In this document: in pieces, positions 1-64,000 of the stretch
Layout of the letters: every line of letters begins with the position of its first letter
Position numbering within the stretch: the first letter of the stretch is position 1
DNA from: an uncultured Mycobacterium sp.
GTDB lineage: Bacteria > Actinomycetota > Actinomycetes > Mycobacteriales > Mycobacteriaceae
DNA: 64,000 bases
Direction of reading: 5' to 3'
Assembly: GCA_964513475.1 (NCBI GenBank)
Contig: CAZEMS010000006.1
Location: 34,031-98,030 of the forward strand
Translations under genes and position numbers: made by a program
The notes under the pieces: generated by a model
The model's input: only the letters and a program-made list of their open reading frames with translations
Told to the model about the DNA's origin: nothing
Database searches by the model: none

Positions 1-2
1 TC

Positions 3-551
3 GGTCGCCGATTCATCGACGTCGAGCCAGAGGATCTGACCGCAGACGTGATGTATCAGATCGGCGCTCTTCAGGCGCTGGCGCGGGCCGCCGGGTCGGC
101 GGTCTCCTATGTCAAACCTCATGGCGCGCTGTATAACTCGATCGTGCTGCACCGCGATCAGGCCCGGGCGGTAGCGGAGGCGGTACATGCGGTCGACCCG
201 GATCTCGCGGTGGTCGGGCTCGCCGGGTCGGCCTTCTTCGAGGAGGCCGAGCAGCGGGGTCTGCGCACGGTCGCCGAGGCGTTCGCCGACCGGGCCTACC
301 GTTCCGACGGCCAGTTGGTGCCGCGCCGTCAACGCGACGCGGTGCTGGGCGACGCCGCGAAGATCGCCGATCGGGTCGCGATGATGGTCACCGGCGGCAG
401 GGTGGCCGCCGTCGACGGGTCCACAATCCCGATCGTGGCCGAATCCATCTGCGTTCACGGTGATTCTCCGGGAGCGGTGCAGATCGCGACATCCGTACGC
501 GAACGCCTGCTGGAATCCGACGTCGCGATCGCCCCATTCGTCGCACGCTGA
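3..551 (+). CDS. pxpA: LamB/YcsF family protein (5-oxoprolinase subunit PxpA), 5'-truncated by the window edge
   Basis: Frame open from base 3 (GRRFIDVEPEDL...). Motifs YVKPHGALYN, EAFADRAY, SICVHGDSPGA. Confidence 0.85.
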   Translation, partial: GRRFIDVEPEDLTADVMYQIGALQALARAAGSAVSYVKPHGALYNSIVLHRDQARAVAEAVHAVDPDLAVVGLAGSAFFEEAEQRGLRTVAEAFADRAYRSDGQLVPRRQRDAVLGDAAKIADRVAMMVTGGRVAAVDGSTIPIVAESICVHGDSPGAVQIATSVRERLLESDVAIAPFVAR

Positions 552-614
552 CATTCGACCAGCGGCTCCGCCGTCCCAATCCGCAACAATCCGGCCACTC
601 ACCGCGCTACTTAG

Positions 615-633
615 TTAGCTTTTGCTAACCTTG
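615..633. promoter_or_regulatory. Candidate IdeR/DtxR iron box overlapping a TAACCT -10 of feoA
   Basis: TTAGCTTTTGCTAACCTTG matches TWAGGTWAGSCTWACCTWA at 15/19; ends 66 bp before the feoA ATG. Confidence 0.6.
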
Positions 634-699
634 GTTCGCCCGGTAGGCTTGGCACCGGCCCGCCCGGTGCCCCGCAGGACCGGACCGAAGGAGCACGAG

Positions 700-990
700 A
701 TGGCAACCAGCAATCTACGCCGCTCGCCACGGCGTTCCGGCGGCTCGTCACTACGGGTCAGTCTCGCCGAACTGGCCGCCGGCGCAACCGCCGAGATCGT
801 CGCGTTGGTCCCCACGGCGCCGACCGAACTACTCACCCGGCTAAGACATCTCGGGTTCCGACCGGGAACGCAGATCATCAAGTTGCGCACGGCCCCGCTG
901 GGCGATCCCGCGCTCTACCGACTCCTGGGCTACGACACCTGCCTGCGCCGCCGCGAGGCCGCGTACATCGAAGTTCAACGCGTAGTATGA
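700..990 (+). CDS. feoA: Ferrous iron transport protein A (SH3-like)
   Basis: RLRHLGFRPGTQI..LRTAPLGDP...LRRREA signature; GAAGGAG RBS before ATG 700; stop overlaps feoB ATG (ATGA). Confidence 0.9.
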   Translation: MATSNLRRSPRRSGGSSLRVSLAELAAGATAEIVALVPTAPTELLTRLRHLGFRPGTQIIKLRTAPLGDPALYRLLGYDTCLRRREAAYIEVQRVV

Positions 991-2927
991 CGGCGGCGTG
1001 TCACCACGGCGGAGCCGCGCCCGAGGCTCCCTCGGGCCAGCATCGCATCGCACTCGTCGGCAGCCCCAACGCCGGCAAGACCAGTGTGTTCAACCATCTC
1101 ACCGGAATGCGGGCCCGCACGGGAAACTATCCCGGGGTGACCGTCTCCCGCAGCGTGGGCACCAGCATCACCCGATGCGCGCACGCGACCACGAAGTTCA
1201 ACGTGGAGGATCTGCCTGGCTGTTACAGCCTGAGCCCGATCAGCCCCGACGAGCGGGTCGCCACCGACGTCCTGCACGGCGAACTGCCCGGCATCGCCGC
1301 CCCCGATGCGGTCGCGGTGGTGGTCGACGTGACCGTACTGCGTCGTTCACTGTCGCTGGTCGCCCAGGTCCTGGCGCTCGATCTGCCGACCATGGTGATC
1401 CTCACCATGACCGACGAGCTCGCTATCCGCGGCGGCCGACTGGACGTGGACCGGTTCGCTGCGGCACTGGGTGTGCCCGTCGTCGGCGTGATCGGTAGCC
1501 GCGGAAAGGGTTTCGGTCCGCTGCGGACCCTGCTGGCCGCACCGCAGACCTGGCAGCGCGTGCCCTTCGCCCCGCCGCAAAGAGACGACGAGTTCCACAG
1601 CTGGGTCGACTCGATCCTCCAGACCGGGCAGTACTTGCCGCCGAGTTCGGATCGTCGCACCGCCCGTATCGACCGTTTCCTGCTGCACCCGGTGTGGGGG
1701 TCGTTGTCTTTCCTGGGCGCGATGTTCTTGTTGTTCCAGGTTGTGTTCACGGTCGCCCCGCCGTTGCAGGACCTGATCACCGCGTTCTTCGAGTGGCTGG
1801 GTCCGCTGGCCTCCGAGACGATCCCCAACGACACGTTGGCCGGGTTGGTCGGTGTGGGCATCATCGGTGGCGTCGGCACCGTCCTGGCGTTCATTCCGCA
1901 GATCGTGCTCATGTTCCTGCTGATCGCGCTGATGGAGAACGTCGGCTACATGGCGCGCGCCGCTTTCCTGGTCGACCGTGTGATGGCCTCCGCCGGACTG
2001 GAGGGCCGAGCGTTCGTCGCGATGCTGTCATCGCTTGCCTGCGCAGTGCCCGGCATCATGGCGGCCCGCACGCTGCCGTCGTCGAGGGACCGGATCGCCA
2101 CCGCGATGGCGGCTCCGTTGATGACGTGCTCTGCTCGCTTGCCCGTGTACATCTTGCTGATCGGTCTCTTGGTGGACTCGGACGCGCGCTGGGGACCGAT
2201 CTCGATTCAGGGTGTGGCGATGTTCGGTCTCTACATGCTCGGCGGCGTGACGGCGATGGTCGCCGCGTGGTTGTTCAAGACCGTGATACTCGGGCGCGAT
2301 CTGTTGCCGTTCTACATGGAGATGCCGCCGTACCGGTTCCCGTCGGTCAAGACGGTATTGCTGACGATGTGGGACTCGTCGAAAGCATTCCTGCGCAAGG
2401 CCGGAACCATCATCCTGGCCACCGCGATCATCTTGTGGTTCCTGCTCAACCTACCGTCTCGGACCGCGGAAACCGCGGGGATGACCGACACCGCCGCGAG
2501 CTCCTACGTCGTCGAACACTCCTACGCCGCGTCCATGGGCAAGTTCATCCAGCCCTTCTTCGAACCCCTCGGCTTCGACTGGCGCCTGTGCGTGGCCCTC
2601 ATCGGCGCGATGGCCGCCCGTGAGGTGTTCGTCGCCACGCTCGGCCAGATCTTCGCGGCCAGCAATCCGGAGGCTCCCAGCGAGGCGGTACAGACTGCGG
2701 TGTACACCTCCGGGGCGCATCAGGGCGAACTGTTGTTCACCGCGCCGACTGTGGTGGCCCTCTTGGTGTTCTTCGCCTATGCGCTGTCCTGCATGTCGAC
2801 CGTGGCAACCATCCGCCGGGAGACCAATTCATGGAAGTGGCCGCTGGTCGCGTGGGGCTACATGTTCGTCCTGGCGTGGGTCGGCGCGTTCGTCGCGCGC
2901 CACATCACCATCTGGCTGACCGGTTGA
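987..2927 (+). CDS. feoB: Ferrous iron transporter B (G domain + gate/nucleoside-recognition membrane domain)
   Basis: G1 GSPNAGKT, switch I GNYPGVTV, G3 DLPG, membrane motifs CAVPG, PLMTCSARLPVY, REVFVATL. Confidence 0.93.
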   Translation: MTAACHHGGAAPEAPSGQHRIALVGSPNAGKTSVFNHLTGMRARTGNYPGVTVSRSVGTSITRCAHATTKFNVEDLPGCYSLSPISPDERVATDVLHGELPGIAAPDAVAVVVDVTVLRRSLSLVAQVLALDLPTMVILTMTDELAIRGGRLDVDRFAAALGVPVVGVIGSRGKGFGPLRTLLAAPQTWQRVPFAPPQRDDEFHSWVDSILQTGQYLPPSSDRRTARIDRFLLHPVWGSLSFLGAMFLLFQVVFTVAPPLQDLITAFFEWLGPLASETIPNDTLAGLVGVGIIGGVGTVLAFIPQIVLMFLLIALMENVGYMARAAFLVDRVMASAGLEGRAFVAMLSSLACAVPGIMAARTLPSSRDRIATAMAAPLMTCSARLPVYILLIGLLVDSDARWGPISIQGVAMFGLYMLGGVTAMVAAWLFKTVILGRDLLPFYMEMPPYRFPSVKTVLLTMWDSSKAFLRKAGTIILATAIILWFLLNLPSRTAETAGMTDTAASSYVVEHSYAASMGKFIQPFFEPLGFDWRLCVALIGAMAAREVFVATLGQIFAASNPEAPSEAVQTAVYTSGAHQGELLFTAPTVVALLVFFAYALSCMSTVATIRRETNSWKWPLVAWGYMFVLAWVGAFVARHITIWLTG

Positions 2928-2937
2928 GCGTCTGAAG

Positions 2938-3480
2938 ATGCCCCTCCCTCCACTGCACCCCGAAACCACCGACAATCCTCGGCTGCTGAAGTGGCAGATC
3001 GGAAACCGGTTCCTGCCGACGACACCGCCCCAGATGCTGGAGCTCGTCGGGGAGGGTCTGCTGGAACGGGTGGATACCGCTCCGGGGGAAATACTCACCT
3101 GGTTGGCCGAGAACAGATCCTGGTCAGCCGACGGTCCACGCGTGCGTTCGGCACTGTTAGACGCCCTGCAAGATTCAGCAAGCGCCGCCGAAGAGCTCAC
3201 GGAAGCTCAGCTGCTGCATGAGATCACCGCGATACTCCAGCGGGAGGTGAGCCCGGTCGCGGACTCGCACGGCGGCACCGTGACCGCGCTCTCCGTTCGC
3301 GACGGGATTCTCACCGTGGAGTTCGGCGGGGCCTGCCACGGTTGCGCCGCCAGCGGTAAGACGCTCAGCGACCTGGTGGCTCGCAACGTCCGGGCCCGCT
3401 ACCCACAGATCGAAGAGGTGCGGGCGGTGAGTTCCCGACGGACCTGGCTCCCGCTGTCCATCGGACGTGAACAGGATTAG
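2938..3480 (+). CDS. Nfu/NifU-family Fe-S carrier-like protein (Nfu_N-like + NifU C-terminal domain)
   Basis: N-terminal HPETTDNPRLLKW; C-terminal VADSHGGTV...EFGGACHGCAAS with CxxC. Confidence 0.75.
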   Translation: MPLPPLHPETTDNPRLLKWQIGNRFLPTTPPQMLELVGEGLLERVDTAPGEILTWLAENRSWSADGPRVRSALLDALQDSASAAEELTEAQLLHEITAILQREVSPVADSHGGTVTALSVRDGILTVEFGGACHGCAASGKTLSDLVARNVRARYPQIEEVRAVSSRRTWLPLSIGREQD

Positions 3481-3550
3481 CCGATCCCTTGCCGGACAAC
3501 AACCCTGACCGAACCGCGCCCAAGGCCACGACGAATGGAGAATCTCAAGC

Positions 3551-4069
3551 ATGACGTTCCACGACCTGATGAAGGACCAGATCCGCAGCGAATTCACCGC
3601 CTCCCAGCAGTACGTTGCGATCGCCGTGTACTTCGATGGTGAGGACCTGCCGCAGTTGGCCAATCGTTTCTACAGCCAGGCCGCCGAGGAGCGTAATCAC
3701 GCAATGATGTTGGTGCAGTATCTGCTCGACCGTGACATCGATGTCGAGATCCCCGGTGTGGACGCGGTTTGCAACAGGTTCGACGCCCCCCGCGACGCAC
3801 TGGCGATCGCACTGGATCTGGAACGGGCGGTGACCGATCAGATCGCCAGGCTCGCCAGCGCAGCCCGCGAAGAGGGCGATTACATGGGCGAGCAGTTCAT
3901 GCAGTGGTTCCTCAAGGAACAGGTCGAAGAGGTCGCACTGATGACGACGCTGGTGCGGGTCGCCGACCGGGCCGGCGCGGACCTCTTTCATCTCGAAGGT
4001 TTCGTCGCACGCGAAATCGTCCCCGGGCCGGCCGACCCCAACGCACCGAAGGTCGCCGGCGGAGTGTGA
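3551..4069 (+). CDS. bfrB: Ferritin, BfrB-like
   Basis: EFTASQQYVAIAVYFD, EERNHAMMLVQ and GEQFMQWFLKEQVEEV closely follow mycobacterial BfrB; ferroxidase residues present. Confidence 0.92.
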   Translation: MTFHDLMKDQIRSEFTASQQYVAIAVYFDGEDLPQLANRFYSQAAEERNHAMMLVQYLLDRDIDVEIPGVDAVCNRFDAPRDALAIALDLERAVTDQIARLASAAREEGDYMGEQFMQWFLKEQVEEVALMTTLVRVADRAGADLFHLEGFVAREIVPGPADPNAPKVAGGV

Positions 4070-4091
4070 CCACCCAAACCTGACGGCACGG

Positions 4092-4120
4092 ATCCGGCGG
4101 CGCCCGCATCCGGCGGCGCC
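4092..4120. repeat. 13-bp direct repeat ATCCGGCGGCGCC x2
   Basis: Copies at 4092-4104 and 4108-4120. Confidence 0.85.
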
Positions 4121-4132
4121 TAGGGTTGGCCC

Positions 4133-5053
4133 ATGCGTCTCAAACCCGGCCGACCGGACCTCGCGAGCTATGAGCGCTACTTCGACGTCCCCTGCGCCAC
4201 GACCGAATCCAGGCTGACGGTCACCTGGGCCGGGGTCACCACGCTGGTGGTCGACGACGGCGCATCGGCACTGATGACCGATGGCTTCTTCTCCCGCCCG
4301 GGGCTGATCTCGGTCGGGTTGGGGAAGGTCGCGCCGTCTGTTCCCCGGATCGACGGCTGCCTGGCCCGCCTCGGCGTGGACCGACTCGAAGCCGTGCTAC
4401 CGGTGCACACCCACTACGACCACGCCCTGGACAGCGCCATCGTCACGCAGCGCACCGGCGCCCGACTCGTCGGCGGCGACTCCGCCGCAAACGTCGGGCG
4501 CGGCGGCGGGCTACCCGAGGACCGCATCCTGACACCCGTTCCCGGCGAACCGATCTCACTCGGCGCCTACGACGTCACGTTGATCGACTCCGGCCACTGC
4601 CCGCCGGACCGGTTTCCGGGCCCGATCGCCAGCCCGGTCGTCCCACCGGTGAAGGCCTCCGCCTTCAAGTGCGGCGAGGCATGGTCGACCGTTGTCACCC
4701 ACCGGCCGAGCAACCTGAGCCTGCTAATCGTCGGCAGCGCCGGATTCGTCCCCGGGGCCTTGGCCGGCCAGCGCGCCGACGTGGTCTACCTCGGCGTGGG
4801 TCAGCTCGGTCTGCAGCCGGAGAGCTACCTGGCCGACTACTGGACCGAGACCGTGCGCACCATCGGAGCGAGACGCGTGGTGTTGATCCACTGGGACGAC
4901 TTCTTCCGGCCGTTGCACCAACCGCTGCGGGCCCTGCCCTACGCCGGCGACGATCTCGACGTCTCGATGCGCGTCCTCGCCCGGCTTGCCGGCGAGGACG
5001 GGGTTCGGCTACACCTGCCGACACTGTGGCAACGCGCCGACCCGTGGCAGTGA
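4133..5053 (+). CDS. MBL-fold metallo-hydrolase (Rv3577-like)
   Basis: HTHYDH metal motif; TAGGGT -10 six nt before the ATG (leaderless); synteny. Confidence 0.85.
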   Translation: MRLKPGRPDLASYERYFDVPCATTESRLTVTWAGVTTLVVDDGASALMTDGFFSRPGLISVGLGKVAPSVPRIDGCLARLGVDRLEAVLPVHTHYDHALDSAIVTQRTGARLVGGDSAANVGRGGGLPEDRILTPVPGEPISLGAYDVTLIDSGHCPPDRFPGPIASPVVPPVKASAFKCGEAWSTVVTHRPSNLSLLIVGSAGFVPGALAGQRADVVYLGVGQLGLQPESYLADYWTETVRTIGARRVVLIHWDDFFRPLHQPLRALPYAGDDLDVSMRVLARLAGEDGVRLHLPTLWQRADPWQ

Positions 5054-5090
5054 CCGACAGGCCGCCCGCGGGCCGAAAGGAACGCAGCAG

Positions 5091-6329
5091 TTGCTGCTGG
5101 CTCTGATCTCGTTGGCGGTCGTGCTGACGTTCGCGCTGGCCCGCCCACGCGGCTGGCCCGAAGCCGTCGCTGCCGTGCCGGCGGCCGGCCTGCTGATCGT
5201 GTCCGGCGTGATATCGCCGGGCCAAGCTGCCGACGAGGTGAGTCGCCTGCTGCCGGTCGTCGGATTTCTGGCGACGGTTCTGGTGCTGGCGCAGCTCTGC
5301 GACGACAACGGGCTGTTCCACGCCGCGGGGGTGGCGATGGCCCGCTTCGCCGCCGGCGACCCCAGGCGACTGCTGTCGGCAGTGTTCGTCATCGCCGCGG
5401 CCACCACGGCGATCCTGAGCCTCGACGCCACCGTGGTGCTGCTGACGCCGGTGGTGCTGGCGACGGCCCGCAGGATGGGGGTCTCGGCCAAGCCGCACGC
5501 CTATGCCACCGCACATCTGGCCAACAGCGCGTCGCTACTGCTGCCGGTGTCGAATCTGACCAACCTGTTGGCCTTCACCGCCGCAGGGCTGTCCTTCACC
5601 CACTTCGCGGCGCTGATGACCATGCCCTGGATCGCGGCGATTGCCGTCGAGTTCGTCGTACTGCGTTGGGTTTTCGCCCGCGAACTGGCCACTGCGGGCC
5701 CGGCTGCGGTGACACCGCCACCAACAGAGCGGCCGGTGTTCGCGCTCGTCGTGCTGACGCTGACGCTGATCGGTTTCGCCGTCACCTCGCTGGCCGGTGT
5801 CTCCCCGGCATGGGCGGCACTGGCCGGGGCAGTGGTGCTCGGCATCCGGGGCCTGGCTCGCGGCCGCAGTACCATCGCCGGCATCGTGCGTGCGGGAAAC
5901 GTTCCGTTCCTGGCGTTCGTCCTGTGCCTGGGCGTGGTCGTGGAGGCGGTGATGGTGCACGGCCTCGGCGACGCGATGCGCGGCGTACTGCCCACCGGTG
6001 ACAGCCTGGCAGCGCTGCTGGGTGTTGCGGTCGCCGCCGCATTGCTGTCCAACGTGGTCAACAACCTACCTGCGGTGCTGGTGCTGTTGCCGCTGGTGGT
6101 CGGAGCCGGACCGGCCGCGGTGCTGGCGGTGCTGATCGGGGTGAACCTCGGACCCAACCTGACCTACGTCGGCTCGCTTTCCAACCTGTTGTGGCGCAAC
6201 GTCGTTCATCGGCAACGGATCCCACTCGGCGTCGGGGAGTTCACCCGCATCGGAATGTGCACCGTACCGCTGACGCTGCTGGCATCGATCTTCGGACTGT
6301 GGCTATCGGTGCGATTGTTCGGAGTCTGA
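5091..6329 (+). CDS. arsB2: ArsB/NhaD/SLC13-family permease (Rv3578 ArsB2-like)
   Basis: Hydrophobic; LDATVVLLTPVV, NSASLLLPVSNLTNL, NLGPNLTYVGSLSNLLW. TTG start inferred from AAAGGA RBS. Confidence 0.8.
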   Translation: MLLALISLAVVLTFALARPRGWPEAVAAVPAAGLLIVSGVISPGQAADEVSRLLPVVGFLATVLVLAQLCDDNGLFHAAGVAMARFAAGDPRRLLSAVFVIAAATTAILSLDATVVLLTPVVLATARRMGVSAKPHAYATAHLANSASLLLPVSNLTNLLAFTAAGLSFTHFAALMTMPWIAAIAVEFVVLRWVFARELATAGPAAVTPPPTERPVFALVVLTLTLIGFAVTSLAGVSPAWAALAGAVVLGIRGLARGRSTIAGIVRAGNVPFLAFVLCLGVVVEAVMVHGLGDAMRGVLPTGDSLAALLGVAVAAALLSNVVNNLPAVLVLLPLVVGAGPAAVLAVLIGVNLGPNLTYVGSLSNLLWRNVVHRQRIPLGVGEFTRIGMCTVPLTLLASIFGLWLSVRLFGV

Positions 6330-6352
6330 TTCGGAGTCTGATGGGAGTCTGA
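6321..6352. repeat. GGAGTCTGA x3 covering the permease stop codon
   Basis: Copies at 6321, 6333, 6344. Confidence 0.85.
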
Positions 6353-6373
6353 CCGGAATCCGCCGCCGCAGGT

Positions 6374-7318
6374 CTAACCGCGGCGCTGGCGGGCGATCTC
6401 GGCGAGCACCACCCCGGCGGCCACCGACGCGTTCAGCGATTCGGTCGGTCCGGCCATCGGGATGGAGACCACCGCATCACAGTTCTCCCGCACCAACCTT
6501 GACAACCCCTTGCCCTCGGAGCCGACAACCACGACCACCGGCCCGGTACCGTCGAGTGCGTCAAGCGCCGTGTCGCCCCCGGCATCCAAGCCGACCACCA
6601 GCAGCCCGGCGTCACGCCAGTTCTTCAGTGCGCGAGTCAGGTTCGTCGCCCGGGCCACCGGCAACCGGGCTGCCGCGCCGGCACTGGTGCGCCAGGCCAC
6701 CGCTGTCACCGACGCGGACCGGCGTTGCGGAATCAGCACGCCGTGGCCGGCGAACGCAGCGACCGAGCGGACGATGGCGCCGAGGTTGCGCGGGTCGGAG
6801 ATGTTGTCGAGCGCAACCAGCAGCGGTGCGCTGCCTTCGGCGGTAGCCGCCTTCAGCAGATCGTCGGGATGGGCATAGCGGTACGGCGGAACCTGCAACG
6901 CCACGCCCTGGTGCAGACCGTTGGCGCTCATCCGATCAAGATCCGTGCGCGGAACCTCGAGAATGGCGATCGCCGAATCGGCGGCCAGGCGCACCGATTC
7001 GGCCAGGCGGTCGTCGGCCTGCGCCCCGAGCGCCACATAGAGGGCGGTCGCCGGGACCCCGGCGCGCAGACATTCCAGCACCGGGTTACGGCCGAGCACC
7101 ATCTCGGTGTCGTCCGCCTTGCGGGCGTTGCGCTGCTGCCGGGTCTTGGCCGCTTTGGCCGCGCGTTTGGCCGCCGGGTGGTAGGGCCGCTGCTCAGCAG
7201 GCGGTGTGGCACCCCGCCCGGCCAAGCCACGGCGTCGCACCCCGCCCGAACCGACGGTTGGCCCCTTCTTCGTTCCGGGCTTGCGGACCGCCCCGCGGCG
7301 GCGCGAGTTTCCGGCCAT
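6374..7318 (-). CDS. rlmB: 23S rRNA (guanosine-2'-O)-methyltransferase, SpoU family
   Basis: [25 protein letters not shown] motifs; directly downstream of cysS. Confidence 0.92.
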
Positions 7319-7320
7319 GG

Positions 7321-8754
7321 CTACGAGCCCCTGCCGGCCTGCGCCGGCTCAGCAGCCGCCTCCAGGAGCGACCACTGCGGTCCGTCGGCGGTGTCGGTTA
7401 CCTCGATCCCGGCCTCCTTGAGCCGGTCCCTGATGGCGTCGGCCTGCGCCCAATCCCGACGCGCCCGGGCCTCGGCGCGGCTGGTCAGCGCCCAACGCAC
7501 CAACACGTCGATCGCGGCCAGCGCAGCGGTGGTCTCGTCGCGCGACTCCCAGCGCTCGTCGAGCGGATCGCAACCGAGGATTCCCATCATCGCCCGTATC
7601 GAGCGAGCATGGTTCATCGCGGTCTCGTGGTCACCGGCGTCCAGCGCCCGGTTGCCCTCAGCCCGCGCGGCGTGCACCTCGGCCAGCGCGATCGGCACCG
7701 AAAGATCGTCATCCAGCGCGGCGGCGAACCGCGGCGTCCACTCCCCCGGTATGACGGCCCCGACCCGGCCGCACACCCGGTGCAAGAAGTCCTCGACTCC
7801 GGTGTAGGCCCGGACCGCATCCTGCAGGGCGGTCTCGGAGAACTCCAGCATCGAACGGTAGTGCGCACTGCCGAGGTAGTAGCGCAGTTCGGCGGCGCGC
7901 ACCCGCTGCAGCACCGCCGGAATGGACAGCACGTTGCCCAGCGACTTGCTCATTTTCTCGCCACCCATGGTGACCCAGCCGTTGTGCAGCCAGTACTGTG
8001 CGAACCCGTCACCGGCGGCGCGGCTCTGGGCGATCTCGTTCTCATGATGTGGGAAAACCAGATCCATTCCGCCACAATGGATGTCGAATTCGCCGCCCAG
8101 GTAGGTATGCGCCATGGCCGAACATTCGAGATGCCAGCCCGGGCGACCACGGCCCCACGGGGTGGGCCACGACGGCTCGCCGGGTTTGGCGCCCTTCCAG
8201 AGCGTGAAGTCACGCTGGTCCCGCTTGCCGGTGGCCTCGCCCTCACCCTGATGCACGTCGTCGATCCGGTGGCCGGACAGCTGCCCGTAGTCGGAGTAGC
8301 TGAGCACATCGAAGTAGACGTCGCCACCCCCGGTATATGCGTGCCCGGAGTCGATCAACCGGGCCATGAGCTCGATCATCTGGGTGATGTGCCCGGTGGC
8401 GCGCGGTTCGGCCGACGGTGACAGCACCCCCAGCGCCTCGTAGGCGGCCGTGAAGGCCCGCTCGTAGGTGGCGGCCCACTCCCACCAGGGCCGGCCCGCG
8501 TCGGCGGCTTTGTGCAGGATCTTGTCGTCGATGTCGGTGACGTTGCGAATGAACGCGACGTCATAGCCCTTTGCCGTCAGCCACCGCCGCAACACGTCGA
8601 ACGCGACACCGCTGCGGACGTGGCCGACGTGCGGCAGCCCCTGAACGGTTGCGCCGCAGAGGTAGATCGAAGCCTGCCCGGGCCTAAGTGGCGCAAAGTC
8701 ACGTACGGCACCGGCCATGGTGTCGTAGAGCCGCAGGTCGCCGCGATCGGTCAC
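7321..8754 (-). CDS. cysS: Cysteine--tRNA ligase
   Basis: [12 protein letters not shown] (HIGH), [24 protein letters not shown]. Confidence 0.97.
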
Positions 8755-8765
8755 GACGCGCCAGC

Positions 8766-9263
8766 TTACCGGCCGTTTTGGCGGGAACCGGCATCGGCGA
8801 TCACGAGAGCTGTCGCGATGGCGGCGAGACCCTCCCCGCGCCCGGTCAGCCCGAGCCCGTCGGCGGTGGTCGCCGAGACCGACACCGGCGCCCCGAGCAG
8901 GCCGGCGAGCACCCGCTCGGCCTCGGCGCGCCGGGGTCCCACTCTGGGCCGGTTGCCGATCACCTGTACCGCGGCGTTGACCACCCGGAATCCGGCGGCA
9001 CGCAACAGCGAGTGCACATGCCGGAGCATCTCAGCACCGCTCACCCCGCGCCACTGTGGCCGGTCGGTGCCGAAGACTTCACCGACGTCGCCCAAACCGG
9101 CGGCGCTGAGCAGCGCATCGCACAGGGCATGGGCAGCAACGTCGCCGTCGGAGTGGCCTGCGCAACCCTGCGCGTCTTCGAACATCAGGCACAGCAGCCA
9201 ACACGGCCTGTCCGCCTCGAAGGCGTGCACGTCGGTGCCGACCCCGACTCGGGGCTGGGTCAT
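8766..9263 (-). CDS. ispF: 2-C-methyl-D-erythritol 2,4-cyclodiphosphate synthase
   Basis: [38 protein letters not shown]. Confidence 0.95.
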
Positions 9264-9295
9264 TGCTCTGTACGCACGCGGCTCAACGCCGGCAT
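9260..9295 (-). pseudogene. 11-codon mini-[14 protein letters not shown] at the ispD position (possible deletion scar)
   Basis: ATG six nt after the carD stop; its TGA overlaps the ispF ATG (ATGA). Confidence 0.35.
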
Positions 9296-9301
9296 CGACG
9301 T

Positions 9302-9850
<549 letters not shown>

Positions 9851-9950
9851 CTATGCAGGTCAGGGGCGTAGCGGCTGGAGAATAGGGCTTGACAAGGTGG
9901 CGAATCCATGCAAGACCCGGGCTTTGAAAAGGCTCAGAAGAGCCGGCCGA

Positions 9951-9972
9951 AAGGCCCCGAGAAGGCCCCGAG
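9951..9972. repeat. 11-bp tandem repeat AAGGCCCCGAG x2 with a degenerate third copy
   Basis: Read directly from sequence. Confidence 0.8.
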
Positions 9973-10250
9973 AACGCCCGGCACGACGCCCTCGGCGGGT
10001 GTGCCGGATCACACCGGCAGCGGCTCCCTGACAGCGCCACCGGCGCTGTGCCACAGAGTCAATGAGAGGTTGCCGAGAGTCCGGCGGGAGGCCAGCTAGA
10101 GCCTTCCCCCCGGGCCTGCCGGGACGGGCGTTCGGCCCTGCGCTTCCGCGGTGGATCACCACCTACTACTGTGCATAGTCGAGCTAGGGTGCATACGAGA
10201 CAAGTGACCCACATCACGGTCAAATCGTCGGCCGAGCAGGAGGCTTCCCG

Positions 10251-10823
10251 GTGAACCGCTACAGATCACGCATTTCGGCGCTCCGGCCGGGTCTGGCCGC
10301 CTGCGGACTGGCCGCAGCCTTCACCTTGAGCGCCTGCGGTTCGGGCCAGATCTCCCAGATGGCCACTCAGGAACCGGCCATCAACGGCACCAGCGCCACC
10401 GTCGGCGAGGTCGCGCTGCGGAACATCCATCTGCGCGCCGAACTGACCAGCGACTACGTGCGGCCAGGAAGCACGGTCGAGTTGCTCTTCGTCGCCGCGA
10501 ACGACTCACCGGACAACAGTGACAAGCTGGTATCGGTCACCTCCGACGTCGGCGAGGTCGATGTCACCGGAGATCGCACCCTGCCGCCGTCCGGTGTGCT
10601 CGTGGTCGGCACCCCGGACGGGCAGCCGACGACATTGGGGAGCGTGGAGGCCGCCGAATCCGCCGAGGCCGAGGTCACGCTCTCCAAACCGATAACCAAC
10701 GGACTGACCTACGATTTCACCTTCACCTTCGAGCGTGCCGGCGAGACCACCGTCGCGGTGCCCGTCTCGGCCGGCGAGGCACCCAGGCGGGAAGTGCTGC
10801 ACGACACCGGCGCCGGTCACTAG
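10251..10823 (+). CDS. lpqE: Lipoprotein LpqE
   Basis: Signal peptide with LSAC lipobox; [10 protein letters not shown]; synteny carD-lpqE-radA. Confidence 0.85.
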
Positions 10824-10855
10824 GTTCTGTCGGCCCCGGCCGATACCGTCACTGC

Positions 10856-12265
10856 GTGGCCAAACCGCGCTCGCAGTACCGCTGTTCGGAATGTCGCCAC
10901 GTCATGTCCAAGTGGGTCGGCCGCTGCCCGGAGTGCGGCACCTGGGGCACGGTGGACGAGGTCGCGGCAGTCCTGACCGCGGTCAACGGTGCGGCACGGC
11001 GCGCAGTGGTACCGACGTCTCGCGCTGTCCCGATCAGTTCCATCGACCCCGGCGGCAACAGCCATTTCCGCACCGGCGTGAGCGAGCTCGACCGGGTGCT
11101 CGGCGGTGGGCTGGTGCCGGGGTCGGTGACTCTACTGGCCGGGGAACCCGGAGTGGGCAAGTCGACGCTGCTGCTGGAGGTCGCCCACCGCTGGGCGGCA
11201 ACGGGGCGTCGCGCGCTGTACCTGTCCGGTGAGGAGTCGGCCGGCCAGATCCGGCTGCGCGCGGAACGCACCCGCTGCGCCCACGACGACGTGTTCCTGG
11301 CCGCCGAGTCGGACCTGCAGAACGTGCTCGGCCATATCGAGCAGGTGCGGCCCGGACTGGTCGTTGTCGACTCCGTCCAGACCATGTCCACCACCGAGGC
11401 GGACGGCGTCACCGGCGGCGTGACGCAGGTACGCGCCGTCACCACGGCGCTGACCTCCTACGCCAAGGCCGCCGAACCTCCCGGCGTGGCCATGATCCTG
11501 GTCGGGCACGTAACCAAGGACGGTGCCATCGCCGGACCCCGCTCGCTGGAGCACCTGGTCGATGTCGTGCTGCATTTCGAAGGCGACCGGAGCTCTGCGC
11601 TGCGGATGGTCCGGGGCGTCAAGAATCGGTTCGGCCCCGCCGACGAAGTCGGCTGTTTCTCGTTGCACGACAGCGGGATCGAATGTGTGGCCGACCCGTC
11701 CGGGCTGTTCCTGGACCAACGCCCGACGCCGGTGCCGGGCACGGCGGTGACAGTCACCCTCGACGGTAAGCGTCCGCTGATCGGTGAGGTGCAGGCCCTC
11801 ATCGGCGCACCCAACAACGGCACCCCCAGGCGCGCGGTGAGCGGAATCGATTCCGCCCGAGCGGCGATGATCACCGCGGTGCTCGAGCGGCGCGCCAAGA
11901 TTCCCGTCGGCGCGAACGACATCTACCTGTCCACCGTGGGCGGGATGCGGCTCACCGACTCGTCGTCGGACCTCGCGGTCGCGCTGGCCATCGCCTCGGC
12001 GTTCGTGGACCTGCCGCTGCCCACCACCACCGTCGCGATTGGCGAGGTCGGCCTGGCCGGTGATCTGCGTCGGGTCTGCGGTATGGACCGCCGACTCACC
12101 GAGGCGGCCCGACTCGGGTTCACCACCGCGGTGGTGCCGCCCGGGGTCGAATCGGCACCGGCCGGCTTGCGGACCATCACCGCAGACAACATCACCGCGG
12201 CGCTGCGGGTGCTGCAGGATGTCGGCAGGGATTCAGCACGGACCGTGGAGGCGCGATGGCGGTGA
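10856..12265 (+). CDS. radA: DNA repair protein RadA/Sms
   Basis: C4 zinc finger, [14 protein letters not shown]; TACCGT -10 six nt before the GTG. Confidence 0.96.
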
Positions 12266-13374
12266 AGCCGGGCGGCAGAAGTCGGCGCAACGTGGTCCAG
12301 TTGACCCGTCCCACGCTGCGCGAGACCCTGGGTCGACTGGCGCCGGGTACCGCGCTTCGCGACGGCCTGGAGCGCATCCTGCGCGGGCGCACCGGCGCTC
12401 TGATCGTGCTGGGCTACGACGACAGCGTCGAGGCGATCTGTGACGGCGGATTCGAACTCGACGTCCGATACGCGCCGACCCGGCTGCGGGAGCTGTCCAA
12501 AATGGACGGCGCGGTGGTGCTGTCCAGCGACGGCGGCCGCATCTTGCGGGCGAATGTGCAGTTGGTGCCCGATCCATCGATACCCACCGACGAGTCCGGT
12601 ACCCGCCACCGCAGCGCCGAGCGCACCGCCGTCCAGACCGGGTACCCGGTGATCTCGGTGAGCCACTCGATGTCCATCGTGACCGTCTACGTCGCCGGTG
12701 AGCGGCACGTGGTACCCGACTCCGCGGCCATCCTGTCCCGCGCGAACCAGGCGATCGCCACCCTGGAGCGGTACAAGAGCCGCCTCGACGAGGTCAACCG
12801 ACAGCTGTCCGCCAGCGAGATCGGGGACTTCGTCACACTGCGCGACGTCATGACCGTGGTCCAGCGGCTGGAGATGGTGCGCCGCATCGGACTGGAGATC
12901 GACGCCGACGTGGTGGAACTGGGCACCGACGGCCGGCAGCTCAGACTGCAGCTCGAGGAACTCGTCGGCGACAACGACACCGCACGCGAACTCATCGTGC
13001 GCGACTATCACGCCAATCCCGACCCGCCAGACGCGGCTCAGGTCAGCGCGACGCTGGAGGAACTCGACGGGCTGTCGGACAACGAGCTGCTCGACTTCAC
13101 CACGCTGGCTAGGGTTTTCGGCTATCCGCCCACGGTGGGAGCGCAGGATTCGGCGATGAGTTCGCGCGGCTATCGCGCGATGTCCGGCATCCCCCGGTTG
13201 CAGTTCGCCCACGTCGACCTGCTGGTGCGTTCGTTCGGTTCGTTACGCGGACTGCTGGCCGCCAACACCAGCGACCTGCAGTCGGTCGAGGGCATCGGCT
13301 CGATGTGGGCCCGGCACGTTCGGGAGGGGCTGTCCCAGCTGGCCGAATCGACGATCGCGGACCGACTGGCCTGA
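12256..13374 (+). CDS. disA: DNA integrity scanning diadenylate cyclase DisA
   Basis: DGA and RHR catalytic motifs, C-terminal HhH; follows radA. Confidence 0.95.
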
Positions 13375-13381
13375 CTCTGGA

Positions 13382-14155
13382 TCAGTTGCCGGTGGCGGGA
13401 CCCGGAAGCGGCGGTGCGCCGTGTTCGACCCCGGGCAGCGCCGCGGCGGCATCGGCCAGGGCGAACGGCACCGACGCCGAGCGCAGGTTGCCCAGCTGCA
13501 CGATCAGGTTGTAGGTCCCCGGCCCTATCGGGGGGCGCGGCAATGGACAGCTCGGAGCCGAGCCCATACCGGTCCAGGTCACCTCGGTGGTCACCTGTTC
13601 CCCCGGGTTGAAGGTCTTGACCAGCGTCTCGTTGGACGGCGCGCAGTCCAGGTTCGACCAGAGCCGGGTGTTGTCCAGCGAGTAGACGTAGGCGGCCAGC
13701 ACCGCTGCTCCCACGTCGCGCTTGCACGACACCAGCCCGATGTTGGTGACCACCATCGTGAACTTCGGCTGATCGCCGACCACGTATTCCGGCTGGCTGG
13801 TGATGCCCTTGACGGCCAGGGTCGAGTCCGGGCAGTCGTCGCCTTCCTGCAGCACCGGCGGTGGGACCACCGCGCTGACCGGGGTGGGCGTCGGCGGCGG
13901 CGCATCCTGGGCCGGAGGCTGTATGGGTGACTTGACCTCGGGGTTCTCGCCAGGCAACGGGGTCGGGCCAGCCGCCGCCGGATTCTCGGCCGACTTCTCG
14001 GCGGTCGCCGGTTCAGATCCCCCGGAGTTGTTGACGATCACGACGACGATGGCGGCGACGATTCCGATCACAACGACCGCGATGCCCAACGCCAGCGCCC
14101 TGCGCCGCCAATAGATTTGCGGGGGCAGTGGGCCATGCGGTTCTAGATCGAGCAC
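13382..14155 (-). CDS. Conserved membrane protein (Rv3587c-like)
   Basis: LDLEPHGPLPPQIYWRRR, one TM helix, Pro-rich linker; synteny. GTG start inferred. Confidence 0.8.
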   Translation of the reverse strand: MLDLEPHGPLPPQIYWRRRALALGIAVVVIGIVAAIVVVIVNNSGGSEPATAEKSAENPAAAGPTPLPGENPEVKSPIQPPAQDAPPPTPTPVSAVVPPPVLQEGDDCPDSTLAVKGITSQPEYVVGDQPKFTMVVTNIGLVSCKRDVGAAVLAAYVYSLDNTRLWSNLDCAPSNETLVKTFNPGEQVTTEVTWTGMGSAPSCPLPRPPIGPGTYNLIVQLGNLRSASVPFALADAAAALPGVEHGAPPLPGPATGN

Positions 14156-14214
14156 AGCATCACGGTAAGCCCAGGTCACGCCGTGTCGTCCGACCTGGCT
14201 CGGCGTGTCGCCGT

Positions 14215-14835
14215 TCAGGCTTCTCCGATTTCGCCCAAGTGCTCGCGCAACACCACCCGACCGTCGGCCAGTTGGTAGGTAACGCCGGCGATGGCCAGCG
14301 ACCCGTTGGTGACCCGTTGGGAGATCGCGGTGGAGCGGTTCAGCATCTGCACACCGGTTTCGATGACGTGCCGGACGGTGAACTCGTCGACGCCGGTCAG
14401 CCCGTCGCGGCGGCCCAGCAGGATTGACGGGGTCACCCGTTCCACCACGTCGCGGACGTATCCGTCGGGCACCTCACCTTGATCGAGCGCCGCCAGCGTC
14501 GCCTTCACCGCGCCGCAGCTGTCGTGGCCCAACACCACCACCAGTGGCACCTCGAGGACCGTGACCGCGAACTCGATGGAGCCCAGTACTGCGGAGTCGA
14601 CCACATGGCCGGCGGTGCGCACCACGAACATGTCCCCGAGACCCTGGTCGAAGATGATCTCGGCGGCCACCCGGCTGTCGGCGCACCCGAACACCACCGC
14701 GGTCGGTTTCTGGGCCGCGGCCAGGCTGGCCCGGTGCTCGATGCTTTGGCTGGGATGCAGCGGCTTGCCGGCGACGAAGCGCTCGTTACCCTCCTTGAGT
14801 GCCTTCCATGCGGTCGCCGGGCTTGTTCTGGGCAT
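14215..14835 (-). CDS. canB: Beta-class carbonic anhydrase (Rv3588c-like)
   Basis: GCADSRV and GHDSCGAV zinc motifs; WKALKEGNERF. Confidence 0.93.
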   Translation of the reverse strand: MPRTSPATAWKALKEGNERFVAGKPLHPSQSIEHRASLAAAQKPTAVVFGCADSRVAAEIIFDQGLGDMFVVRTAGHVVDSAVLGSIEFAVTVLEVPLVVVLGHDSCGAVKATLAALDQGEVPDGYVRDVVERVTPSILLGRRDGLTGVDEFTVRHVIETGVQMLNRSTAISQRVTNGSLAIAGVTYQLADGRVVLREHLGEIGEA

Positions 14836-14875
14836 GGCCGCCATTCTGCCCCAGAAGCCGCGGACCGGGTGTCCG

Positions 14876-15757
14876 ATGAGTATCAGCGCGCCCGAGCTGT
14901 TGGCGTGGTACGACCTCGCCCATCGGGATCTGCCCTGGCGCCGGCCAGAGGTGTCGGCGTGGCAGATCCTGGTCAGCGAGTTCATGCTGCAGCAGACCCC
15001 GGTCGCCCGGGTGGAACCGATCTGGCTGGCCTGGGTGGCCCGCTGGCCGACGCCCTCGGCAACTGCCGCGGCCGGCGCGGGCGAAGTCTTGCGCGCCTGG
15101 GGCAAGCTGGGTTACCCACGCCGCGCGAAGCGTCTGCACGAGTGCGCAACGGTGATCGCCGCCGACCACGGTGACGCGGTACCCGAGGACGTGGACACGC
15201 TGCTCAGCCTCCCCGGCATCGGCGCGTACACCGCCCGGGCCATCGCCTGTTTCGCCCACCGCCAGCGGGTGCCCGTCGTCGACACCAACGTGCGCCGAGT
15301 CGTCACCCGCGTCGTACACGGACGCGCGGATGCCGCCGCCTCATCGAGCGCCCGCGACCTGGACGCGGTCGCTGCCCTGTTGCCTGACGACGACCGGGCG
15401 CCGGCCTTCTCGGCGGCGTTGATGGAGTTGGGTACGGTGGTATGCACGGCACGGTCTCCGCGCTGCGGCCTCTGCCCGTTGAGTTCATGCCGCTGGCGAT
15501 CGCTGGGCTATCCGCCAGGCACCGGCGCACGAAGGGTGCAGCGCTACGCCGGCACCGACCGACAGGTACGCGGCCGGCTGCTGGATGTGCTGCGAGCCAG
15601 CGATTCTCCGGTGACCCGCGCGCAACTCGACCTGGTGTGGCCTGCCGATACCGTTCAGCGAGACCGCGCCCTGGGTTCGTTGCTGGTCGACGGGCTGGTG
15701 GAGCAGACCGCCAGCGGCCTGTTCGCCCTCGCCGGCGAGGCCGACCCCCCTTCCTAA
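14876..15757 (+). CDS. mutY: A/G-specific adenine glycosylase
   Basis: SEFMLQQT, LGYPRRA, LPGIGAYTA (HhH), VDTNVRRV, Fe-S cysteines CTARSPRCGLCPLSSC. Confidence 0.94.
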   Translation: MSISAPELLAWYDLAHRDLPWRRPEVSAWQILVSEFMLQQTPVARVEPIWLAWVARWPTPSATAAAGAGEVLRAWGKLGYPRRAKRLHECATVIAADHGDAVPEDVDTLLSLPGIGAYTARAIACFAHRQRVPVVDTNVRRVVTRVVHGRADAAASSSARDLDAVAALLPDDDRAPAFSAALMELGTVVCTARSPRCGLCPLSSCRWRSLGYPPGTGARRVQRYAGTDRQVRGRLLDVLRASDSPVTRAQLDLVWPADTVQRDRALGSLLVDGLVEQTASGLFALAGEADPPS

Positions 15758-15779
15758 CGCCCAAACCCACGTTTGGGCG
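15758..15779. terminator. Perfect 9-bp hairpin between convergent mutY and hydrolase genes
   Basis: CGCCCAAAC-ccac-GTTTGGGCG. Confidence 0.6.
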
Positions 15780-15814
15780 AGAAAGTGCGAGAAAAAGCCG
15801 CCATTTCGTCGATC

Positions 15815-16582
15815 TCAGCGAGAGCGTGTCAGCGTCAGGAAGGACCGCACGGCCTCGCGATAGACCTCGGGGCGCTCGTCGTGCACCAGATGCCCGGAAC
15901 CTGTGACGTGTACATAGGTCGTTCGGCGGCCGGTCTCTGCCATCCGCCACATCTGAGCCGGCGGCGTGACGGAGTTCCCGGCTTCGATGAGCAACGCCGG
16001 CGCCTTCACCTGCTCCCACTGCTTCCAGTAGCCGCGCTGCCCCCACTCGGCGGCGATCCGAATCCAGTCGCTGGGCTGCCCGTGCAGCCGCCAGCCTGTC
16101 GCCGTCTGATCAAACGCCTCCAGGAAGTACCGGCCGGCCACCGGTCCGAACACATCGTAAATCCCTTGTGGCGAGCCGAATTCGGCCGGCAACGCCATCA
16201 ACCAAGGCTCCCACGGGCCGGTGGTGCGCCCGCGGAAATCCGGCGCCATATCCTCGACCACCAACGCCGAAACCAGATCGGGTCGCTCTGCTGCCAGGCA
16301 CCAGGAATGCAGGGCGCCCATCGAGTGGCCGACAAGCGTGACCGGCCGGTTCAGTTCACCTACGGCGGAGGCCAGATCGGTGACGAACTGCTCGGTGCTG
16401 ATCGGGAAGGGATGCACGACGGCGCTGCCGCGATGCCAGGGGGCGTCGTAGGTGAAGACCCTGCCCAGCTCTCTCAGCCAGGGTAGCTGCCGCGACCAGG
16501 TGGTACCCCGTCCCATCAGACCGTGCACCAGCACCAGCGGTTCACCCCGACCACCTCGGTCGGTGAGCAGTCGTGTGGCCAC
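15815..16582 (-). CDS. Alpha/beta hydrolase (Rv3591c-like)
   Basis: VHGLMG, GHSMG nucleophile elbow, GHLVHDE; divergent from mhuD. Confidence 0.85.
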   Translation of the reverse strand: MATRLLTDRGGRGEPLVLVHGLMGRGTTWSRQLPWLRELGRVFTYDAPWHRGSAVVHPFPISTEQFVTDLASAVGELNRPVTLVGHSMGALHSWCLAAERPDLVSALVVEDMAPDFRGRTTGPWEPWLMALPAEFGSPQGIYDVFGPVAGRYFLEAFDQTATGWRLHGQPSDWIRIAAEWGQRGYWKQWEQVKAPALLIEAGNSVTPPAQMWRMAETGRRTTYVHVTGSGHLVHDERPEVYREAVRSFLTLTRSR

Positions 16583-16639
16583 TCCCCCATCATGCCGAGC
16601 TCGCTCTACCCGGCGTCGCGGGAGCGGTAGCCTAATGCC

Positions 16640-16957
16640 ATGCCCGTGGTGAAGATCAACGCAATCGAGGTCCCGCCCGATGCCGGCCCGGAGCTGGAGA
16701 AGCGATTCGCGCATCGGGCCCACGCCGTCGACAATCAGCCCGGCTTCCTCGGCTTCCAGCTGTTGCGGCCGATCAAAGGCGAGGACCGCTACTTCGTCGT
16801 CACGCAGTGGGAGTCCGAGGAAGCATTCCAAAGGTGGGCGACCGGCCCCGCGATCGAGGCGCATGCCGGTGAACGCGCCAACCCCGTCGCCACCGGTGCG
16901 TCACTGCTCGAGTTCGAGGTTGTGTTGGACGTTGCGGGGACCGAAGACAAGGGCTGA
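16640..16957 (+). CDS. mhuD: Mycobilin-forming heme oxygenase
   Basis: MPVVKINAIEV with N7, W66, H75; TAGCCT -10 six nt before the ATG. Confidence 0.94.
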   Translation: MPVVKINAIEVPPDAGPELEKRFAHRAHAVDNQPGFLGFQLLRPIKGEDRYFVVTQWESEEAFQRWATGPAIEAHAGERANPVATGASLLEFEVVLDVAGTEDKG

Positions 16958-16958
16958 C

Positions 16959-18296
16959 ATGCGCCGGGTGCATCGCCGCGCGAAGGCGTTGACCGCCGCC
17001 GCCGCACTGGTCATCACCCTCGCCTGCGGCTGCGCCGACTCCCAGACCGCGCCTGCCGGTGCGGCCTATGGTGCGCGCATCGACACCAACACTCCGCAGG
17101 GTCTGCGGGCCAAACAGACCATGGACATGATCAATTCGGATTGGCCTATCGGCGACGTCGGCGTGCGCACCATGGCGGTAGAACAACAGGTCCAGCACAT
17201 CACCGATGCCATGGGCAACCTGTGGTGGGACCGTCCGATCACGGTGACCGGGATGGACGTCGGCGCCGGCAGCGCCACCTTGCACGTTCAGACGTCATAC
17301 GGTGTCGCTCAGGACATCGAGCTCCGCACGAACGCCGAAGGCATGGTTGACCGATTCGAGGTGTCGCTGCGGACCCCCGGAATCGCCGACTGGTCCGATA
17401 TCGACGCCGCTCTGGCTGCCACCGGCGCGCGGTACTCCTACCAGGTGTCGAGGGTGAACTCCGGTCAATGCGAATCGTTCGCCGGGACCAATACCGACGT
17501 CTCGTTGCCACTGGCGTCGATCTTCAAGCTCTACGTGCTGCTGGCCGTCGCGGACGGCATACACGCGGGAACCATCAGCTGGGACGACGAACTCACCATC
17601 ACCGAGGAGGCCAAAGCGGTCGGTTCGGCCGAGTTGGACGACTTGCCCCCGGGTACCCGGATTTCGGTGCGCACCGCCGCCCAGCAGATGATCTCGGCGT
17701 CGGACAACATGACCACCGACCTGCTGATCAACCGGCTGGGTTCGGCAGCCGTCGAACGCGCCCTGGTGCGCGCCGGCCACCACGACCCGGCGAGCATGAC
17801 CCCGTTCCCGACCATGCACGAACTGTTCTCGGTCGGCTGGGGCGAACCCGATCTACGCGAACAGTGGAAGGACGCCTCACCGCAGGTCCGTGCGCAATTG
17901 CTGCAGACCACGAAGACCCGCCCCTACGAACCGGACCCGAATCGCACCCACACGCCGGCATCCATCTACGGCGCCGAATGGTACGGAAGCGCCGACGACA
18001 TCTGCCGAGTGCATGCCGCCCTGCAGGCTGCCGCCTTCGGGCCGGCCGCCCCGGTCCGGGGAATCCTCGCCGCGATCCCGGGCATCGACCTGGACCCGAT
18101 CGAGTGGCCCTACATCGGAGCCAAGGCCGGCAACCTTCCCGGCGACCTGACATTCAGCTGGTACGCCGTCGACCGCACCGGCCAGCCGTGGGTGGTCAGC
18201 TTCCAGCTGAACTGGCCCCAATATCGCAGCCCCACCGCGGCGAGCTGGCTACTGTCGATCGTCGAGCAGACCTTCGAGCTCATTCCCGTCCGGTGA
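16959..18296 (+). CDS. lpqF: Serine hydrolase lipoprotein LpqF (beta-lactamase-like)
   Basis: LACGC lipobox; SIFK, SDN, KAG motifs; synteny. Confidence 0.85.
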   Translation: MRRVHRRAKALTAAAALVITLACGCADSQTAPAGAAYGARIDTNTPQGLRAKQTMDMINSDWPIGDVGVRTMAVEQQVQHITDAMGNLWWDRPITVTGMDVGAGSATLHVQTSYGVAQDIELRTNAEGMVDRFEVSLRTPGIADWSDIDAALAATGARYSYQVSRVNSGQCESFAGTNTDVSLPLASIFKLYVLLAVADGIHAGTISWDDELTITEEAKAVGSAELDDLPPGTRISVRTAAQQMISASDNMTTDLLINRLGSAAVERALVRAGHHDPASMTPFPTMHELFSVGWGEPDLREQWKDASPQVRAQLLQTTKTRPYEPDPNRTHTPASIYGAEWYGSADDICRVHAALQAAAFGPAAPVRGILAAIPGIDLDPIEWPYIGAKAGNLPGDLTFSWYAVDRTGQPWVVSFQLNWPQYRSPTAASWLLSIVEQTFELIPVR

Positions 18297-18308
18297 GCGG
18301 CAGCCCTC

Positions 18309-20849
<2,541 letters not shown>

Positions 20850-21035
20850 CGGTGCTTACCTGCTCTCCATCGCATAGCGCGGCATTTCGCACTGATCCGT
20901 GCAGAATGCCTGCCGTCCACTCTAGTGGGCGGCGTACCCGGCTGCCCCGCTGGCGGTACGGGCCGGTCGGTCTGGCCGTACGGTCTGACCGGTGCAGCGC
21001 CGATGCGGCACTGCCACTACTTTGCGGGATACTTC

Positions 21036-21063
21036 CTGCGCCCGGTACTGCGCCCGGTACTGC
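21036..21063. repeat. 12-bp tandem repeat CTGCGCCCGGTA x2.3
   Basis: Read directly from the clpC1-lsr2 intergenic region. Confidence 0.85.
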
Positions 21064-21162
21064 ACAGCATCAACGCCAGATGGTGAGGAAACGTTTCCCG
21101 CCCATCAGCCGTTCACCACCAGCGAAACCGCTGACCCCTGCGCTTCTTCCGCAACTATCTCC

Positions 21163-21189
21163 GCGGCTACTTGGCGGCTACTTGGCGGC
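21163..21189. repeat. 11-bp tandem repeat GCGGCTACTTG x2.5 duplicating the lsr2 stop codon
   Basis: Copies at 21163 and 21174; the lsr2 TAG lies in the second. Confidence 0.85.
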
Positions 21190-21519
21190 GTGGAATGCGT
21201 CGATGATGTCCGCGGGGATTCGGCCCCTGGTGGACACGTTGTGGCCATTGCGACGCGCCCAGTCGCGAATCGCGGCGCTCTGCTCACGGTCGATCGATCC
21301 GCGTCCCCGGCCGTTGGGGGTGCCCCGCCCGCGCCGGCGTCCACCAACCCGGCGGCCCGCGGAAATCCAGTGCTTGAGGTCGTTGCGCAGTTTCGCGGCA
21401 TTCTTCGCAGAAAGGTCGATTTCGTAGCTAACACCGTCCAGCCCGAACTCAACAGTCTCGTCCGCGGTGCCCTCGCCGTCAAAATCGTCGACCAACGTGA
21501 CAGTCACTTTTTTCGCCAT
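21178..21519 (-). CDS. lsr2: Nucleoid-associated protein Lsr2
   Basis: [32 protein letters not shown]-hook-like motif. Confidence 0.97.
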
Positions 21520-21645
21520 CACTCACTGACCCCTCTGCATATGACATTTGACAGGTGTTAATAGGACAACGGCCGAACCGCTATCAATGTGCCATATTGT
21601 CGTTGACTATTCAACAAGACCAAACAAGTCGCCGAAGACAACGCA

Positions 21646-23175
21646 TCAGGGACCGTGGCGACGCACGATGGGAAACAGGACGGTCTCCCGAATTGACAGT
21701 CCGGTCAAGGCCATCAAGAGGCGGTCGATGCCCATTCCAGTGCCGGTCGTCGGCGGCATGCCATATTCCAGCGCCGCAAGAAAGTCCTCGTCAAGCACCA
21801 TCGCCTCATCGTCGCCAGCTGCCGCGGCACGGGCCTGCGCTTCGAACCGCTCGCGTTGAATTACCGGATCGATCAGTTCGGAATATCCGGTCGCCAACTC
21901 AATGTGGCGTATGTATAGGTCCCATTTCTCCGTGACACCGGGAAGACTACGGTGAGCTCGTGTCAGCGGTGTAGTTTCCACCGGGAAGTCCCGGACGAAC
22001 GTCGGAGCCCACAATTTGTCGCCGACGGTGTGCTCCCACAGCGTCTCGACCAATTTGCCGTGGCCGTACCCGCGGTTGCGCGGAATCTCCAGGTTCAACC
22101 GGTCTGCTTTCTCGAACAGAAGCTCGGGAGTCGTTTCCGGGGTGATCTCTTCGCCGAGTGCCTCCGATAAGGAGGGATACATTTCCACCGAATTCCAGTC
22201 ACCGTCCAGGTCGTAGACGGTGCCGTCGGGCAGCGGCACCTCGCGGGTGCCGATGGCCTCGTCGGCCACCTCTAGAATGAGTTCTCGGGTGACGACCGCG
22301 GAATCGTCGTACGTTCCGTACGCCTGATAGGTCTCCAGCATCGCGAACTCGGGTGAATGCGTGGAATCGGCACCTTCGTTCCGGAACACCCGGTTCAGCT
22401 CGTAAACCCTCTCGAAACCGCCGACAAGACAGCGTTTGAGGAACAGTTCCGGCGCGATCCGAAGGTACAGGTCGGCGTCGAGGGCATTGGAATGCGTGAC
22501 GAAGGGGCGGGCGGCCGCACCTCCGGCGAGCGTCTGCAACATGGGCGTCTCGACCTCCAGGAAGCCGCGGCGTTCCAACGCCGAACGCACCGCGCGGACC
22601 ACTGCGATCCGCTGGCGGGCAACGCTGCGGGCCTCCGGCCGGACGATCAGGTCGACGTAGCGCTGTCGCACTCGCGACTCCTCGCTCATCTCCTTGTGTG
22701 CGACCGGAAGAGGTCTCAGAGACTTCGACACGATTTCCCAGGAATCGGCGAGCACGGACAACTCGCCCCGCCGCGAACTGATCACCTCGCCGTGAACGAA
22801 GACGATGTCGCCAAGGTCGACATCGGCTTTCCAGGCGTCCAGAGAATCCTGTCCCACCTGCGCCAGGCTGATCATCGCCTGCAGCTGGGCGCCGTCGCCC
22901 TCCTGCAGCGTGGCGAAGCAGAGCTTCCCGGAGTTGCGAGCGAACACCACCCGGCCGGCGACCCCGACAACCTCGCCGGTCTGGGCGTCGGCGGCAAGGT
23001 CCGGGTAGGCCCGCCTGATCTCGGCGAGGGTATGGGTACGGGCCACCTCGACGGGGTAGGGATCTCGGCCCTCGGCGAGCAGCCGGTCTCTCTTGGCCTG
23101 CCGAATCCGGAACTGCTCGGGCAGGTCTTGGGGCAGATCTTCTGGGAGGTCTGGGCCGCTGTCCGCTGACGTCAC
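21646..23175 (-). CDS. lysS: Lysine--tRNA ligase (class II)
   Basis: OB-fold anticodon domain, [25 protein letters not shown] start inferred. Confidence 0.96.
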
Positions 23176-23198
23176 GGGGTGCCAGCTTAAATGAAGAC

Positions 23199-24467
23199 AT
23201 GAACCGCGGAACCTCGGATCAGCCGGCTGCACCGGGATCCCGAATCGACCTGGCCAGCGTTGCCGCCCTGGCCGACGAGCAGCTGGACTGGCGGTTCAAG
23301 GGAATACCCGCCTCGTGGTGGGGGTCCACGCCGGCGCAGATCCGCGGCCGCTCGCCCGGCCTGTTCGGCGACGGCGCCCTCGGACCGGTGTGCGTGCTGC
23401 GCGAGAGCGCACTGTCGCACAACATCGCTTCCATGGCCGACTGGTGCCGTGCTCGCGGTGTCGAGCTGGCGCCGCATGGCAAGACGCACATGGCGCCCCA
23501 GCTGCTGGCACGCCAGCTGGAAGCGGGTGCCTGCGCGATCACCGCCGCGACGGTCAACCAGGTCCGGGCGTACCGGGCCTTCGGTGTGCGTGACGTGCTG
23601 CTGGCCAACCAATTGCTGGACCCGGCCGGTTTGGCCTGGCTGGCCGACCAGCTTGTCGCCGACCCGTCCTTCTCGTTCGTTTGCTGGGTCGATTCGGTGC
23701 GCGGCGTCGAGCTCATGACCGCCGCGTTGGCCGGAGCCGGCCGCCGAGTCGACGTCTGCGTCGAGGTCGGCATGGTCGGCGGCCGCGCGGGGTGCCGTGA
23801 CGAGCGCACCGTGGACGCGGTGGCGCGCGCCGCAGCGGAATCACCGCGGCTGCGACTCGTCGGGCTGGCCGGCTATGAGGCGGCGGTCGACCAGAACGTC
23901 GACGCCCAGGCTCTGGCGCGCGTCGGCGACTATCTGCACACGATGCGCGCCGCCGTCATCCGGCTCGCCGGCCTCTTCGAGACCGACGACGTCATCGTCA
24001 CCGCCGGCGGCAGCACCTACTTCGACGCGGTCGCCGAGGTGCTGGCCGGGGGCTGGCCCACCGGACTGTCGGTACGGACGATCTTGCGCAGCGGGTGCTA
24101 CCTGACCCACGACCATGGGTTGTACGCCCGCACGTCACCGCTGCGCGATGCGCTGCGGCCGGCGATGACGGTCTGGGCGCAGGTGGTCTCACATCCCGAA
24201 CCGGATCTGGCGGTGTTGACGATGGGCCGCCGGGACGTCTCCTTCGACCAGGGTCTGCCGGTGCCACTGGGTTTGTCGGCCAGTACGGTGCTCAAGCTCA
24301 ACGACCAGCATGCGTATCTGCACGTCGGCGGGGACGACCGGGTACAGGTGGGCGACTGGATCGAATTCGGAATCAGCCATCCGTGCACCGTCTTCGACAA
24401 ATGGCAGCTGATCCCGGTGCTCGACGACGAGGACCGCGTCATCGACCTCATCCGGACGTTCTTCTGA
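23199..24467 (+). CDS. PLP-dependent alanine-racemase-fold enzyme, D-serine dehydratase/D-threonine aldolase-like (COG3616)
   Basis: LAPHGKTH (PLP Lys), [37 protein letters not shown]. Confidence 0.8.
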
Positions 24468-24470
24468 TCC

Positions 24471-25271
24471 TCAGCGGTTTCGTTGGTGGTCGCGATTGCG
24501 TTCGAACACCAGTCGCAGTCCGTCCAACGTCAGGTGGCGGTCGTAGTGTTCAACGGTGTGCACGTCGGGCAGCACCGATGCGGCAGTGTGACCGGTCGCG
24601 ACGACGGCGACGTCGTCCCCGGCGAAGCCGTCGACGTCGCTGCGGATGCGATTGACCAGACCGTCGACCAGACCGGCGAACCCGAACAACGCGCCTGCCT
24701 GCATACATTCGACGGTGTTCTTACCGATCACCGACCGCGGACGGGTCAGTTCGACGCGGCGCAGCGCCGCAGAACGGGCCGCCGCGGCGTCCGAGGAGAC
24801 CTGCACACCCGGGGCGATCGCCCCGCCGAGGAATTCGCCCTTCGCCGAGACGACGTCGACGCAGATCGACGAACCGAAGTCGACGACGATGGCCGCCGTG
24901 CCGAACTTGTGGTAGGCGGCCAGGCAGTTGACGATGCGGTCGGCACCGACTTCTTTGGGATTGTCGACCAGCAGCGGGATCCCGGTGCGCACCCCCGGCT
25001 CGATCAATACCTTCGGCACGGACGGCCAGTACTGCCCCAGCATCACCCGCACCTCCTGCAGCACCGAGGGAACGGTGGACAGTCCGGCGACACCGGTCAG
25101 GCGCTCGGCGTCGTCACCGATCAGCCCGTCGATGGTCAACGCCAACTCGTCGGCGGTTACCTCGGACTCGGTGCGTATCCGCCAATGCTGGACCACTTCG
25201 GCGTGCGCGCCCGAACCGGTCATCAACCCCACGGTGGTGTGGGTGTTGCGGACATCGATGGCCAGCAGCAC
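24471..25271 (-). CDS. coaX: Type III pantothenate kinase
   Basis: [26 protein letters not shown]. Confidence 0.95.
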
Positions 25272-25275
25272 GGAT

Positions 25276-25683
25276 CTACCGGGGCGACATCAGTTCGGCG
25301 GCATCGGCCGGCACGTGAGCGGGATCGTGACCAAGATCGACCTGTCTGTTGTCCGCGTCGACGAAGACGATCCGTGGCCGGTGGCAGCGCGCCTGGCCGT
25401 CATCCATCGTTGCGTAAGCGATCAGGATCACCAGATCGCCGGGATGAACCAGATGGGCTGCAGCACCGTTGATTCCGATGACCCCGCTGCCTCGCTCACC
25501 GGTGATCGCGTAGGTGACCAGACGATTACCGTTGTCGATGTCGACGACGGTCACCTGCTCGCCCTCGAGCAGGTCGGCCGCGTCCATCAGGTCGGCGTCG
25601 ATGGTCACCGAGCCGACATAGTGCAGGTCTGCCTGCGTCACGGTGGCGCGGTGAATCTTCGACTTCAACATGGTGCGTAACAT
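25276..25683 (-). CDS. panD: Aspartate 1-decarboxylase
   Basis: [16 protein letters not shown]; YVGS self-cleavage site; INGAAA. Confidence 0.96.
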
Positions 25684-26618
25684 CAGTTTCTCCAAGGTAA
25701 TTCGTGTTCGTCGTACTCGACCTGCGGACCCTCACCCGCGGGTGTCCCAATGTCGATGGAGATGTTGTCCAGCAGCCTGGTAGAGCCCAGCCGAGCGGCG
25801 AGCAGCATTCTGCCCAGTCCCACTTCCGGCGCAGGCCCCAGCGTGGTGTCTCGGACCTGCAGGTAGTCCAGGTCTATGGCGGGCACCTCGTCGAGCACGG
25901 CGCGGGCGGCATCCAAGGCGGCAGCCGTTCCCTCACCTGCGGCATACATTCCGGCGAGCAGCGCAGCCGACAACGCACCGGCCTGCTCGCGTTCGACTGC
26001 ACTGAGGTAGCGGTTGCGCGAAGACATGGCCAACCCGTCGGCCTCGCGAACGATCGGTACGCCGACAATCCGGACATCGACATTGAGGTCGCTGACCATC
26101 TGCCGAATCAGCACCAGTTGCTGGTAGTCCTTCTCGCCGAAGAACGCCCGGTCCGGACGCACGATCTGCAGCAGCTTCATCACCGCGGTCAGCATGCCCG
26201 CGAAATGTCCTGGCCGCGAAGCGCCTTCGAGCTCGTCGCCCAACGGGCCGGGATGAACCGTGGTGCGGGTGCCTTCGGGATACATGTCCGACACAGTTGG
26301 GGTGAAGACCACATCGACGCCCTCAGCACGCAGCGCCGCGAGGTCCTCATCCAGGGTTCGCGGGTAGGCGCCAAGGTCCTCGTCAGCGCCGAACTGCAAC
26401 GGGTTGACGAAGATCGACGCCACCACCACTGCTCCCGGTACCCGCTTGGCGGCGCGCACCAACGTCAGGTGTCCCTCGTGCAGCGCACCCATCGTCGGCA
26501 CCAGCATCACCCGCCGGCCGGTGCCCCGCAAGGCACGGGTGACGGCGGTCACGTCAGCCGGCGCACAGTAGACGTTGAGGTCACCGGCGGTGAACCGCGG
26601 TGCCTTCCCGGAGCTCAT
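25683..26618 (-). CDS. panC: Pantoate--beta-alanine ligase
   Basis: [32 protein letters not shown]. Confidence 0.96.
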
Positions 26619-27568
26619 GACTGCGCCGAACTCGGGTCGGCGAGCACGGCGAAGACGTCATCCGGCGCGTGAGCCCGTTGGGCGGTTCGCCGCGAGTCGG
26701 CGCGGTAGGCCGCTGCCAGTCGCGGATTCACCTCGGTGAGCGCCCGCAGGTGGGCGGCCACCGCCGCGGCATCACCGCGGGCGACCGGGCCGGTCAGCGC
26801 CGCTTGTCCACGGGCCAGCGCGTTCTCCAAAGCCGCCCGGGCCAGCGGGCCGATCACGCGTTCGGCGATCCCGCCGGGCCCGTCGCCGACGAGTTCCTGC
26901 CCCAGCAACTCCTGCCCTGACAGCGCGGCGCGCAGGGCTTCGGCCGCATCGAGCACCACCGTCACGACGTGGTTGCCAGCATGGGCCAGCGCGGCGTGAT
27001 ACAGCGTGCGGGCGTCCTCGCGGAGCCGAAACGGTTCACCGCCGATCTCGAGCACCAGTGCCTGCGCGATCGCGTAGCCCACCTCATCGGCAGCGGTGAT
27101 GCCGAAACAGCTGCCGGAGAGCCGCTCGATGTCCTCGTCTGCACCGGTGAACGTCATCGCCGGATGCATGGCCAGCGGGATGCAACCCAGCTCGGTCAGG
27201 GGCGCCAGTACACCGATGCCGTTGGCGCCCGACGTGTGCACCACGATCGTGCCCGGGCGCACGGCTGCGGTGGCGGCAAGACCCGACACCAGCGCGGCGA
27301 GTTCAGCGTCGGGGACCGCCAGCAGCAACAGTTCGGCCCGGTTGGCGACCTCGTGCACCGGCAGCACCGCGGTGTCCGGCAGTCGGCGCTGGGCACGCTG
27401 CCGGGAGGCGTGCGATATGGCATTGCACGCCACCACCACGTGCTCAGCCCGCTCCAGCGCCGCACCCAGCGCGGTTCCGACGCGGCCGGCGGACACGATG
27501 CCCACCGTCAGTCGGGCCGGACGCAGACCCGGGGTTGGGTGCCTCGCGCCAGCGGGGGGCTGCACCAT
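26615..27568 (-). CDS. Rossmann-like + DUF2520 protein (Rv3603c/PanG-like ketopantoate reductase candidate)
   Basis: [36 protein letters not shown]; first gene of the pan operon. Confidence 0.8.
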
Positions 27569-27648
27569 CGCAGACGACCTCGCAGATTGTCGTGTTTCTT
27601 CGTTCCGGTCCTGCGGTGCTGGTACCGGACGGTCGCTAAGAGACTAGC

Positions 27649-28935
27649 TCACTCCCGGCGCCGGCGGCGGCCACCGCCGGTGCCGTTTGCCTCCAGCCGT
27701 GCCAGCAACTCGGCTACCGACTGCCCGCCGACGTGCTGGCCTTCGGGCTCCGCGGCGCCCCGGTGGCGAGGAGCGGAATCCGCTTCCGGCGGCATCGGCG
27801 ACTCGGGGGTGGGCGGAGTCGCCATCGCCGGTGGGGCCGGGTGTCTCGGATCACCGGCGTCCGGCGGCGCGGAGTGGCGACCGCGCGCAGGTTCGGGCGG
27901 TGGGGGCGAGTGCGGGGGTGTCGGCGGGGGCGGGGGCGTCATGGCCGGTGGCGGGCCCGGCTCGGCGCGGCGCCGACGGCCGACATACTCGTTCGCGGTG
28001 CCGGCCGACCAATTGCTCCCGGGAGAGTTGCCGCCGGGAGACCCGGGCGGAATCCATTGCCCCTCGGCCGGTGCGGACTGCCAGCCGCTGCGCGTCTCGG
28101 CGGCCGGGCGGCTCGGCTCCTGCCGCGGTGGAACTGGCGCGTATGCGGCTGGCTCCTCCGTTGGCATCCAAGGGAATTGGATTTCAGGCTCGACGGCCGC
28201 CGGGCCTGGCTCCGGAGCGCGCTTCGGAGCTCGCGGCTCGGTGCGCTCCTCGGCCCGGTGGCGGCGACCCTGGTCTGTCGGCCGCTCATGGGGCGCCGGT
28301 GACCATTCGGTTTCCGGTGGATGAGGTTCAGCCGATACGTCGATGATCGGGCTTTCCTCCGCGCTCTCTTCGGCCCGTTCGTCGGTGTCCTCGACTTCGT
28401 GTCTGTCGATCCTGCTGGCGGTCACCCGGCCGGCGGCCTTGTTGTCGTGCGCGATCTCGCCGTAGCCGCCAGTCGGCTCCGTCTCGATCGCAGCGCGGTG
28501 TGCAAGATCGGTGTCGAACAGAATCTCGAGGTGGGTCCGCAGCGCGGCCAGCTCCGCCCGCAACGCAGACACCTCCTCGGATTGTCGAGCACGCAGTTCG
28601 GATTCCAGTTCGCGGCGCAGCTGGGTCTCGACGGTGAGCTCGTATTCGCGCCGGGCCGAGATCTCGCGATCCAGCTGCAGGTCGTAGACCAGCTTCAGAT
28701 CTCGCGCCTTGGCTGCATCCATGTCACTCTGCCGCCGGTAGATGACCGAGACGAACGCCGCCACCACCGCGGCCCACAGCGACAGGATGACGGCCAGCTT
28801 GAGTAGCTCCACCTTGTCGGTGAACACCAGTGCCGAACTCGCAACTATCGCGAGCACCAGCATCAGCGTCAGCAGCGCCCAGCCCGGCCTGCGGTTGCCG
28901 CGCCGGGGGCGGTTGCCGCGGGACAGAACGGCCAT
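27649..28935 (-). CDS. Ala/Arg/Pro-rich transmembrane protein (Rv3604c-like)
   Basis: Two TM helices, LKLVYDLQLDREISARREYE coiled coil, Pro-rich tail, GGGRRRRRE end. Confidence 0.82.
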   Translation of the reverse strand: MAVLSRGNRPRRGNRRPGWALLTLMLVLAIVASSALVFTDKVELLKLAVILSLWAAVVAAFVSVIYRRQSDMDAAKARDLKLVYDLQLDREISARREYELTVETQLRRELESELRARQSEEVSALRAELAALRTHLEILFDTDLAHRAAIETEPTGGYGEIAHDNKAAGRVTASRIDRHEVEDTDERAEESAEESPIIDVSAEPHPPETEWSPAPHERPTDQGRRHRAEERTEPRAPKRAPEPGPAAVEPEIQFPWMPTEEPAAYAPVPPRQEPSRPAAETRSGWQSAPAEGQWIPPGSPGGNSPGSNWSAGTANEYVGRRRRAEPGPPPAMTPPPPPTPPHSPPPPEPARGRHSAPPDAGDPRHPAPPAMATPPTPESPMPPEADSAPRHRGAAEPEGQHVGGQSVAELLARLEANGTGGGRRRRRE

Positions 28936-29018
28936 GGGCCGACTGTACCTGCCAGTTGTCGTCAAGCCCGGCGCCCCGCCCGGCGATTCGGGTCGTGATC
29001 GAGCCTGGTCAGTGCTGG

Positions 29019-29495
29019 TCAGTCCGGTGCCGCGTCGGCGGAATCCGGGGGTTCTGCGGGTGATTCGCAGCAATACTGCAACCACAGGGCCGCCAGCACC
29101 AACGCCAGCGCGCTCACCGCAGCCACCACCGCACCGGCGGTGTCTTCAGCGGCGACACGCAGCTCGCCGCGCTTGGGTAGCAGGTAGGCCAGCACCCCGG
29201 CCCACCAGCCGAGGACCAGCGCTCCGACCCATGCCGACGCCTTGGCGACGAGGACCGAGCGCGCCACGACCAACGGATGCAGCCAGCCTCGCGCATCGCC
29301 GATCTCGGCGTTGCCGATCTTGGTTCGAACGTAGATGCCCCAACCGCCCTCGGCGATCGCAACGGCGAGCAGCGATATCCCGGTCCACACGGTGATCGGC
29401 GGGAAATAGCGGTAGACCGGGATCACCACCAGATAGCCGACCACAGCGGCGATCAACGTCGCGACCGAGAGGTCGCGTTTGCGGGTCGGTCCCAT
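29019..29495 (-). CDS. DUF3180 membrane protein (Rv3605c-like)
   Basis: MGPTRKRDL, LAKASAW-type motif, C-terminal WLQYCC; fol operon position. Confidence 0.82.
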   Translation of the reverse strand: MGPTRKRDLSVATLIAAVVGYLVVIPVYRYFPPITVWTGISLLAVAIAEGGWGIYVRTKIGNAEIGDARGWLHPLVVARSVLVAKASAWVGALVLGWWAGVLAYLLPKRGELRVAAEDTAGAVVAAVSALALVLAALWLQYCCESPAEPPDSADAAPD

Positions 29496-29505
29496 CAGCG
29501 CAACG

Positions 29506-30036
29506 TCACCCCTCGGTCGGCCCGTGCAGCCCCATGGCCGGTCCGGGCCGTACCCCGGAACGCTCGCCGTGGTCGAGTTCGTCGATCAGCCGGGCCACCG
29601 ACCTGCGCCGACCGCGGACGGTCAGAGCGGCGTCGGGTTCCACCGCTAACCACGGGATGAGCACGAACGCCCGGGTGTGCGCAAGCGGGTGCGGCAGCGT
29701 CAGCCACTCGTCACGCACCAGAACGTCGAATCCGCCGTCTTGACATGTGATCACATCGACATCCAGAGTCCTTGGTCCCCAGCGCTGTTCACGCACCCGT
29801 CCGGCGGCGTCTTCCAGTTCCCGGCTCCGGCGCAGCCAACCGTGACCGTCCAGCGTGGAATCCTCGGCCAGCAGAACCGCGTTGAGAAACGGTGACTGTT
29901 CGACACCGCCCCAGGGGTCGGTCTCGTACACCGGGGACACCGCACGAACGGAGCCGCCGAGACCATCGACGACCGACTGCAACCGCGCCATCCGGTCGCC
30001 GAGGTTCGATCCGATCGACAACACCGCCCTGGTCAC
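29506..30036 (-). CDS. folK: 2-amino-4-hydroxy-6-hydroxymethyldihydropteridine diphosphokinase
   Basis: [27 protein letters not shown]. Confidence 0.94.
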
Positions 30037-30407
30037 GTCCGGCCCCCGTGCCGTGACCGCCGGACCACCACCGCCACGTCGGAGAAGGTCAGCGGGATCG
30101 GGGCGGCGGGCTTGTGCACGGCTACCTCGACGGCGTCCACTCGGTCATCGGACATCACGTCCTCTGCGATGGCGCCCGCGACGGTCTCGATCAGGTTGCG
30201 TGCGGGTCCGGCGACGATGCCGGCGGCGCGGTGAGCCAGTTCCCCGTAGTCCAGAGTGTCGGCCAGCAGGTCGCTGGCCGCAGCCGCCGCCAAGTCGACC
30301 CACACCGTGATATCGACGACGAAGTCCTGGCCGTCACGGCGTTCATGTTCGAATACGCCGTGATTCCCTCGAACGATCAAGCCGCGCAACTCGATTCGAT
30401 CAGACAT
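30033..30407 (-). CDS. folB: Dihydroneopterin aldolase
   Basis: [32 protein letters not shown]. Confidence 0.94.
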
Positions 30408-31269
30408 GGGAAGAACCCTCGGTCCAGGATCGGAGAACCTTCAGCGCGTCGACCGACGCCTGGACATCATGTACCCGCACTCCCCAGGCGCCGTGCTCAC
30501 CGGCCAGTGCGGAGATCACCGCGGTTGCGGTCTCGCGGCCGGCAGGTGGGCGCGGTTCGCCCTCCGCGTCGGCCAGCAGGGTTCCCAGAAACCGTTTCCG
30601 CGATGCCCCCACCAGGACCGGGATGCCAGTCGCGACGAATTCGTGCAGCGCGCACAGCAGAGCCCAGTTGTGGTCACTGGACTTCGCGAAACCCAGGCCC
30701 GGGTCGATGATCAGGTTGGCCGGGTCGACGCCGGCCGACACCGCGGAATCCACACCGGCCAACAGCTCGCCGCGGACCTCGGCAACCACATCCCCGTACT
30801 CGGGCACCCGATGCGGACACGCCGCGCCGACAGAGCGCCAATGCATCAGTACCCAGGGCACTCCCGCGCTCGCCAGCAGTGCTGCCATGTCGGGGTCGGC
30901 CCGCCCACCGGACACATCGTTGACCATCCGTGCGCCGTGTTCCAGCGCGGCGGCGGCGACCCGTGCGTTCATCGTGTCGATGCTGACGATGACGTCCTGC
31001 CGGTCCAGCTGCTGCACCAGCTCCCCGATCACCGGAATCGCCCGCTGGGTCTCGACTGCGGGATCCAGCCGGGTGGCACCCGGTCGGGTCGATTCACCGC
31101 CCACGTCGATGATGGCTGCTCCCTGGGCCGCTAGCTTCAGCCCGTGTTCGACAGCGCGGTCGCGGTCCAGGAACAGACCTCCGTCGGAGAACGAGTCGTC
31201 GGTGACGTTCACGACTCCCATTACCCGCACACGTCTGTCCGCGGGGGACCTAGGGCTGAGTGGGCTCAC
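30400..31269 (-). CDS. folP1: Dihydropteroate synthase
   Basis: [41 protein letters not shown]; GTGA overlap with the folE stop. Confidence 0.94.
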
Positions 31270-31874
31270 TTTCGCAGGATCAGATCCAGTGCCTCGGACC
31301 GGGACGCACTGTCGGTCTTGAACTGACCGCGCACCGCCGAGGTGGTGGTGATGGCGCCGGGTTTGCGCACCCCGCGCATCGCCATGCACAGGTGTTCTGC
31401 CTCCACGACGACGATGACGCCGCGCGGACGGAGCTTGCGCATGAGGGAATCGGCTATCTGCGCAGTCAGCCGCTCCTGAACCTGGGGTCGTTTGGAGTAC
31501 AGGTCGACCATTCGGGCGATCTTCGACAAACCGGTGACGCGGCCATCCGCGCCCGGGATGTACCCCACGTGCGCGGCACCGTGGAACGACACCAGATGGT
31601 GTTCGCAGGTCGAGTAGAGCGGGATCTGTTTGACCAGCACCAGTTCGTCGTGCTGTTCGTCGAACGTGGTGTCCAGCGACGCATCCGGATCGGCGTACAG
31701 GCCGGCGAAGATCTCCCGGTAGGCCCGCGCCACCCGCGCCGGCGTCTCGACCAGGCCGTGCCGATCGGGGTCCTCACCGACGGCGAGGAGCAGTTCTCTG
31801 ATCGCGGCCTCGGCACGCGGTTGGTCGAAGACCGGACCCTGCAGGGTCGCCGAGTTGTTGTGCGGCCGCGCCAT
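31266..31874 (-). CDS. folE: GTP cyclohydrolase I
   Basis: [31 protein letters not shown]. Confidence 0.96.
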
Positions 31875-31921
31875 GCTGTCTCCGTTTCGTGGTCAGCCCT
31901 CGAACGAGCCGTCGACCGGCG

Positions 31922-34225
31922 CTACGGCCGACCGTTCTCCCTGCCCGCGTCCTCGTTGCTGTACGGCTCGGGTGCGTCCTGGGGTGGTGCGGAACCAGGC
32001 TGCGGGTAGGGCTGCGGGTGGTGCTGTGGGTAAGGCTGGGGGCGCCCGGGCGGCGGGTACCACTGGCCCGGCTGTGGACCGGACTCCTGCTGGGGCGGCC
32101 AGCCCGGAGCATGCCAGCCGGCCGGGGCGCCGTAGTCGGGTTGAGTCGACCCGGGTGGGGCTCCGTTGGAGCCGTTGGGGCCCGCGCCGTTCGGGCCGTT
32201 CTGGCGGGCTTCGGCGGTCTTCTTCGCCTCGTCAGCCTGGGCGGCCTTGCTCGCGGCGGCGATCGCGGCTTTGAAAGCGGGTTCCGGCACGGGTTTGGGC
32301 CACGGTTCGCCCCGTTCGATCGCCAGCTCGCCGGGCGTCTTGATCGGCGGCTTGTCCGACGGCACGCGACCGCCGAAGTCGTCGAACATGGTCAGCCGCG
32401 GCCGCTTCTTCACGTCACCGAAGATGGCCTCGAGCTCGACTCGATGCAGGGTCTCCTTCTCCAGCAGCTCGCCGGCCAGGGTGTCCAGAACGTCTCGGTA
32501 CTCGGTCAGAATCTCCCAGGCCTCGGTGTGGGCGGCCTCGATGAGCTTGCGGATCTCGTCGTCGATGTCCCGGGCCACCTCGTGCGAGTAGTCCGCCTGT
32601 GTACCCATCGTGCGCCCGAGGAACGGGTCGCCGTGTTCGGTGCCGTAGCGCACCGCGCCCAGCTTGGAACTCATGCCGTACTCGGTGACCATCGCGCGGG
32701 CGATCTTGGTGGCCTGGTCGATGTCGGATGACGCTCCGGTCGTCGGCTCGCGGAACACCAGTTCCTCGGCGGCTCGGCCACCCATCGCGAACACCAGCCG
32801 CGCGATCATCTCCGATCGGGTCATCAGACCCTTGTCGTCCTCGGGGACTGCCATCGCGTGCCCGCCGGTGCGGCCCCGCGCCAGGATCGTCACCTTGTAG
32901 ATCGGTTCGATGTCCGGCATCGCCCACGCGGCCAGGGTGTGCCCGCCCTCGTGGTAGGCGGTGATCTTCTTCTCGTGCTCACTGATGATGCGGCCCTTGC
33001 GGCGCGGACCACCGACCACCCGGTCCACTGCCTCTTCCAGGGCCGCGCCGGTGATGACGGTGCCGTTCTCGCGGGCCGTCAGCAGAGCGGCCTCGTTGAC
33101 GACGTTGGCCAGGTCCGCGCCGGACATGCCGACGGTTCGCTTGGCCAGACCGTCGAGGTCGGCGTCGGCGGCGATGGGCTTGCCCTGCGAGTGCACCCGC
33201 AACACGGCGCGACGGCCGGCCAGGTCGGGGCTGGACACCGGGATCTGACGATCGAAACGGCCGGGACGCAGCAACGCCGGGTCCAGGATGTCGGGCCGGT
33301 TGGTGGCCGCGATCAGGATGACGCCCGCTCGCTCGCCGAAGCCGTCCATCTCCACCAGCAGCTGGTTGAGCGTCTGCTCACGTTCATCGTGACCGCCGCC
33401 CAGGCCCGCCCCGCGCTGACGGCCCACCGCGTCGATCTCGTCGACGAAGATGATGCACGGGCTGCTCTGCTTGGCCTGCTCGAAAAGGTCCCGTACCCGG
33501 GACGCACCGACACCGACGAACATCTCCACGAAGTCCGAACCGGAGATGGTGAAGAACGGCACCCCGGCCTCCCCGGCAACCGCGCGGGCCAGCAGCGTCT
33601 TGCCGGTTCCCGGCGGCCCGAACAGCAGCACGCCCTTGGGGATCTTGGCGCCCAGCGCCTGATAGCGCGACGGATTCTGCAGGAAGTCCTTGATCTCGTA
33701 GAGTTCCTCGACCGCCTCGTCAACGCCCGCGACATCGGCGAAGGTGGTCTTCGGCATGTCCTTGGACAGCTGTTTGGCCTTGGACTTTCCGAAACCGAAG
33801 CCCATCCGGCCGCCAGCCTGCATCCGCGAGAACATGATGAACAGGCCGACCAGCAACAGCAGCGGCAGCATGTAGAGCAGCAGCGTGCCGAACATGCTGC
33901 CCTGGTTGACGACGGTCTTGATGGATGCGTTCTTGGCGCTCAGCGCGTCGTAAAGCTGCACCGCTAGGCCAGTGGGATACTGAGTGCGGATCTGCTCGTG
34001 GTTGTCGGTATCGGCGTTGCTGTTCTTCAGCACCAGCCGCAGTTGCTGTTCACGGTCGAGGATCTGCGCGCTCTTGACGTTGTCGTCGTGGATCTGCGCC
34101 ATGGCCACCGATGTGTCGACCTCGGTCCACTCGCGGTTCTCGTCACTCCAGAAAACGAAGTACCAGCCCGCCAGCAACACGACCGCGATCACGGTCAGCG
34201 TGCGGATCACATTTTTCCGGTTCAT
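31922..34225 (-). CDS. ftsH: ATP-dependent zinc metalloprotease FtsH
   Basis: Two TM helices, [25 protein letters not shown], Pro/Gln-rich tail. Confidence 0.97.
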
Positions 34226-34394
34226 CAATCTTTTTCGGCCAAGCAACGGGGTCTGTCGGCCAAGTCCTTCCGATATGCGCAGCTAAGGTGAGTTAAGGCT
34301 ACCGCTAGACCAACGATCATCGGTTCCTGATGGCTCTCGGCGCACCCGCCTGCGCAACCTTATGCGGCAGACGGCGATGTGCTTGGGTGAGACG

Positions 34395-35372
34395 GTGATC
34401 ACATCCAGCGAGCGGTTAGTCGAGACCAACGGCGTGCAACTGCGGGTCACCGAAGCCGGCGAACGCGGTGATCCGGTGGTGGTGCTGGCCCATGGGTTTC
34501 CGGAGCTGGCCTATTCGTGGCGCCATCAGATCCCGGTGCTGGCCTCAGCCGGCTATCACGTTCTCGCCCCCGACCAGCGCGGCTACGGCGGCTCCTCGAT
34601 CCCGGGCGCAATCGACGCGTACCACATCGGGGAGCTGTCGGCCGATCTGATTGGCCTGCTCGACGACATAGGAGCACAACAGGCGACTTTCATCGGTCAC
34701 GACTGGGGTGCGGTGGTCGCCTGGCACACCGCCCTGCTGCATCCGGACCGGGTCGCTGCGGTGAGCGGCCTGAGTGTGCCGCCGCTACCGCGGCCCCAGA
34801 AACCACCGACCGCGGCCTTCCGCGAGATGTTCGGCGAGAACTTCTTCTACATCCTCTACTTCCAGGAGCCCGGCGTGGCCGACGCCGAACTCGGCGGGGA
34901 CACCGCCCGTACGATGCGCCGGATGTTGGCCGGGTTTCGGCCACCGGACGACGAGGCCCGACTTGCCGAGGCGGCGAGGATGTTCCGTCCAGGAAAGGAG
35001 GGCTTCATCGACCGCCTCCCCGAGCCCGACCGACTGCCAGACTGGCTCAGCGCCGCCGAACTCGATCACTACATCGCCGAGTTCGGCCGCACCGGATTCA
35101 CCGGGCCGCTGAACTGGTACCGCAACTTCGACCGCAACTGGGAGTTGACCGCCCATCTGGCCGGGGCGACCATCACCGTGCCCGCGCTGTTCTTGGCCGG
35201 CGCGGCCGACCCGGTTCTCGGCTTCACCAGCCCCGAACGCGCAACCGAGGTCTGCACCGGGCCGTACCGTGAGGTGATGATCGACGGGGCCGGTCACTGG
35301 GTCCAGCAGGAGCGCCCGGATGAGGTCAACGCGGCGCTGCTGAGCTTCCTGTCCGAACTGGCGTCGCGGTGA
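34395..35372 (+). CDS. ephA: Epoxide hydrolase EphA-like
   Basis: HGFP, GHDWG, FYILYFQ, WYRN, GHWVQQE. Start uncertain. Confidence 0.85.
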   Translation: MITSSERLVETNGVQLRVTEAGERGDPVVVLAHGFPELAYSWRHQIPVLASAGYHVLAPDQRGYGGSSIPGAIDAYHIGELSADLIGLLDDIGAQQATFIGHDWGAVVAWHTALLHPDRVAAVSGLSVPPLPRPQKPPTAAFREMFGENFFYILYFQEPGVADAELGGDTARTMRRMLAGFRPPDDEARLAEAARMFRPGKEGFIDRLPEPDRLPDWLSAAELDHYIAEFGRTGFTGPLNWYRNFDRNWELTAHLAGATITVPALFLAGAADPVLGFTSPERATEVCTGPYREVMIDGAGHWVQQERPDEVNAALLSFLSELASR

Positions 35373-36550
35373 CCGCGCCGCTGAACTTCGGCGTGTTCAT
35401 CACGCCGTTTCATCCGGTGGGCCAATCCCCCACCGTCGCACTCGAATACGACATGGACCGAACGGTCGCGCTGGACCGGCTCGGTTTCGACGAGGTCTGG
35501 TTCGGTGAACACCACTCCGGCGGCTACGAGCTGATCGCCTGCCCCGAAGTGTTCATCGCGGCGGCCGCCGAGCGCACCAGACACATCCGACTCGGCACCG
35601 GTGTGGTGTCGTTGCCCTACCACCATCCGTTGATGGTGGCCGACCGCTGGGTGCTGCTCGACCACCTCACCCGCGGACGTGTGATGTTCGGAACCGGTCC
35701 CGGCGCTTTGCCGTCTGATGCCCACATGCTGGGTATCGACCCGGTCGAGCAGCGCCGAATGATGCAGGAGGCGCTGGAGGCGATCCTGGCCCTGTTTCGC
35801 GCCGACCCGGACGACAGGATCAGCCGCCGCACCGACTGGTTCACCCTGCGCGACGCGCAGCTGCACATCCGGCCCTACACCTGGCCCTACCCCGAGATAT
35901 CCACTGCAGCAATGATTTCACCCTCGGGTCCGCGGCTGGCCGGCTCGCTGGGCACCTCGCTGCTGTCGCTTTCGATGTCGGTGCCGGGCGGATACGCCGC
36001 CCTCGAGACCACCTGGGGCATCGTCGCCGACCAGGCCGCTCGGTCGGGTCGAACAGAGCCGGACCGCGCCGACTGGCGGGTGTTGGGCATCGTGCACCTG
36101 GCCGACTCCCGCGAACAGGCGATCGAGGACTGCACCTACGGTCTGCAGGACTTCGCAAACTACTTCGGCGCGGCGGGCTTCGTGCCGCTGGCCAACACGG
36201 TCGACGGCGCCCGGTCACCACGCCAGTTCGTCGAAGACTATGCCGCGCAGGGTAACTGCTGTATCGGAACCCCGGGCGACGCGATCGTCTACCTTCAGGA
36301 CCTGCTGGACAGATCCGGCGGCTTCGGCACCTTCCTGTTGCTGGGCCACGACTGGGCCTCCCCGGCTGCGACCTACCACTCGTACGAACTGTTCGCCCGC
36401 GAGGTGATCCCGTTCTTCAAGGGCCAGCTACGCGCACCACGGGCCTCCCATGATTGGGCCAAGGGCATGCGGGATCAACTGCTGGGCCGCGCCGGAGAGG
36501 CGATCGTCAAGGCGATCGGTGAACACACCGACGAGGCAGCAGACGAATAG
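35369..36550 (+). CDS. Luciferase-like (LLM) flavin-dependent monooxygenase (Rv3618-like)
   Basis: WFGEHHSGG, IRLGTGVVSLPYHHP, GPGALPSD; GTGA-coupled to ephA. Confidence 0.87.
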   Translation: MTAPLNFGVFITPFHPVGQSPTVALEYDMDRTVALDRLGFDEVWFGEHHSGGYELIACPEVFIAAAAERTRHIRLGTGVVSLPYHHPLMVADRWVLLDHLTRGRVMFGTGPGALPSDAHMLGIDPVEQRRMMQEALEAILALFRADPDDRISRRTDWFTLRDAQLHIRPYTWPYPEISTAAMISPSGPRLAGSLGTSLLSLSMSVPGGYAALETTWGIVADQAARSGRTEPDRADWRVLGIVHLADSREQAIEDCTYGLQDFANYFGAAGFVPLANTVDGARSPRQFVEDYAAQGNCCIGTPGDAIVYLQDLLDRSGGFGTFLLLGHDWASPAATYHSYELFAREVIPFFKGQLRAPRASHDWAKGMRDQLLGRAGEAIVKAIGEHTDEAADE

Positions 36551-36592
36551 CCCTTGGGTGTTGCCCGCCTGATGGACGGTATGGTGCCAGTC

Positions 36593-37336
36593 ATGCTCGA
36601 GGGCCGCAGAGTGCACAGGTTCGTCCGGTATCTCATCATCTGCGCGGTCGCGGCGCTGACCGCCGTCGGCTTGGCGGCGTGCGATGCCAGACCGGGAGCC
36701 GCGCCCGAGTCGGATCCGGGCAGCCGTCAGGTGACTGTCGTCGGCTCCGGCGAAGTGCAGGGCACACCGGACACCCTGACCGCCGACATCACGATGGAGG
36801 CGGTCGCCCCGGACGTCAACGGTGCGATGAACCAGTCCGGCGAGCGCCAGCAAGCCGTCATCGACGCGCTGGCCGGTGCCGGCGTCGACAGCAGCGACAT
36901 CACCACCACCGACGTCAGCGTGCAACCGCAGTTGGGCGGTCCGGACAACGTGGCGATCGTCGGCTACCGCGCGCGCAACACCATCGAGGTGAAGCTCCGC
37001 GATCTGGACTCCGCGTCTCAGACGCTGGCGCTGATCGTGACCACCGGTGGAGACGCCACCCGGATCAACTCGGTCAACTACTCGATCGAAGACGATTCGC
37101 AGATGGTGCGCGACGCGCGTGCCCGCGCCTTCGACGACGCCCGGGATCGGGCCCAGCAATACGCGCAGTTGTCCGGGCTCGATCTCGGTCAGGTCATCTC
37201 GATCTCAGAGGCTCCCGGCGCCCGGCCGCCGGTGCCGATGCCGGCCGGACCGCGAGCCGAGCTCGGTGCCGTCCCGCTGGAGCCGGGTGAGCAGACCATC
37301 GGCTTCACCGTCACGGTGATCTGGGAACTGGGCTGA
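36593..37336 (+). CDS. lpqG: SIMPL-domain lipoprotein LpqG
   Basis: LAAC lipobox, VTVVGSGEV..TPD, VPLEPGEQT; TATGGT -10 seven nt before the ATG. Confidence 0.82.
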   Translation: MLEGRRVHRFVRYLIICAVAALTAVGLAACDARPGAAPESDPGSRQVTVVGSGEVQGTPDTLTADITMEAVAPDVNGAMNQSGERQQAVIDALAGAGVDSSDITTTDVSVQPQLGGPDNVAIVGYRARNTIEVKLRDLDSASQTLALIVTTGGDATRINSVNYSIEDDSQMVRDARARAFDDARDRAQQYAQLSGLDLGQVISISEAPGARPPVPMPAGPRAELGAVPLEPGEQTIGFTVTVIWELG

Positions 37337-37357
37337 GCTCCGGCTGTTCCAGTCCGG

Positions 37358-37942
37358 TCAGTACTGTTCGTAGACCTTCGGATCCAGCGTGCCGATGTAG
37401 GGCAGGTCGCGGTACCGCTCCGCGTAGTCCAGGCCGTATCCGACCACGAACTCGTTGGGGATGTCGAAACCCACGTAGTGGATGTCAACGTCGGTACGGA
37501 CCGCTTCCGGCTTGCGCAGCAGCGTGCACACCCGTAGAGAGCGGGGCTGTCGGCTGGCGAGATTGCGCAGTAACCACGACAGCGTGAGCCCGGAGTCAAC
37601 GATGTCCTCGACGATCAACACGTCGCGGTCGATGATGTCGCGGTCCAGATCCTTCAGGATGCGCACAACTCCCGACGACGAGGTCGACGAACCGTAGGAA
37701 CTGACCGCCATGAATTCCAGCTGGGTCGGCATCGGGATGGCGCGGGCCAGGTCGGTGACGAACATGACCGCGCCTTTGAGCACGGTCACCAGCATCAGAT
37801 CCTGCCCCTGCTCGTCGATCACCTCGCGGTAGGCCTGGCCGATCAGTTCGCCGAGTTCGGCCGTGCGACCCCGAATCTGCTCCTCGGAGAGCAGCACCGA
37901 ACGGATGTCACCGGGGTACAGCTCGGCAGTTTGCACAGGCAC
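37358..37942 (-). CDS. hpt: Hypoxanthine phosphoribosyltransferase
   Basis: [32 protein letters not shown]. Confidence 0.96.
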
Positions 37943-37991
37943 GCCCACAGCGTGCCATGCGGGCCAGGCCGATGCGACCACGTGTCGACAT

Positions 37992-38954
37992 TCAGACGGG
38001 TTCGCGGTGCATTCTCAGCACACCGTCTCGACGGCCGGCGATCAGCCGTTGGCCGCGCAGCGGCGACCCGACCGCGACTCCGCCTTGCCCGCGCCAGGCG
38101 GTGACCAGGGCGTCCACCCCGCGGATGTGCTTGTCGCCCAGCCCGGTGGCTCCGCCGGAAAGCAGCCAGCAGCGGATCACCCGGCGGCGGATCGCCTCGG
38201 GAAGCTCAGCCAGCAGCGCGGTGTCCATCCCGTCGCCGCAGGCCACCTCGGCCAGCGCCTGCCGAGCGAGCTCGTCGAGGGTGTCGGTGTCCTCGCGCAG
38301 CGCGGCTGCGGTGCGGGCCAGCGCCTGGGCGACCCCGCCGCCGAGGACCTCTTCGAGCAGGGGCAGCACCTCGGCGCGCAACCGGGCACGGGTGAACCGC
38401 CGATCCTCGTTGTGCGGATCGCGCCAGGGCTGCAGGCCCAGCTCGATGCAGGCTTCCCGAGTGAGGGTCCGGCGCACCCCGAGCAGCGGGCGATACCAGG
38501 GCGGATCGCAGGAGCGCATCCCCGCGATCGACCGGGGCCCGGATCCGCGGCCCAGGCCCAGCAGGACCGTCTCGGCCTGATCGTCAAGGGTATGAGCCAA
38601 CAGCACCGGAGCCTCACCTCGAGCCGCGTCCAGCGCTGCGTAGCGCGCCGTGCGGGCCGCTGATTCGGGTCCGCCGGTGGCCCCGACCTCGACGGGAAGC
38701 ACCTGCGCGGCAACACAACCCAACCGCAGGGCCTGCTCGCGTGCGGTCGTCGCGACCTGCGCGGAGCCCGGTTGCAGCTGGTGGTCGACGATCAGCGCGG
38801 TCGTCGGTCGCTGCCGTGCGGCCACCGCCGTCAGCGCCAGCGAGTCCGCACCACCGGAGAGCGCCACACACCAGGGCTCGTCGTCGGCGGCGTACCGGCG
38901 TGCGAACGCGGTCACCGCACCGCGCAACGCGGCTACAGCACCCGTTCGATCCAT
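37992..38954 (-). CDS. tilS: tRNA(Ile)-lysidine synthetase
   Basis: [33 protein letters not shown]. Confidence 0.94.
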
Positions 38955-39979
38955 CGCCGCGGCTCCTCGATCTCGGCTGGCAGCGGAAGCGTTTCCGGAC
39001 CCGACCACACCGTGTTGAACCGGGCCATACCGACCTGCGCGACCACCGCGTCGACGAAAGCCTTACCGCGCGTGTACTGGCTGAGCTTGGCGTCGAACCC
39101 GAGTAGCGCGCGGACCAGCCGCTGCAGCGGTGGCTGCCTGCGCCTGCGGCGCTCGTCGAAGCGACGCCGGATGGTGGCGACCGACGGCACCACCTTGGGT
39201 CCGACGGCATCCATGACGTAATCCGCGTGGCCCTCCAGCAGGGTGCCCAGCACCAGCAGCTGATCGAGCGCGCGGCGCTGCGGCTCGGCCTGCACCGCCC
39301 GCAGCAGACCCACCATCCCCCCCGGCTCGGCGGTGCCCGTGGAACCGTTGCGGGCGCTGCGCACGAATTCGGCGAGCCTGCCGACGGCCTCGGCGATGTC
39401 CACCCCGGGCTCCTCGGTAAGCACCCCCAGCGCGCCGGCCATGTGATCAGCCAGCCACGGATGGGCCCGGAACTGGACCCGGTGAGTCACCTCGTGCAGA
39501 CACACCCACAGCCTGAAATCAGCAGGTGTCAAACGTAATTGGCGTTCAACGGCGATTACGTTCGGATACACCAGCAGCAACTCGCCACCGCGGACTCCGA
39601 ACGGGTCGTACTGCCCCAGGATGCCCGAGGACACGAACGCCAGGACCGCGCCGGTCTGCGCCCCGGTCATCCGGCCGCTGATGAAGCCTCGGGGTTTCTC
39701 ACCACCACCGGTCATCACTTGCATCGACTGGGTGGCCGCCCGGATCCAGTCCGGCCGGTCAACCACGCGTGCCTCCGGGATCTCACCACCTTCGATCAAC
39801 CCGGTCACTTCGCGCACCGGCAACTCGGCCCGGCGTGCGAATTCCGACAACTGCTCGATCGCCTGCCGGCGGGTGTAATCGGTGGCCGACGGCGCCGGAC
39901 GCGCCAGTTTCACCCCCACGGTCGCGGCGAAGTGCCAGTCCACCGCACGCCCGAGCGTCAGCCCGGCAGAGCTACTCAC
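38933..39979 (-). CDS. Zinc-dependent metalloprotease (Rv3626c-like)
   Basis: LGQYDPF, LHEVTHRVQF (HExxH), LLEGHADYVMD, QYTRG. Confidence 0.85.
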   Translation of the reverse strand: MSSSAGLTLGRAVDWHFAATVGVKLARPAPSATDYTRRQAIEQLSEFARRAELPVREVTGLIEGGEIPEARVVDRPDWIRAATQSMQVMTGGGEKPRGFISGRMTGAQTGAVLAFVSSGILGQYDPFGVRGGELLLVYPNVIAVERQLRLTPADFRLWVCLHEVTHRVQFRAHPWLADHMAGALGVLTEEPGVDIAEAVGRLAEFVRSARNGSTGTAEPGGMVGLLRAVQAEPQRRALDQLLVLGTLLEGHADYVMDAVGPKVVPSVATIRRRFDERRRRRQPPLQRLVRALLGFDAKLSQYTRGKAFVDAVVAQVGMARFNTVWSGPETLPLPAEIEEPRRWIERVL

Positions 39980-41367
39980 GAGTGGCATCCGCACGACCGC
40001 AGGGCGGTGGCCACCGCGTCGATCGCAGTGCGGCCGGTCGGCCCGGCGTCGTTGGAGAGCAACGCGAAGGTGAGCACCCGGCCGCTGTCGTCGGTGACGA
40101 TCCCGGCCAACGCATTGGTGCCGGTCAGCGATCCGGTCTTGGCACGCAGCCAGCCGGAGGCGTCGCGCCCCGCCTCGGTGTCCAGGTAGCGGTTGGACAA
40201 CGTACCGCTGCCGCCGGCAACCGGCAGCAGGTCGACCAGCGGGCGCAGGTCGGGGTGGCCGTCTCCGGTGGCGGCGTTGATCACCCCGTCGATCGTGGTG
40301 GCGGTCAACCGGTCGTCGACCGACAGTCCGCTGGAGTCCTCCAACCGCGCACCACGGGTGTCGATGCCGGCATCGGCCAGAACGCTCAGCACGGCCTGTG
40401 CAGCGCCGGTGAAGCTCGGCGGTCGATTCAGGTAGTCCGCCACCTCGCGGCCGATCGACTCGGCCATCACGTTGTCGCTCGCGTGCATCATCACGCGCAG
40501 CCGCTCCATCAGCGGCGGCGACTGCACCGCAGCGATCTGGTGACCACCGTTGAACACCGTCGGCAGGACGGTGACCGTCGCGGGATCGACGCCGAGCGCC
40601 GCGGCCAAGGCGCGGCCGGCGTCCAGCGCGGGGGTCCTGGACCGGCGTGACTCCACACTGACCGGCTGGGTCCGACCGCCGTCGAGCATCACCGGTTCGA
40701 TCGGCGCGATGTCACCGCCGTCGATGTCGAGCGGATCCCAGCCCACAGCCATGGTCGGCCCGGTATAGGCACTGACGTCGACCTGAACCCCGGTCACCGC
40801 GATGCCGCTGCGCCGCACCTGCTCGGCCAGGTCGCTGATCCGGGCCGCGTCGCGGTACCAGGTCTGAGCGCCTTTCGGGGCAGCCGACAACGTGGGATCG
40901 CCACCGCCCTTGAGCACGACCAGTCCGGGTTGTCTGCGCTGGTCGGCTGCCACCACAGTGGTGGTCAGCCGCGCGTCGCGTTCGAGGGTGAGCAGTGCTG
41001 CGGCCGCGGTGAGCGCCTTGTTCGTCGATGCCGGCTGCATCGGCACGTCAGCCCCGCGTACCCACAGCGGGGTTCCGCTGATCGCGTCGCTGACGCGGCC
41101 GGTCAGATCACCCAGGTTCGGGTCGGCCAGGGCAGGCGCCAGGGTGGCCGCCAGCCCGGACGGGGTGGGTTCGGGAGCGGTGTCGGCGACCGGGACGACG
41201 CCCGGTTGGGCCGTCGCCGGAGCCGGTGCCGGCTTGGCCACGGGTGCCTCGCCGGCCGAGGGGCCGGTACTCAGCATCGCCGCCACCATGACCACCACGG
41301 TCACCACGGCCAGCACCGCCAGTCCGATCGCCACGTGGGTTGATCGACGCCACCGAGTGGGCCGCAT
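39976..41367 (-). CDS. dacB: D-alanyl-D-alanine carboxypeptidase/endopeptidase (PBP4 family, Rv3627c-like)
   Basis: ASTNK, SDN and KTG motifs; N-terminal TM helix. Confidence 0.9.
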
Positions 41368-41488
41368 GTACCTCCCCTTCTCGAGTGTCAGTAAGGCGCC
41401 CTTTAGTGCAGCGTATCGCTCCACTACTGTTGACCCGCGTCGTCACCTGGCGCACCCAGAGTCGAGCACAGGCGAAGGAGCCACGGCA

Positions 41489-41977
41489 GTGCAGTTCGAG
41501 GTAGTCATCGAGATTCCGAAGGGTTCACGCAACAAATACGAGGTGGACCACGACACCGGGCGGGTGAAGCTCGACCGCCATCTGTACACCTCGATGGGGT
41601 ACCCCACCGATTACGGCTTCATCGAGGACAGCCTCGGGGAGGACGGCGACCCGCTCGATGCGATGGTGCTGTTGCCGGAGTCGGTCTTTCCCGGCTGCAC
41701 GATCTTGGCGCGGCCGGTCGCGATGTTCCAGATGACCGACGAGATGGGCGGCGACGACAAGGTGCTGTGCGTGCCCGCGGGAGACTCGCGGTGGGATCAC
41801 GTTCAGGAACTCGGCGACGTGCCGTCGTTCGAGCTGGAAGCGATCAAGCATTTCTTCGTCCACTACAAGGACCTGGAGCCGAACAAGTTCGTCAAGGCCG
41901 CCGACTGGGCCGGGCGCGACAAGGCCGAGGCCGAGGTGCTGCGTTCGCTGGAGCGCTTCCAGGCGGACCCGCACTGA
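41489..41977 (+). CDS. ppa: Inorganic pyrophosphatase
   Basis: [27 protein letters not shown]; GAAGGAG RBS. Confidence 0.96.
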
Positions 41978-42113
41978 CCTCGCACCGAAGGCGTCCCTGA
42001 TACGAGGGCGTTACTGTCTGTTGCACGCCGGTTAAATCCGGTTCTTCGGCTGGCGATCGGGCTATCCGGCTCTGATCATTGCGGTGAGAGTTCCTTCGAG
42101 AGGTGCCACCGCA

Positions 42114-42635
42114 ATGTTGATGCATCAGGGCATAGGCTTGGACGCCTTCAACGGCATGCCGATGCGCAAGGCCGTCCACGCGGTCTTCGAGTGTTGCTCC
42201 AGCGTCCCGCTGGCGGCCGACCTGGCCCGCGGCCGGCCCTACGCCTGCCACGAAGCTTTGCTGCGGCGCGCTGACGACCTGCTCTTCGACCTGTCCGAGG
42301 CGTCGATGGACGAGATCCTGCAGGCCTATCCCTGCGTCGGGCAACGCCCGCGCAGCACTCGGTCGGCCGCCGAAGTCTGCGCGGTCTGGGACGACCGCGC
42401 AGAGATGATGGACCAACTCAAGGCCGCGACCGACCACTATGCCGACCAGTTCGGCTTCCCGTTCGTCATGTACGTCGACGGCCTCGATGCCGACGGAGTC
42501 CTGGCCGCGGTCGGCGATCGGATGCACAACGTGGCAGAAACCGAGCGCAAGGTCGTCCGCAACGAACTGGCCAAGATCAATCGGAGTCGGCTGCAGCGCA
42601 TGCTGGGCCCGGAGGGCGGCTACCAGAACTGGTGA
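42114..42635 (+). CDS. OHCU decarboxylase (UraD)-family protein, divergent
   Basis: LDAFN, RPY, SAAE, YADQFGFPFV, ELAKINRSRL; usual HP motif reads YP. Confidence 0.75.
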   Translation: MLMHQGIGLDAFNGMPMRKAVHAVFECCSSVPLAADLARGRPYACHEALLRRADDLLFDLSEASMDEILQAYPCVGQRPRSTRSAAEVCAVWDDRAEMMDQLKAATDHYADQFGFPFVMYVDGLDADGVLAAVGDRMHNVAETERKVVRNELAKINRSRLQRMLGPEGGYQNW

Positions 42636-42659
42636 GAGCGCTCGCCTAAGCTCGGTGCG

Positions 42660-43700
42660 GTGAACCCGTCGGGGTCTGCGGCGCGCCCTCGTTTCCTGTC
42701 GCTGCCGGATCTGGCTGCGCGGTCGGTGGGCGGCGCCGTGTTGTGGGCGAACGATGACCTCTTCGCCGCGAAGGAGAACCTCATCGCGGCCGGGCCGGCC
42801 CGGCACAGTTCGGCCACTTTCGGCCACAAGGGTCAGGTCTACGACGGGTGGGAGACCCGGCGGACCCGCGGCGTCGGACCGGAATCCCACGACTCGGCCA
42901 TCGTCCGGCTCGGTGTGCCCGCGATCGTGCGCGGACTGGTGGTGGACACCTCGTGGTTCACCGGAAACCACCCGGCGCAGATCTCGGTTCAAGCCGCTTT
43001 CGCGCCGGGTCATCCGTCGGCACAGCAGCTGGTCGGCGAGACGCATTGGACCACCCTGGTGCCGCGCAGCAAGGTCGGCGGCGACTGCCTGAACCCGTTC
43101 GAGGTTGCTTCGGACCGAGCCTGGACCCATCTGCGACTGTGCATCTACCCCGACGGCGGTGTGGCACGACTTCGGGTGCACGGCGAGGGGCTGCTGGACC
43201 CGGGGTTCGCCGACCTGCCCCTGGACCTGGCGGCCCTGCAGAGCGGCGCCCGTGTTCTCGCCTGCTCGGACATGTTCTACGGCTCGCCGAACAATCTGCT
43301 GCTGCCCGGCGTGGCCCGCACGATCGGCGAGGGGTGGGAGACCGCACGGCGCCGCGACAGCGGCAACGACTGGGTACACCTGCAGCTGGCGGGCTCCGGC
43401 CTGGTGACCACCGCAGAACTGGATACGTCCTGCTTCATCGGCAATGCCCCCGGCGCCGCACGGTTGAGTGGGCGTGACGGCAGTGATCCCCGCGGCGAGT
43501 GGTTCGAGTTGCTGGCACTCACCGAGTTGCAGCCCGACACCCGTCACCGCTTCCGCCTCGGCGATCCGCGCTCGGTCACCGAGGCCAGGCTCGACATCTA
43601 TCCGGACGGCGGCATGGCACGGCTGCGGTTGTACGGCACGCTGACCGCCGCAGGACAGCGCCGGGCCCGCGAGAAATGGGATACCGGCGGTCGCAGTTGA
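42660..43700 (+). CDS. alc: Allantoicase
   Basis: Two repeats: DDLFAAKENLI/DGWETRR/DGGVARLRVHG and DMFYGSPNNLL/EGWETARR/DGGMARLRLYG. Confidence 0.92.
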   Translation: MNPSGSAARPRFLSLPDLAARSVGGAVLWANDDLFAAKENLIAAGPARHSSATFGHKGQVYDGWETRRTRGVGPESHDSAIVRLGVPAIVRGLVVDTSWFTGNHPAQISVQAAFAPGHPSAQQLVGETHWTTLVPRSKVGGDCLNPFEVASDRAWTHLRLCIYPDGGVARLRVHGEGLLDPGFADLPLDLAALQSGARVLACSDMFYGSPNNLLLPGVARTIGEGWETARRRDSGNDWVHLQLAGSGLVTTAELDTSCFIGNAPGAARLSGRDGSDPRGEWFELLALTELQPDTRHRFRLGDPRSVTEARLDIYPDGGMARLRLYGTLTAAGQRRAREKWDTGGRS

Positions 43701-43829
43701 CCCGATCCGGCGCTCGCGCGCATCGACATTGAGGATTGGCAGGGCGTCACTCGAACTTTGGCTGCCAATGTTCAATCTCGGCAGCGGGGCACATCAGCGG
43801 CGGGACTGACGCTGAGTAGGTTTGGTGCC

Positions 43830-46800
43830 GTGTCAGCGGCATACCCCGGGATTCCCGCGCAGTACGCGCTGTCGTCGTTGGCTGCCGAACCACGCACCTT
43901 GATCGACATCCTCAACGACACCGCCGCCCGCTACCCGGACGCGGCGGCGATCGACGACGGCAGCGTCCAGCTCAGCTACGACGAACTGGTCTCCGACATC
44001 GAAGAGAGCGTTCAATGGCTGGCCGCCCGTGGCATCGGCCGCGGCGACCGGGTCGGCATCCGCATGCCATCGGGCAGCTACGCGCTCTACGTCGCGATCC
44101 TGGCCGTCCTGGCCGCCGGGGCGGCTTACGTGCCGGTGGACGCCGACGATCCCGGGGAGCGCGCCGAACTGGTCTTCACCGAGGCCGACGTCGTCGCCGT
44201 GATCACCGAAGCCGGCCTGGTCCGCTGGCCCGGTTCGTCTCGCGGCTGGCGGGCGGGGGCTCCGCTGGGCCGCGACGACGCCTGGATCATCTTCACCTCG
44301 GGCTCCACCGGTACCCCCAAGGGCGTGGCGGTGACGCACCGCAGCGCCGCCGCCTTCGTCGATGCAGAAGCGCAGATGTTCGTCCAGCACAGCCCGCTCG
44401 GCCCCGGCGACCGGGTGCTGGCCGGGCTCTCGGTGGGCTTCGACGCATCGTGTGAGGAGATGTGGTTGGCCTGGAGGCACGGCGCATGCCTGGTCCCGGC
44501 GCCACGGTCACTGGTACGCAGCGGCATGGACCTGGGTCCGTGGCTGGTTTCGCGGGAGATCACCGTGGTGTCCACGGTGCCGGCACTGGCCGCGCTCTGG
44601 CCCGCCGAAGCACTGGAATCGGTGCGCCTGTTGATCTTCGGAGGCGAGGCGTGCCCGCCCGAACTGGCCCGGCGCCTCACCGCGGGTCCCGATTCGGCGG
44701 GCCGTGAGGTGTGGAACACCTACGGCCCCACCGAGGCCACCGTCGTCGCCTGCGCGGCCCGGTTGGACGGCGCAGTGGAGCAGCAGGGCGACGAGTTGGG
44801 CTCCGACCTGAGTGCGGTCAGCATCGGATTGCCGCTGCCCGGCTGGGATCTGGCGGTCGTGGACGGCCAGGGCATACCCGTCGGCACCGGTGAGGTCGGC
44901 GAACTGGTGATTGGTGGGGTAGGCCTGGCGCGCTACCTCGATCCGGCCAAGGACGCAGAGAAGTACGCGCCGATGGACACTCTGGGCTGGGCGCGTGCCT
45001 ACCGCACCGGTGACCTGGTGCGGCTGGAGGCCGAGGGTTTGTACTTCTGCGGCCGGGCCGACGACCAGGTCAAGGTTGGCGGGCGGCGGATCGAACTCGG
45101 CGAGGTCGATGCGGCGCTGACCCAGCTGCCGGGCGTCAGCGCCGGCGCCACCGCAGTCCGGCACAACTCCAGCGGGACACCCCTGCTGGTCGGCTACATC
45201 GTGGCTCAGACCGCAGGACCCGAGCAGGAGTTCGACGTGTCCGCAGCTCGGGCGATGTTGGCAGATACCTTGCCTGCCGCCATGGTGCCGCGACTGGTAC
45301 TGCTCGACGAACTGCCCACCCGGACCTCGGGCAAGGTCGACCGGGATGCGTTGCCCTGGCCGGTGGACGGTGCCGACGATGCGGCCAGCGGACCGTCACT
45401 CGGCGGCACCGCCGGATGGCTGGCCGAGTTGTGGCGCGACGTCCTCGCAGCGCCCGTCGACGGTCCAGAAGCCGACTTCTTCGCCCTTGGCGGCGGCTCG
45501 TTGTCGGCGGCGCAGCTGGTGGCCGCGTTGCGGCCACGCTACCCGCAGGTGACTGTCGCCGACCTGTATGACCATCCCCGGCTCGGATCGCTGGTGGCCT
45601 ACCTCGACGAACTCGAGCCGCCGCCCAGGGTCGAAACGCGCGAGGTGACCCCGACGTCGTGGCTGACCCAGGCGGCGCAGGTCGCGTTGTCGGTACCGCT
45701 GGCCACGCTGACCGGACTGCAATGGGTGATCTGGCTGGCGGCGGTCAACAACCTCGCCGCTGCCTGGAACCTGGTGCCCTGGACCAGGGCGGTGAGCTGG
45801 TGGTGGATCGTCGCCGGATTCGTTCTGTTCGTCGCGCCGGTGGGCCGGATGGGAATCGCTGCGCTGGGGGCGCGGATGCTGCTCGGCGGCCTGCAGCCCG
45901 GAACCTACCGCCGCGGAGGTGCGGTGCACCTTCGGGTGTGGCTCGCCGAGCGGCTTGCCGCGGCCAGCGGTGCGGAGAATCTGGCAGGCGCGCCATGGTT
46001 GGTTTACTACGCACGGGCGCTGGGCAACTCGATCGGCAAAGGGGTTGACCTGCATTCGGCTCCGCCGGTGACCGGGATGTTGACACTCGGGCACCGTTGC
46101 TCAGTCGAACCCGAGGTCGACCTGTCCGGATATTGGATCGACGGGGACCTGTTCCACGTCGGGCCGATCACCGTGGGCAATGACGCCACCATCGGCGCCC
46201 GCACCACTCTGCTTCCCGGCGCGGTCGTCGGCAAGAACGCTGATGTGGCACCGGGTTCCGGGGTGACCGGCAAGGTGAAGAACCGCCAGTACTGGAAGGG
46301 CTCACCCGCGGTGAAGTCCGGTAAGGCGCGACACCCGTGGCCCGACCACCGACCACCGCGCGCACCGCAGTGGGTCGCCGCGTTCGGGGTGACGTCGCTG
46401 CTGTTGGGCGCGCTGCCGCTGGCCGCGCTGGCATGCGGTCTGGCGGTGATCGGCTGGGCCGTGCGCGACACCGAGTCGCTGTCACAGGCAATCGGGCCGG
46501 CCGTGCTGTGGACTCCGGTGGCGGCTCTGGTCGCCCTCGCGGTGTACGCGGCACTGACGGTGATCGGGGTACGCGCACTGTCGGTTCGGCTCTACGAGGG
46601 CTACCACCCGGTGCGCAGTCGCACCGGATGGCAGCTGTGGGCCACCGAGCGGTTGATGGACGCGGCGCGCAACTACCTGTTCCCGCTCTATGCCAGCCTG
46701 CTCACACCGTGGTGGCTGAGACTGCTGGGGGCGAAGGTAGGTCGCGGCACCGAGATCTCAACGGCGCTACTGACTCCGAAGTTCACCGTGATCGAGGACG

Positions 46801-47807
46801 GGGCTTTCCTGGCCGACGACACCATGGTGGCCTCTTACGAACTCGGCGGCGGCTGGATTCATGCGGCTCGGGCGACCGTCGGCAAGCGGGCGTTCCTGGG
46901 CAACTCCGGCATCACCCAGCCCGGTCGCAGGGTTCCCGACGACGGGCTGGTGGCGGTCCTGTCCGCCGCTCCGCGCAAGGCGAAGGTCGGATCGTCCTGG
47001 CTGGGCAGCCCGCCGGTCCGGTTGCGGCGCAAGCCAACCGCGGCCGACGCACTGCGTACCTTCCACCCGACGGCCCGGCTGAAGACCATGCGCGGGGCTG
47101 TCGAGACCTGTCGGCTGGTACCGGTGATCCTGACATTCGGGATCGGCGTGGCGGTGCTGGCGGCCCTGCAGGCACTAATCGTCCACTCCGGCTATCTGTG
47201 GGCGGCGCTGGCCGGCGGGCTGGTGCTGCTCGGCGCCGGAGCGGTGGCCGGCGGGCTGGCGGTGATCGCGAAATGGGTTGTGGTCGGCCGGATCAAGGCC
47301 ATCGAACATCCGTTGTGGTCGTCGTTCGTCTGGCGCAACGAGGTGTCCGACACCTTCGTCGAGTCCGTTGCCGCGCCGTGGTTCGCCCGCGCCGCCAGCG
47401 GCACCCCGGTGATGAACCTGTGGCTACGCGCTCTGGGTGCGCGAATCGGGCGCGGCGTCTGGTGCGAAACCTACTGGCTACCCGAAGCGGACCTGGTCAC
47501 TCTGGAGCGCGGCAGCACAGTGAATCGGGGCTGTGTGGTTCAGACCCATCTGTTCCACGACCGCATCATGCGAATGGACACCGTGGTGCTCGAGGACGGG
47601 GCCACGCTGGGCCCGCACTGCGTCGCGCTGCCCGCCGCCCGCATCGGCGCCGGCGCCACGATCGGGCCGGCGTCGCTGGTGATGCGCGGCGACGAGGTGC
47701 CACCGTCGACCCGCTGGCAGGGCAATCCGATCGCGCCCTGGAACACGTTGCGGAAGAAGCGCGGTGGGCGCAAGGCCGGCAGAACGCCCAAGGGTTCGGC
47801 GGCGTGA
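43830..47807 (+). CDS. Pls/PosA-family membrane NRPS-like synthetase (A-T-TM with three hexapeptide-repeat domains)
   Basis: FTSGSTGTPKG, FDASCEEMW, NTYGPTE, YRTGD, SGKVDR; T domain FFALGGGSL; TM pairs; three repeats RALGNSIG/RLLGAKVG/RALGARIG; TAGGTT -10 seven nt before the GTG. Confidence 0.9.
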   Translation: MSAAYPGIPAQYALSSLAAEPRTLIDILNDTAARYPDAAAIDDGSVQLSYDELVSDIEESVQWLAARGIGRGDRVGIRMPSGSYALYVAILAVLAAGAAYVPVDADDPGERAELVFTEADVVAVITEAGLVRWPGSSRGWRAGAPLGRDDAWIIFTSGSTGTPKGVAVTHRSAAAFVDAEAQMFVQHSPLGPGDRVLAGLSVGFDASCEEMWLAWRHGACLVPAPRSLVRSGMDLGPWLVSREITVVSTVPALAALWPAEALESVRLLIFGGEACPPELARRLTAGPDSAGREVWNTYGPTEATVVACAARLDGAVEQQGDELGSDLSAVSIGLPLPGWDLAVVDGQGIPVGTGEVGELVIGGVGLARYLDPAKDAEKYAPMDTLGWARAYRTGDLVRLEAEGLYFCGRADDQVKVGGRRIELGEVDAALTQLPGVSAGATAVRHNSSGTPLLVGYIVAQTAGPEQEFDVSAARAMLADTLPAAMVPRLVLLDELPTRTSGKVDRDALPWPVDGADDAASGPSLGGTAGWLAELWRDVLAAPVDGPEADFFALGGGSLSAAQLVAALRPRYPQVTVADLYDHPRLGSLVAYLDELEPPPRVETREVTPTSWLTQAAQVALSVPLATLTGLQWVIWLAAVNNLAAAWNLVPWTRAVSWWWIVAGFVLFVAPVGRMGIAALGARMLLGGLQPGTYRRGGAVHLRVWLAERLAAASGAENLAGAPWLVYYARALGNSIGKGVDLHSAPPVTGMLTLGHRCSVEPEVDLSGYWIDGDLFHVGPITVGNDATIGARTTLLPGAVVGKNADVAPGSGVTGKVKNRQYWKGSPAVKSGKARHPWPDHRPPRAPQWVAAFGVTSLLLGALPLAALACGLAVIGWAVRDTESLSQAIGPAVLWTPVAALVALAVYAALTVIGVRALSVRLYEGYHPVRSRTGWQLWATERLMDAARNYLFPLYASLLTPWWLRLLGAKVGRGTEISTALLTPKFTVIEDGAFLADDTMVASYELGGGWIHAARATVGKRAFLGNSGITQPGRRVPDDGLVAVLSAAPRKAKVGSSWLGSPPVRLRRKPTAADALRTFHPTARLKTMRGAVETCRLVPVILTFGIGVAVLAALQALIVHSGYLWAALAGGLVLLGAGAVAGGLAVIAKWVVVGRIKAIEHPLWSSFVWRNEVSDTFVESVAAPWFARAASGTPVMNLWLRALGARIGRGVWCETYWLPEADLVTLERGSTVNRGCVVQTHLFHDRIMRMDTVVLEDGATLGPHCVALPAARIGAGATIGPASLVMRGDEVPPSTRWQGNPIAPWNTLRKKRGGRKAGRTPKGSAA

Positions 47808-49141
47808 CGCGGAAGAAATCTGGCAGCCCGGCACCGGTGATCGACCCGTACCTGCCGACGAACGGCAACTTCGGGTATCGGGTGTCCCGCTACGAACTGC
47901 AGCTGGAGTACAAGGTGGCGATCAACCGGCTCGCCGGCTCGGCATCGATCACCGCGGTGACACTGGCGGCATTGCGCACCTTCACGCTGGACCTTTCCGA
48001 CGCACTGACGGTAAGCAAGGTATCGGTGAACGGTCGGCGCCCCGCTCAGTACCGCTGTTCCGGAGGAAAGCTGCACATCGGGTTGGCCTCGGCACTGCCC
48101 GCCGGTGCGGCACTGTCGATCACGGTGCGCTACAGCGGATCTCCGCGCCCCATCTGCACACTGTGGGGCGAGGTGGGCTTCGAAGAGCTGTCCGACGGCG
48201 CGCTGGTCGCCGGCCAGCCCAACGGCGCGGCGTCCTGGTTTCCCTGTGATGACCACCCCAGATCCAAGGCGAGCTACCAGATCCAGATCAGCACCGAAAC
48301 CCCCTACCGCGCCATCGCCAACGGCGAACTGGTATCACGACGGGCCCGGGCGGGCATGACCACCTGGACCTACGAACAAGCCGAGCCGACATCGCCTTAC
48401 CTGGTGACGCTGCAGATCGGTAAGTACGACACGATGCGGTTGGCCAAGTCGCCGGTACCGATGTACGCCGCCCTGCCGCCGCGGCTAAGGCGCAACTTCG
48501 ACCACGACTTCGACCGCCAACCACAAATGATGAAACTGTTCATCAAGTTGTTCGGCCCCTACCCACTGGCCAACGGATACACGGTGGTGGTAACCGACGA
48601 CGACCTCGAGATACCTCTCGAGGCTCAAGGTGTCTCCGTCTTCGGCGCCAACCACTGCGACGGTCAGCGCCGATCAGAACGGCTGATCGCCCACGAACTC
48701 GCCCACCAGTGGTTCGGCAATTCGGTCACCGCACGCCGCTGGCGCGACATCTGGTTGCACGAAGGCTTCGCCTGTTATGCGGAGTGGCTGTGGTCCGAGC
48801 ACGTCGGTGAGGAGTCCGCCGACGAGTGGGCGCGCCATTACCACGTGCGCCTGCTGGACTCCCCGCAGGACCTGCTGTTGACCGACCCCAAGCCCCCAAA
48901 CATGTTCGACGACAGGGTGTACAAGCGCGGAGCGCTCACGTTGCACGCGTTGCGTCGTCGACTCGGCGACGACAATTTCTTCGCACTTCTCAACGACTGG
49001 ACCGCGCGCTACCGGCACGGCACGGCAGTGACCGACGACTTCACCGGCCTGGCGGCGAAGTACACCAGCGAGTCACTGCGTCCGCTGTGGAACGCGTGGC
49101 TCTACTCCACCGACACGCCTGCACTGGGTGCCGACTTGTGA
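47804..49141 (+). CDS. M1-family zinc aminopeptidase
   Basis: WFPCDDHPRSKA, HELAHQW...WLHEGFA (HExxH-18-E), YKRGA; GTGA overlap with the NRPS stop. Confidence 0.9.
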   Translation: MTRKKSGSPAPVIDPYLPTNGNFGYRVSRYELQLEYKVAINRLAGSASITAVTLAALRTFTLDLSDALTVSKVSVNGRRPAQYRCSGGKLHIGLASALPAGAALSITVRYSGSPRPICTLWGEVGFEELSDGALVAGQPNGAASWFPCDDHPRSKASYQIQISTETPYRAIANGELVSRRARAGMTTWTYEQAEPTSPYLVTLQIGKYDTMRLAKSPVPMYAALPPRLRRNFDHDFDRQPQMMKLFIKLFGPYPLANGYTVVVTDDDLEIPLEAQGVSVFGANHCDGQRRSERLIAHELAHQWFGNSVTARRWRDIWLHEGFACYAEWLWSEHVGEESADEWARHYHVRLLDSPQDLLLTDPKPPNMFDDRVYKRGALTLHALRRRLGDDNFFALLNDWTARYRHGTAVTDDFTGLAAKYTSESLRPLWNAWLYSTDTPALGADL

Positions 49142-50457
49142 CCGACGCCTCCACCGCGCCGATGGGCCCGCTGCGTGCCGGGGGAAACTCGGCGGGGCCG
49201 ATCGCGCGCGGCAGCGTCGCGCGGGTCGCGGTAGCAACCGTGCTGACCGCGCTGTGTGGCTACGTCGTCCTCTACCTCGCGGCACGTGACCTCGGCCCCG
49301 AGGGTTTCTCGGTCTTCGGCGTGTTCTGGGGCGCGTTCGGGTTGGCCAGTGGCGCTGCCTTCGGCCTGCTGCAGGAGACTACCCGTGAGGTTCGTTCCTT
49401 GCGCCACAACGCGATCCGCGCCGGACCCCGCACCCGACCGATGGCGGTCGCGGCCATGGTCGGGGTCGCCGCGGCGGCGTTGATCGTGGTCAGCGCACCG
49501 GCATGGTCATCACAGGTGTTCGTAGAGTCCAGCGCGCTCAGTGTCGCGCTACTCGCTGCTGGACTGGCCGGGTTCTGCCTGCATGCGACGCTGCTGGGGA
49601 TGCTGGCCGGTGAAAACCGCTGGACCGAGTACGGATCGCTGATGGTGACCGACGCCGGTATCCGAGTTGCGGTAGCGGTGGCGACCTTCATCCTCGGTTG
49701 GGGTCTGGTCGGATTCCTTTGGGCAACGGTGGCCGGTGCGGTGGCATGGTTGCTCATGCTGGCGGTGTCGCCGACGACGCGCACTACCGCCCACCTGCTC
49801 ACCCTTGGCGGCACAAGGACGTTTCTGCGCGGCGCGGCACACTCGATGGCGGCCGCCGGGGCCAGTGCCGTTCTAGTGATGGGATTCCCGGTGCTGTTGA
49901 AGGCTACATCGGGTGATCTGGGCGCCACCGGTGGCGTGGTGATCCTGGCCGTCACCCTGACCCGGGCGCCACTGTTGGTGCCGTTGACTGCCATGCAGGG
50001 AAATTTGATCGCCCACTTCGTCGACCAGCGGGCCAACCGGATGCGTGCACTGGCCGGCCCGGCCGCCGCGGTGACCGGCCTCGGCGCCGTCGGCGTTGCT
50101 GCGGCGGGACTGGCGGGACCGTGGCTCTTGCAGGTCGCGTTCGGCCCCCAGTATCAGGCCGGCGGGGCGTTGCTGGCATGGCTGACCGCAGCCGCGGTGG
50201 CAATCGCGCTGCTGACGCTGACCGGTGCCGCGGCGGTCGCGGCGGCACTTCACCGCGCCTACGCCGCGGGTTGGGTAGGTGCCACCGTCGCCGCGGTGCT
50301 GTTGCTGATGCTGCCGCTGAGCCTGGAGACCCGCACGGTGATCGCGCTGCTGTGCGGCCCACTGGCGGGCATCGCGGTGCACCTGGCCGCCCTGGTCCGG
50401 TCTGGGCCCCGGCCGCACTATCCTACGGAGGTTTACGACGACGGAGGAACCACATGA
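49138..50457 (+). CDS. Multi-pass membrane protein, flippase/MOP-like (Rv3630-like)
   Basis: About 12 hydrophobic segments; FGLLQETTREV and LTRAPLLVPL motifs; synteny. Confidence 0.75.
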   Translation: MTDASTAPMGPLRAGGNSAGPIARGSVARVAVATVLTALCGYVVLYLAARDLGPEGFSVFGVFWGAFGLASGAAFGLLQETTREVRSLRHNAIRAGPRTRPMAVAAMVGVAAAALIVVSAPAWSSQVFVESSALSVALLAAGLAGFCLHATLLGMLAGENRWTEYGSLMVTDAGIRVAVAVATFILGWGLVGFLWATVAGAVAWLLMLAVSPTTRTTAHLLTLGGTRTFLRGAAHSMAAAGASAVLVMGFPVLLKATSGDLGATGGVVILAVTLTRAPLLVPLTAMQGNLIAHFVDQRANRMRALAGPAAAVTGLGAVGVAAAGLAGPWLLQVAFGPQYQAGGALLAWLTAAAVAIALLTLTGAAAVAAALHRAYAAGWVGATVAAVLLLMLPLSLETRTVIALLCGPLAGIAVHLAALVRSGPRPHYPTEVYDDGGTT

Positions 50458-51431
50458 CCTGGTTGGTGACGGGCGGGGCCGGCTACATCGGCTCGCACGT
50501 GGTGCGCGCTCTGCTCGAGGCCGACATGCCGGTCGCTGTGATCGACGACCTGTCCACGGGTTTGGAGCAGTTCGTCCCGGCCGGCGTGCCGCTGGTGCGT
50601 GGCACCATACTCGACGCGGGGCTCGTCGAGCGCACCCTTCGGGAGCATGCCGTCACCGGCGTGATCCATGTGGCGGGTTTCAAGTTCGCCGGAGTCTCCG
50701 TCGAGCAGCCGTTGCACACCTATGAGCAGAACGTCTCGGCGATGGTCACCCTGCTCACGTCGATGGCCGCGGTCGGAACCGGGAAAGTGGTGTTCTCCTC
50801 CAGTGCAGCCACCTACGGCACTCCCGACACCGACTTCGTCACCGAGCAGACACCTACCAACCCCGAATCACCCTATGGGGTAAGCAAACTGATCGGAGAG
50901 TGGATTCTTCGCGACACCGGACGGGCAACCGGGCTGCGGCACACCAGCCTGCGTTACTTCAACGTGGTCGGCTCGGGTTCACCGGATCTCTTCGACACCA
51001 GCCCGCACAATCTGTTCCCGGTCGTATTCGACATGCTCTACCGCGGAGAGACACCGCGGATCAACGGTGCCGACTACCCCACCCCGGACGGCACCTGCGT
51101 TCGCGACTACATCCATGTCGCTGACCTCGCGCTGGCTCACGTCGCTGCCGCGCGCCGGCTGGATGCCGGCGATCCGGTGGAAGCCATCTACAACCTGGGC
51201 AGTGGCGGCGGTACCTCGGTTCGCGAGATCATGTCGGCGATCCGCACCGTGACCGGTGTCGACTTCGAACCGTCCATCAACGCGCGCCGTCCGGGTGACC
51301 CCGCACGCATCGTCGCATCCGGCGAACTGGCCGCACGCGATCTCGGCTGGCAGATGCGCCATTCGCTCGAGCAGATGGTGGAATCCGCCTGGGTCGCCAG
51401 ACAACGCGCCGGCGACACCTACCCACGGTAG
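50454..51431 (+). CDS. galE: UDP-glucose 4-epimerase
   Basis: WLVTGGAGYIGSH, FSSSAATYG, YGVSK, LRYFNV, DGTCVRDYIHV, RRPGDP. Confidence 0.9.
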   Translation: MTWLVTGGAGYIGSHVVRALLEADMPVAVIDDLSTGLEQFVPAGVPLVRGTILDAGLVERTLREHAVTGVIHVAGFKFAGVSVEQPLHTYEQNVSAMVTLLTSMAAVGTGKVVFSSSAATYGTPDTDFVTEQTPTNPESPYGVSKLIGEWILRDTGRATGLRHTSLRYFNVVGSGSPDLFDTSPHNLFPVVFDMLYRGETPRINGADYPTPDGTCVRDYIHVADLALAHVAAARRLDAGDPVEAIYNLGSGGGTSVREIMSAIRTVTGVDFEPSINARRPGDPARIVASGELAARDLGWQMRHSLEQMVESAWVARQRAGDTYPR

Positions 51432-51439
51432 ACGCCGTC

Positions 51440-53206
51440 GTGAACCGGGTCGCCCGCGCCGCCGCCGCGCTGATCGCGGTTCAGCTGGCCGTCCGGGCGG
51501 CGCTCGCCTTCGGCGGTTACTTCTATTGGGACGATCTGATTCTTGTGGGCCGAGCCGGAACTCAGGGACTGCTGTCCCCGGGGTATCTGTTCGACGACCA
51601 TGACGGCCACGTCATGCCGGCGGCCTTCCTGGTGGCGGGCGGCATCACCCGAGTGGCACCGCTGGACTGGATCGGACCGGCGATCAGCCTGGTGCTGCTA
51701 CAGCTACTTGCGTCGCTGGCGCTGCTACGAGCGCTGCACGTGATCCTGGGCTGGCGGCCGGTGTTGTTGGTGCCGTTGACTTTCGCGTTGTTCACGCCGT
51801 TGGCAGTGCCGGGCTTCGCGTGGTGGTCCGCGGCGCTGAACTCGCTGCCGATGCTGGCGGCGCTGTCGTGGGTTTGCGCCGACGTGATCCTGTTGGTCCG
51901 CACCGGAAACCGGCGCTACGCCGTCACCGCGGTGCTGGTGTACTTCGGTGGGCTGCTGTTCTTCGAGAAGGCCGCCGTCATCCCGTTTGTCGCCTTCGCT
52001 GTCGCCGCGCTACTCCTGCACGTCGGTGGCGATCACCGGGCGCTGAGGACGGTGTGGCGCCGTGCAATCCGGGTATGGTTTCCCGCCCTGGCGTTGACCG
52101 GGCTCTGGATCGGGGTGTACCTGTTCGTCGTCGACCAGCAGCGCTGGAGCTTCGACCTCGCGATGACGTGGGACCTATTGCGCCGCTCCGTCACCCATGG
52201 CATCGTGCCGGGGCTGGCCGGTGGCCCTTGGGACTGGCAGCGGTGGGCTCCCGCCTCACCGTGGGCGACGCCGCCGGTGGCGGTGATGGTGCTTGGCTGG
52301 CTGCTGCTGTCCGCCGCGGCGACGGTATCCCTGTTGCGCAAGAAACGGATCGGCGCGGTCTGGCTGGTCGCGGTGGGTTATGTCGTCGCATGCCAGGTCC
52401 CGATCTACTTGATGCGGTCGTCGCGATTCACCGCGCTGGAACTGGCCCAGACATTGCGCTACTTCCCTGACCTGGTAGTCGTGCTTGCACTGCTTGCCGC
52501 GGTTGCGTTGGCGGCCCCCAACCGGGAACGGTCCGGCCGCCTGGGACCATCACCGGTGCGCACGGTGACGGTGATAGTCATCGGAGCCGCATTCCTCGTG
52601 AGCAGCCTGTACTCGACGGCGACCTTCCTGAGATCCTGGCGCGACAGCCCGGTACGGCCGTATCTGCACAACGCTCAATCCTCTTTGGCGCACGCATACG
52701 CCACGTCGCCCGCGCCGGTTCTGGATCAGGAGGTGGACCCGCTGGTGCTGCAACGGGTGGCGTGGCCGGAGAACCTGGCCAGCCACATGTTCGCGCTGGT
52801 GCGTGAGAGGCCGGAGTTCGCCCATCACACCACTGAGCTCCGGATGTTCGACACCAGCGGACATCTCGTCGATGCCGAGGTCACCTGGGTGCGTGCCATC
52901 CTCGCGGGTCCGCAACCGCGCTGTGGGTACTTCGTCCGGCCCGACCACGAGGTGGAGATGCCGATGGACGGACCCCTGCTACCCGCGGACTGGGTCGCCG
53001 AAATCAACTATCTGGCCAATGTCGACGGCTCGCTGACCTTCTCCTTGCCCGAGGGCCGCGAAACCAGGGTGCCGGTGCGGCCCGGACTGAACCGGGTGTT
53101 CGTCCGCCTTCCCGGTGCCGGCGACGCTATCCGGGTGCAAGCCAACACCGCCGCACTCGCCGTGTGCATCTCGCCGGGCCCGGTCGGCTTTCTGGCGCCA
53201 CGCTGA
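51440..53206 (+). CDS. Conserved multi-pass membrane protein (Rv3635-like), possible GT-C glycosyltransferase
   Basis: YFYWDD after TM1, many TM helices, C-terminal extracytoplasmic domain; synteny. Confidence 0.7.
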   Translation: MNRVARAAAALIAVQLAVRAALAFGGYFYWDDLILVGRAGTQGLLSPGYLFDDHDGHVMPAAFLVAGGITRVAPLDWIGPAISLVLLQLLASLALLRALHVILGWRPVLLVPLTFALFTPLAVPGFAWWSAALNSLPMLAALSWVCADVILLVRTGNRRYAVTAVLVYFGGLLFFEKAAVIPFVAFAVAALLLHVGGDHRALRTVWRRAIRVWFPALALTGLWIGVYLFVVDQQRWSFDLAMTWDLLRRSVTHGIVPGLAGGPWDWQRWAPASPWATPPVAVMVLGWLLLSAAATVSLLRKKRIGAVWLVAVGYVVACQVPIYLMRSSRFTALELAQTLRYFPDLVVVLALLAAVALAAPNRERSGRLGPSPVRTVTVIVIGAAFLVSSLYSTATFLRSWRDSPVRPYLHNAQSSLAHAYATSPAPVLDQEVDPLVLQRVAWPENLASHMFALVRERPEFAHHTTELRMFDTSGHLVDAEVTWVRAILAGPQPRCGYFVRPDHEVEMPMDGPLLPADWVAEINYLANVDGSLTFSLPEGRETRVPVRPGLNRVFVRLPGAGDAIRVQANTAALAVCISPGPVGFLAPR

Positions 53207-53433
53207 ACCCCGGAGCTCGTCGAGCCTCGGCCGAGCGTGCGCTGGCTGCGAATACCCGGCCACGATTTCGCAGTGGTTGCACGCTCGGCGGTGGCCGGCC
53301 GCCACATCATCTCAACAGCGATGGGTCGCGGAATCGTCGTACGGCTACACCCGGCCAAAGTGGCCTCCGAAAGCTGCCGAGGCGGTTACCGTGATGTCTG
53401 CGAGGTCTATGTTTTTCGGCTAAGGGCGGGATC

Positions 53434-55341
53434 ATGGCGTTGCGGATCTCCGCGAAACAGCTGCTTGCGGTTTCTCTTGGTGTCATCGCGATGGTCTTCG
53501 CCGTCGCAGTGTCGGCTTCGCTCATCAGCCAGGCGTCGGTCGAGCGCATCGCCGCCGACTTCGAGAACCGTCTCCTTCCGTTCCAGGAGAAGAGCGCGGA
53601 GTTGGCCCGCGCATACCTCAATCAAGAGACCGGCCAACGCGGGTTTCTGCTGACCGACAATCCAGTAACCCTGGAGCCTTACAACTCAGCAACCGTTGAG
53701 GCCGAGCGCCTGATCCCCGAGCTTCGTGCCGAACTTGCCCGGGAACCAGACGGCGGCGAACTCCTCCAGCTGTTCGAAGAGGTCGTCACCGCGGCCACCG
53801 TCTGGCGCGAGCAGGCCGCCGAGCCGCAGATCGCCGCTCAGCGCGCTGAGTCGATTCCCAAGGAACAGCTCAGGCAGATGGTCCTCGACGCCAAAGAACT
53901 GTTCGACCGGCTACGCGAACGAGCGCGGGTGCTCAACGCGCGTCTAGACAGCTTGATCGCCGAAAGGCTTCAGCAGCTCCGTTCGGTACAGCGCACGGCC
54001 AGCATCGTTCAGTACAGCGCGGCAACCGCCCTGGTAGCCGTCATCGTTGGCGTGTTCCTCTTGACGACTCGCATGGTCAATCGGCCGGTTACCCGGCTCG
54101 TCGGCGACGTACGCGATGTGGCCGCCGGGGTGTACGACAAGCCCATCGGCACAACAGGTCCCAGCGAGATTCGAGAGATTTCTACTGCCGTGCGGGACAT
54201 GCGTGACACGTTGATCGAAGCGCGTCACGAACTCCAGACCGAGAAAGACCGGTTCGAGTCCGTAGTGGGCAAGACGCCATCGGCTATCTCGGTACGTGAT
54301 CCCCAACACCGCTACACCATGGTCAACGCAGCGTTCTGCCAGTTGTTCGGGTATCCGTCGGTCGAGGATGTGATCGGTCGAACCGAGGATGAGATCCTGC
54401 CGAGCGATGTCCTTGAACGCTCCCAGCGTGCCGCGCCTGAGCTCCTGGCCGGGGGCACTTCCTTCGATGAGGAGTCGATCCGGTGTGGTCCGGAAAACAT
54501 CTTGACCGTGACCCACCGATTTCCGTTGCTCAATGGCGCTGGCACAGTCACAGAGCTGGTGACGGTACGAACAGACATCACTCACCGCAAGCAAGTCGAG
54601 CTGGAGGCCGCCGAACGGGCCAAGTGGCAAGAACTGGTCGCCTCCGCCATCAGCACCGGCAGGCTCTTGGTCTACTCGCAGCCCATCGTCGACATCGCCA
54701 GCAGGCAAACGGTTGCCGAGGAGTTGCTGGTGCGGCTGCGCGCCCCCGAGACAGGGGAGGTTCTGCCTCCGGGCACGTTTCTGCCCCAGTGCGAGCAGCA
54801 CGGGCTGATGCCTTTGATCGACAAGTACATGGTCGGACGCGCGATCGAATTGGCGCGTGGTGGCCGGCAGGTTTCGGTGAACATCACCGGTCAAACGATC
54901 GCCGATGGCCCAACGATGGAGCAGATTCTGGAAGCCCTCTCCGACGCAGGGCCAGACGTAGCAGACAAGATCATCTTCGAGATCACCGAGACGACTGCCC
55001 TGGCTTCGCCTGCTATGGCCAAGAGATTTTCGGTGAGTATGCGAGATCGGGGCTGCCGAGTTGCCCTCGACGATTTCGGCACCGGCTACGGGACGTTCAC
55101 CGAACTGCGACATCTTGATCTCTACGCATTGAAAATCGACTTCAGCTTCGTCCGCAGCATGCTCGAGGATCGCGACGACGAACGCGCCGTGAGCACGATC
55201 GTCTTCGTGGCCAAGACTTACGGACTGACTGCGATCGCCGAAGGTGTTGAGTCGCAGGAGGTGCTGGAAAGGCTTGCCGAGCTAGGAGCGGATCGCGCGC
55301 AGGGATATCTCTTCGGCAGACCGGCGCCGATCGATGCGTAG
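53434..55341 (+). CDS. CHASE3-HAMP-PAS-EAL membrane sensor, probable c-di-GMP phosphodiesterase
   Basis: QETGQRGFLLT...EPY (CHASE3), TM2, HAMP, PAS/PAC (VNAAFCQLFGY...DITHRK), EAL residues ELLVR, SVNI, EITE, DDFGTGY, KID, EGVE, QGY. Confidence 0.88.
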   Translation: MALRISAKQLLAVSLGVIAMVFAVAVSASLISQASVERIAADFENRLLPFQEKSAELARAYLNQETGQRGFLLTDNPVTLEPYNSATVEAERLIPELRAELAREPDGGELLQLFEEVVTAATVWREQAAEPQIAAQRAESIPKEQLRQMVLDAKELFDRLRERARVLNARLDSLIAERLQQLRSVQRTASIVQYSAATALVAVIVGVFLLTTRMVNRPVTRLVGDVRDVAAGVYDKPIGTTGPSEIREISTAVRDMRDTLIEARHELQTEKDRFESVVGKTPSAISVRDPQHRYTMVNAAFCQLFGYPSVEDVIGRTEDEILPSDVLERSQRAAPELLAGGTSFDEESIRCGPENILTVTHRFPLLNGAGTVTELVTVRTDITHRKQVELEAAERAKWQELVASAISTGRLLVYSQPIVDIASRQTVAEELLVRLRAPETGEVLPPGTFLPQCEQHGLMPLIDKYMVGRAIELARGGRQVSVNITGQTIADGPTMEQILEALSDAGPDVADKIIFEITETTALASPAMAKRFSVSMRDRGCRVALDDFGTGYGTFTELRHLDLYALKIDFSFVRSMLEDRDDERAVSTIVFVAKTYGLTAIAEGVESQEVLERLAELGADRAQGYLFGRPAPIDA

Positions 55342-55405
55342 CCGAGCGGCGGGTCGGCGCGAGGACGACGCGGTCCCCGGCACCAGGCCCGCGCGCCGCG
55401 GAAGT

Positions 55406-55481
55406 TGGAGCCGCCTGGGGGAATCGAACCCCCGACCTATTCATTACGAGTGAATCGCTCTGCCGACTGAGCTAAGGCGGC
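55406..55481 (-). tRNA. tRNA-Thr(CGT)
   Basis: Reverse complement GCCGCCTTAGCTCAGTCGGCAGAGCGATTCACTCGTAATGAATAGGTCGGGGGTTCGATTCCCCCAGGCGGCTCCA; cloverleaf, CGT anticodon, encoded CCA. Confidence 0.97.
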
Positions 55482-55544
55482 CGGATCCGGCGCGATGAGT
55501 CTACGGCAGCTCTGCACCGGGCCGCCAAGTCGCTCTGCCAACGG

Positions 55545-56753
55545 TCAGTTCCGGAGCGCCCGGCCTACTGTCGCGACCATCGCATCGACGGCGAACTTGG
55601 GCTTGACGTTGACCGTCAGCGATTCCCGGCATTCCAGCACCGCTTCTATGCACCGCAACAACCTGTCCGGTGACGCGTGGGCGGCAAGGGCCGCTACCTT
55701 CTCAGCCATGTCCGGGTGGTTGGCCCGAACCGTTCCCGACCCGGACGAGACCAGCATCGCGTCCCGGAAATAGGTGGCGAGGTCGATCAACGCACGATCC
55801 AGCGCGTCGCGCGAGGCGCGGGTGTGGCGTGACTTCTGCCGCCGCTCGAGGTCCTTGATGGCCCCCGCCGCACCGCGAAGAGCCCCAGCGGTGCCCTTGC
55901 CAGTGCCGCCGGCACCCAGCGCGGTCCGCAGTTCCTCGGTCTCGAGCTCGTTACGTCCGGCCGTCAGGGCCTTGGCCTCCGCTTCAGCGGCTTCCACGAG
56001 TTCTTCGGCTGCGGCGTAGGCACGTGACGGCGTCGCCGCATCGCGTGCCAGGCTCAGCGCGCGCTGACGCCGCAGCCGAGCGTCCTCGTCGATGGCGAGC
56101 CTCCGCGCACGGCCGACGTGGCCGCCGCTGACCGACGCCGCCCACTGCGCCTCCTGCCGGGACAGGCCGTCGGATTCGATCAGTACTCGCGCGATCGCGT
56201 CGACAGCAGGTGTCACCAGCGCCAGGTGCCGGCATCGGGAGCGCAGCGTGATCGCAATGTCCTCCGGGTCGACCGACGGCGCGCACAAGACGAAGACCGT
56301 CGACGGGGGCGGCTCCTCGACGACCTTCAGCAGTGCGTTCGCCGCACCCTCGGTGAGTCGGTCGGCGTCCTCGATCAGCACCACCTGCCAGCGGCCGGTG
56401 CTGGGGCGCCGCGCCGCGACCTGAACGATGGCCCGCATCTCACTCACCCCGATCGACAACCCCTCGGGAACGACGCGGCGCACGTCGGCGTGGGTGCCGG
56501 CCATCGTGGTGAGGCAGGCCCGGCAGCCGCCGCACCCGGGAACACCGTCGGAAGTGCACTGCAGGGCGGCAGCAAAGCACTGTCCCGCGATGGACCGCCC
56601 GGATCCGGGTGGCCCGGTGAGAAGCCAGGCGTGTGTCATGGTCGCTGCGGCGGCGTCGATGTGAGCGGTATCACCGCGCGCCGCCGCCGCTGCCGCCACC
56701 AGCTCGGCTTCCACCGCGTCCTGCCCCACCAGCCGCGAAAACACCCCGCTCAT
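55545..56753 (-). CDS. holB: DNA polymerase III subunit delta'
   Basis: HAWLLTGPPGSGRS, CGGCRAC, HADV, AANALLKVVEEPP, TLRSRC. Confidence 0.93.
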   Translation of the reverse strand: MSGVFSRLVGQDAVEAELVAAAAAARGDTAHIDAAAATMTHAWLLTGPPGSGRSIAGQCFAAALQCTSDGVPGCGGCRACLTTMAGTHADVRRVVPEGLSIGVSEMRAIVQVAARRPSTGRWQVVLIEDADRLTEGAANALLKVVEEPPPSTVFVLCAPSVDPEDIAITLRSRCRHLALVTPAVDAIARVLIESDGLSRQEAQWAASVSGGHVGRARRLAIDEDARLRRQRALSLARDAATPSRAYAAAEELVEAAEAEAKALTAGRNELETEELRTALGAGGTGKGTAGALRGAAGAIKDLERRQKSRHTRASRDALDRALIDLATYFRDAMLVSSGSGTVRANHPDMAEKVAALAAHASPDRLLRCIEAVLECRESLTVNVKPKFAVDAMVATVGRALRN

Positions 56754-56837
56754 CACCGCCAACCCTACTGTTGACAGCCGACACGGCGCCGCCGGCAAGC
56801 GGCCCGAAGGATTCCGGCGGCCCGTTACGGTGATCAG

Positions 56838-58436
56838 GTGAACTCCGTGGCGGTACCGATGGGGCGAATCCGCGGATTCTTCCGCTGGGTCGCGCGCACG
56901 CCGTGGCCGGTCTTCACCCTGGGGATGCTGCAGGCCGACATCATCGGCGCGCTGTTCGTGCTGGGCTTCCTGCGCTTCGGACTGCCGCCACAGGACCGCA
57001 TCCAACTACAGGACCTACCGACACCGAACTTGGTGTTCTTCCTCGCCTACCTGTTCGTTTCGTTCACCGTCGGGGCCTACGTGAGCCTGCGCCTGTTGGT
57101 CCCGGTGATCCGGTGGCAGCGCCACGACACCCTGCTCGCCGACAGCGACCCCGCGACTACCGAACTGGCCCGCGCGCGGGCCTTGCGGATGCCCTTCTAC
57201 CGGTCGGTGATCAGCGCCAGCAACTGGTGCCTGGGCTCGATTGCCTTCATCGTCGCCAGTTGGCCGGTGGCCAGCCGATCGGCTCCTGTGGTGGCGGTCG
57301 CGGTCGCTCTGGGCGCCACCGCCACGGCCATCATCGGCTACCTGCAGTCCGAGCGCACCCTGCGCCCGGTGGCGGTGGCCGCGTTGCGCGCCGGGGTGCC
57401 GGAGAACTTCCATGCCCCCGGTGTGGTCCTGCGGCAGCTTCTCACCTGGGTACTGTCCACCGGGGTACCCGTATTGGCGATCGTGCTGGCGCTGGTCGCC
57501 AGCAAGTTCGACATTCTCACCGCACCCGCCGACCGACTCAACACACCGGTGCTGCTGCTGGCGATCGCCGCACTGGTCATCGGGCTGGCCGGTACCTTGC
57601 TGGTGGCCATGTCCATCGCCGACCCACTGCGCCAGCTGCGCTGGGCGCTGAGCGAGGTACAGCGCGGCAACTACAACGCGCACATGCAGATCTACGACGC
57701 CAGCGAGCTGGGACTGCTGCAGGCCGGATTCAACGACATGGTCCGAGAACTCTCCGAACGTCAGCGCCTGCGCGACCTGTTCGGCCGCTATGTCGGTGAA
57801 GACGTCGCCCGCCGAGCTCTGGAACGCGGCACCGAACTGGGCGGCCAGGAGCGAGACGTCGCGGTGCTCTTCGTCGACCTCGTCGGCTCCACCGAGCTCG
57901 CCTCGACCATCCCTGCCGCCGATGTAGTCAACATCCTCAACGAGTTCTTCCGGGTGATCGTCGACACCGTCAGGCACCACGGCGGATTCGTCAACAAGTT
58001 TCAGGGCGATGCCGCGCTGTGCATATTCGGCGCTCCGATCGAGCACCCGGACGCCTCCGGTGCAGCGCTTGCAGCGTCGCGGGAACTGCACGACGAACTG
58101 ATCGCGGTACTGGGCTTCATCGACTTCGGCATCGGGGTCTCCGCAGGTCGCGCCATCGCCGGGCACATCGGCGCGCAGGCCAGATTCGAGTACACCGTGA
58201 TCGGGGATCCGGTCAACGAGGCCGCTCGGCTCACCGAGTTGGCGAAGCTGGAGGAAGGCCGCGTACTGGCCTCGGCGATCGCCGTCAGCGGAGCTCTGGA
58301 CGCCGAAGCCCTGTGCTGGGACGTGGGCGAGATCGTGGAACTGCGGGGCCGGATCGCTCCCACCCAGCTGGCGCGGCCGGTGAACTCCACCCGGACCGGC
58401 GACGTTCCCGAGGTCCCCAGCGACGCTAAGCGCTAG
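56838..58436 (+). CDS. Membrane class III adenylate cyclase with HAMP domain (Rv3645-like)
   Basis: Six TM helices, HAMP, LFVDLVGST, KFQGDA, YTVIGDPVNEAARL. Confidence 0.92.
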   Translation: MNSVAVPMGRIRGFFRWVARTPWPVFTLGMLQADIIGALFVLGFLRFGLPPQDRIQLQDLPTPNLVFFLAYLFVSFTVGAYVSLRLLVPVIRWQRHDTLLADSDPATTELARARALRMPFYRSVISASNWCLGSIAFIVASWPVASRSAPVVAVAVALGATATAIIGYLQSERTLRPVAVAALRAGVPENFHAPGVVLRQLLTWVLSTGVPVLAIVLALVASKFDILTAPADRLNTPVLLLAIAALVIGLAGTLLVAMSIADPLRQLRWALSEVQRGNYNAHMQIYDASELGLLQAGFNDMVRELSERQRLRDLFGRYVGEDVARRALERGTELGGQERDVAVLFVDLVGSTELASTIPAADVVNILNEFFRVIVDTVRHHGGFVNKFQGDAALCIFGAPIEHPDASGAALAASRELHDELIAVLGFIDFGIGVSAGRAIAGHIGAQARFEYTVIGDPVNEAARLTELAKLEEGRVLASAIAVSGALDAEALCWDVGEIVELRGRIAPTQLARPVNSTRTGDVPEVPSDAKR

Positions 58437-58446
58437 AGCCGGCCGG

Positions 58447-61254
<2,808 letters not shown>

Positions 61255-61365
61255 CTGTGCTTACGCTCCACTTCCCTAGGCGCCGGCGAACGATCCGGCC
61301 CGTCGGCAACTGACAATTTGGCACCCGACGCGGCGCGACGCAAACTGCCTCTTCGTCTCAAGAGC

Positions 61366-61956
61366 TTAGGTGTGAGGCCACTGATTGACTGCCTCTTCCC
61401 CGTCAGGGGGCTCTCCGACGTTCTCTACCAGGCGCGATAGTCGCCGGCGGCCGCTGATCCGCAGCGCCGGCCGGGCTCCGCGGGTGCCGATCAGGGTGGG
61501 AGCGATTCCGACCCGCATCATGGCCGAGGCGAGCGCGGCGTGAGTGTCCGGAGCGTGGGGGTCCAGACCCAGCAGGTAACGCTCAGCCTCGGGCGTCCCG
61601 GCCGCCAGGGTCCAGGCCCGCAGCTCACGGGGACCGGGCAACCACTGCGGCGGGACCGTCTTGACCGCCCCACGGGTCCAGTCCGCAGCAATGGGTAGCA
61701 GCCGCGAGTCGGAGCCGGTGCGCACCAAGGGGGTGTTCTCGTCGGTACGTGTGATCTCCGGGTTCAGCCCCGCTTCGGAGATCATCTCGGCAAGCGCCTC
61801 AGCTCGCCACGACCGGTCCACCACGACCGACAGCCGCGCCCCCCTGCCCTCACCGCTGCCGACCAGCACGATCTGGCCGGGGCCGGCGAGCAACCCGGTC
61901 AGGTCGGAAACCTCGGGGGGCACCGACTCAGCCGAGAAGAAAGACAGCTGGCTCAC
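61366..61956 (-). CDS. Conserved hypothetical (Rv3647c-like), LAGLIDADG-like pattern
   Basis: SQLSFFSAES start; synteny cspA-X-topA; fold resemblance judged by eye. Confidence 0.8.
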   Translation of the reverse strand: MSQLSFFSAESVPPEVSDLTGLLAGPGQIVLVGSGEGRGARLSVVVDRSWRAEALAEMISEAGLNPEITRTDENTPLVRTGSDSRLLPIAADWTRGAVKTVPPQWLPGPRELRAWTLAAGTPEAERYLLGLDPHAPDTHAALASAMMRVGIAPTLIGTRGARPALRISGRRRLSRLVENVGEPPDGEEAVNQWPHT

Positions 61957-62029
61957 GGCATCGACAGTAAGCCAGTCGCACGCCACGGCGGCGCTACCCG
62001 GGCCGCAGTCGCGGCCCCCAATCGGAGAA

Positions 62030-62064
62030 CCCCTCGTGGCATCCGGATCGGATGCCACGAGGGG
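62030..62064 (-). terminator. Intrinsic terminator hairpin of cspA
   Basis: 16-bp perfect inverted repeat CCCCTCGTGGCATCCG-gat-CGGATGCCACGAGGGG followed by TTCTCCGATT on the minus strand. Confidence 0.8.
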
Positions 62065-62093
62065 CTGTGAGGTGCTAAGTCGTGCTCGCTTGC

Positions 62094-62297
62094 TTAGATG
62101 GAGCGCACTCCAGTGGCTTGCGGGCCCTTGGGGGACTGGCCGACCTCGAACTCGACCTTCTGATTCTCTTCCAGGGTGCGGAATCCCGAACCCTGAATCT
62201 CCGTGTAGTGGACGAACACATCGGCGGAGCCGTCCTCCGGCGCAATGAAACCGAAGCCCTTCTCTGCGTTGAACCACTTCACAGTTCCCTGTGGCAT
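62094..62297 (-). CDS. cspA: Cold shock protein A
   Basis: [27 protein letters not shown]. Confidence 0.97.
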
Positions 62298-62620
62298 CTT
62301 TCGTACTTTCCTTCTCTTCTTACCGGGTGCGGTCCACCGTGTTTCGGTGCACCGGGCCCGTTCCGACCGCCATACCTCGTGGAGTCGTCGGAACTCGGCC
62401 CGACCTACAACCCTCGCAGGAACCGCGATCGCAACGTCGATCCTGCGAGTGCCAGAACACGAACACAGAAGCTGCGACCGCGACTAGTCAACCACGTTCG
62501 GGGCTGCCGCGACAGTTTCGACGCAATCCGGTAGTGAACAATTCACCTAGACAGTGATCCATGGGGCCTCCCCACGCAGCCCACGCGGGCCGGTAGGTGG
62601 CCTGCAGGAGGGTATTCCGG

Positions 62621-64000
62621 GTGTCCGATTCGGGGTCAGCGTTCGGCCGCGAGCTGCTCGATTGCGCTGTCCGGGGCACCGATCCCGGTGAACACCCGCT
62701 ACGTCATGTCGCCGACCTGCCCGCTCGCCGCGGATGCCGGAAGGGCTGGCCGGCGTGGGCGCCCCCCGACGTGGTTCGCGCGTTCGGTGATCGCGGAGTG
62801 GACGCTCCGTGGTCACATCAGCATGCCGCCGCCGACCTGGCACACCACGGACATCACGTGGTGCTGAGCACCGGCACCGCTTCGGGCAAGTCGTTGGCGT
62901 ACCAGTTGCCGATCCTGTGCGCGCTCGCCGAGAATCCCAGAGCCCGCGCGCTGTACCTGTCGCCGACCAAAGCCCTGAGCCACGATCAGCTGCGCTCCGC
63001 CCAGGCGCTCACCGGGGCGGTGCCCGGGTGCCACGACGCCGCCCCGAGCTCATATGACGGCGACAGTCCGCCCGAAGTGCGCAGGTTCGCCCGCGAACAG
63101 TCCCGATGGGTCTTCTCCAATCCCGACATGATTCACCTGGCCCTGCTGCGCAACCATCCCCGCTGGGCAGTCTTCCTGCGCAATCTGCGGTACGTCGTCG
63201 TCGACGAATGCCACTACTACCGAGGTATTTTCGGCTCGAACGTGGCAATGGTCCTACGCCGACTGCTGCGGTTGTCGGCCCACTACTGCGCCGACTCCTC
63301 CGCAACCCCGACGGTCATCTTCGCCAGTGCGACCACCGCCTCCCCCGCCGCCACCGCCGCCGAGTTGATCGGCCAGACGGTCACCGAAGTGACCGAGGAT
63401 GGGTCTCCGCAGGGCGCGCGAACGGTCGCACTGTGGGAGCCCGCGCTCCTCACCGACCTGGTCGGCGAGAACGGAGCACCGGTACGGCGCTCCGCGGGCG
63501 CCGAAGCTGCGCGCCTGATGGCCGACCTGGTGGCCGAAGGTGCCCGGACCTTGACTTTCGTCCGCTCCCGTCGCGGCGCCGAACTGATTGCGCTGGGCGC
63601 CCGGGCGCGGTTGGCGGACTCAGCACCCGAGCTCGCCGACAACGTCGCCTCCTACCGTGCCGGCTACCTGGCCGAGGACAGGCGCGCACTGGAAGGCGCC
63701 CTGGCCGACGGCGACCTGCGTGGTCTGGCCACCACCAATGCGCTGGAACTGGGTGTCGACATCGCCGGCCTCGATGCGGTGCTGATGGCGGGGTTCCCGG
63801 GCACGGTCACCTCGTTCTGGCAACAGGCCGGCCGCTCAGGGAGGCGGGGCCAAGGGGCGCTCATCGTGCTGATTGCCCGTGACGACCCGCTGGACACCTA
63901 CCTGGTGCATCATCCGTCGGCCCTACTGGAACGCCCCATCGAGCGCGTCGTGATCGATCCCACGAACCCGTATGTGCTTGGACCACAACTCCTCTGCGCG
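62621..64000 (+). CDS. sftH: DEAD/DEAH-box helicase of the SftH/YprA/Hrq1 (Rv3649) family, 3'-truncated by the window edge; absent from the ORF track
   Basis: AGGAGG RBS then GTG; GTASGKS, DECH, ASAT, TNALELGVDI, QQAGRSGRR in one open frame. Confidence 0.9.
   Translation, partial: MSDSGSAFGRELLDCAVRGTDPGEHPLRHVADLPARRGCRKGWPAWAPPDVVRAFGDRGVDAPWSHQHAAADLAHHGHHVVLSTGTASGKSLAYQLPILCALAENPRARALYLSPTKALSHDQLRSAQALTGAVPGCHDAAPSSYDGDSPPEVRRFAREQSRWVFSNPDMIHLALLRNHPRWAVFLRNLRYVVVDECHYYRGIFGSNVAMVLRRLLRLSAHYCADSSATPTVIFASATTASPAATAAELIGQTVTEVTEDGSPQGARTVALWEPALLTDLVGENGAPVRRSAGAEAARLMADLVAEGARTLTFVRSRRGAELIALGARARLADSAPELADNVASYRAGYLAEDRRALEGALADGDLRGLATTNALELGVDIAGLDAVLMAGFPGTVTSFWQQAGRSGRRGQGALIVLIARDDPLDTYLVHHPSALLERPIERVVIDPTNPYVLGPQLLCA

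Follow-up and report, generated by a model that had tools for sequence, protein, structure and literature searches.

The window, a stretch of 64,000 nucleotides from an uncultured Mycobacterium sp., carries at 615-4069 what we read as a four-gene ferrous-iron operon, feoA-feoB-nfu-bfrB, behind one predicted IdeR box. According to this reading, to which we give a probability of roughly 0.65, its ferritin gene is a captured bfrB, the whole module is a mobile cassette and the unit works by the mechanism proposed below. Feo itself was already known; what is new is the constancy of the NFU partner of feo and the incorporation of a ferritin gene into the operon.

Layout of the iron module

An IdeR-type box at 615-633 is followed by feoA (700-990; 96 aa), feoB (987-2927; 646 aa), a gene encoding a two-domain NFU-type protein (2938-3480; 180 aa) and a BfrB-type ferritin gene (3551-4069; 172 aa). 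All four genes lie on the + strand, and the module is bounded by pxpA (3-551) on its 5' side and by an Rv3577-like MBL-fold gene (4133-5053) on its 3' side. feoA and feoB overlap by an ATGA, feoB and nfu are 10 bp apart, and 70 bp (3481-3550) separate nfu from the ferritin gene. The family scores of all four genes exceed the curated cut-offs (Pfam, TIGR00437 profiles). Gene calls and family scores agree with the preliminary description, which had listed an IdeR-like box and four iron genes with these spacings, and its view of a co-oriented iron unit for uptake, Fe-S chemistry and storage behind that box is borne out. An assembly artefact is ruled out by a contig of 859 nt from a sludge metagenome of unrelated origin, which is about 95% identical to 3061-3919 and spans the nfu-ferritin junction. 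GC content is 0.60-0.69 in the module and about 0.70 in the flanks, a difference too weak to call a foreign origin by composition. Direct and inverted repeats were searched around the module as insertion scars, and only chance-level 12-mers appeared. The terminator scan gave a single terminator-like site, inside feoB and at chance level, and intergenic folds in the module are no better than those of shuffled sequences.

The start of feoA is the ATG that follows the Shine-Dalgarno sequence GAAGGAG (687-693); the alternative TTG at 622 falls within the box. FeoA is a small SH3-like protein (PF04023, 56.9 bits against a cut-off of 23; E 2.2e-15) whose gene stands directly 5' of feoB. FeoB consists of a G-domain (FeoB_N, 2.4e-42), two Gate domains (1.6e-35, in two stretches) and FeoB_C (6.7e-16), and reaches 442 bits with the TIGR00437 equivalog (cut-off 316). 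Its G1 motif is GSPNAGKT and its G4 motif TMTD, the TxxD form being common to at least 90% of actinobacterial FeoB. By sequence criteria both are Feo-system proteins, and Fe2+ import is predicted. With the known FeoAB(C) systems (feoABC of E. coli, mycobacterial feoAB) the module shares an SH3-like FeoA, a GTPase-permease FeoB with two Gate domains and FeoB_C, and overlapping genes under an iron-responsive repressor, here a predicted one. It differs from them in having a two-domain NFU-type protein and not a winged-helix FeoC as third gene product, a regulator site of IdeR/DtxR type and not of Fur, TxxD instead of NxxD in G4, and a ferritin as fourth gene.

The predicted IdeR box and the NFU-type third gene

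The box, TTAGCTTTTGCTAACCTTG, agrees with the degenerate consensus TWAGGTWAGSCTWACCTWA, taken from PMC10317159, at 15 of 19 positions (4 mismatches). It is the only IdeR-type box of the module and one of only 12 equally good sites in the 4.36-Mb genome, whose best IdeR-type box lies at Rv3839/pheA, a known IdeR target. The genome encodes an IdeR orthologue (E 1e-125 to 1fx7). There is also a second DtxR-family gene, SirR/MntR-like, in this genome. We assign a putative promoter to 622-649 (+ strand), read by eye as a -35-like TTGCTA (622-627), a 16-nt spacer and a -10-like TAGGCT (644-649), so that the box overlaps the putative -35; a strict sigma-70 consensus scan of the module gave no promoter. 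The two marks of IdeR-regulon membership, a 19-bp inverted-repeat box at the putative promoter and an IdeR in the genome, were both found. Moreover, the position of the box in front of feoA is conserved across Actinomycetota: boxes with at most 4 mismatches occur 5' of feoA at 22 of 58 mycobacterial and 20 of 32 other Actinomycetota loci, against 0/925 and 0/570 background windows taken from these loci and, outside the actinobacteria, 0/33 regions upstream of feo. Mycobacterial genes repressed by IdeR usually have one box (PMC10317159), and we infer that IdeR represses the feo operon through the predicted box at 615-633.

The product of the third gene contains a C-terminal NifU domain (PF01106, 52.5 bits against a cut-off of 27) with a CxxC (C133, C136) that is invariant in 55 sequences. 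Its AF2 model has a pLDDT of 92. In Foldseek the C-domain model matches the NFU1 CTD (2m5o, E 8e-6) and CnfU (2z51, E 2.5e-5), and the N-domain model matches the NFU1 NTD (2ltm, probability 1.0, E 0.012) as well as SAV1430-type proteins, while a Pfam search of the N-domain returned no match even at E 10. The protein is like the late Fe-S carriers NFU1, NfuA and CnfU in its C-terminal NifU domain with invariant CxxC and may be like them in its N-terminal domain, whose modelled fold resembles Nfu_N. It differs from them in an N-domain without a Pfam match, in having its own SHGG motif and invariant residues H7 and W62 (55-sequence alignment for the invariants), and in being found almost only beside feoB. 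Orthology to NfuA or to NifU proper was rejected, both equivalog scores being far under the cut-off (TIGR03341, 44.6 against 269; TIGR02000, 29.4 against 273). Nor is the third gene feoC: its product has 180 aa, no FeoC Pfam match and a fold like NFU1 rather than a winged helix, and its analogy to FeoC is at most one of position. NFU-type proteins in general are Fe-S carriers; a contact with FeoB is hypothetical here.

Co-occurrence of PF01106 with FeoB was dropped as a linkage test, being uninformative because 167 of 200 genomes encode a further protein, about 300 aa long, with a NifU domain, and a profile of the N-domain was used in its place. With this profile, 63 of 64 matches in the 201 genomes searched adjoin feoB. 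The nfu gene directly follows feoB at 56 of 59 mycobacterial and 33 of 37 other actinobacterial loci, and at 0 of 44 non-actinobacterial ones. Actinomycetota usually have their feo operon in this form, feoA-feoB-nfu preceded by a DtxR/IdeR-type box. A limited literature search gave nothing specific on an NFU-type third feo gene or on an IdeR-controlled actinobacterial feo, and an earlier description is possible.

Origin of the ferritin gene and loss of its control region

The fourth gene product (Pfam Ferritin, 123 bits) is a full-length homologue of M. tuberculosis BfrB (3qd8, E 7.3e-80 over residues 2-171), keeping the four-helix ferritin domain and the C-terminal extension of BfrB. It is the sole BfrB-type match in this genome. 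Nothing occupies the canonical bfrB locus, on C12, where the neighbours that bfrB has in relatives lie directly next to each other. Cassette ferritins group in one clade (support 98/96) among the canonical BfrB proteins of mycobacteria. Beyond the window, the same four genes stand together in at least four further metagenome or MAG contexts, whose flanks differ (L198, L206, L201/L202 and L199/L200; L198 and L206 are the same locus). The feature belongs to a cassette lineage and is not a relocation private to this genome. A fifth gene common to the cassettes was also sought; 118-aa ORFs lie near several of them, but only those of L198 and L206 match, and there is no homology from one context to another.

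The M. tuberculosis gene (Rv3841) is controlled by IdeR and Lsr2, and relatives carry IdeR boxes at -102 and -172 of their canonical bfrB. The window's gene differs from Rv3841 in standing away from the Rv3840/glpQ1 locus, immediately downstream of an operon that IdeR is predicted to repress, and in lacking the upstream boxes, the promoter and the first 8-9 residues; neither the canonical locus nor the activating upstream array of IdeR boxes that define canonical BfrB was found. Its 70-bp gap holds an RBS (GGAG, 3537-3540) but lacks an IdeR box, a TANNNT and any terminator-like hairpin. Even with up to 6 mismatches allowed, the 330 bp upstream of the gene contain no box. In relatives the gap measures 2, 46, 46 and 177 bp. 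The longest of these, in L199, the most basal cassette, can still be aligned to the promoter and IdeR-box region of canonical bfrB, the ferritin gene retaining its own promoter and boxes there. The ferritin thus originates from mycobacterial BfrB and has lost its own control region.

It could be argued that the adjacency has no regulatory meaning, bfrB being transcribed from a promoter within the 3' part of nfu, constitutively or under other control, and the genes merely travelling together as neighbours. Such a reading would suit the retained promoter of L199, the difficulty of detecting mycobacterial promoters by consensus, and the usual induction of ferritin at high iron through IdeR (PMC10317159). 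We regard it as rather unlikely, given that the gaps have shrunk in the sub-clade of the window to 70, 46, 46 and 2 bp, that no TANNNT lies within the 250 bp before the start codon, that no terminator follows nfu and that the arrangement is retained in at least four contexts. Instead, the ferritin has probably been switched from IdeR-activated to feo-linked expression, because its own promoter and boxes are lost and the canonical bfrB locus is empty here. Ferritin production under iron limitation would be the opposite of the canonical IdeR-activated pattern.

Probable mobility of the cassette and its proposed working

FeoB is encoded in 59 of 200 same-genus genomes, and feoAB was already reported in M. 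haemophilum in 2015 (PMC4659460); the preliminary description had pointed to the lack of a Feo system in M. tuberculosis and to mycobactin/exochelin and heme as the main described routes of mycobacterial iron uptake, but Feo is not unusual for mycobacteria. The nearest relatives of the window's FeoB are all mycobacterial and fall in a clade of 7 with support 100 (clade A). FeoA is 64-73% identical to the clade-A FeoA proteins. Clade A is confined to Mycobacterium and patchy in the genus, and it occupies a different site in nearly every genome, its loci having no common flanks. The slot equivalent to that of the window holds cobW, alternative ribosomal protein genes or an MFS gene in relatives. 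A search of PLSDB plasmids gave no related FeoB, the matches being less than 60% identical, mostly proteobacterial and, among the organisms listed, never actinobacterial.

Our species tree is a single-gene proxy (CysS), and on that account transfers are only probable as against many losses. Vertical descent from an early mycobacterium followed by many losses, with positions changed by ordinary rearrangement, would accord with the exclusively mycobacterial FeoB relatives, with a broken feoB and an nfu remnant in a 3.27-Mb reduced genome, which show loss under way there, and with clade B, which appears vertical within one CysS group. However, clade-A carriers are scattered over all three CysS groups and their nearest kin are without feoB, nearly every carrier has different flanks, one copy (L199) sits between transposase and integrase genes, and the grouping of all mycobacterial FeoB in one clade fails the AU test (p-AU 6e-104), so that we hold such a history to be improbable. 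The mobile-cassette reading fits the preliminary description as to an insertion upstream of Rv3577/78, a slot filled by other genes in relatives, and as to horizontal acquisition, the module looking mobile and its four genes recurring as a unit elsewhere. As for the donor, it had been sought in another actinobacterium; this is not indicated, because the nearest FeoB relatives are all mycobacterial, and the donor was probably a mycobacterium, with transfer within the genus rather than from another actinobacterial genus. The cluster being common and vertically inherited had been named as grounds against the earlier view: the three-gene core is indeed common in the genus, whereas the lineage found in the window is rare and patchy, and simple vertical descent does not describe it.

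We hypothesize that bfrB was captured once behind nfu in one cassette sub-lineage and then shed its IdeR-activated promoter and first 8-9 codons, and that the whole cassette moved among chromosomal sites and mycobacterial lineages. When iron is sufficient, Fe2+-IdeR would occupy the box overlapping the -35 and keep the operon off. At low iron the four genes would be co-transcribed, and FeoA and the GTPase-permease FeoB would bring in Fe2+. A dimer of the NFU-type protein could then receive the incoming iron as an Fe-S cluster through its CxxC, and either hand the cluster on or signal iron and redox status to FeoB. BfrB, made by read-through from nfu, would oxidise and store excess Fe2+ and so keep import non-toxic. 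That the system instead imports Mn2+ or another divalent metal under the second DtxR-family protein and not IdeR, an idea to which the presence of that gene and the transport of manganese by some FeoB paralogues might lead, is very improbable, since the box agrees with the IdeR consensus and the same motif stands at a known IdeR target here, the partner proteins (NFU-type Fe-S protein, ferritin) are iron proteins and FeoB scores above the feoB equivalog cut-off.

Going further within the Feo-NFU operon reading, it is possible, as a tentative extension, that the actinobacterial NFU-type protein is a dedicated third Feo component, taking over Fe2+ where FeoB faces the cytoplasm and making or sensing an Fe-S cluster, so that uptake would be wired to, or gated by, Fe-S supply, with the ferritin recruited to the same transcript and its iron-induced control reversed.

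In summary, Feo is common and not exceptional in non-tuberculous mycobacteria, which corrects a premise about mycobacterial biology. The capture of the ferritin can be followed in traceable steps, from a bfrB with its own IdeR-activated promoter behind nfu, through deletion of promoter and boxes, to absence of the canonical copy; a storage gene has apparently changed sides within one regulon, leaving the iron-replete arm for the iron-starved one. The NFU partner bears on the intracellular hand-off of Fe2+ by FeoB and on the role of the variable third feo gene. Its near confinement to the neighbourhood of feoB throughout the phylum hints at a concrete path by which Feo could feed Fe-S carriers, and this could be tested in culturable actinobacteria.

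The feo module and its IdeR-type box

Four co-oriented iron genes occupy the forward strand: feoA (700-990, preceded by the Shine-Dalgarno sequence GAAGGAG at 687-693), feoB (987-2927), which overlaps feoA by an ATGA, a NifU-domain gene (nfu, 2938-3480) after a 10-bp gap, and a ferritin gene (3551-4069) after a further 70 bp. The genes and spacings listed in the preliminary description match these exactly. The module is flanked 5' by pxpA (3-551) and 3' by an Rv3577-like MBL-fold gene, behind which come ArsB-like, SpoU and CysS genes. In family profile scoring, all four proteins exceed the curated cut-offs, FeoB with 442 bits against a feoB equivalog cut-off of 316. The module is real and of an already known kind.

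The IdeR-type box (615-633, TTAGCTTTTGCTAACCTTG) agrees at 15 of 19 positions with TWAGGTWAGSCTWACCTWA, the consensus used for the IdeR box (PMC10317159). A consensus scan of the 4.36-Mb genome found only 12 sites of at least this quality, the box itself included. The top-scoring one falls between pheA and an Rv3839-like DUF2470 gene, a classical IdeR target in M. tuberculosis. Besides an IdeR orthologue (E 1e-125 to 1fx7), a second DtxR-family protein is present in the genome. Counting boxes with at most 4 mismatches within 300 bp upstream of feoA, we observed one at 22 of 58 mycobacterial and 20 of 32 other actinobacterial loci. Random windows from the same loci gave none (0/925 and 0/570), and neither did acidobacterial and proteobacterial feo upstream regions (0/33). 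Its enrichment at feoA and its absence from these controls mark the box as conserved in actinobacterial feo promoters. A putative promoter can be proposed by eye (TTGCTA as -35-like element, 16 nt, TAGGCT as -10), in which the box would overlap the -35-like element.

An NFU-type third gene

The nfu gene follows feoB in 56/59 mycobacterial and 33/37 other actinobacterial loci, and in 0/44 non-actinobacterial ones. In the structure model of its product (pLDDT 92), the N-domain matches the NFU1 NTD fold, and the C-domain, where the sole Pfam match lies, resembles the NFU1 CTD and CnfU. Across 55 sequences, H7, W62, the HGG motif, C133 and C136 do not vary. These structural matches and invariant residues agree with what had been proposed for the fold and conservation of this gene. 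Equivalog scoring ruled out that the protein is an NfuA or NifU equivalog.

An N-domain profile had 64 matches, distributed over 62 of 201 genomes, and 63 of these matches directly adjoin feoB; the remaining one is an orphan nfu-like gene that has neither feoA nor feoB within 5 kb (G170:C152:159500-159784, L197). The NifU domain itself (PF01106) is widespread (167/200 genomes), on another protein of about 300 aa (72-90 bits). This protein, common in the genus, is missing from the whole assembly of the window's own genome. Three Actinomyces loci (L028, L029, L040) have a tandem feoA-feoB-nfu-feoA-feoB arrangement, nfu following the first copy only. No paper describing the feoB-NFU partnership was found in the searchable literature, where the phylum-wide third feo gene is likewise undescribed, and databases label close homologues merely as 'NifU family protein'.

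Ferritin in the feo operon

Compared with 3qd8, the M. tuberculosis BfrB structure (E 7e-80), the module ferritin is a BfrB orthologue. The assembly has no other BfrB-type ferritin; it also encodes one bacterioferritin and one Dps. Relatives carry bfrB between Rv3840-like and glpQ1-like genes, preceded by IdeR boxes conserved at about -102 and -172; in the window's own genome these two flanking genes abut each other on contig C12. Within 330 bp upstream of the module ferritin we found no IdeR box, and the 250 bp searched for TANNNT contained none; the gene starts 8-9 codons later than canonical bfrB. The boxless upstream region and the abutting flanks bear out the missing box and unusual locus first suggested for this gene.

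The closest NFU homologues (65-71% identical) are on contigs carrying the same four genes. FeoB and ferritin identities are 89% and 89% on a 1.6-Mb ENA contig (L198, nfu-ferritin gap 46 bp), 86% and 86% in an NCBI MAG labelled Mycolicibacterium sp. (L201/L202, 46 bp), and 82% and 79% on a 97-kb ENA contig (L199/L200, 177 bp); L206, the same locus as L198, has a ferritin of 87% identity behind a 2-bp gap, FeoB not being covered. Three more relatives contain the three-gene core without ferritin. Contigs from unrelated metagenomes, of sludge (95% identity) and soil (91%), span the junction between nfu and ferritin in the window. Ferritin in the feo operon is a feature extending beyond the window genome and not private to it.

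All five cassette ferritins fall into a single clade (98/96) inside the canonical BfrB of the window's group in the CysS tree, a single-gene proxy for the species tree, and the 177-bp gap of L199 can still be aligned to the region of canonical bfrB that holds its promoter and boxes. This nested clade and the retained control region make the steps visible: a single capture of bfrB together with its own control region was followed by deletion of that region and of the N-terminal codons, leaving bfrB tight behind nfu. That a ferritin was recruited into a feo operon and lost its own regulation is undescribed in the literature searchable here.

Other feo-adjoining ferritins are independent of this cassette. 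Next to dnaG, in G013 and G123 (L118, 8650-9660, and L119), a ferritin gene preceded by tandem IdeR-like boxes lies upstream of feoA-feoB-nfu, and no such box precedes feoA; in G021 (L114), also next to dnaG, it is convergent with feoA-feoB-nfu. In each of these three genomes it is the only BfrB-type match. In G055, a distant ferritin adjoins feo.

Spread and proposed working of the cassette

Feo cannot be called exotic in mycobacteria: of 200 genomes sampled from the same GTDB genus, 59 encode a near full-length FeoB, and a few more carry broken feoB copies. The FeoB tree contains several mycobacterial lineages, including singletons, and a single mycobacterial clade was rejected (p-AU 6e-104). 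Clade A (7 rows, one of them the window; support 100) and clade B (38 rows, support 100) are accompanied by clade C (19 rows), nested among Rhodococcus, Williamsia and Nocardioides. The closest relatives of the window's FeoB are mycobacterial without exception. Its G4 motif is TMTD (1390-1410, residues about 139-142); TxxD is found in at least 90% of sampled actinobacterial FeoB, and NMxD in acidobacterial and proteobacterial FeoB.

Relatives (L120, L122, L125) have other genes in the slot between pxpA and Rv3577 (552-4132 in the window): those for a COG0523/CobW GTPase, an MFS transporter and the alternative ribosomal proteins L28, S14 and S18. These look like a zinc-sparing set, which in the window's own genome lies on another contig (C5:48583-50596). 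Clade-A and cassette loci have no flanking genes in common. Flanking the L199 cassette (500-2440 and 9189-12540) are genes for a group-II-intron-type reverse transcriptase, DDE transposases, an rve integrase and a mutator-type transposase. In the CysS tree, each of the three major groups contains clade-A carriers, two of which have nearest kin without feoB, and clade B is limited to one group. The lack of common flanks, the transposase bracket of L199 and the scattered clade-A carriers favour transfer of the cassette among mycobacteria. Neither insertion scars around the module nor a clear compositional signal nor a copy on a plasmid was found.

Beyond the gene identities and order, the conserved box and the ferritin's origin and lost control region, all of which the data show, we hypothesize that the operon is repressed by IdeR and switched on at low iron, when FeoA and FeoB would import Fe2+. 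The NFU-type protein could capture Fe2+ as an Fe-S cluster or act in sensing, and a co-transcribed BfrB would buffer the influx. No salicylate synthase (MbtI, TIGR03494) scored above cut-off (top match 170 bits vs 325, one query against a 96%-complete assembly), a hint that this genome may lack mycobactin and rely more on Feo.

A 2015 report of feoAB in mycobacteria gives these genes as absent from M. leprae (PMC4659460). One of the broken copies noted above belongs to the reduced genome G139 of the same genus, a single contig of 3.27 Mb, where a feoB pseudogene interrupted by many stops adjoins an NFU N-domain remnant (C1:653318-654974, L171). If G139 is the leprosy bacillus, its Feo system would have been lost by decay and not absent originally.

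Follow-up and report, generated by a model that had tools for sequence, protein, structure and literature searches.

The window analyzed here is a stretch of 64,000 nucleotides from an uncultured Mycobacterium sp., and the locus of interest within it is a run of genes on the minus strand in which carD is followed directly by ispF. The features of this run are given below in the direction of reading, with coordinates of the window.

9302-9790, minus strand: carD, RNA polymerase-binding transcription factor CarD, 162 amino acids (Pfam PF02559, CarD_TRCF_RID, and PF21095, CarD_C)
9301-9264, minus strand: 38-nt carD-ispF spacer, the site of ispD in most of the genus
9295-9260, minus strand: 11-codon open reading frame (ORF), ATG at 9295-9293, TGA at 9262-9260
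8766-9263, minus strand: ispF, MEcDP synthase, 165 amino acids, intact (TIGR00151, 166 bits with a cut-off of 116; PF02542, 175 bits)
7321-8754, minus strand: cysS, cysteine-tRNA ligase, downstream of ispF in the same direction (TIGR00435, 429 bits)
6374-7318, minus strand: rlmB-type 23S rRNA methyltransferase gene, the last of the co-directional run (TIGR00186, 204 bits)

CarD is 96-99% identical to the CarD proteins of relatives, and its gene ends with the stop codon TGA at 9304-9302. The ATG of the 11-codon ORF lies six nt past this stop, and the TGA of the ORF overlaps the ATG of ispF (9263-9261), which is exactly the geometry described in a sequence-only reading of this DNA. That reading was also right that ispD is absent from its usual place and that IspF is intact: the 38-nt spacer between carD and ispF holds no IspD-family sequence, compared with about 670 bp between the two genes in the ispD-retaining relatives G011, G005, and G002. 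No terminator-like site and no minus-strand promoter-like site were found in the spacer, and carD and the abutting ispF are probably still co-transcribed.

A misassembly at this point, for which the sequence-only reading had left room, is not borne out by independent data. Logan contigs from three public runs (two studies) match the carD-ispF junction: contig X1 over 9247-9501 and contig X2 over 9094-9309, both with 0 differences, and contig X3 over 9246-9396 with 2 differences. The whole 45-nt interval from the carD stop to the end of the ORF is tiled by contigs, none of which extends at least 31 nt beyond both of its ends; the organism's share in the public runs is at most 0.28, and support for the junction is counted as matching contigs. 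It could be argued that the genome itself (G000) is a 4.36-Mb draft of 133 contigs with 96% completeness, and that the gap between carD and ispF is therefore an assembly error or is compensated by a supply of isoprenoid precursors through the mevalonate pathway. We regard this as extremely improbable. Since the public-run contigs match the junction and eight other genomes share the adjacency of carD and ispF, the junction is not an assembly artefact; the mevalonate part of the argument is taken up below. A second record of X1, from an environmental sample, is a 1096-nt contig of a related organism with 59 differences over 396 nt of carD, in which 65 other letters replace 95 of the window's letters within 9206-9302. 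It represents one more form of the spacer between carD and ispF where ispD is missing.

Within the MEP pathway, IspD is essential, and the enzyme serves as a target for drugs and herbicides. Along with ispF, the genome contains dxr, ispG, ispH, and a GHMP kinase gene that occupies the position of ispE, close to glmU and prs. HMG-CoA reductase (PF00368) gave no match in this 96% complete genome, and GHMP kinases (PF00288) gave two matches only, one of them in the ispE position. The mevalonate route was rejected on these grounds. With the MEP genes present and no HMG-CoA reductase found, the MEP pathway is the route, and an IspD activity is therefore required.

A search of the same genome with the IspD family profile PF01128 returned three matches only. 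One of these, on contig C4, is GlmU adjoining prs and was set aside as no IspD. The other two lie together on contig C33 and are referred to here as P1 and P2.

G000:C33:30539-31279, minus strand: P1, 246 amino acids (PF01128, 142 bits with a cut-off of 27)
G000:C33:29866-30615, plus strand: P2, 249 amino acids (PF01128, 79 bits)

The two genes are convergent, tail to tail, and share 77 nt at their 3' ends (G000:C33:30539-30615; positions 1471-1547 of locus L001), an overlap that results from a C-terminal tail of P2 about 20 residues longer than in its orthologues. In relatives the overlap is about 20-30 nt. Neither P1 nor P2 reaches the cut-off of the NCBI IspD equivalog, TIGR00453, on which P1 scores 161 bits against the 181 needed, and both fall below the cut-off of 166 bits of the TarI model NF001183 (P1, 84 bits; P2, 17 bits). 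The sequence-only reading had proposed that IspD activity comes from a relocated or TarI-like cytidylyltransferase or that isoprenoids are made from mevalonate. A source elsewhere in the genome did turn up, in the form of the IspD-family gene P1; the TarI-like identity fails for P1 on its score, and the mevalonate route finds no HMG-CoA reductase. We infer that P1 and P2 are the only source of IspD activity in this organism.

The arrangement is not peculiar to a single genome, as the earlier reading would have allowed. In a sample of 400 genomes of the genus, with canonical IspD called at E<=1e-55 (about 250 bits), canonical IspD was present in 270 and orthologues of P1, an alternative IspD with 56-69% identity, in 108; comparison of the two lists by eye gave no genome (0/400) with both. 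Most of the other 22 genomes are incomplete or contain an ispD that is split. No claim made here depends on genome G025, which is flagged as unpublished. The P1 state is thus found in about 27% of the species sampled from the genus, including Mycolicibacterium vaccae NBRC 14118, and carD directly adjoins ispF in all nine P1-type genomes examined. The absence of ispD between carD and ispF is a lineage trait with a substitute elsewhere in the genome and no lesion. NCBI labels the P2 orthologues of M. holsaticum and M. pulveris as "IspD/TarI family cytidylyltransferase." Two genomes have a canonical ispD that is split over two frames, G002 (C4:359332-359977, PF01128 positions 2-119 and 119-220) and G004 (C3:1562582-1563267, PF01128 positions 1-173 and 173-221); a P1 orthologue occurs in neither, and the splits reflect a sequencing error or a pseudogene.

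The nine ispD-less junctions, that of the window and those of the eight other genomes, also allow the 11-codon ORF to be placed in context. Their carD-ispF spacers range from -1 to 41 nt, as follows.

G236 and G040: stop of carD and start of ispF overlapping as TAGTG
G009, G101, and G142: 5-8 nt
G164: 17 nt
G001: 27 nt
G000 (window): 38 nt
G323: 41 nt

The ORF had been interpreted as the scar of an in-frame deletion of ispD that preserves translational coupling. Such a recent deletion, with the scar ORF maintained as a ribosome relay from carD to ispF, could appeal to the offset of six nt and the TGA/ATG overlap, which are real, and to a spacer without a terminator, through which termination and reinitiation via the ORF are physically possible in G000 alone. 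However, the ORF occurs in none of the eight other ispD-less junctions, whatever the length of their spacers, so that a preserved coupling device is not borne out, and the loss of ispD is old and clade-wide rather than recent. The scar fares no better. The peptide encoded by the ORF (MPALS...RVRTEQ) has no resemblance to the ispD termini of relatives, and a comparison of the spacer to 10 canonical ispD genes, each taken with 60 nt of flanking sequence at either end, gave a best local score of 15, which 22 of 300 shuffles also attained; the matches lay in mid-gene. A deletion scar kept as a relay is accordingly a quite improbable account of the ORF.

A different origin is suggested by the single spacer among the eight that is homologous to that of G000, the one in G323 (locus L079, G323:C19), with a global alignment score of 18 that none of 2000 shuffles reached. 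The homologous stretch in G323 is in the frame of ispF, opens with ATGATG five nt beyond the stop of carD, and contains no alternative start codon. IspF of G323 therefore appears to carry a 15-residue N-terminal extension. This extension is absent from other IspF proteins. Where G323 has ATGATGGGC, G000 has ATGCCGGC, a 1-nt difference that places the upstream ATG out of the ispF frame in G000. The 11-codon ORF is thus probably the orphaned start of a former 5' extension of ispF that was thrown out of frame; judged from the sequences compared here, it would be an incidental remnant and no conserved coupling device, with no sign of selection for a relay.

The nature of the substitute becomes clearer when the conservation of individual residues is considered. 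In the E. coli enzyme, Thr140 and Arg157 reportedly serve the active site of the partner subunit, according to structural work. The beta-arm of IspD links the two monomers and holds the MEP site, MEP being bonded by Arg-157 and by Lys-213, and R20, K27, D106, R109, and K213 are strictly conserved (PMC11770629). Residues were counted in an alignment of 22 canonical, 61 P1, and 58 P2 sequences anchored on canonical IspD of the genus, with positions in E. coli numbering. These counts supersede those from crude regular-expression motifs, which were dropped because unanchored patterns match by chance in G+C-rich proteins.

R20: canonical 22/22, P1 60/61, P2 1/58
K27: canonical 22/22, P1 60/61, P2 1/58
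D106: canonical 22/22, P1 61/61, P2 57/58
R109: canonical 22/22, P1 61/61, P2 11/58
T of QTPQ: canonical 22/22, P1 61/61, P2 6/58
Q of QTPQ: canonical 22/22, P1 61/61, P2 4/58
K213: canonical 22/22, P1 61/61, P2 0/58 (Arg in 47)
Arm T140 (T or S): canonical 22/22, P1 0/61, P2 58/58
Arm Lys of DTxK: canonical 20/22, P1 1/61, P2 57/58
Arm R157: canonical 22/22, P1 2/61, P2 58/58

P1 keeps the full catalytic core and has lost the conserved beta-arm residues. Its arm is shorter and variable, and the catalytic residues that are invariant within a separate 29-sequence alignment of P1 are G19, R23, K30, D118, R121, and K221. P2 keeps the beta-arm residues but neither the CTP loop nor the two catalytic lysines; P2 of the genus has VPLP in place of the P-loop, combined with a deletion of 3 residues.

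From this pattern it appears likely that canonical ispD has been displaced and that the IspD step is performed by the P1/P2 pair as a heterodimer, with a composite site to which P1 contributes the core and P2 the arm. P1 would supply the CTP site and the catalytic lysines, and P2 would supply the MEP-binding arm residues in trans. With the arm residues of P2 acting in trans on P1, there would be one active site per dimer instead of two. Both the heterodimerization of P1 with P2 and the action of the P2 arm on the P1 site are predictions from residue conservation.

It is also conceivable that a homodimer of P1 is a complete IspD, in which case P2 would be a relic of native ispD that either decays slowly or has taken on some other role, be it regulatory, ligand binding, or as a partner of another protein. 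Every catalytic-core residue is kept in P1, and a P1 homodimer might have a different way of binding MEP. We consider this unlikely, as it gives no account of why P1 lost exactly those arm residues that P2 kept: T140, the lysine, and R157 are lost in 59-61 of the 61 P1 sequences and kept in 57-58 of the 58 P2 sequences.

Structure prediction and rates of evolution bear on both possibilities. The predicted fold of P1 is confident (pLDDT 92) and is modeled with an arm-like hairpin, as would be expected of a P1 that functions alone. The AF2 model of P2 has a pLDDT of 89 and a pTM of 0.83, and its best matches in the PDB are mycobacterial IspD structures (2XWM, 2XWN, and 3OKR; TM 0.80-0.86). By sequence, the solved structure nearest to P1 is that of Bacillus subtilis IspD (E=4e-25), the mycobacterial enzymes being distant (E of about 1e-8), and those nearest to P2 are IspD of M. 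smegmatis and M. tuberculosis (E of about 1e-17). P2 evolves faster than P1, which is a point in favor of a decaying relic; however, its dN/dS is below 1 in all nine close pairs compared (0.22-0.57, against 0.13-0.30 for P1), and P2 is a live gene under purifying selection.

The loss of catalytic residues from the P2 position is graded across genomes. In G024 the gene in this position (locus L021, G024:C174, 1499-2173, plus strand) retains the P-loop (GRGERL), the equivalent of K27, and QTPQ, and has lost the equivalent of K213; on this basis it is possible that it represents an intermediate stage of the split. It adjoins an arm-degenerate P1. The P2-position gene is partly degenerate in G021 and fully degenerate in G029, G030, and the genus. 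The P2 gene of G101 (locus L011, G101:C1, 838-1989) aligns in two pieces, has a very long branch, and looks frameshifted; this genome is 68% complete, so that an assembly error is as likely as decay.

An IspD tree of 84 sequences resolves two strongly supported groups. One clade (SH-aLRT 100) unites P1 of the genus, itself monophyletic (97), with P1 of other Mycobacteriales families and with IspD of Nocardioides, Kineosporiaceae, and relatives. A second clade (98) contains canonical Mycobacteriales IspD and all P2. Within it, P2 of the genus forms a monophyletic group (100) whose stem measures 1.19 changes per site, and the free tree places it outside the canonical clade of the genus, a placement flagged for long-branch effects. 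An AU test did not reject a single clade of P2 and canonical IspD of the genus (p=0.62), likewise with long branches in play. It follows from the congruent subtrees of P1 and P2 that the two were inherited together.

At all 21 of the genus's loci, P2 and P1 are adjacent and convergent. Elsewhere in the Mycobacteriales, in three other families, carD is followed by P2 on the same strand and then by P1 on the opposite strand, with ispF directly after carD-P2-P1 in G021 and G029 and 11 kb away in G024. It is from these carD-P2 orders that P2 can be said to hold the ancestral position of ispD. G030 has a degenerate P2-like gene between carD and ispF (L024/L031, G030:C8) and P1 on another contig (L023, G030:C7), so the pair is not always adjacent. 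In Nocardioides-type loci, carD is accompanied by a P2-like ORF and a convergent P1, and in some of them ispF lies directly upstream of P1. When insertion sites of the P2/P1 cassette were compared, the acyl-CoA dehydrogenase and DUF1906-like neighbors present in G000 were not found in the flanks of most relatives, these flanks being short (1.5-2.5 kb).

Across the class, 37 of 401 sampled Actinomycetia genomes and 14 of 174 genera have P1-type genes. When 37 P1 loci outside the order were scanned with a broadened P2 profile, a P2-like ORF was found immediately convergent with P1 in 34. The remaining three (L057, L064, and L100) have no P2-like ORF within the fetched flank and would suit a P1 that is sufficient without a partner nearby. 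The pair is nonetheless present in the complete, streamlined actinobacterial genomes G669, G684, and G752, of 1.3-1.4 Mb, and in G669 and G684 the PF01128 matches are P1, P2, and GlmU only. That P1 has retained P2 across orders, after relocation, and in genomes of 1.3 Mb speaks against P2 as a dispensable relic. Two P1-type genomes of other families (G550:C1:589070-589738 and G483:C45:6373-7041) have a third, strong PF01128 match (156-160 bits) that lies within an open frame about 510 amino acids long; this may be a fusion protein or another cytidylyltransferase.

Returning to the heterodimer of P1 and P2, a path to it can be envisaged from an ancestral homodimer with two shared active sites. 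An IspD of the P1 lineage may have come to lie tail to tail with native ispD, after which complementary degeneration would have removed complementary halves of the two shared sites from the two chains, leaving P1:P2 as an obligate heterodimer that has a single composite site. The P2/P1 cassette of the M. vaccae-type clade now sits at a distance from carD, with the result that carD abuts ispF. Two routes are conceivable for the genus: the cassette left the operon, or it was imported and native ispD was then deleted. Correspondingly, P2 of the genus could descend in place from native ispD or could have arrived with P1 as a cassette. Extended to the whole set of Actinomycetota concerned, we lean, with somewhat less assurance than for the displacement itself, toward an obligate heterodimeric IspD in which P2 lends its arm in trans to one active site. 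This set would comprise about a quarter of the genus, several Mycobacteriales families, Nocardioides-like genera, and lineages with 1.3-Mb genomes (37 of 401 Actinomycetia).

If correct, this would be a clean bacterial case of the transition from a homodimer with shared sites to an obligate heterodimer, and it would explain why automatic annotation finds no gene above the IspD equivalog threshold in P1-type genomes. Inhibitor and structural studies of IspD from M. tuberculosis or M. smegmatis would then also not be directly transferable to M. vaccae-type mycobacteria or to Nocardioides. At the level of the operon, the seemingly missing essential gene is here a trait of the lineage, with its substitute encoded elsewhere. 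Recent surveys describe IspD as evolutionarily rigid and mention the IspDF fusion as the sole structural exception (PMC10663253, PMC13001223, and PMC11770629). The full-text literature searched, and two of the surveys, which cover the diversity of the MEP pathway, gave no account of an IspD that is split or heterodimeric, nor of carD-ispF operons that lack ispD; this is no proof of novelty.

One of the closest known systems is canonical homodimeric IspD (E. coli YgbP; M. tuberculosis Rv3582c; M. smegmatis, PDB 2XWL), with which P1 and P2 share PF01128 and the fold. P1 has the P-loop, K27, D106, R109, QTPQ, and K213 of this enzyme, and its pathway context, given by ispF, dxr, ispG, and ispH, matches. 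In contrast to canonical IspD, the catalytic core is found in P1 only and the arm residues in P2 only, and the two genes are convergent and, in this clade, distant from carD-ispF. Bifunctional IspDF of Campylobacter and Mesorhizobium likewise departs from a one-gene homodimeric IspD and involves the ispD-ispF neighborhood; it is a fusion of two different enzymes, whereas P1 and P2 divide the residues of one enzyme over two paralogous chains. Scores on NF006899 are far below the cut-off of that model. TarI, the ribitol-5-phosphate cytidylyltransferase, belongs to the same superfamily as P1. P1 scores higher on the IspD model (161 bits) than on the TarI model (84 bits), its presence and absence complement those of canonical ispD, and it lies directly after ispF in Nocardioides-type loci; no tarJ-like partner for P1 was seen.

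A further parallel is offered by enzyme-prozyme pairs, in which a dead paralogue is the obligate partner of an active enzyme, as in trypanosomatid AdoMetDC and deoxyhypusine synthase and in the Tad2/Tad3 deaminase. These pairs are biochemically proven and mostly eukaryotic, whereas the partnership of P1 and P2 is deduced from sequence and synteny, and the degeneration in P1/P2 is reciprocal, P1 having lost residues as well. Common to both are an active subunit and a degenerate paralogue under purifying selection, and the oligomers of prozyme pairs have active sites that are shared between subunits, as is proposed here for P1 and P2.

Follow-up and report, generated by a model that had tools for sequence, protein, structure and literature searches.

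Two modules side by side: a predicted epsilon-poly-L-lysine synthetase-peptidase pair probably adjoins an envelope-glycan remnant by old synteny in a mycobacterial operon

Does an operon that joins a synthetase of the epsilon-poly-lysine type to cell-envelope glycan genes code for one pathway, or for two that happen to be neighbours? The question is raised by five co-directional genes on the plus strand at positions 43830-53206 of the window, by which the whole analysed stretch of 64,000 nucleotides from an uncultured Mycobacterium sp. is meant. The genes code, in this order, for a membrane NRPS (pls), an M1 peptidase, a flippase, a UDP-glucose 4-epimerase (galE), and a GT-C-like protein. The first-pass annotation had described them as tightly linked, and all junctions were verified in the sequence. 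The stop codon of pls and the start codon of M1 share GTGA 47804-47807, those of M1 and the flippase share GTGA 49138-49141, flippase and galE meet in ATGA 50454-50457, and a gap of 8 bp lies between the galE stop codon TAG (51429-51431) and the GTG of the GT-C-like gene at 51440. The five genes are probably co-transcribed.

A leaderless promoter had also been proposed, and a candidate was seen: a -10-like box TAGGTT (TANNNT; 43817-43822, plus strand) is located 7 nt 5' of the pls GTG at 43830. In most related loci, including relocated pls-M1 copies, a TANNNT box is kept at a distance of 6-7 nt from the start codon; this conserved geometry is consistent with the proposal. A generic sigma-70 scan gave no match in the promoter region 5' of pls. 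Two genes on the same strand, coding for OHCU decarboxylase and allantoicase, are located upstream and end at 43700, 129 bp before pls. A search for a terminator-like site in this gap found none, so that transcription from the upstream genes may read through into pls.

The product of pls (43830-47807, plus strand) belongs to the Pls/PosA family. It matches TIGR02353 with 750 bits (cut-off 423.1), the alignment running from position 2 to position 695 of the 695-position model. Pfam assigns an AMP-binding domain to residues 30-368 and a PP-binding domain to residues 530-592; the only other matches are Hexapep and Hexapep_2, and condensation and thioesterase domains are absent from the Pfam result. 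The architecture is that of an A-T didomain followed by a C-terminal part with six TM segments and three tandem acyltransferase-like domains, the membrane domain being assigned via TIGR02353. Residues 11-514 match the A-domain of Streptomyces albulus Pls (PDB 7WEW, E 5e-184), and in this alignment all ten positions of the pocket code DAESIGTVVK equal those of the S. albulus enzyme. The code is invariant in 78 of 78 aligned Pls sequences, the one from the window included. The earlier identification as a Pls-like NRPS is thus corroborated, as is a Lys-type adenylation code, and the enzyme is predicted from its sequence to be an epsilon-poly-L-lysine synthetase, which would make this polymer.

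That the synthetase makes another cationic homopolymer, from ornithine, diaminobutyrate, diaminopropionate or beta-lysine, is very improbable. The Pls/PosA family does hold synthetases for other diamino acids (PMC8117764), as the name of TIGR02353 also indicates, and no product has been described from a native Mycobacteriales strain in the literature searched. However, those synthetases are only 31-33% identical to the enzyme from Corynebacterium variabile and stand in a different gene context that lacks the peptidase (PMC8117764), and the complete agreement of the pocket with 7WEW likewise speaks for lysine. Moreover, the window Pls shares 55-56% identity with its Corynebacterium orthologues, and the C. 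variabile homologue produced epsilon-poly-L-lysine of 26-35 residues when expressed in S. coelicolor (PMC8117764). In C. variabile itself, native epsilon-poly-L-lysine was not detected (PMC8117764), an observation that counts against the reading preferred below. The statement of the first-pass annotation that no mycobacterial product of this type is described holds in the literature searched.

The second gene (47804-49141, plus strand) codes for a short, two-domain M1 zinc metallopeptidase of 445 residues that is similar to PldII. It contains the Pfam domains Peptidase_M1 and Peptidase_M1_N and the HEXXH-type motif HELAH...E; the nearest solved structure is 6A8Z, a zinc metalloprotease of 474 residues. 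In the pls-pldII operon of S. albulus, the peptidase gene follows pls with an overlap of 4 bp (PMC4361855), and the peptidase adjoining the pls gene of Corynebacterium has been drawn as a pldII homologue (PMC8117764). The window enzyme is predicted to hydrolyse epsilon-poly-L-lysine. For PldII, activity outside the membrane has been reported (PMC9223678). Inspection of the M1 protein by eye revealed neither a signal peptide nor a TM segment, and this lack of a visible export signal is a further point against the preferred reading.

The pairing of peptidase and synthetase, suggested before, is borne out by the 4-bp overlap and by a near-perfect co-occurrence in the genus. The genus sample comprised 141 genomes, 96 with pls and 95 with M1; M1 is found in 95 of the 96 pls-bearing genomes and in none of the 45 without pls. 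The single genome with pls and without M1 is an 83%-complete assembly, in which pls lies on a short contig. In Corynebacterium, all 47 genomes with M1 carry pls, and all 14 genomes without M1 lack an orthologous pls; the two genes are usually far apart there, yet still co-occur. In 77 of 80 fetched pls loci, a tblastn search placed M1 immediately downstream of pls or no more than about 2 kb away; the remaining three are two Gordonia loci without M1 and one contig that is too short to tell. As the peptidase tracks pls even at a distance, there is strong comparative evidence that both work together.

The third gene (49138-50457, plus strand) codes for a polytopic membrane protein related to Rv3630. 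Its AlphaFold model (pLDDT 92.5, pTM 0.90) has the two helical bundles of the MOP superfamily, and the best PDB match is the lipid III flippase WzxE (9G9P, TM 0.75/0.80), with MATE and MurJ next in rank. In size and number of helices the protein resembles Wzx flippases, whereas sequence identity is just 16-18%. Pfam yielded no match for the protein from the window; 5 of 105 distant homologues match PF01943 (Polysacc_synt), with a best E of 1.5e-7. By the confident Wzx fold of its model, the Rv3630-type protein is a predicted flippase for lipid-linked sugars.

The fifth gene (51440-53206, plus strand) codes for an Rv3635-like membrane protein with a GT-C-like TM domain and a C-terminal beta-sandwich domain. 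Its model resembles GT-C glycosyltransferases: the top 18 PDB matches found by Foldseek are all GT-C proteins (EmbA/B, STT3, AftD, ArnT, PMT; E 9e-5 to 6e-3), albeit with a medium-confidence model (pLDDT 68.6 overall, 80-96 in the TM core) and weak TM scores of 0.31-0.39. Apparently shared with these enzymes are the polytopic N-terminal domain, an extracytoplasmic C-terminal domain, and an acidic motif near the first loop, YFYWDD close to the N-terminus, whose residues D31 and D32 are invariant in 19 orthologues. In contrast to them, the protein has no sequence-based family assignment; Pfam gave no match. The identities given in the first pass to the M1 peptidase (by Pfam), the flippase-like protein (by its Wzx/MOP fold) and the GT-C-like protein (by structural resemblance) were thus retained.

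This also applies to galE (50454-51431, plus strand), whose product reaches 318 bits with TIGR01179 (cut-off 262). The runner-up in the genome scores 150 bits, which leaves the window protein as the sole GalE above the curated cut-off. It is 31-33% identical to the Rv3634c-type epimerase that occupies this position on the minus strand in most relatives. The galactosamine decoration of arabinogalactan involves the epimerase Rv3634c, PpgS (Rv3631) and Rv3632, then a flippase and a deacetylase, and then Rv3779. To our knowledge, no gene has been identified for this flippase and deacetylase. In the genome of the window, which is 96% complete, an Rv3634c-type epimerase divergent from Rv3635 was not found (best match elsewhere 42% identical), nor was a PpgS-type GT2 (best match 30% identical, no orthologue at E 1e-50) or a DUF2304/Rv3632 homologue (PF10066). 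An orthologue of the PpgS-type GT2 is present at E 1e-50 in 112 of the 141 genomes of the genus. As PpgS and Rv3632 are missing from this genome, a link to polyprenyl-P-GalNAc is without support. The proposal that the operon attaches its polymer to a lipid-linked Gal/GalNAc glycan is therefore not supported, the more so as the presence/absence patterns of the two halves of the operon are independent.

How old is the arrangement? The order pls-M1-flippase is found in 66 of the 96 pls-bearing genomes of the genus and also in loci of Dietzia, Williamsia, Speluncibacter, and the genera g9, g11 and g27. This recurrence argues for an old layout, which is, judged by gene order, also common in the genus. 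Within the genus, at least 21 genomes with pls have pls-M1 separated from the flippase gene, 10 of them by 168-256 kb on the same contig. Genomes without pls keep the order ppa-flippase-GT2-DUF2304-epimerase-GT-C (locus L088). In M. tuberculosis, Rv3630 comes shortly after Rv3628 (ppa), and a pls gene is not known there.

The M. tuberculosis layout, together with the like layout of loci L088 and L089, is what would favour the view that pls and M1 were recently inserted in this genome in front of an Rv3630-galE-Rv3635 operon that was already there, an alternative named in the first-pass annotation. This alternative is barely credible, since most pls-bearing genomes of the genus have the order pls-M1-flippase, which extends to other genera. 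Furthermore, protein identity declines as relatedness falls (mycobacteria about 80%, Dietzia 60%), no composition break is seen at the borders of pls, and pls stays beside S13-ppa in Corynebacterium (loci L091 and L092). The derived features of the window are rather the loss of GT2 and DUF2304 and the switch of epimerase. Where pls-M1 is absent, as in M. tuberculosis, it was apparently lost.

Taken together, the operon is likely to consist of two conserved modules that are adjacent by old synteny and probably co-transcribed, with chemistries that would be independent of each other. The first module, pls and M1, would be the actinobacterial pls-pldII pair: the membrane NRPS would activate L-lysine, load it onto the carrier domain and polymerise it via the epsilon-amino group, the chain would be extruded at the membrane, and the translationally coupled M1 zinc peptidase would cut the polymer, for self-protection or for length control. 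The second module, consisting of the Wzx-like flippase, GalE and the GT-C-like protein, would be a remnant of the Rv3630-Rv3635 envelope-glycan region, from which the PpgS GT2 and its DUF2304 partner appear to have been lost in this lineage and in which a co-directional GalE may have replaced the usual divergent epimerase. GalE would most likely feed UDP-galactose to the wall in general, and the flippase and the GT-C-like protein may handle some polyprenyl-linked sugar.

The modules are separable, because M1 follows pls and the flippase belongs to the core of the genus and is present without pls. The flippase gene was detected in 103 of the 103 good genomes of the genus, compared to 76 of 103 for pls; of the 34 genera of the family, 31 carry pls and 10 carry the flippase, so that with this query no flippase homologue was found in most pls-bearing genera. 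However, the modules are not sharply delimited. M1 and flippase are translationally coupled here, and they remain adjacent after pls has moved away in 25 of the 28 Corynebacterium genomes with both and in two genomes of genus g9.

This adjacency is one of several observations in line with a functional coupling of the halves, in which epsilon-poly-L-lysine, or oligolysine made by M1, would be linked to an envelope glycan or presented together with it. The Wzx-like flippase and the GT-C-like transferase would process this glycan, GalE would feed its synthesis, and a surface-anchored polycation would result. Stop/start overlaps run through the operon, the order pls-M1-flippase is maintained in several genera, and one MAG (L056) contains no more than pls-M1-flippase-GT-C, again as overlapping genes. 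Genomes without PpgS also retain the flippase and the GT-C-like gene in well conserved form, and 22 of the 24 genomes of the genus with the flippase but without a PpgS-type GT2 carry pls-M1-flippase, although these may represent just a few clades. Such a coupling is nevertheless unlikely. Within the genus, the flippase occurs throughout, even in the absence of pls and M1, and it is not found in most pls-bearing genera; the presence of M1 tracks pls rather than the flippase. Depending on the lineage, rearrangement breakpoints lie on either side of M1, as expected of plain gene-order decay. Moreover, the operon contains no priming glycosyltransferase or ligase-type gene, and related genomes are non-independent samples.

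In the lineage without PpgS, flippase and GT-C-like protein are confined almost entirely to the pls-M1 operon, which here also contains GalE. A bolder, quite improbable version of the coupling would have both proteins persist in this lineage through their work with the polylysine pair, making or exporting a lipid-linked glycan that would bear oligo- or poly-lysine, or anchor it, at the cell surface. If true, such a wall-bound polycation would belong to a type undescribed in Mycobacteriales.

If the two modules are indeed merely adjacent, the first one is an ordinary mycobacterial copy of a polylysine synthetase/peptidase pair, and its link to glycan genes is mere gene order. The pair is already described outside mycobacteria (PMC4361855; PMC8117764). 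Compared to S. albulus pls-pldII and C. variabile Pls, the A-T plus six-TM/three-domain architecture and the Lys pocket code agree; as in S. albulus, the gene that follows immediately codes for a zinc metallopeptidase and overlaps pls by 4 bp, and the pair is inherited together. What differs is the mycobacterial host and the gapless run of the pair into three envelope-glycan genes; the window peptidase is likened to S. albulus PldII by context rather than by direct sequence comparison and differs from it in the lack of an obvious export signal. Compared to M. tuberculosis Rv3630-Rv3635 and the C. glutamicum ppgS locus, the second module shares the chromosomal position between ppa and holB/topA and the homologues of Rv3630 and Rv3635, whereas PpgS and Rv3632 were not found in the genome of the window, GalE is a different, co-directional enzyme, and pls-M1 stands in front.

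With its presence in 274 of 301 genomes, the synthetase is near-universal in the family, and its conservation is unusual for a "secondary metabolite" gene; nevertheless, neither a native product nor a role is known for it in Mycobacteriales. Although the Rv3630-type protein persists where ppgS is gone, it is, by its confident Wzx fold in the model and its position next to ppgS in most relatives, a concrete candidate for the flippase step of the galactosamine pathway.

Genes 1 and 2 of the five-gene cluster, pls (43830-47807) and the M1 peptidase gene (47804-49141), encode a predicted polylysine pair. The Pfam domains of gene 1 are AMP-binding, PP-binding and hexapeptide repeats only; its full-length match to the Pls/PosA model TIGR02353 scores 750 bits (cut-off 423). 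Residues 1-514 correspond to the A-domain of the epsilon-poly-L-lysine synthase from Streptomyces albulus (PDB 7WEW, E 5e-184), to which all 10 positions of the substrate pocket are identical. The pocket code DAESIGTVVK is unvaried across 78 aligned sequences, the window's own included. Gene 2 codes for a short M1 zinc peptidase with two domains. In S. albulus, pldII adjoins pls with a 4-bp overlap in a single operon (PMC4361855), and PldII is an endo-type metallopeptidase that breaks down the polymer (PMC9223678, PMC8506220). The overlap of synthetase and peptidase genes is likewise 4 bp in the window. A Pls homologue from Corynebacterium variabile, whose gene adjoins a pldII-like gene, produced epsilon-poly-L-lysine of 26-35 residues when expressed from the S. 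albulus pls promoter in S. coelicolor; in the native strain, the polymer was not detected (PMC8117764). Because of the match to Pls model and pocket, the M1 peptidase and the precedents from S. albulus and C. variabile, genes 1 and 2 are, as judged from their sequences, a member of the known pls-pldII system.

The remaining three genes of the cluster are envelope genes. Genes 3 (49138-50457, Rv3630-like) and 5 (51440-53206, Rv3635-like) both encode membrane proteins and had no match in Pfam and NCBIfam. For gene 3, 1160 homologues were found, and five distant ones match PF01943. A model of its product based on 105 homologues (pLDDT 92.5, pTM 0.90) has the lipid III flippase WzxE as its best structural match (TM 0.75/0.80), followed by MATE and MurJ; this confident Wzx-type fold makes the first-pass label "flippase-like" a firm one. 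Gene 4 (50454-51431) scores above the curated cut-off for GalE and is the sole such gene in the genome. The label "GT-C-like" for gene 5 can be kept only tentatively: in a model of medium confidence (pLDDT 68.6), the best 18 structural matches, without exception GT-C glycosyltransferases, have low TM-scores. The protein has an unvaried YFYWDD motif close to the N-terminus and a C-terminal beta-sandwich; a word-indexed search returned solely close homologues, all annotated as "hypothetical protein".

The five open reading frames share one direction and span positions 43830-53206. Their four junctions were re-read in the sequence and are as first annotated: GTGA overlaps at pls/M1 (47804-47807) and M1/flippase (49138-49141), and an ATGA overlap at flippase/galE (50454-50457); the TAG of galE (51429-51431) and the GTG of the GT-C-like gene (51440) are separated by 8 bp. 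A generic scan for sigma-70 promoters gave no hit, and terminator-like sites were not enriched over shuffled sequence. Among sequencing runs, this DNA was traced in two DNA data sets and in no RNA data set. Most relatives share a TANNNT box located 6-7 nt upstream of the pls start, suggestive of a leaderless transcript; the five genes are likely to be co-expressed. The motif TTAGTAGTTTGTAnnCGTG, whose last bases are the pls start codon, occurs in the window (43800-43832) and in the loci L003, L006-L008, L010, L011, L019, L062, L063, L068 and L079 of relatives, and variant forms precede the relocated pls copies of L012, L014 and L016. This motif resembles a conserved leaderless promoter and is possibly a regulatory site.

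The whole window is syntenic with a mycobacterial core region that runs from tilS through the Rv3627c-type carboxypeptidase gene and ppa to holB, an adenylate cyclase gene and topA. Between ppa and pls, genes for OHCU decarboxylase and allantoicase (42084-43700; purine catabolism) lie on the same strand, and the 129-bp gap that separates them from pls contains no terminator-like site. Most relatives contain a minus-strand gene (TerC-family or a small unknown ORF) between the OHCU/allantoicase block and pls, which is absent in the window. Directly 3' of the operon, a gene for a CHASE3-HAMP-PAS-EAL sensor (53434-55341) has a GC content of about 0.62-0.63, compared with 0.67-0.72 in the operon.

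The gene order is not particular to this genome. The Pls model matches 274 of the 301 genomes and 31 of the 34 genera of the GTDB family, and an M1 gene follows pls in 77 of 80 fetched loci, from Mycolicibacterium to Rhodococcus, Nocardia, Kribbella, Amycolatopsis and Arthrobacter. Of 141 sampled genomes from the window's genus, 96 contained pls, 95 contained M1 and 137 contained the flippase. Adjacency classes were assigned by hand from listed coordinates. The order pls-M1-flippase was found in 66 of the 96 pls genomes; in three, the flippase gene lies about 12 kb upstream of pls, as in Mycolicibacter engbaekii (L018); in at least 21, pls-M1 is apart from the flippase (ten at 168-256 kb on the same contig); and about six were left unclassified due to fragmented assemblies. 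The same order is shared by Dietzia, Williamsia and Speluncibacter loci as well as by genomes of the genera coded g9, g11 and g27. Since it is shared so widely within the genus and with other genera, the order is old and not the result of an insertion particular to this genome. The suggestion that pls and M1 were inserted upstream of an existing operon is therefore abandoned: a recent horizontal insertion was rejected in view of the widespread order and of the composition, as the GC content does not change abruptly at the borders of pls. A mycobacterial-type locus with 69-76% identity to the window and the order S13-ppa-OHCU-pls-M1-flippase-GT2-DUF2304-epimerase-GT-C was also found in an entry titled "MAG: Bifidobacterium breve" (L025, CAMCWJ010000011.1); this bin is probably mislabelled or contaminated.

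Presence and absence patterns separate pls and M1 from the flippase as two modules. In the genus sample, M1 is present in 95 of 96 pls genomes and in none of the 45 genomes lacking pls; the single exception is an assembly of 83% completeness with pls on a short contig. In a sample of 61 Corynebacterium genomes, pls is present in all 47 M1-bearing genomes, and the orthologous pls is absent from all 14 without M1 (no match in 12, only a lower-scoring paralogue in two). This co-inheritance holds although pls and M1 adjoin in just two of these genomes. Each of five genomes checked for copy number has one M1 orthologue directly upstream of a flippase-GT2-DUF2304 block and pls elsewhere, in two of them still next to the carboxypeptidase gene and ppa.

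The flippase follows a different pattern. Within the window's genus it belongs to the core genes irrespective of pls, being present in 103 of 103 good genomes. Ten Corynebacterium genomes contain it without orthologous pls and M1, and 19 contain the latter two without the flippase. With the window's query, no flippase homologue was found in 24 of the 34 family genera, most of which carry pls; a role as an exporter needed by Pls was rejected on these grounds. Breakpoints lie on either side of M1, depending on lineage: M1 stays with the flippase in Corynebacterium (adjacent in 25 of 28 genomes with both), and in slow-grower-like genomes (L089, L090) pls-M1 has relocated jointly and the flippase was left with GT2. 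Such a pattern is consistent with an ancestral gene order that has simply decayed.

Some variation was seen within the pair. In most genomes with pls-M1 apart from the flippase, and in none with the window's order, the M1 match contains one in-frame stop near its end, which may mean that the C-terminus is shorter and the search ran past it, and not that the gene is broken. The pls match is split or contains stops in genomes G316, G374, G343, G382, G397 and G399, where pls may be decaying or assemblies may be poor. Corynebacterium genomes G450, G451, G455, G461, G483, G432 and G469 contain a further Pls/PosA-family paralogue with a lower score (E about 1e-153 to 1e-165), and in two genomes such a paralogue is found without main pls and M1; it may synthesise another polymer.

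Most relatives have, after the flippase gene, a GT2 gene (PpgS/Rv3631-like), a DUF2304 gene (Rv3632-like), an Rv3634c-type epimerase gene in divergent orientation and then the GT-C-like gene. The loci of the window's genome and of six fetched relatives lack GT2 and DUF2304 and have a co-directional galE in their place; GT2 is absent from 29 of the 141 genus genomes. Cultured relatives that share this PpgS-less order include Mycolicibacterium pyrenivorans (L006) and M. pulveris (L062). In the rest of the window's genome (96% complete), no close PpgS (30% identity), no DUF2304 protein and no Rv3634c-type epimerase was found. The galactosamine pathway requires all three (PMC9671496), and the idea of a polymer on a lipid-linked GalNAc glycan therefore has no enzymatic basis here. 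M1 was also considered as the missing GalNAc deacetylase and rejected, because it tracks pls and is absent where flippase-GT2-DUF2304 is kept without pls (loci L084, L085, L088, L089). The sole complete sampled genome without both pls and PpgS-type GT2 (G423) has an in-frame TGA in its flippase match, possibly a pseudogene.

It could still be argued that the polylysine pair works together with the envelope-glycan genes, given that the adjacency of M1 and flippase stays tight even where pls is not nearby, and that 22 of the 24 sampled genomes with flippase and without GT2 have the order pls-M1-flippase. However, these 22 genomes may represent only a few clades. We therefore regard such cooperation as rather improbable, and its strongest form, in which flippase and GT-C-like protein build or export a lipid-linked glycan that carries or anchors the lysine polymer, as more improbable still. 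Chemical coupling of the two halves is not supported. Of the initial interpretation, the gene labels remain, and the lipid-linked GalNAc connection and the insertion are dropped. The best-supported reading is that of a composite operon. The polylysine genes and, via overlapping codons, the three genes for the envelope would share one leaderless transcript. Epsilon-poly-L-lysine would be produced and cleaved at the membrane by the products of genes 1 and 2, UDP-galactose would come from GalE, and flippase and GT-C-like protein would act on some polyprenyl-linked sugar.
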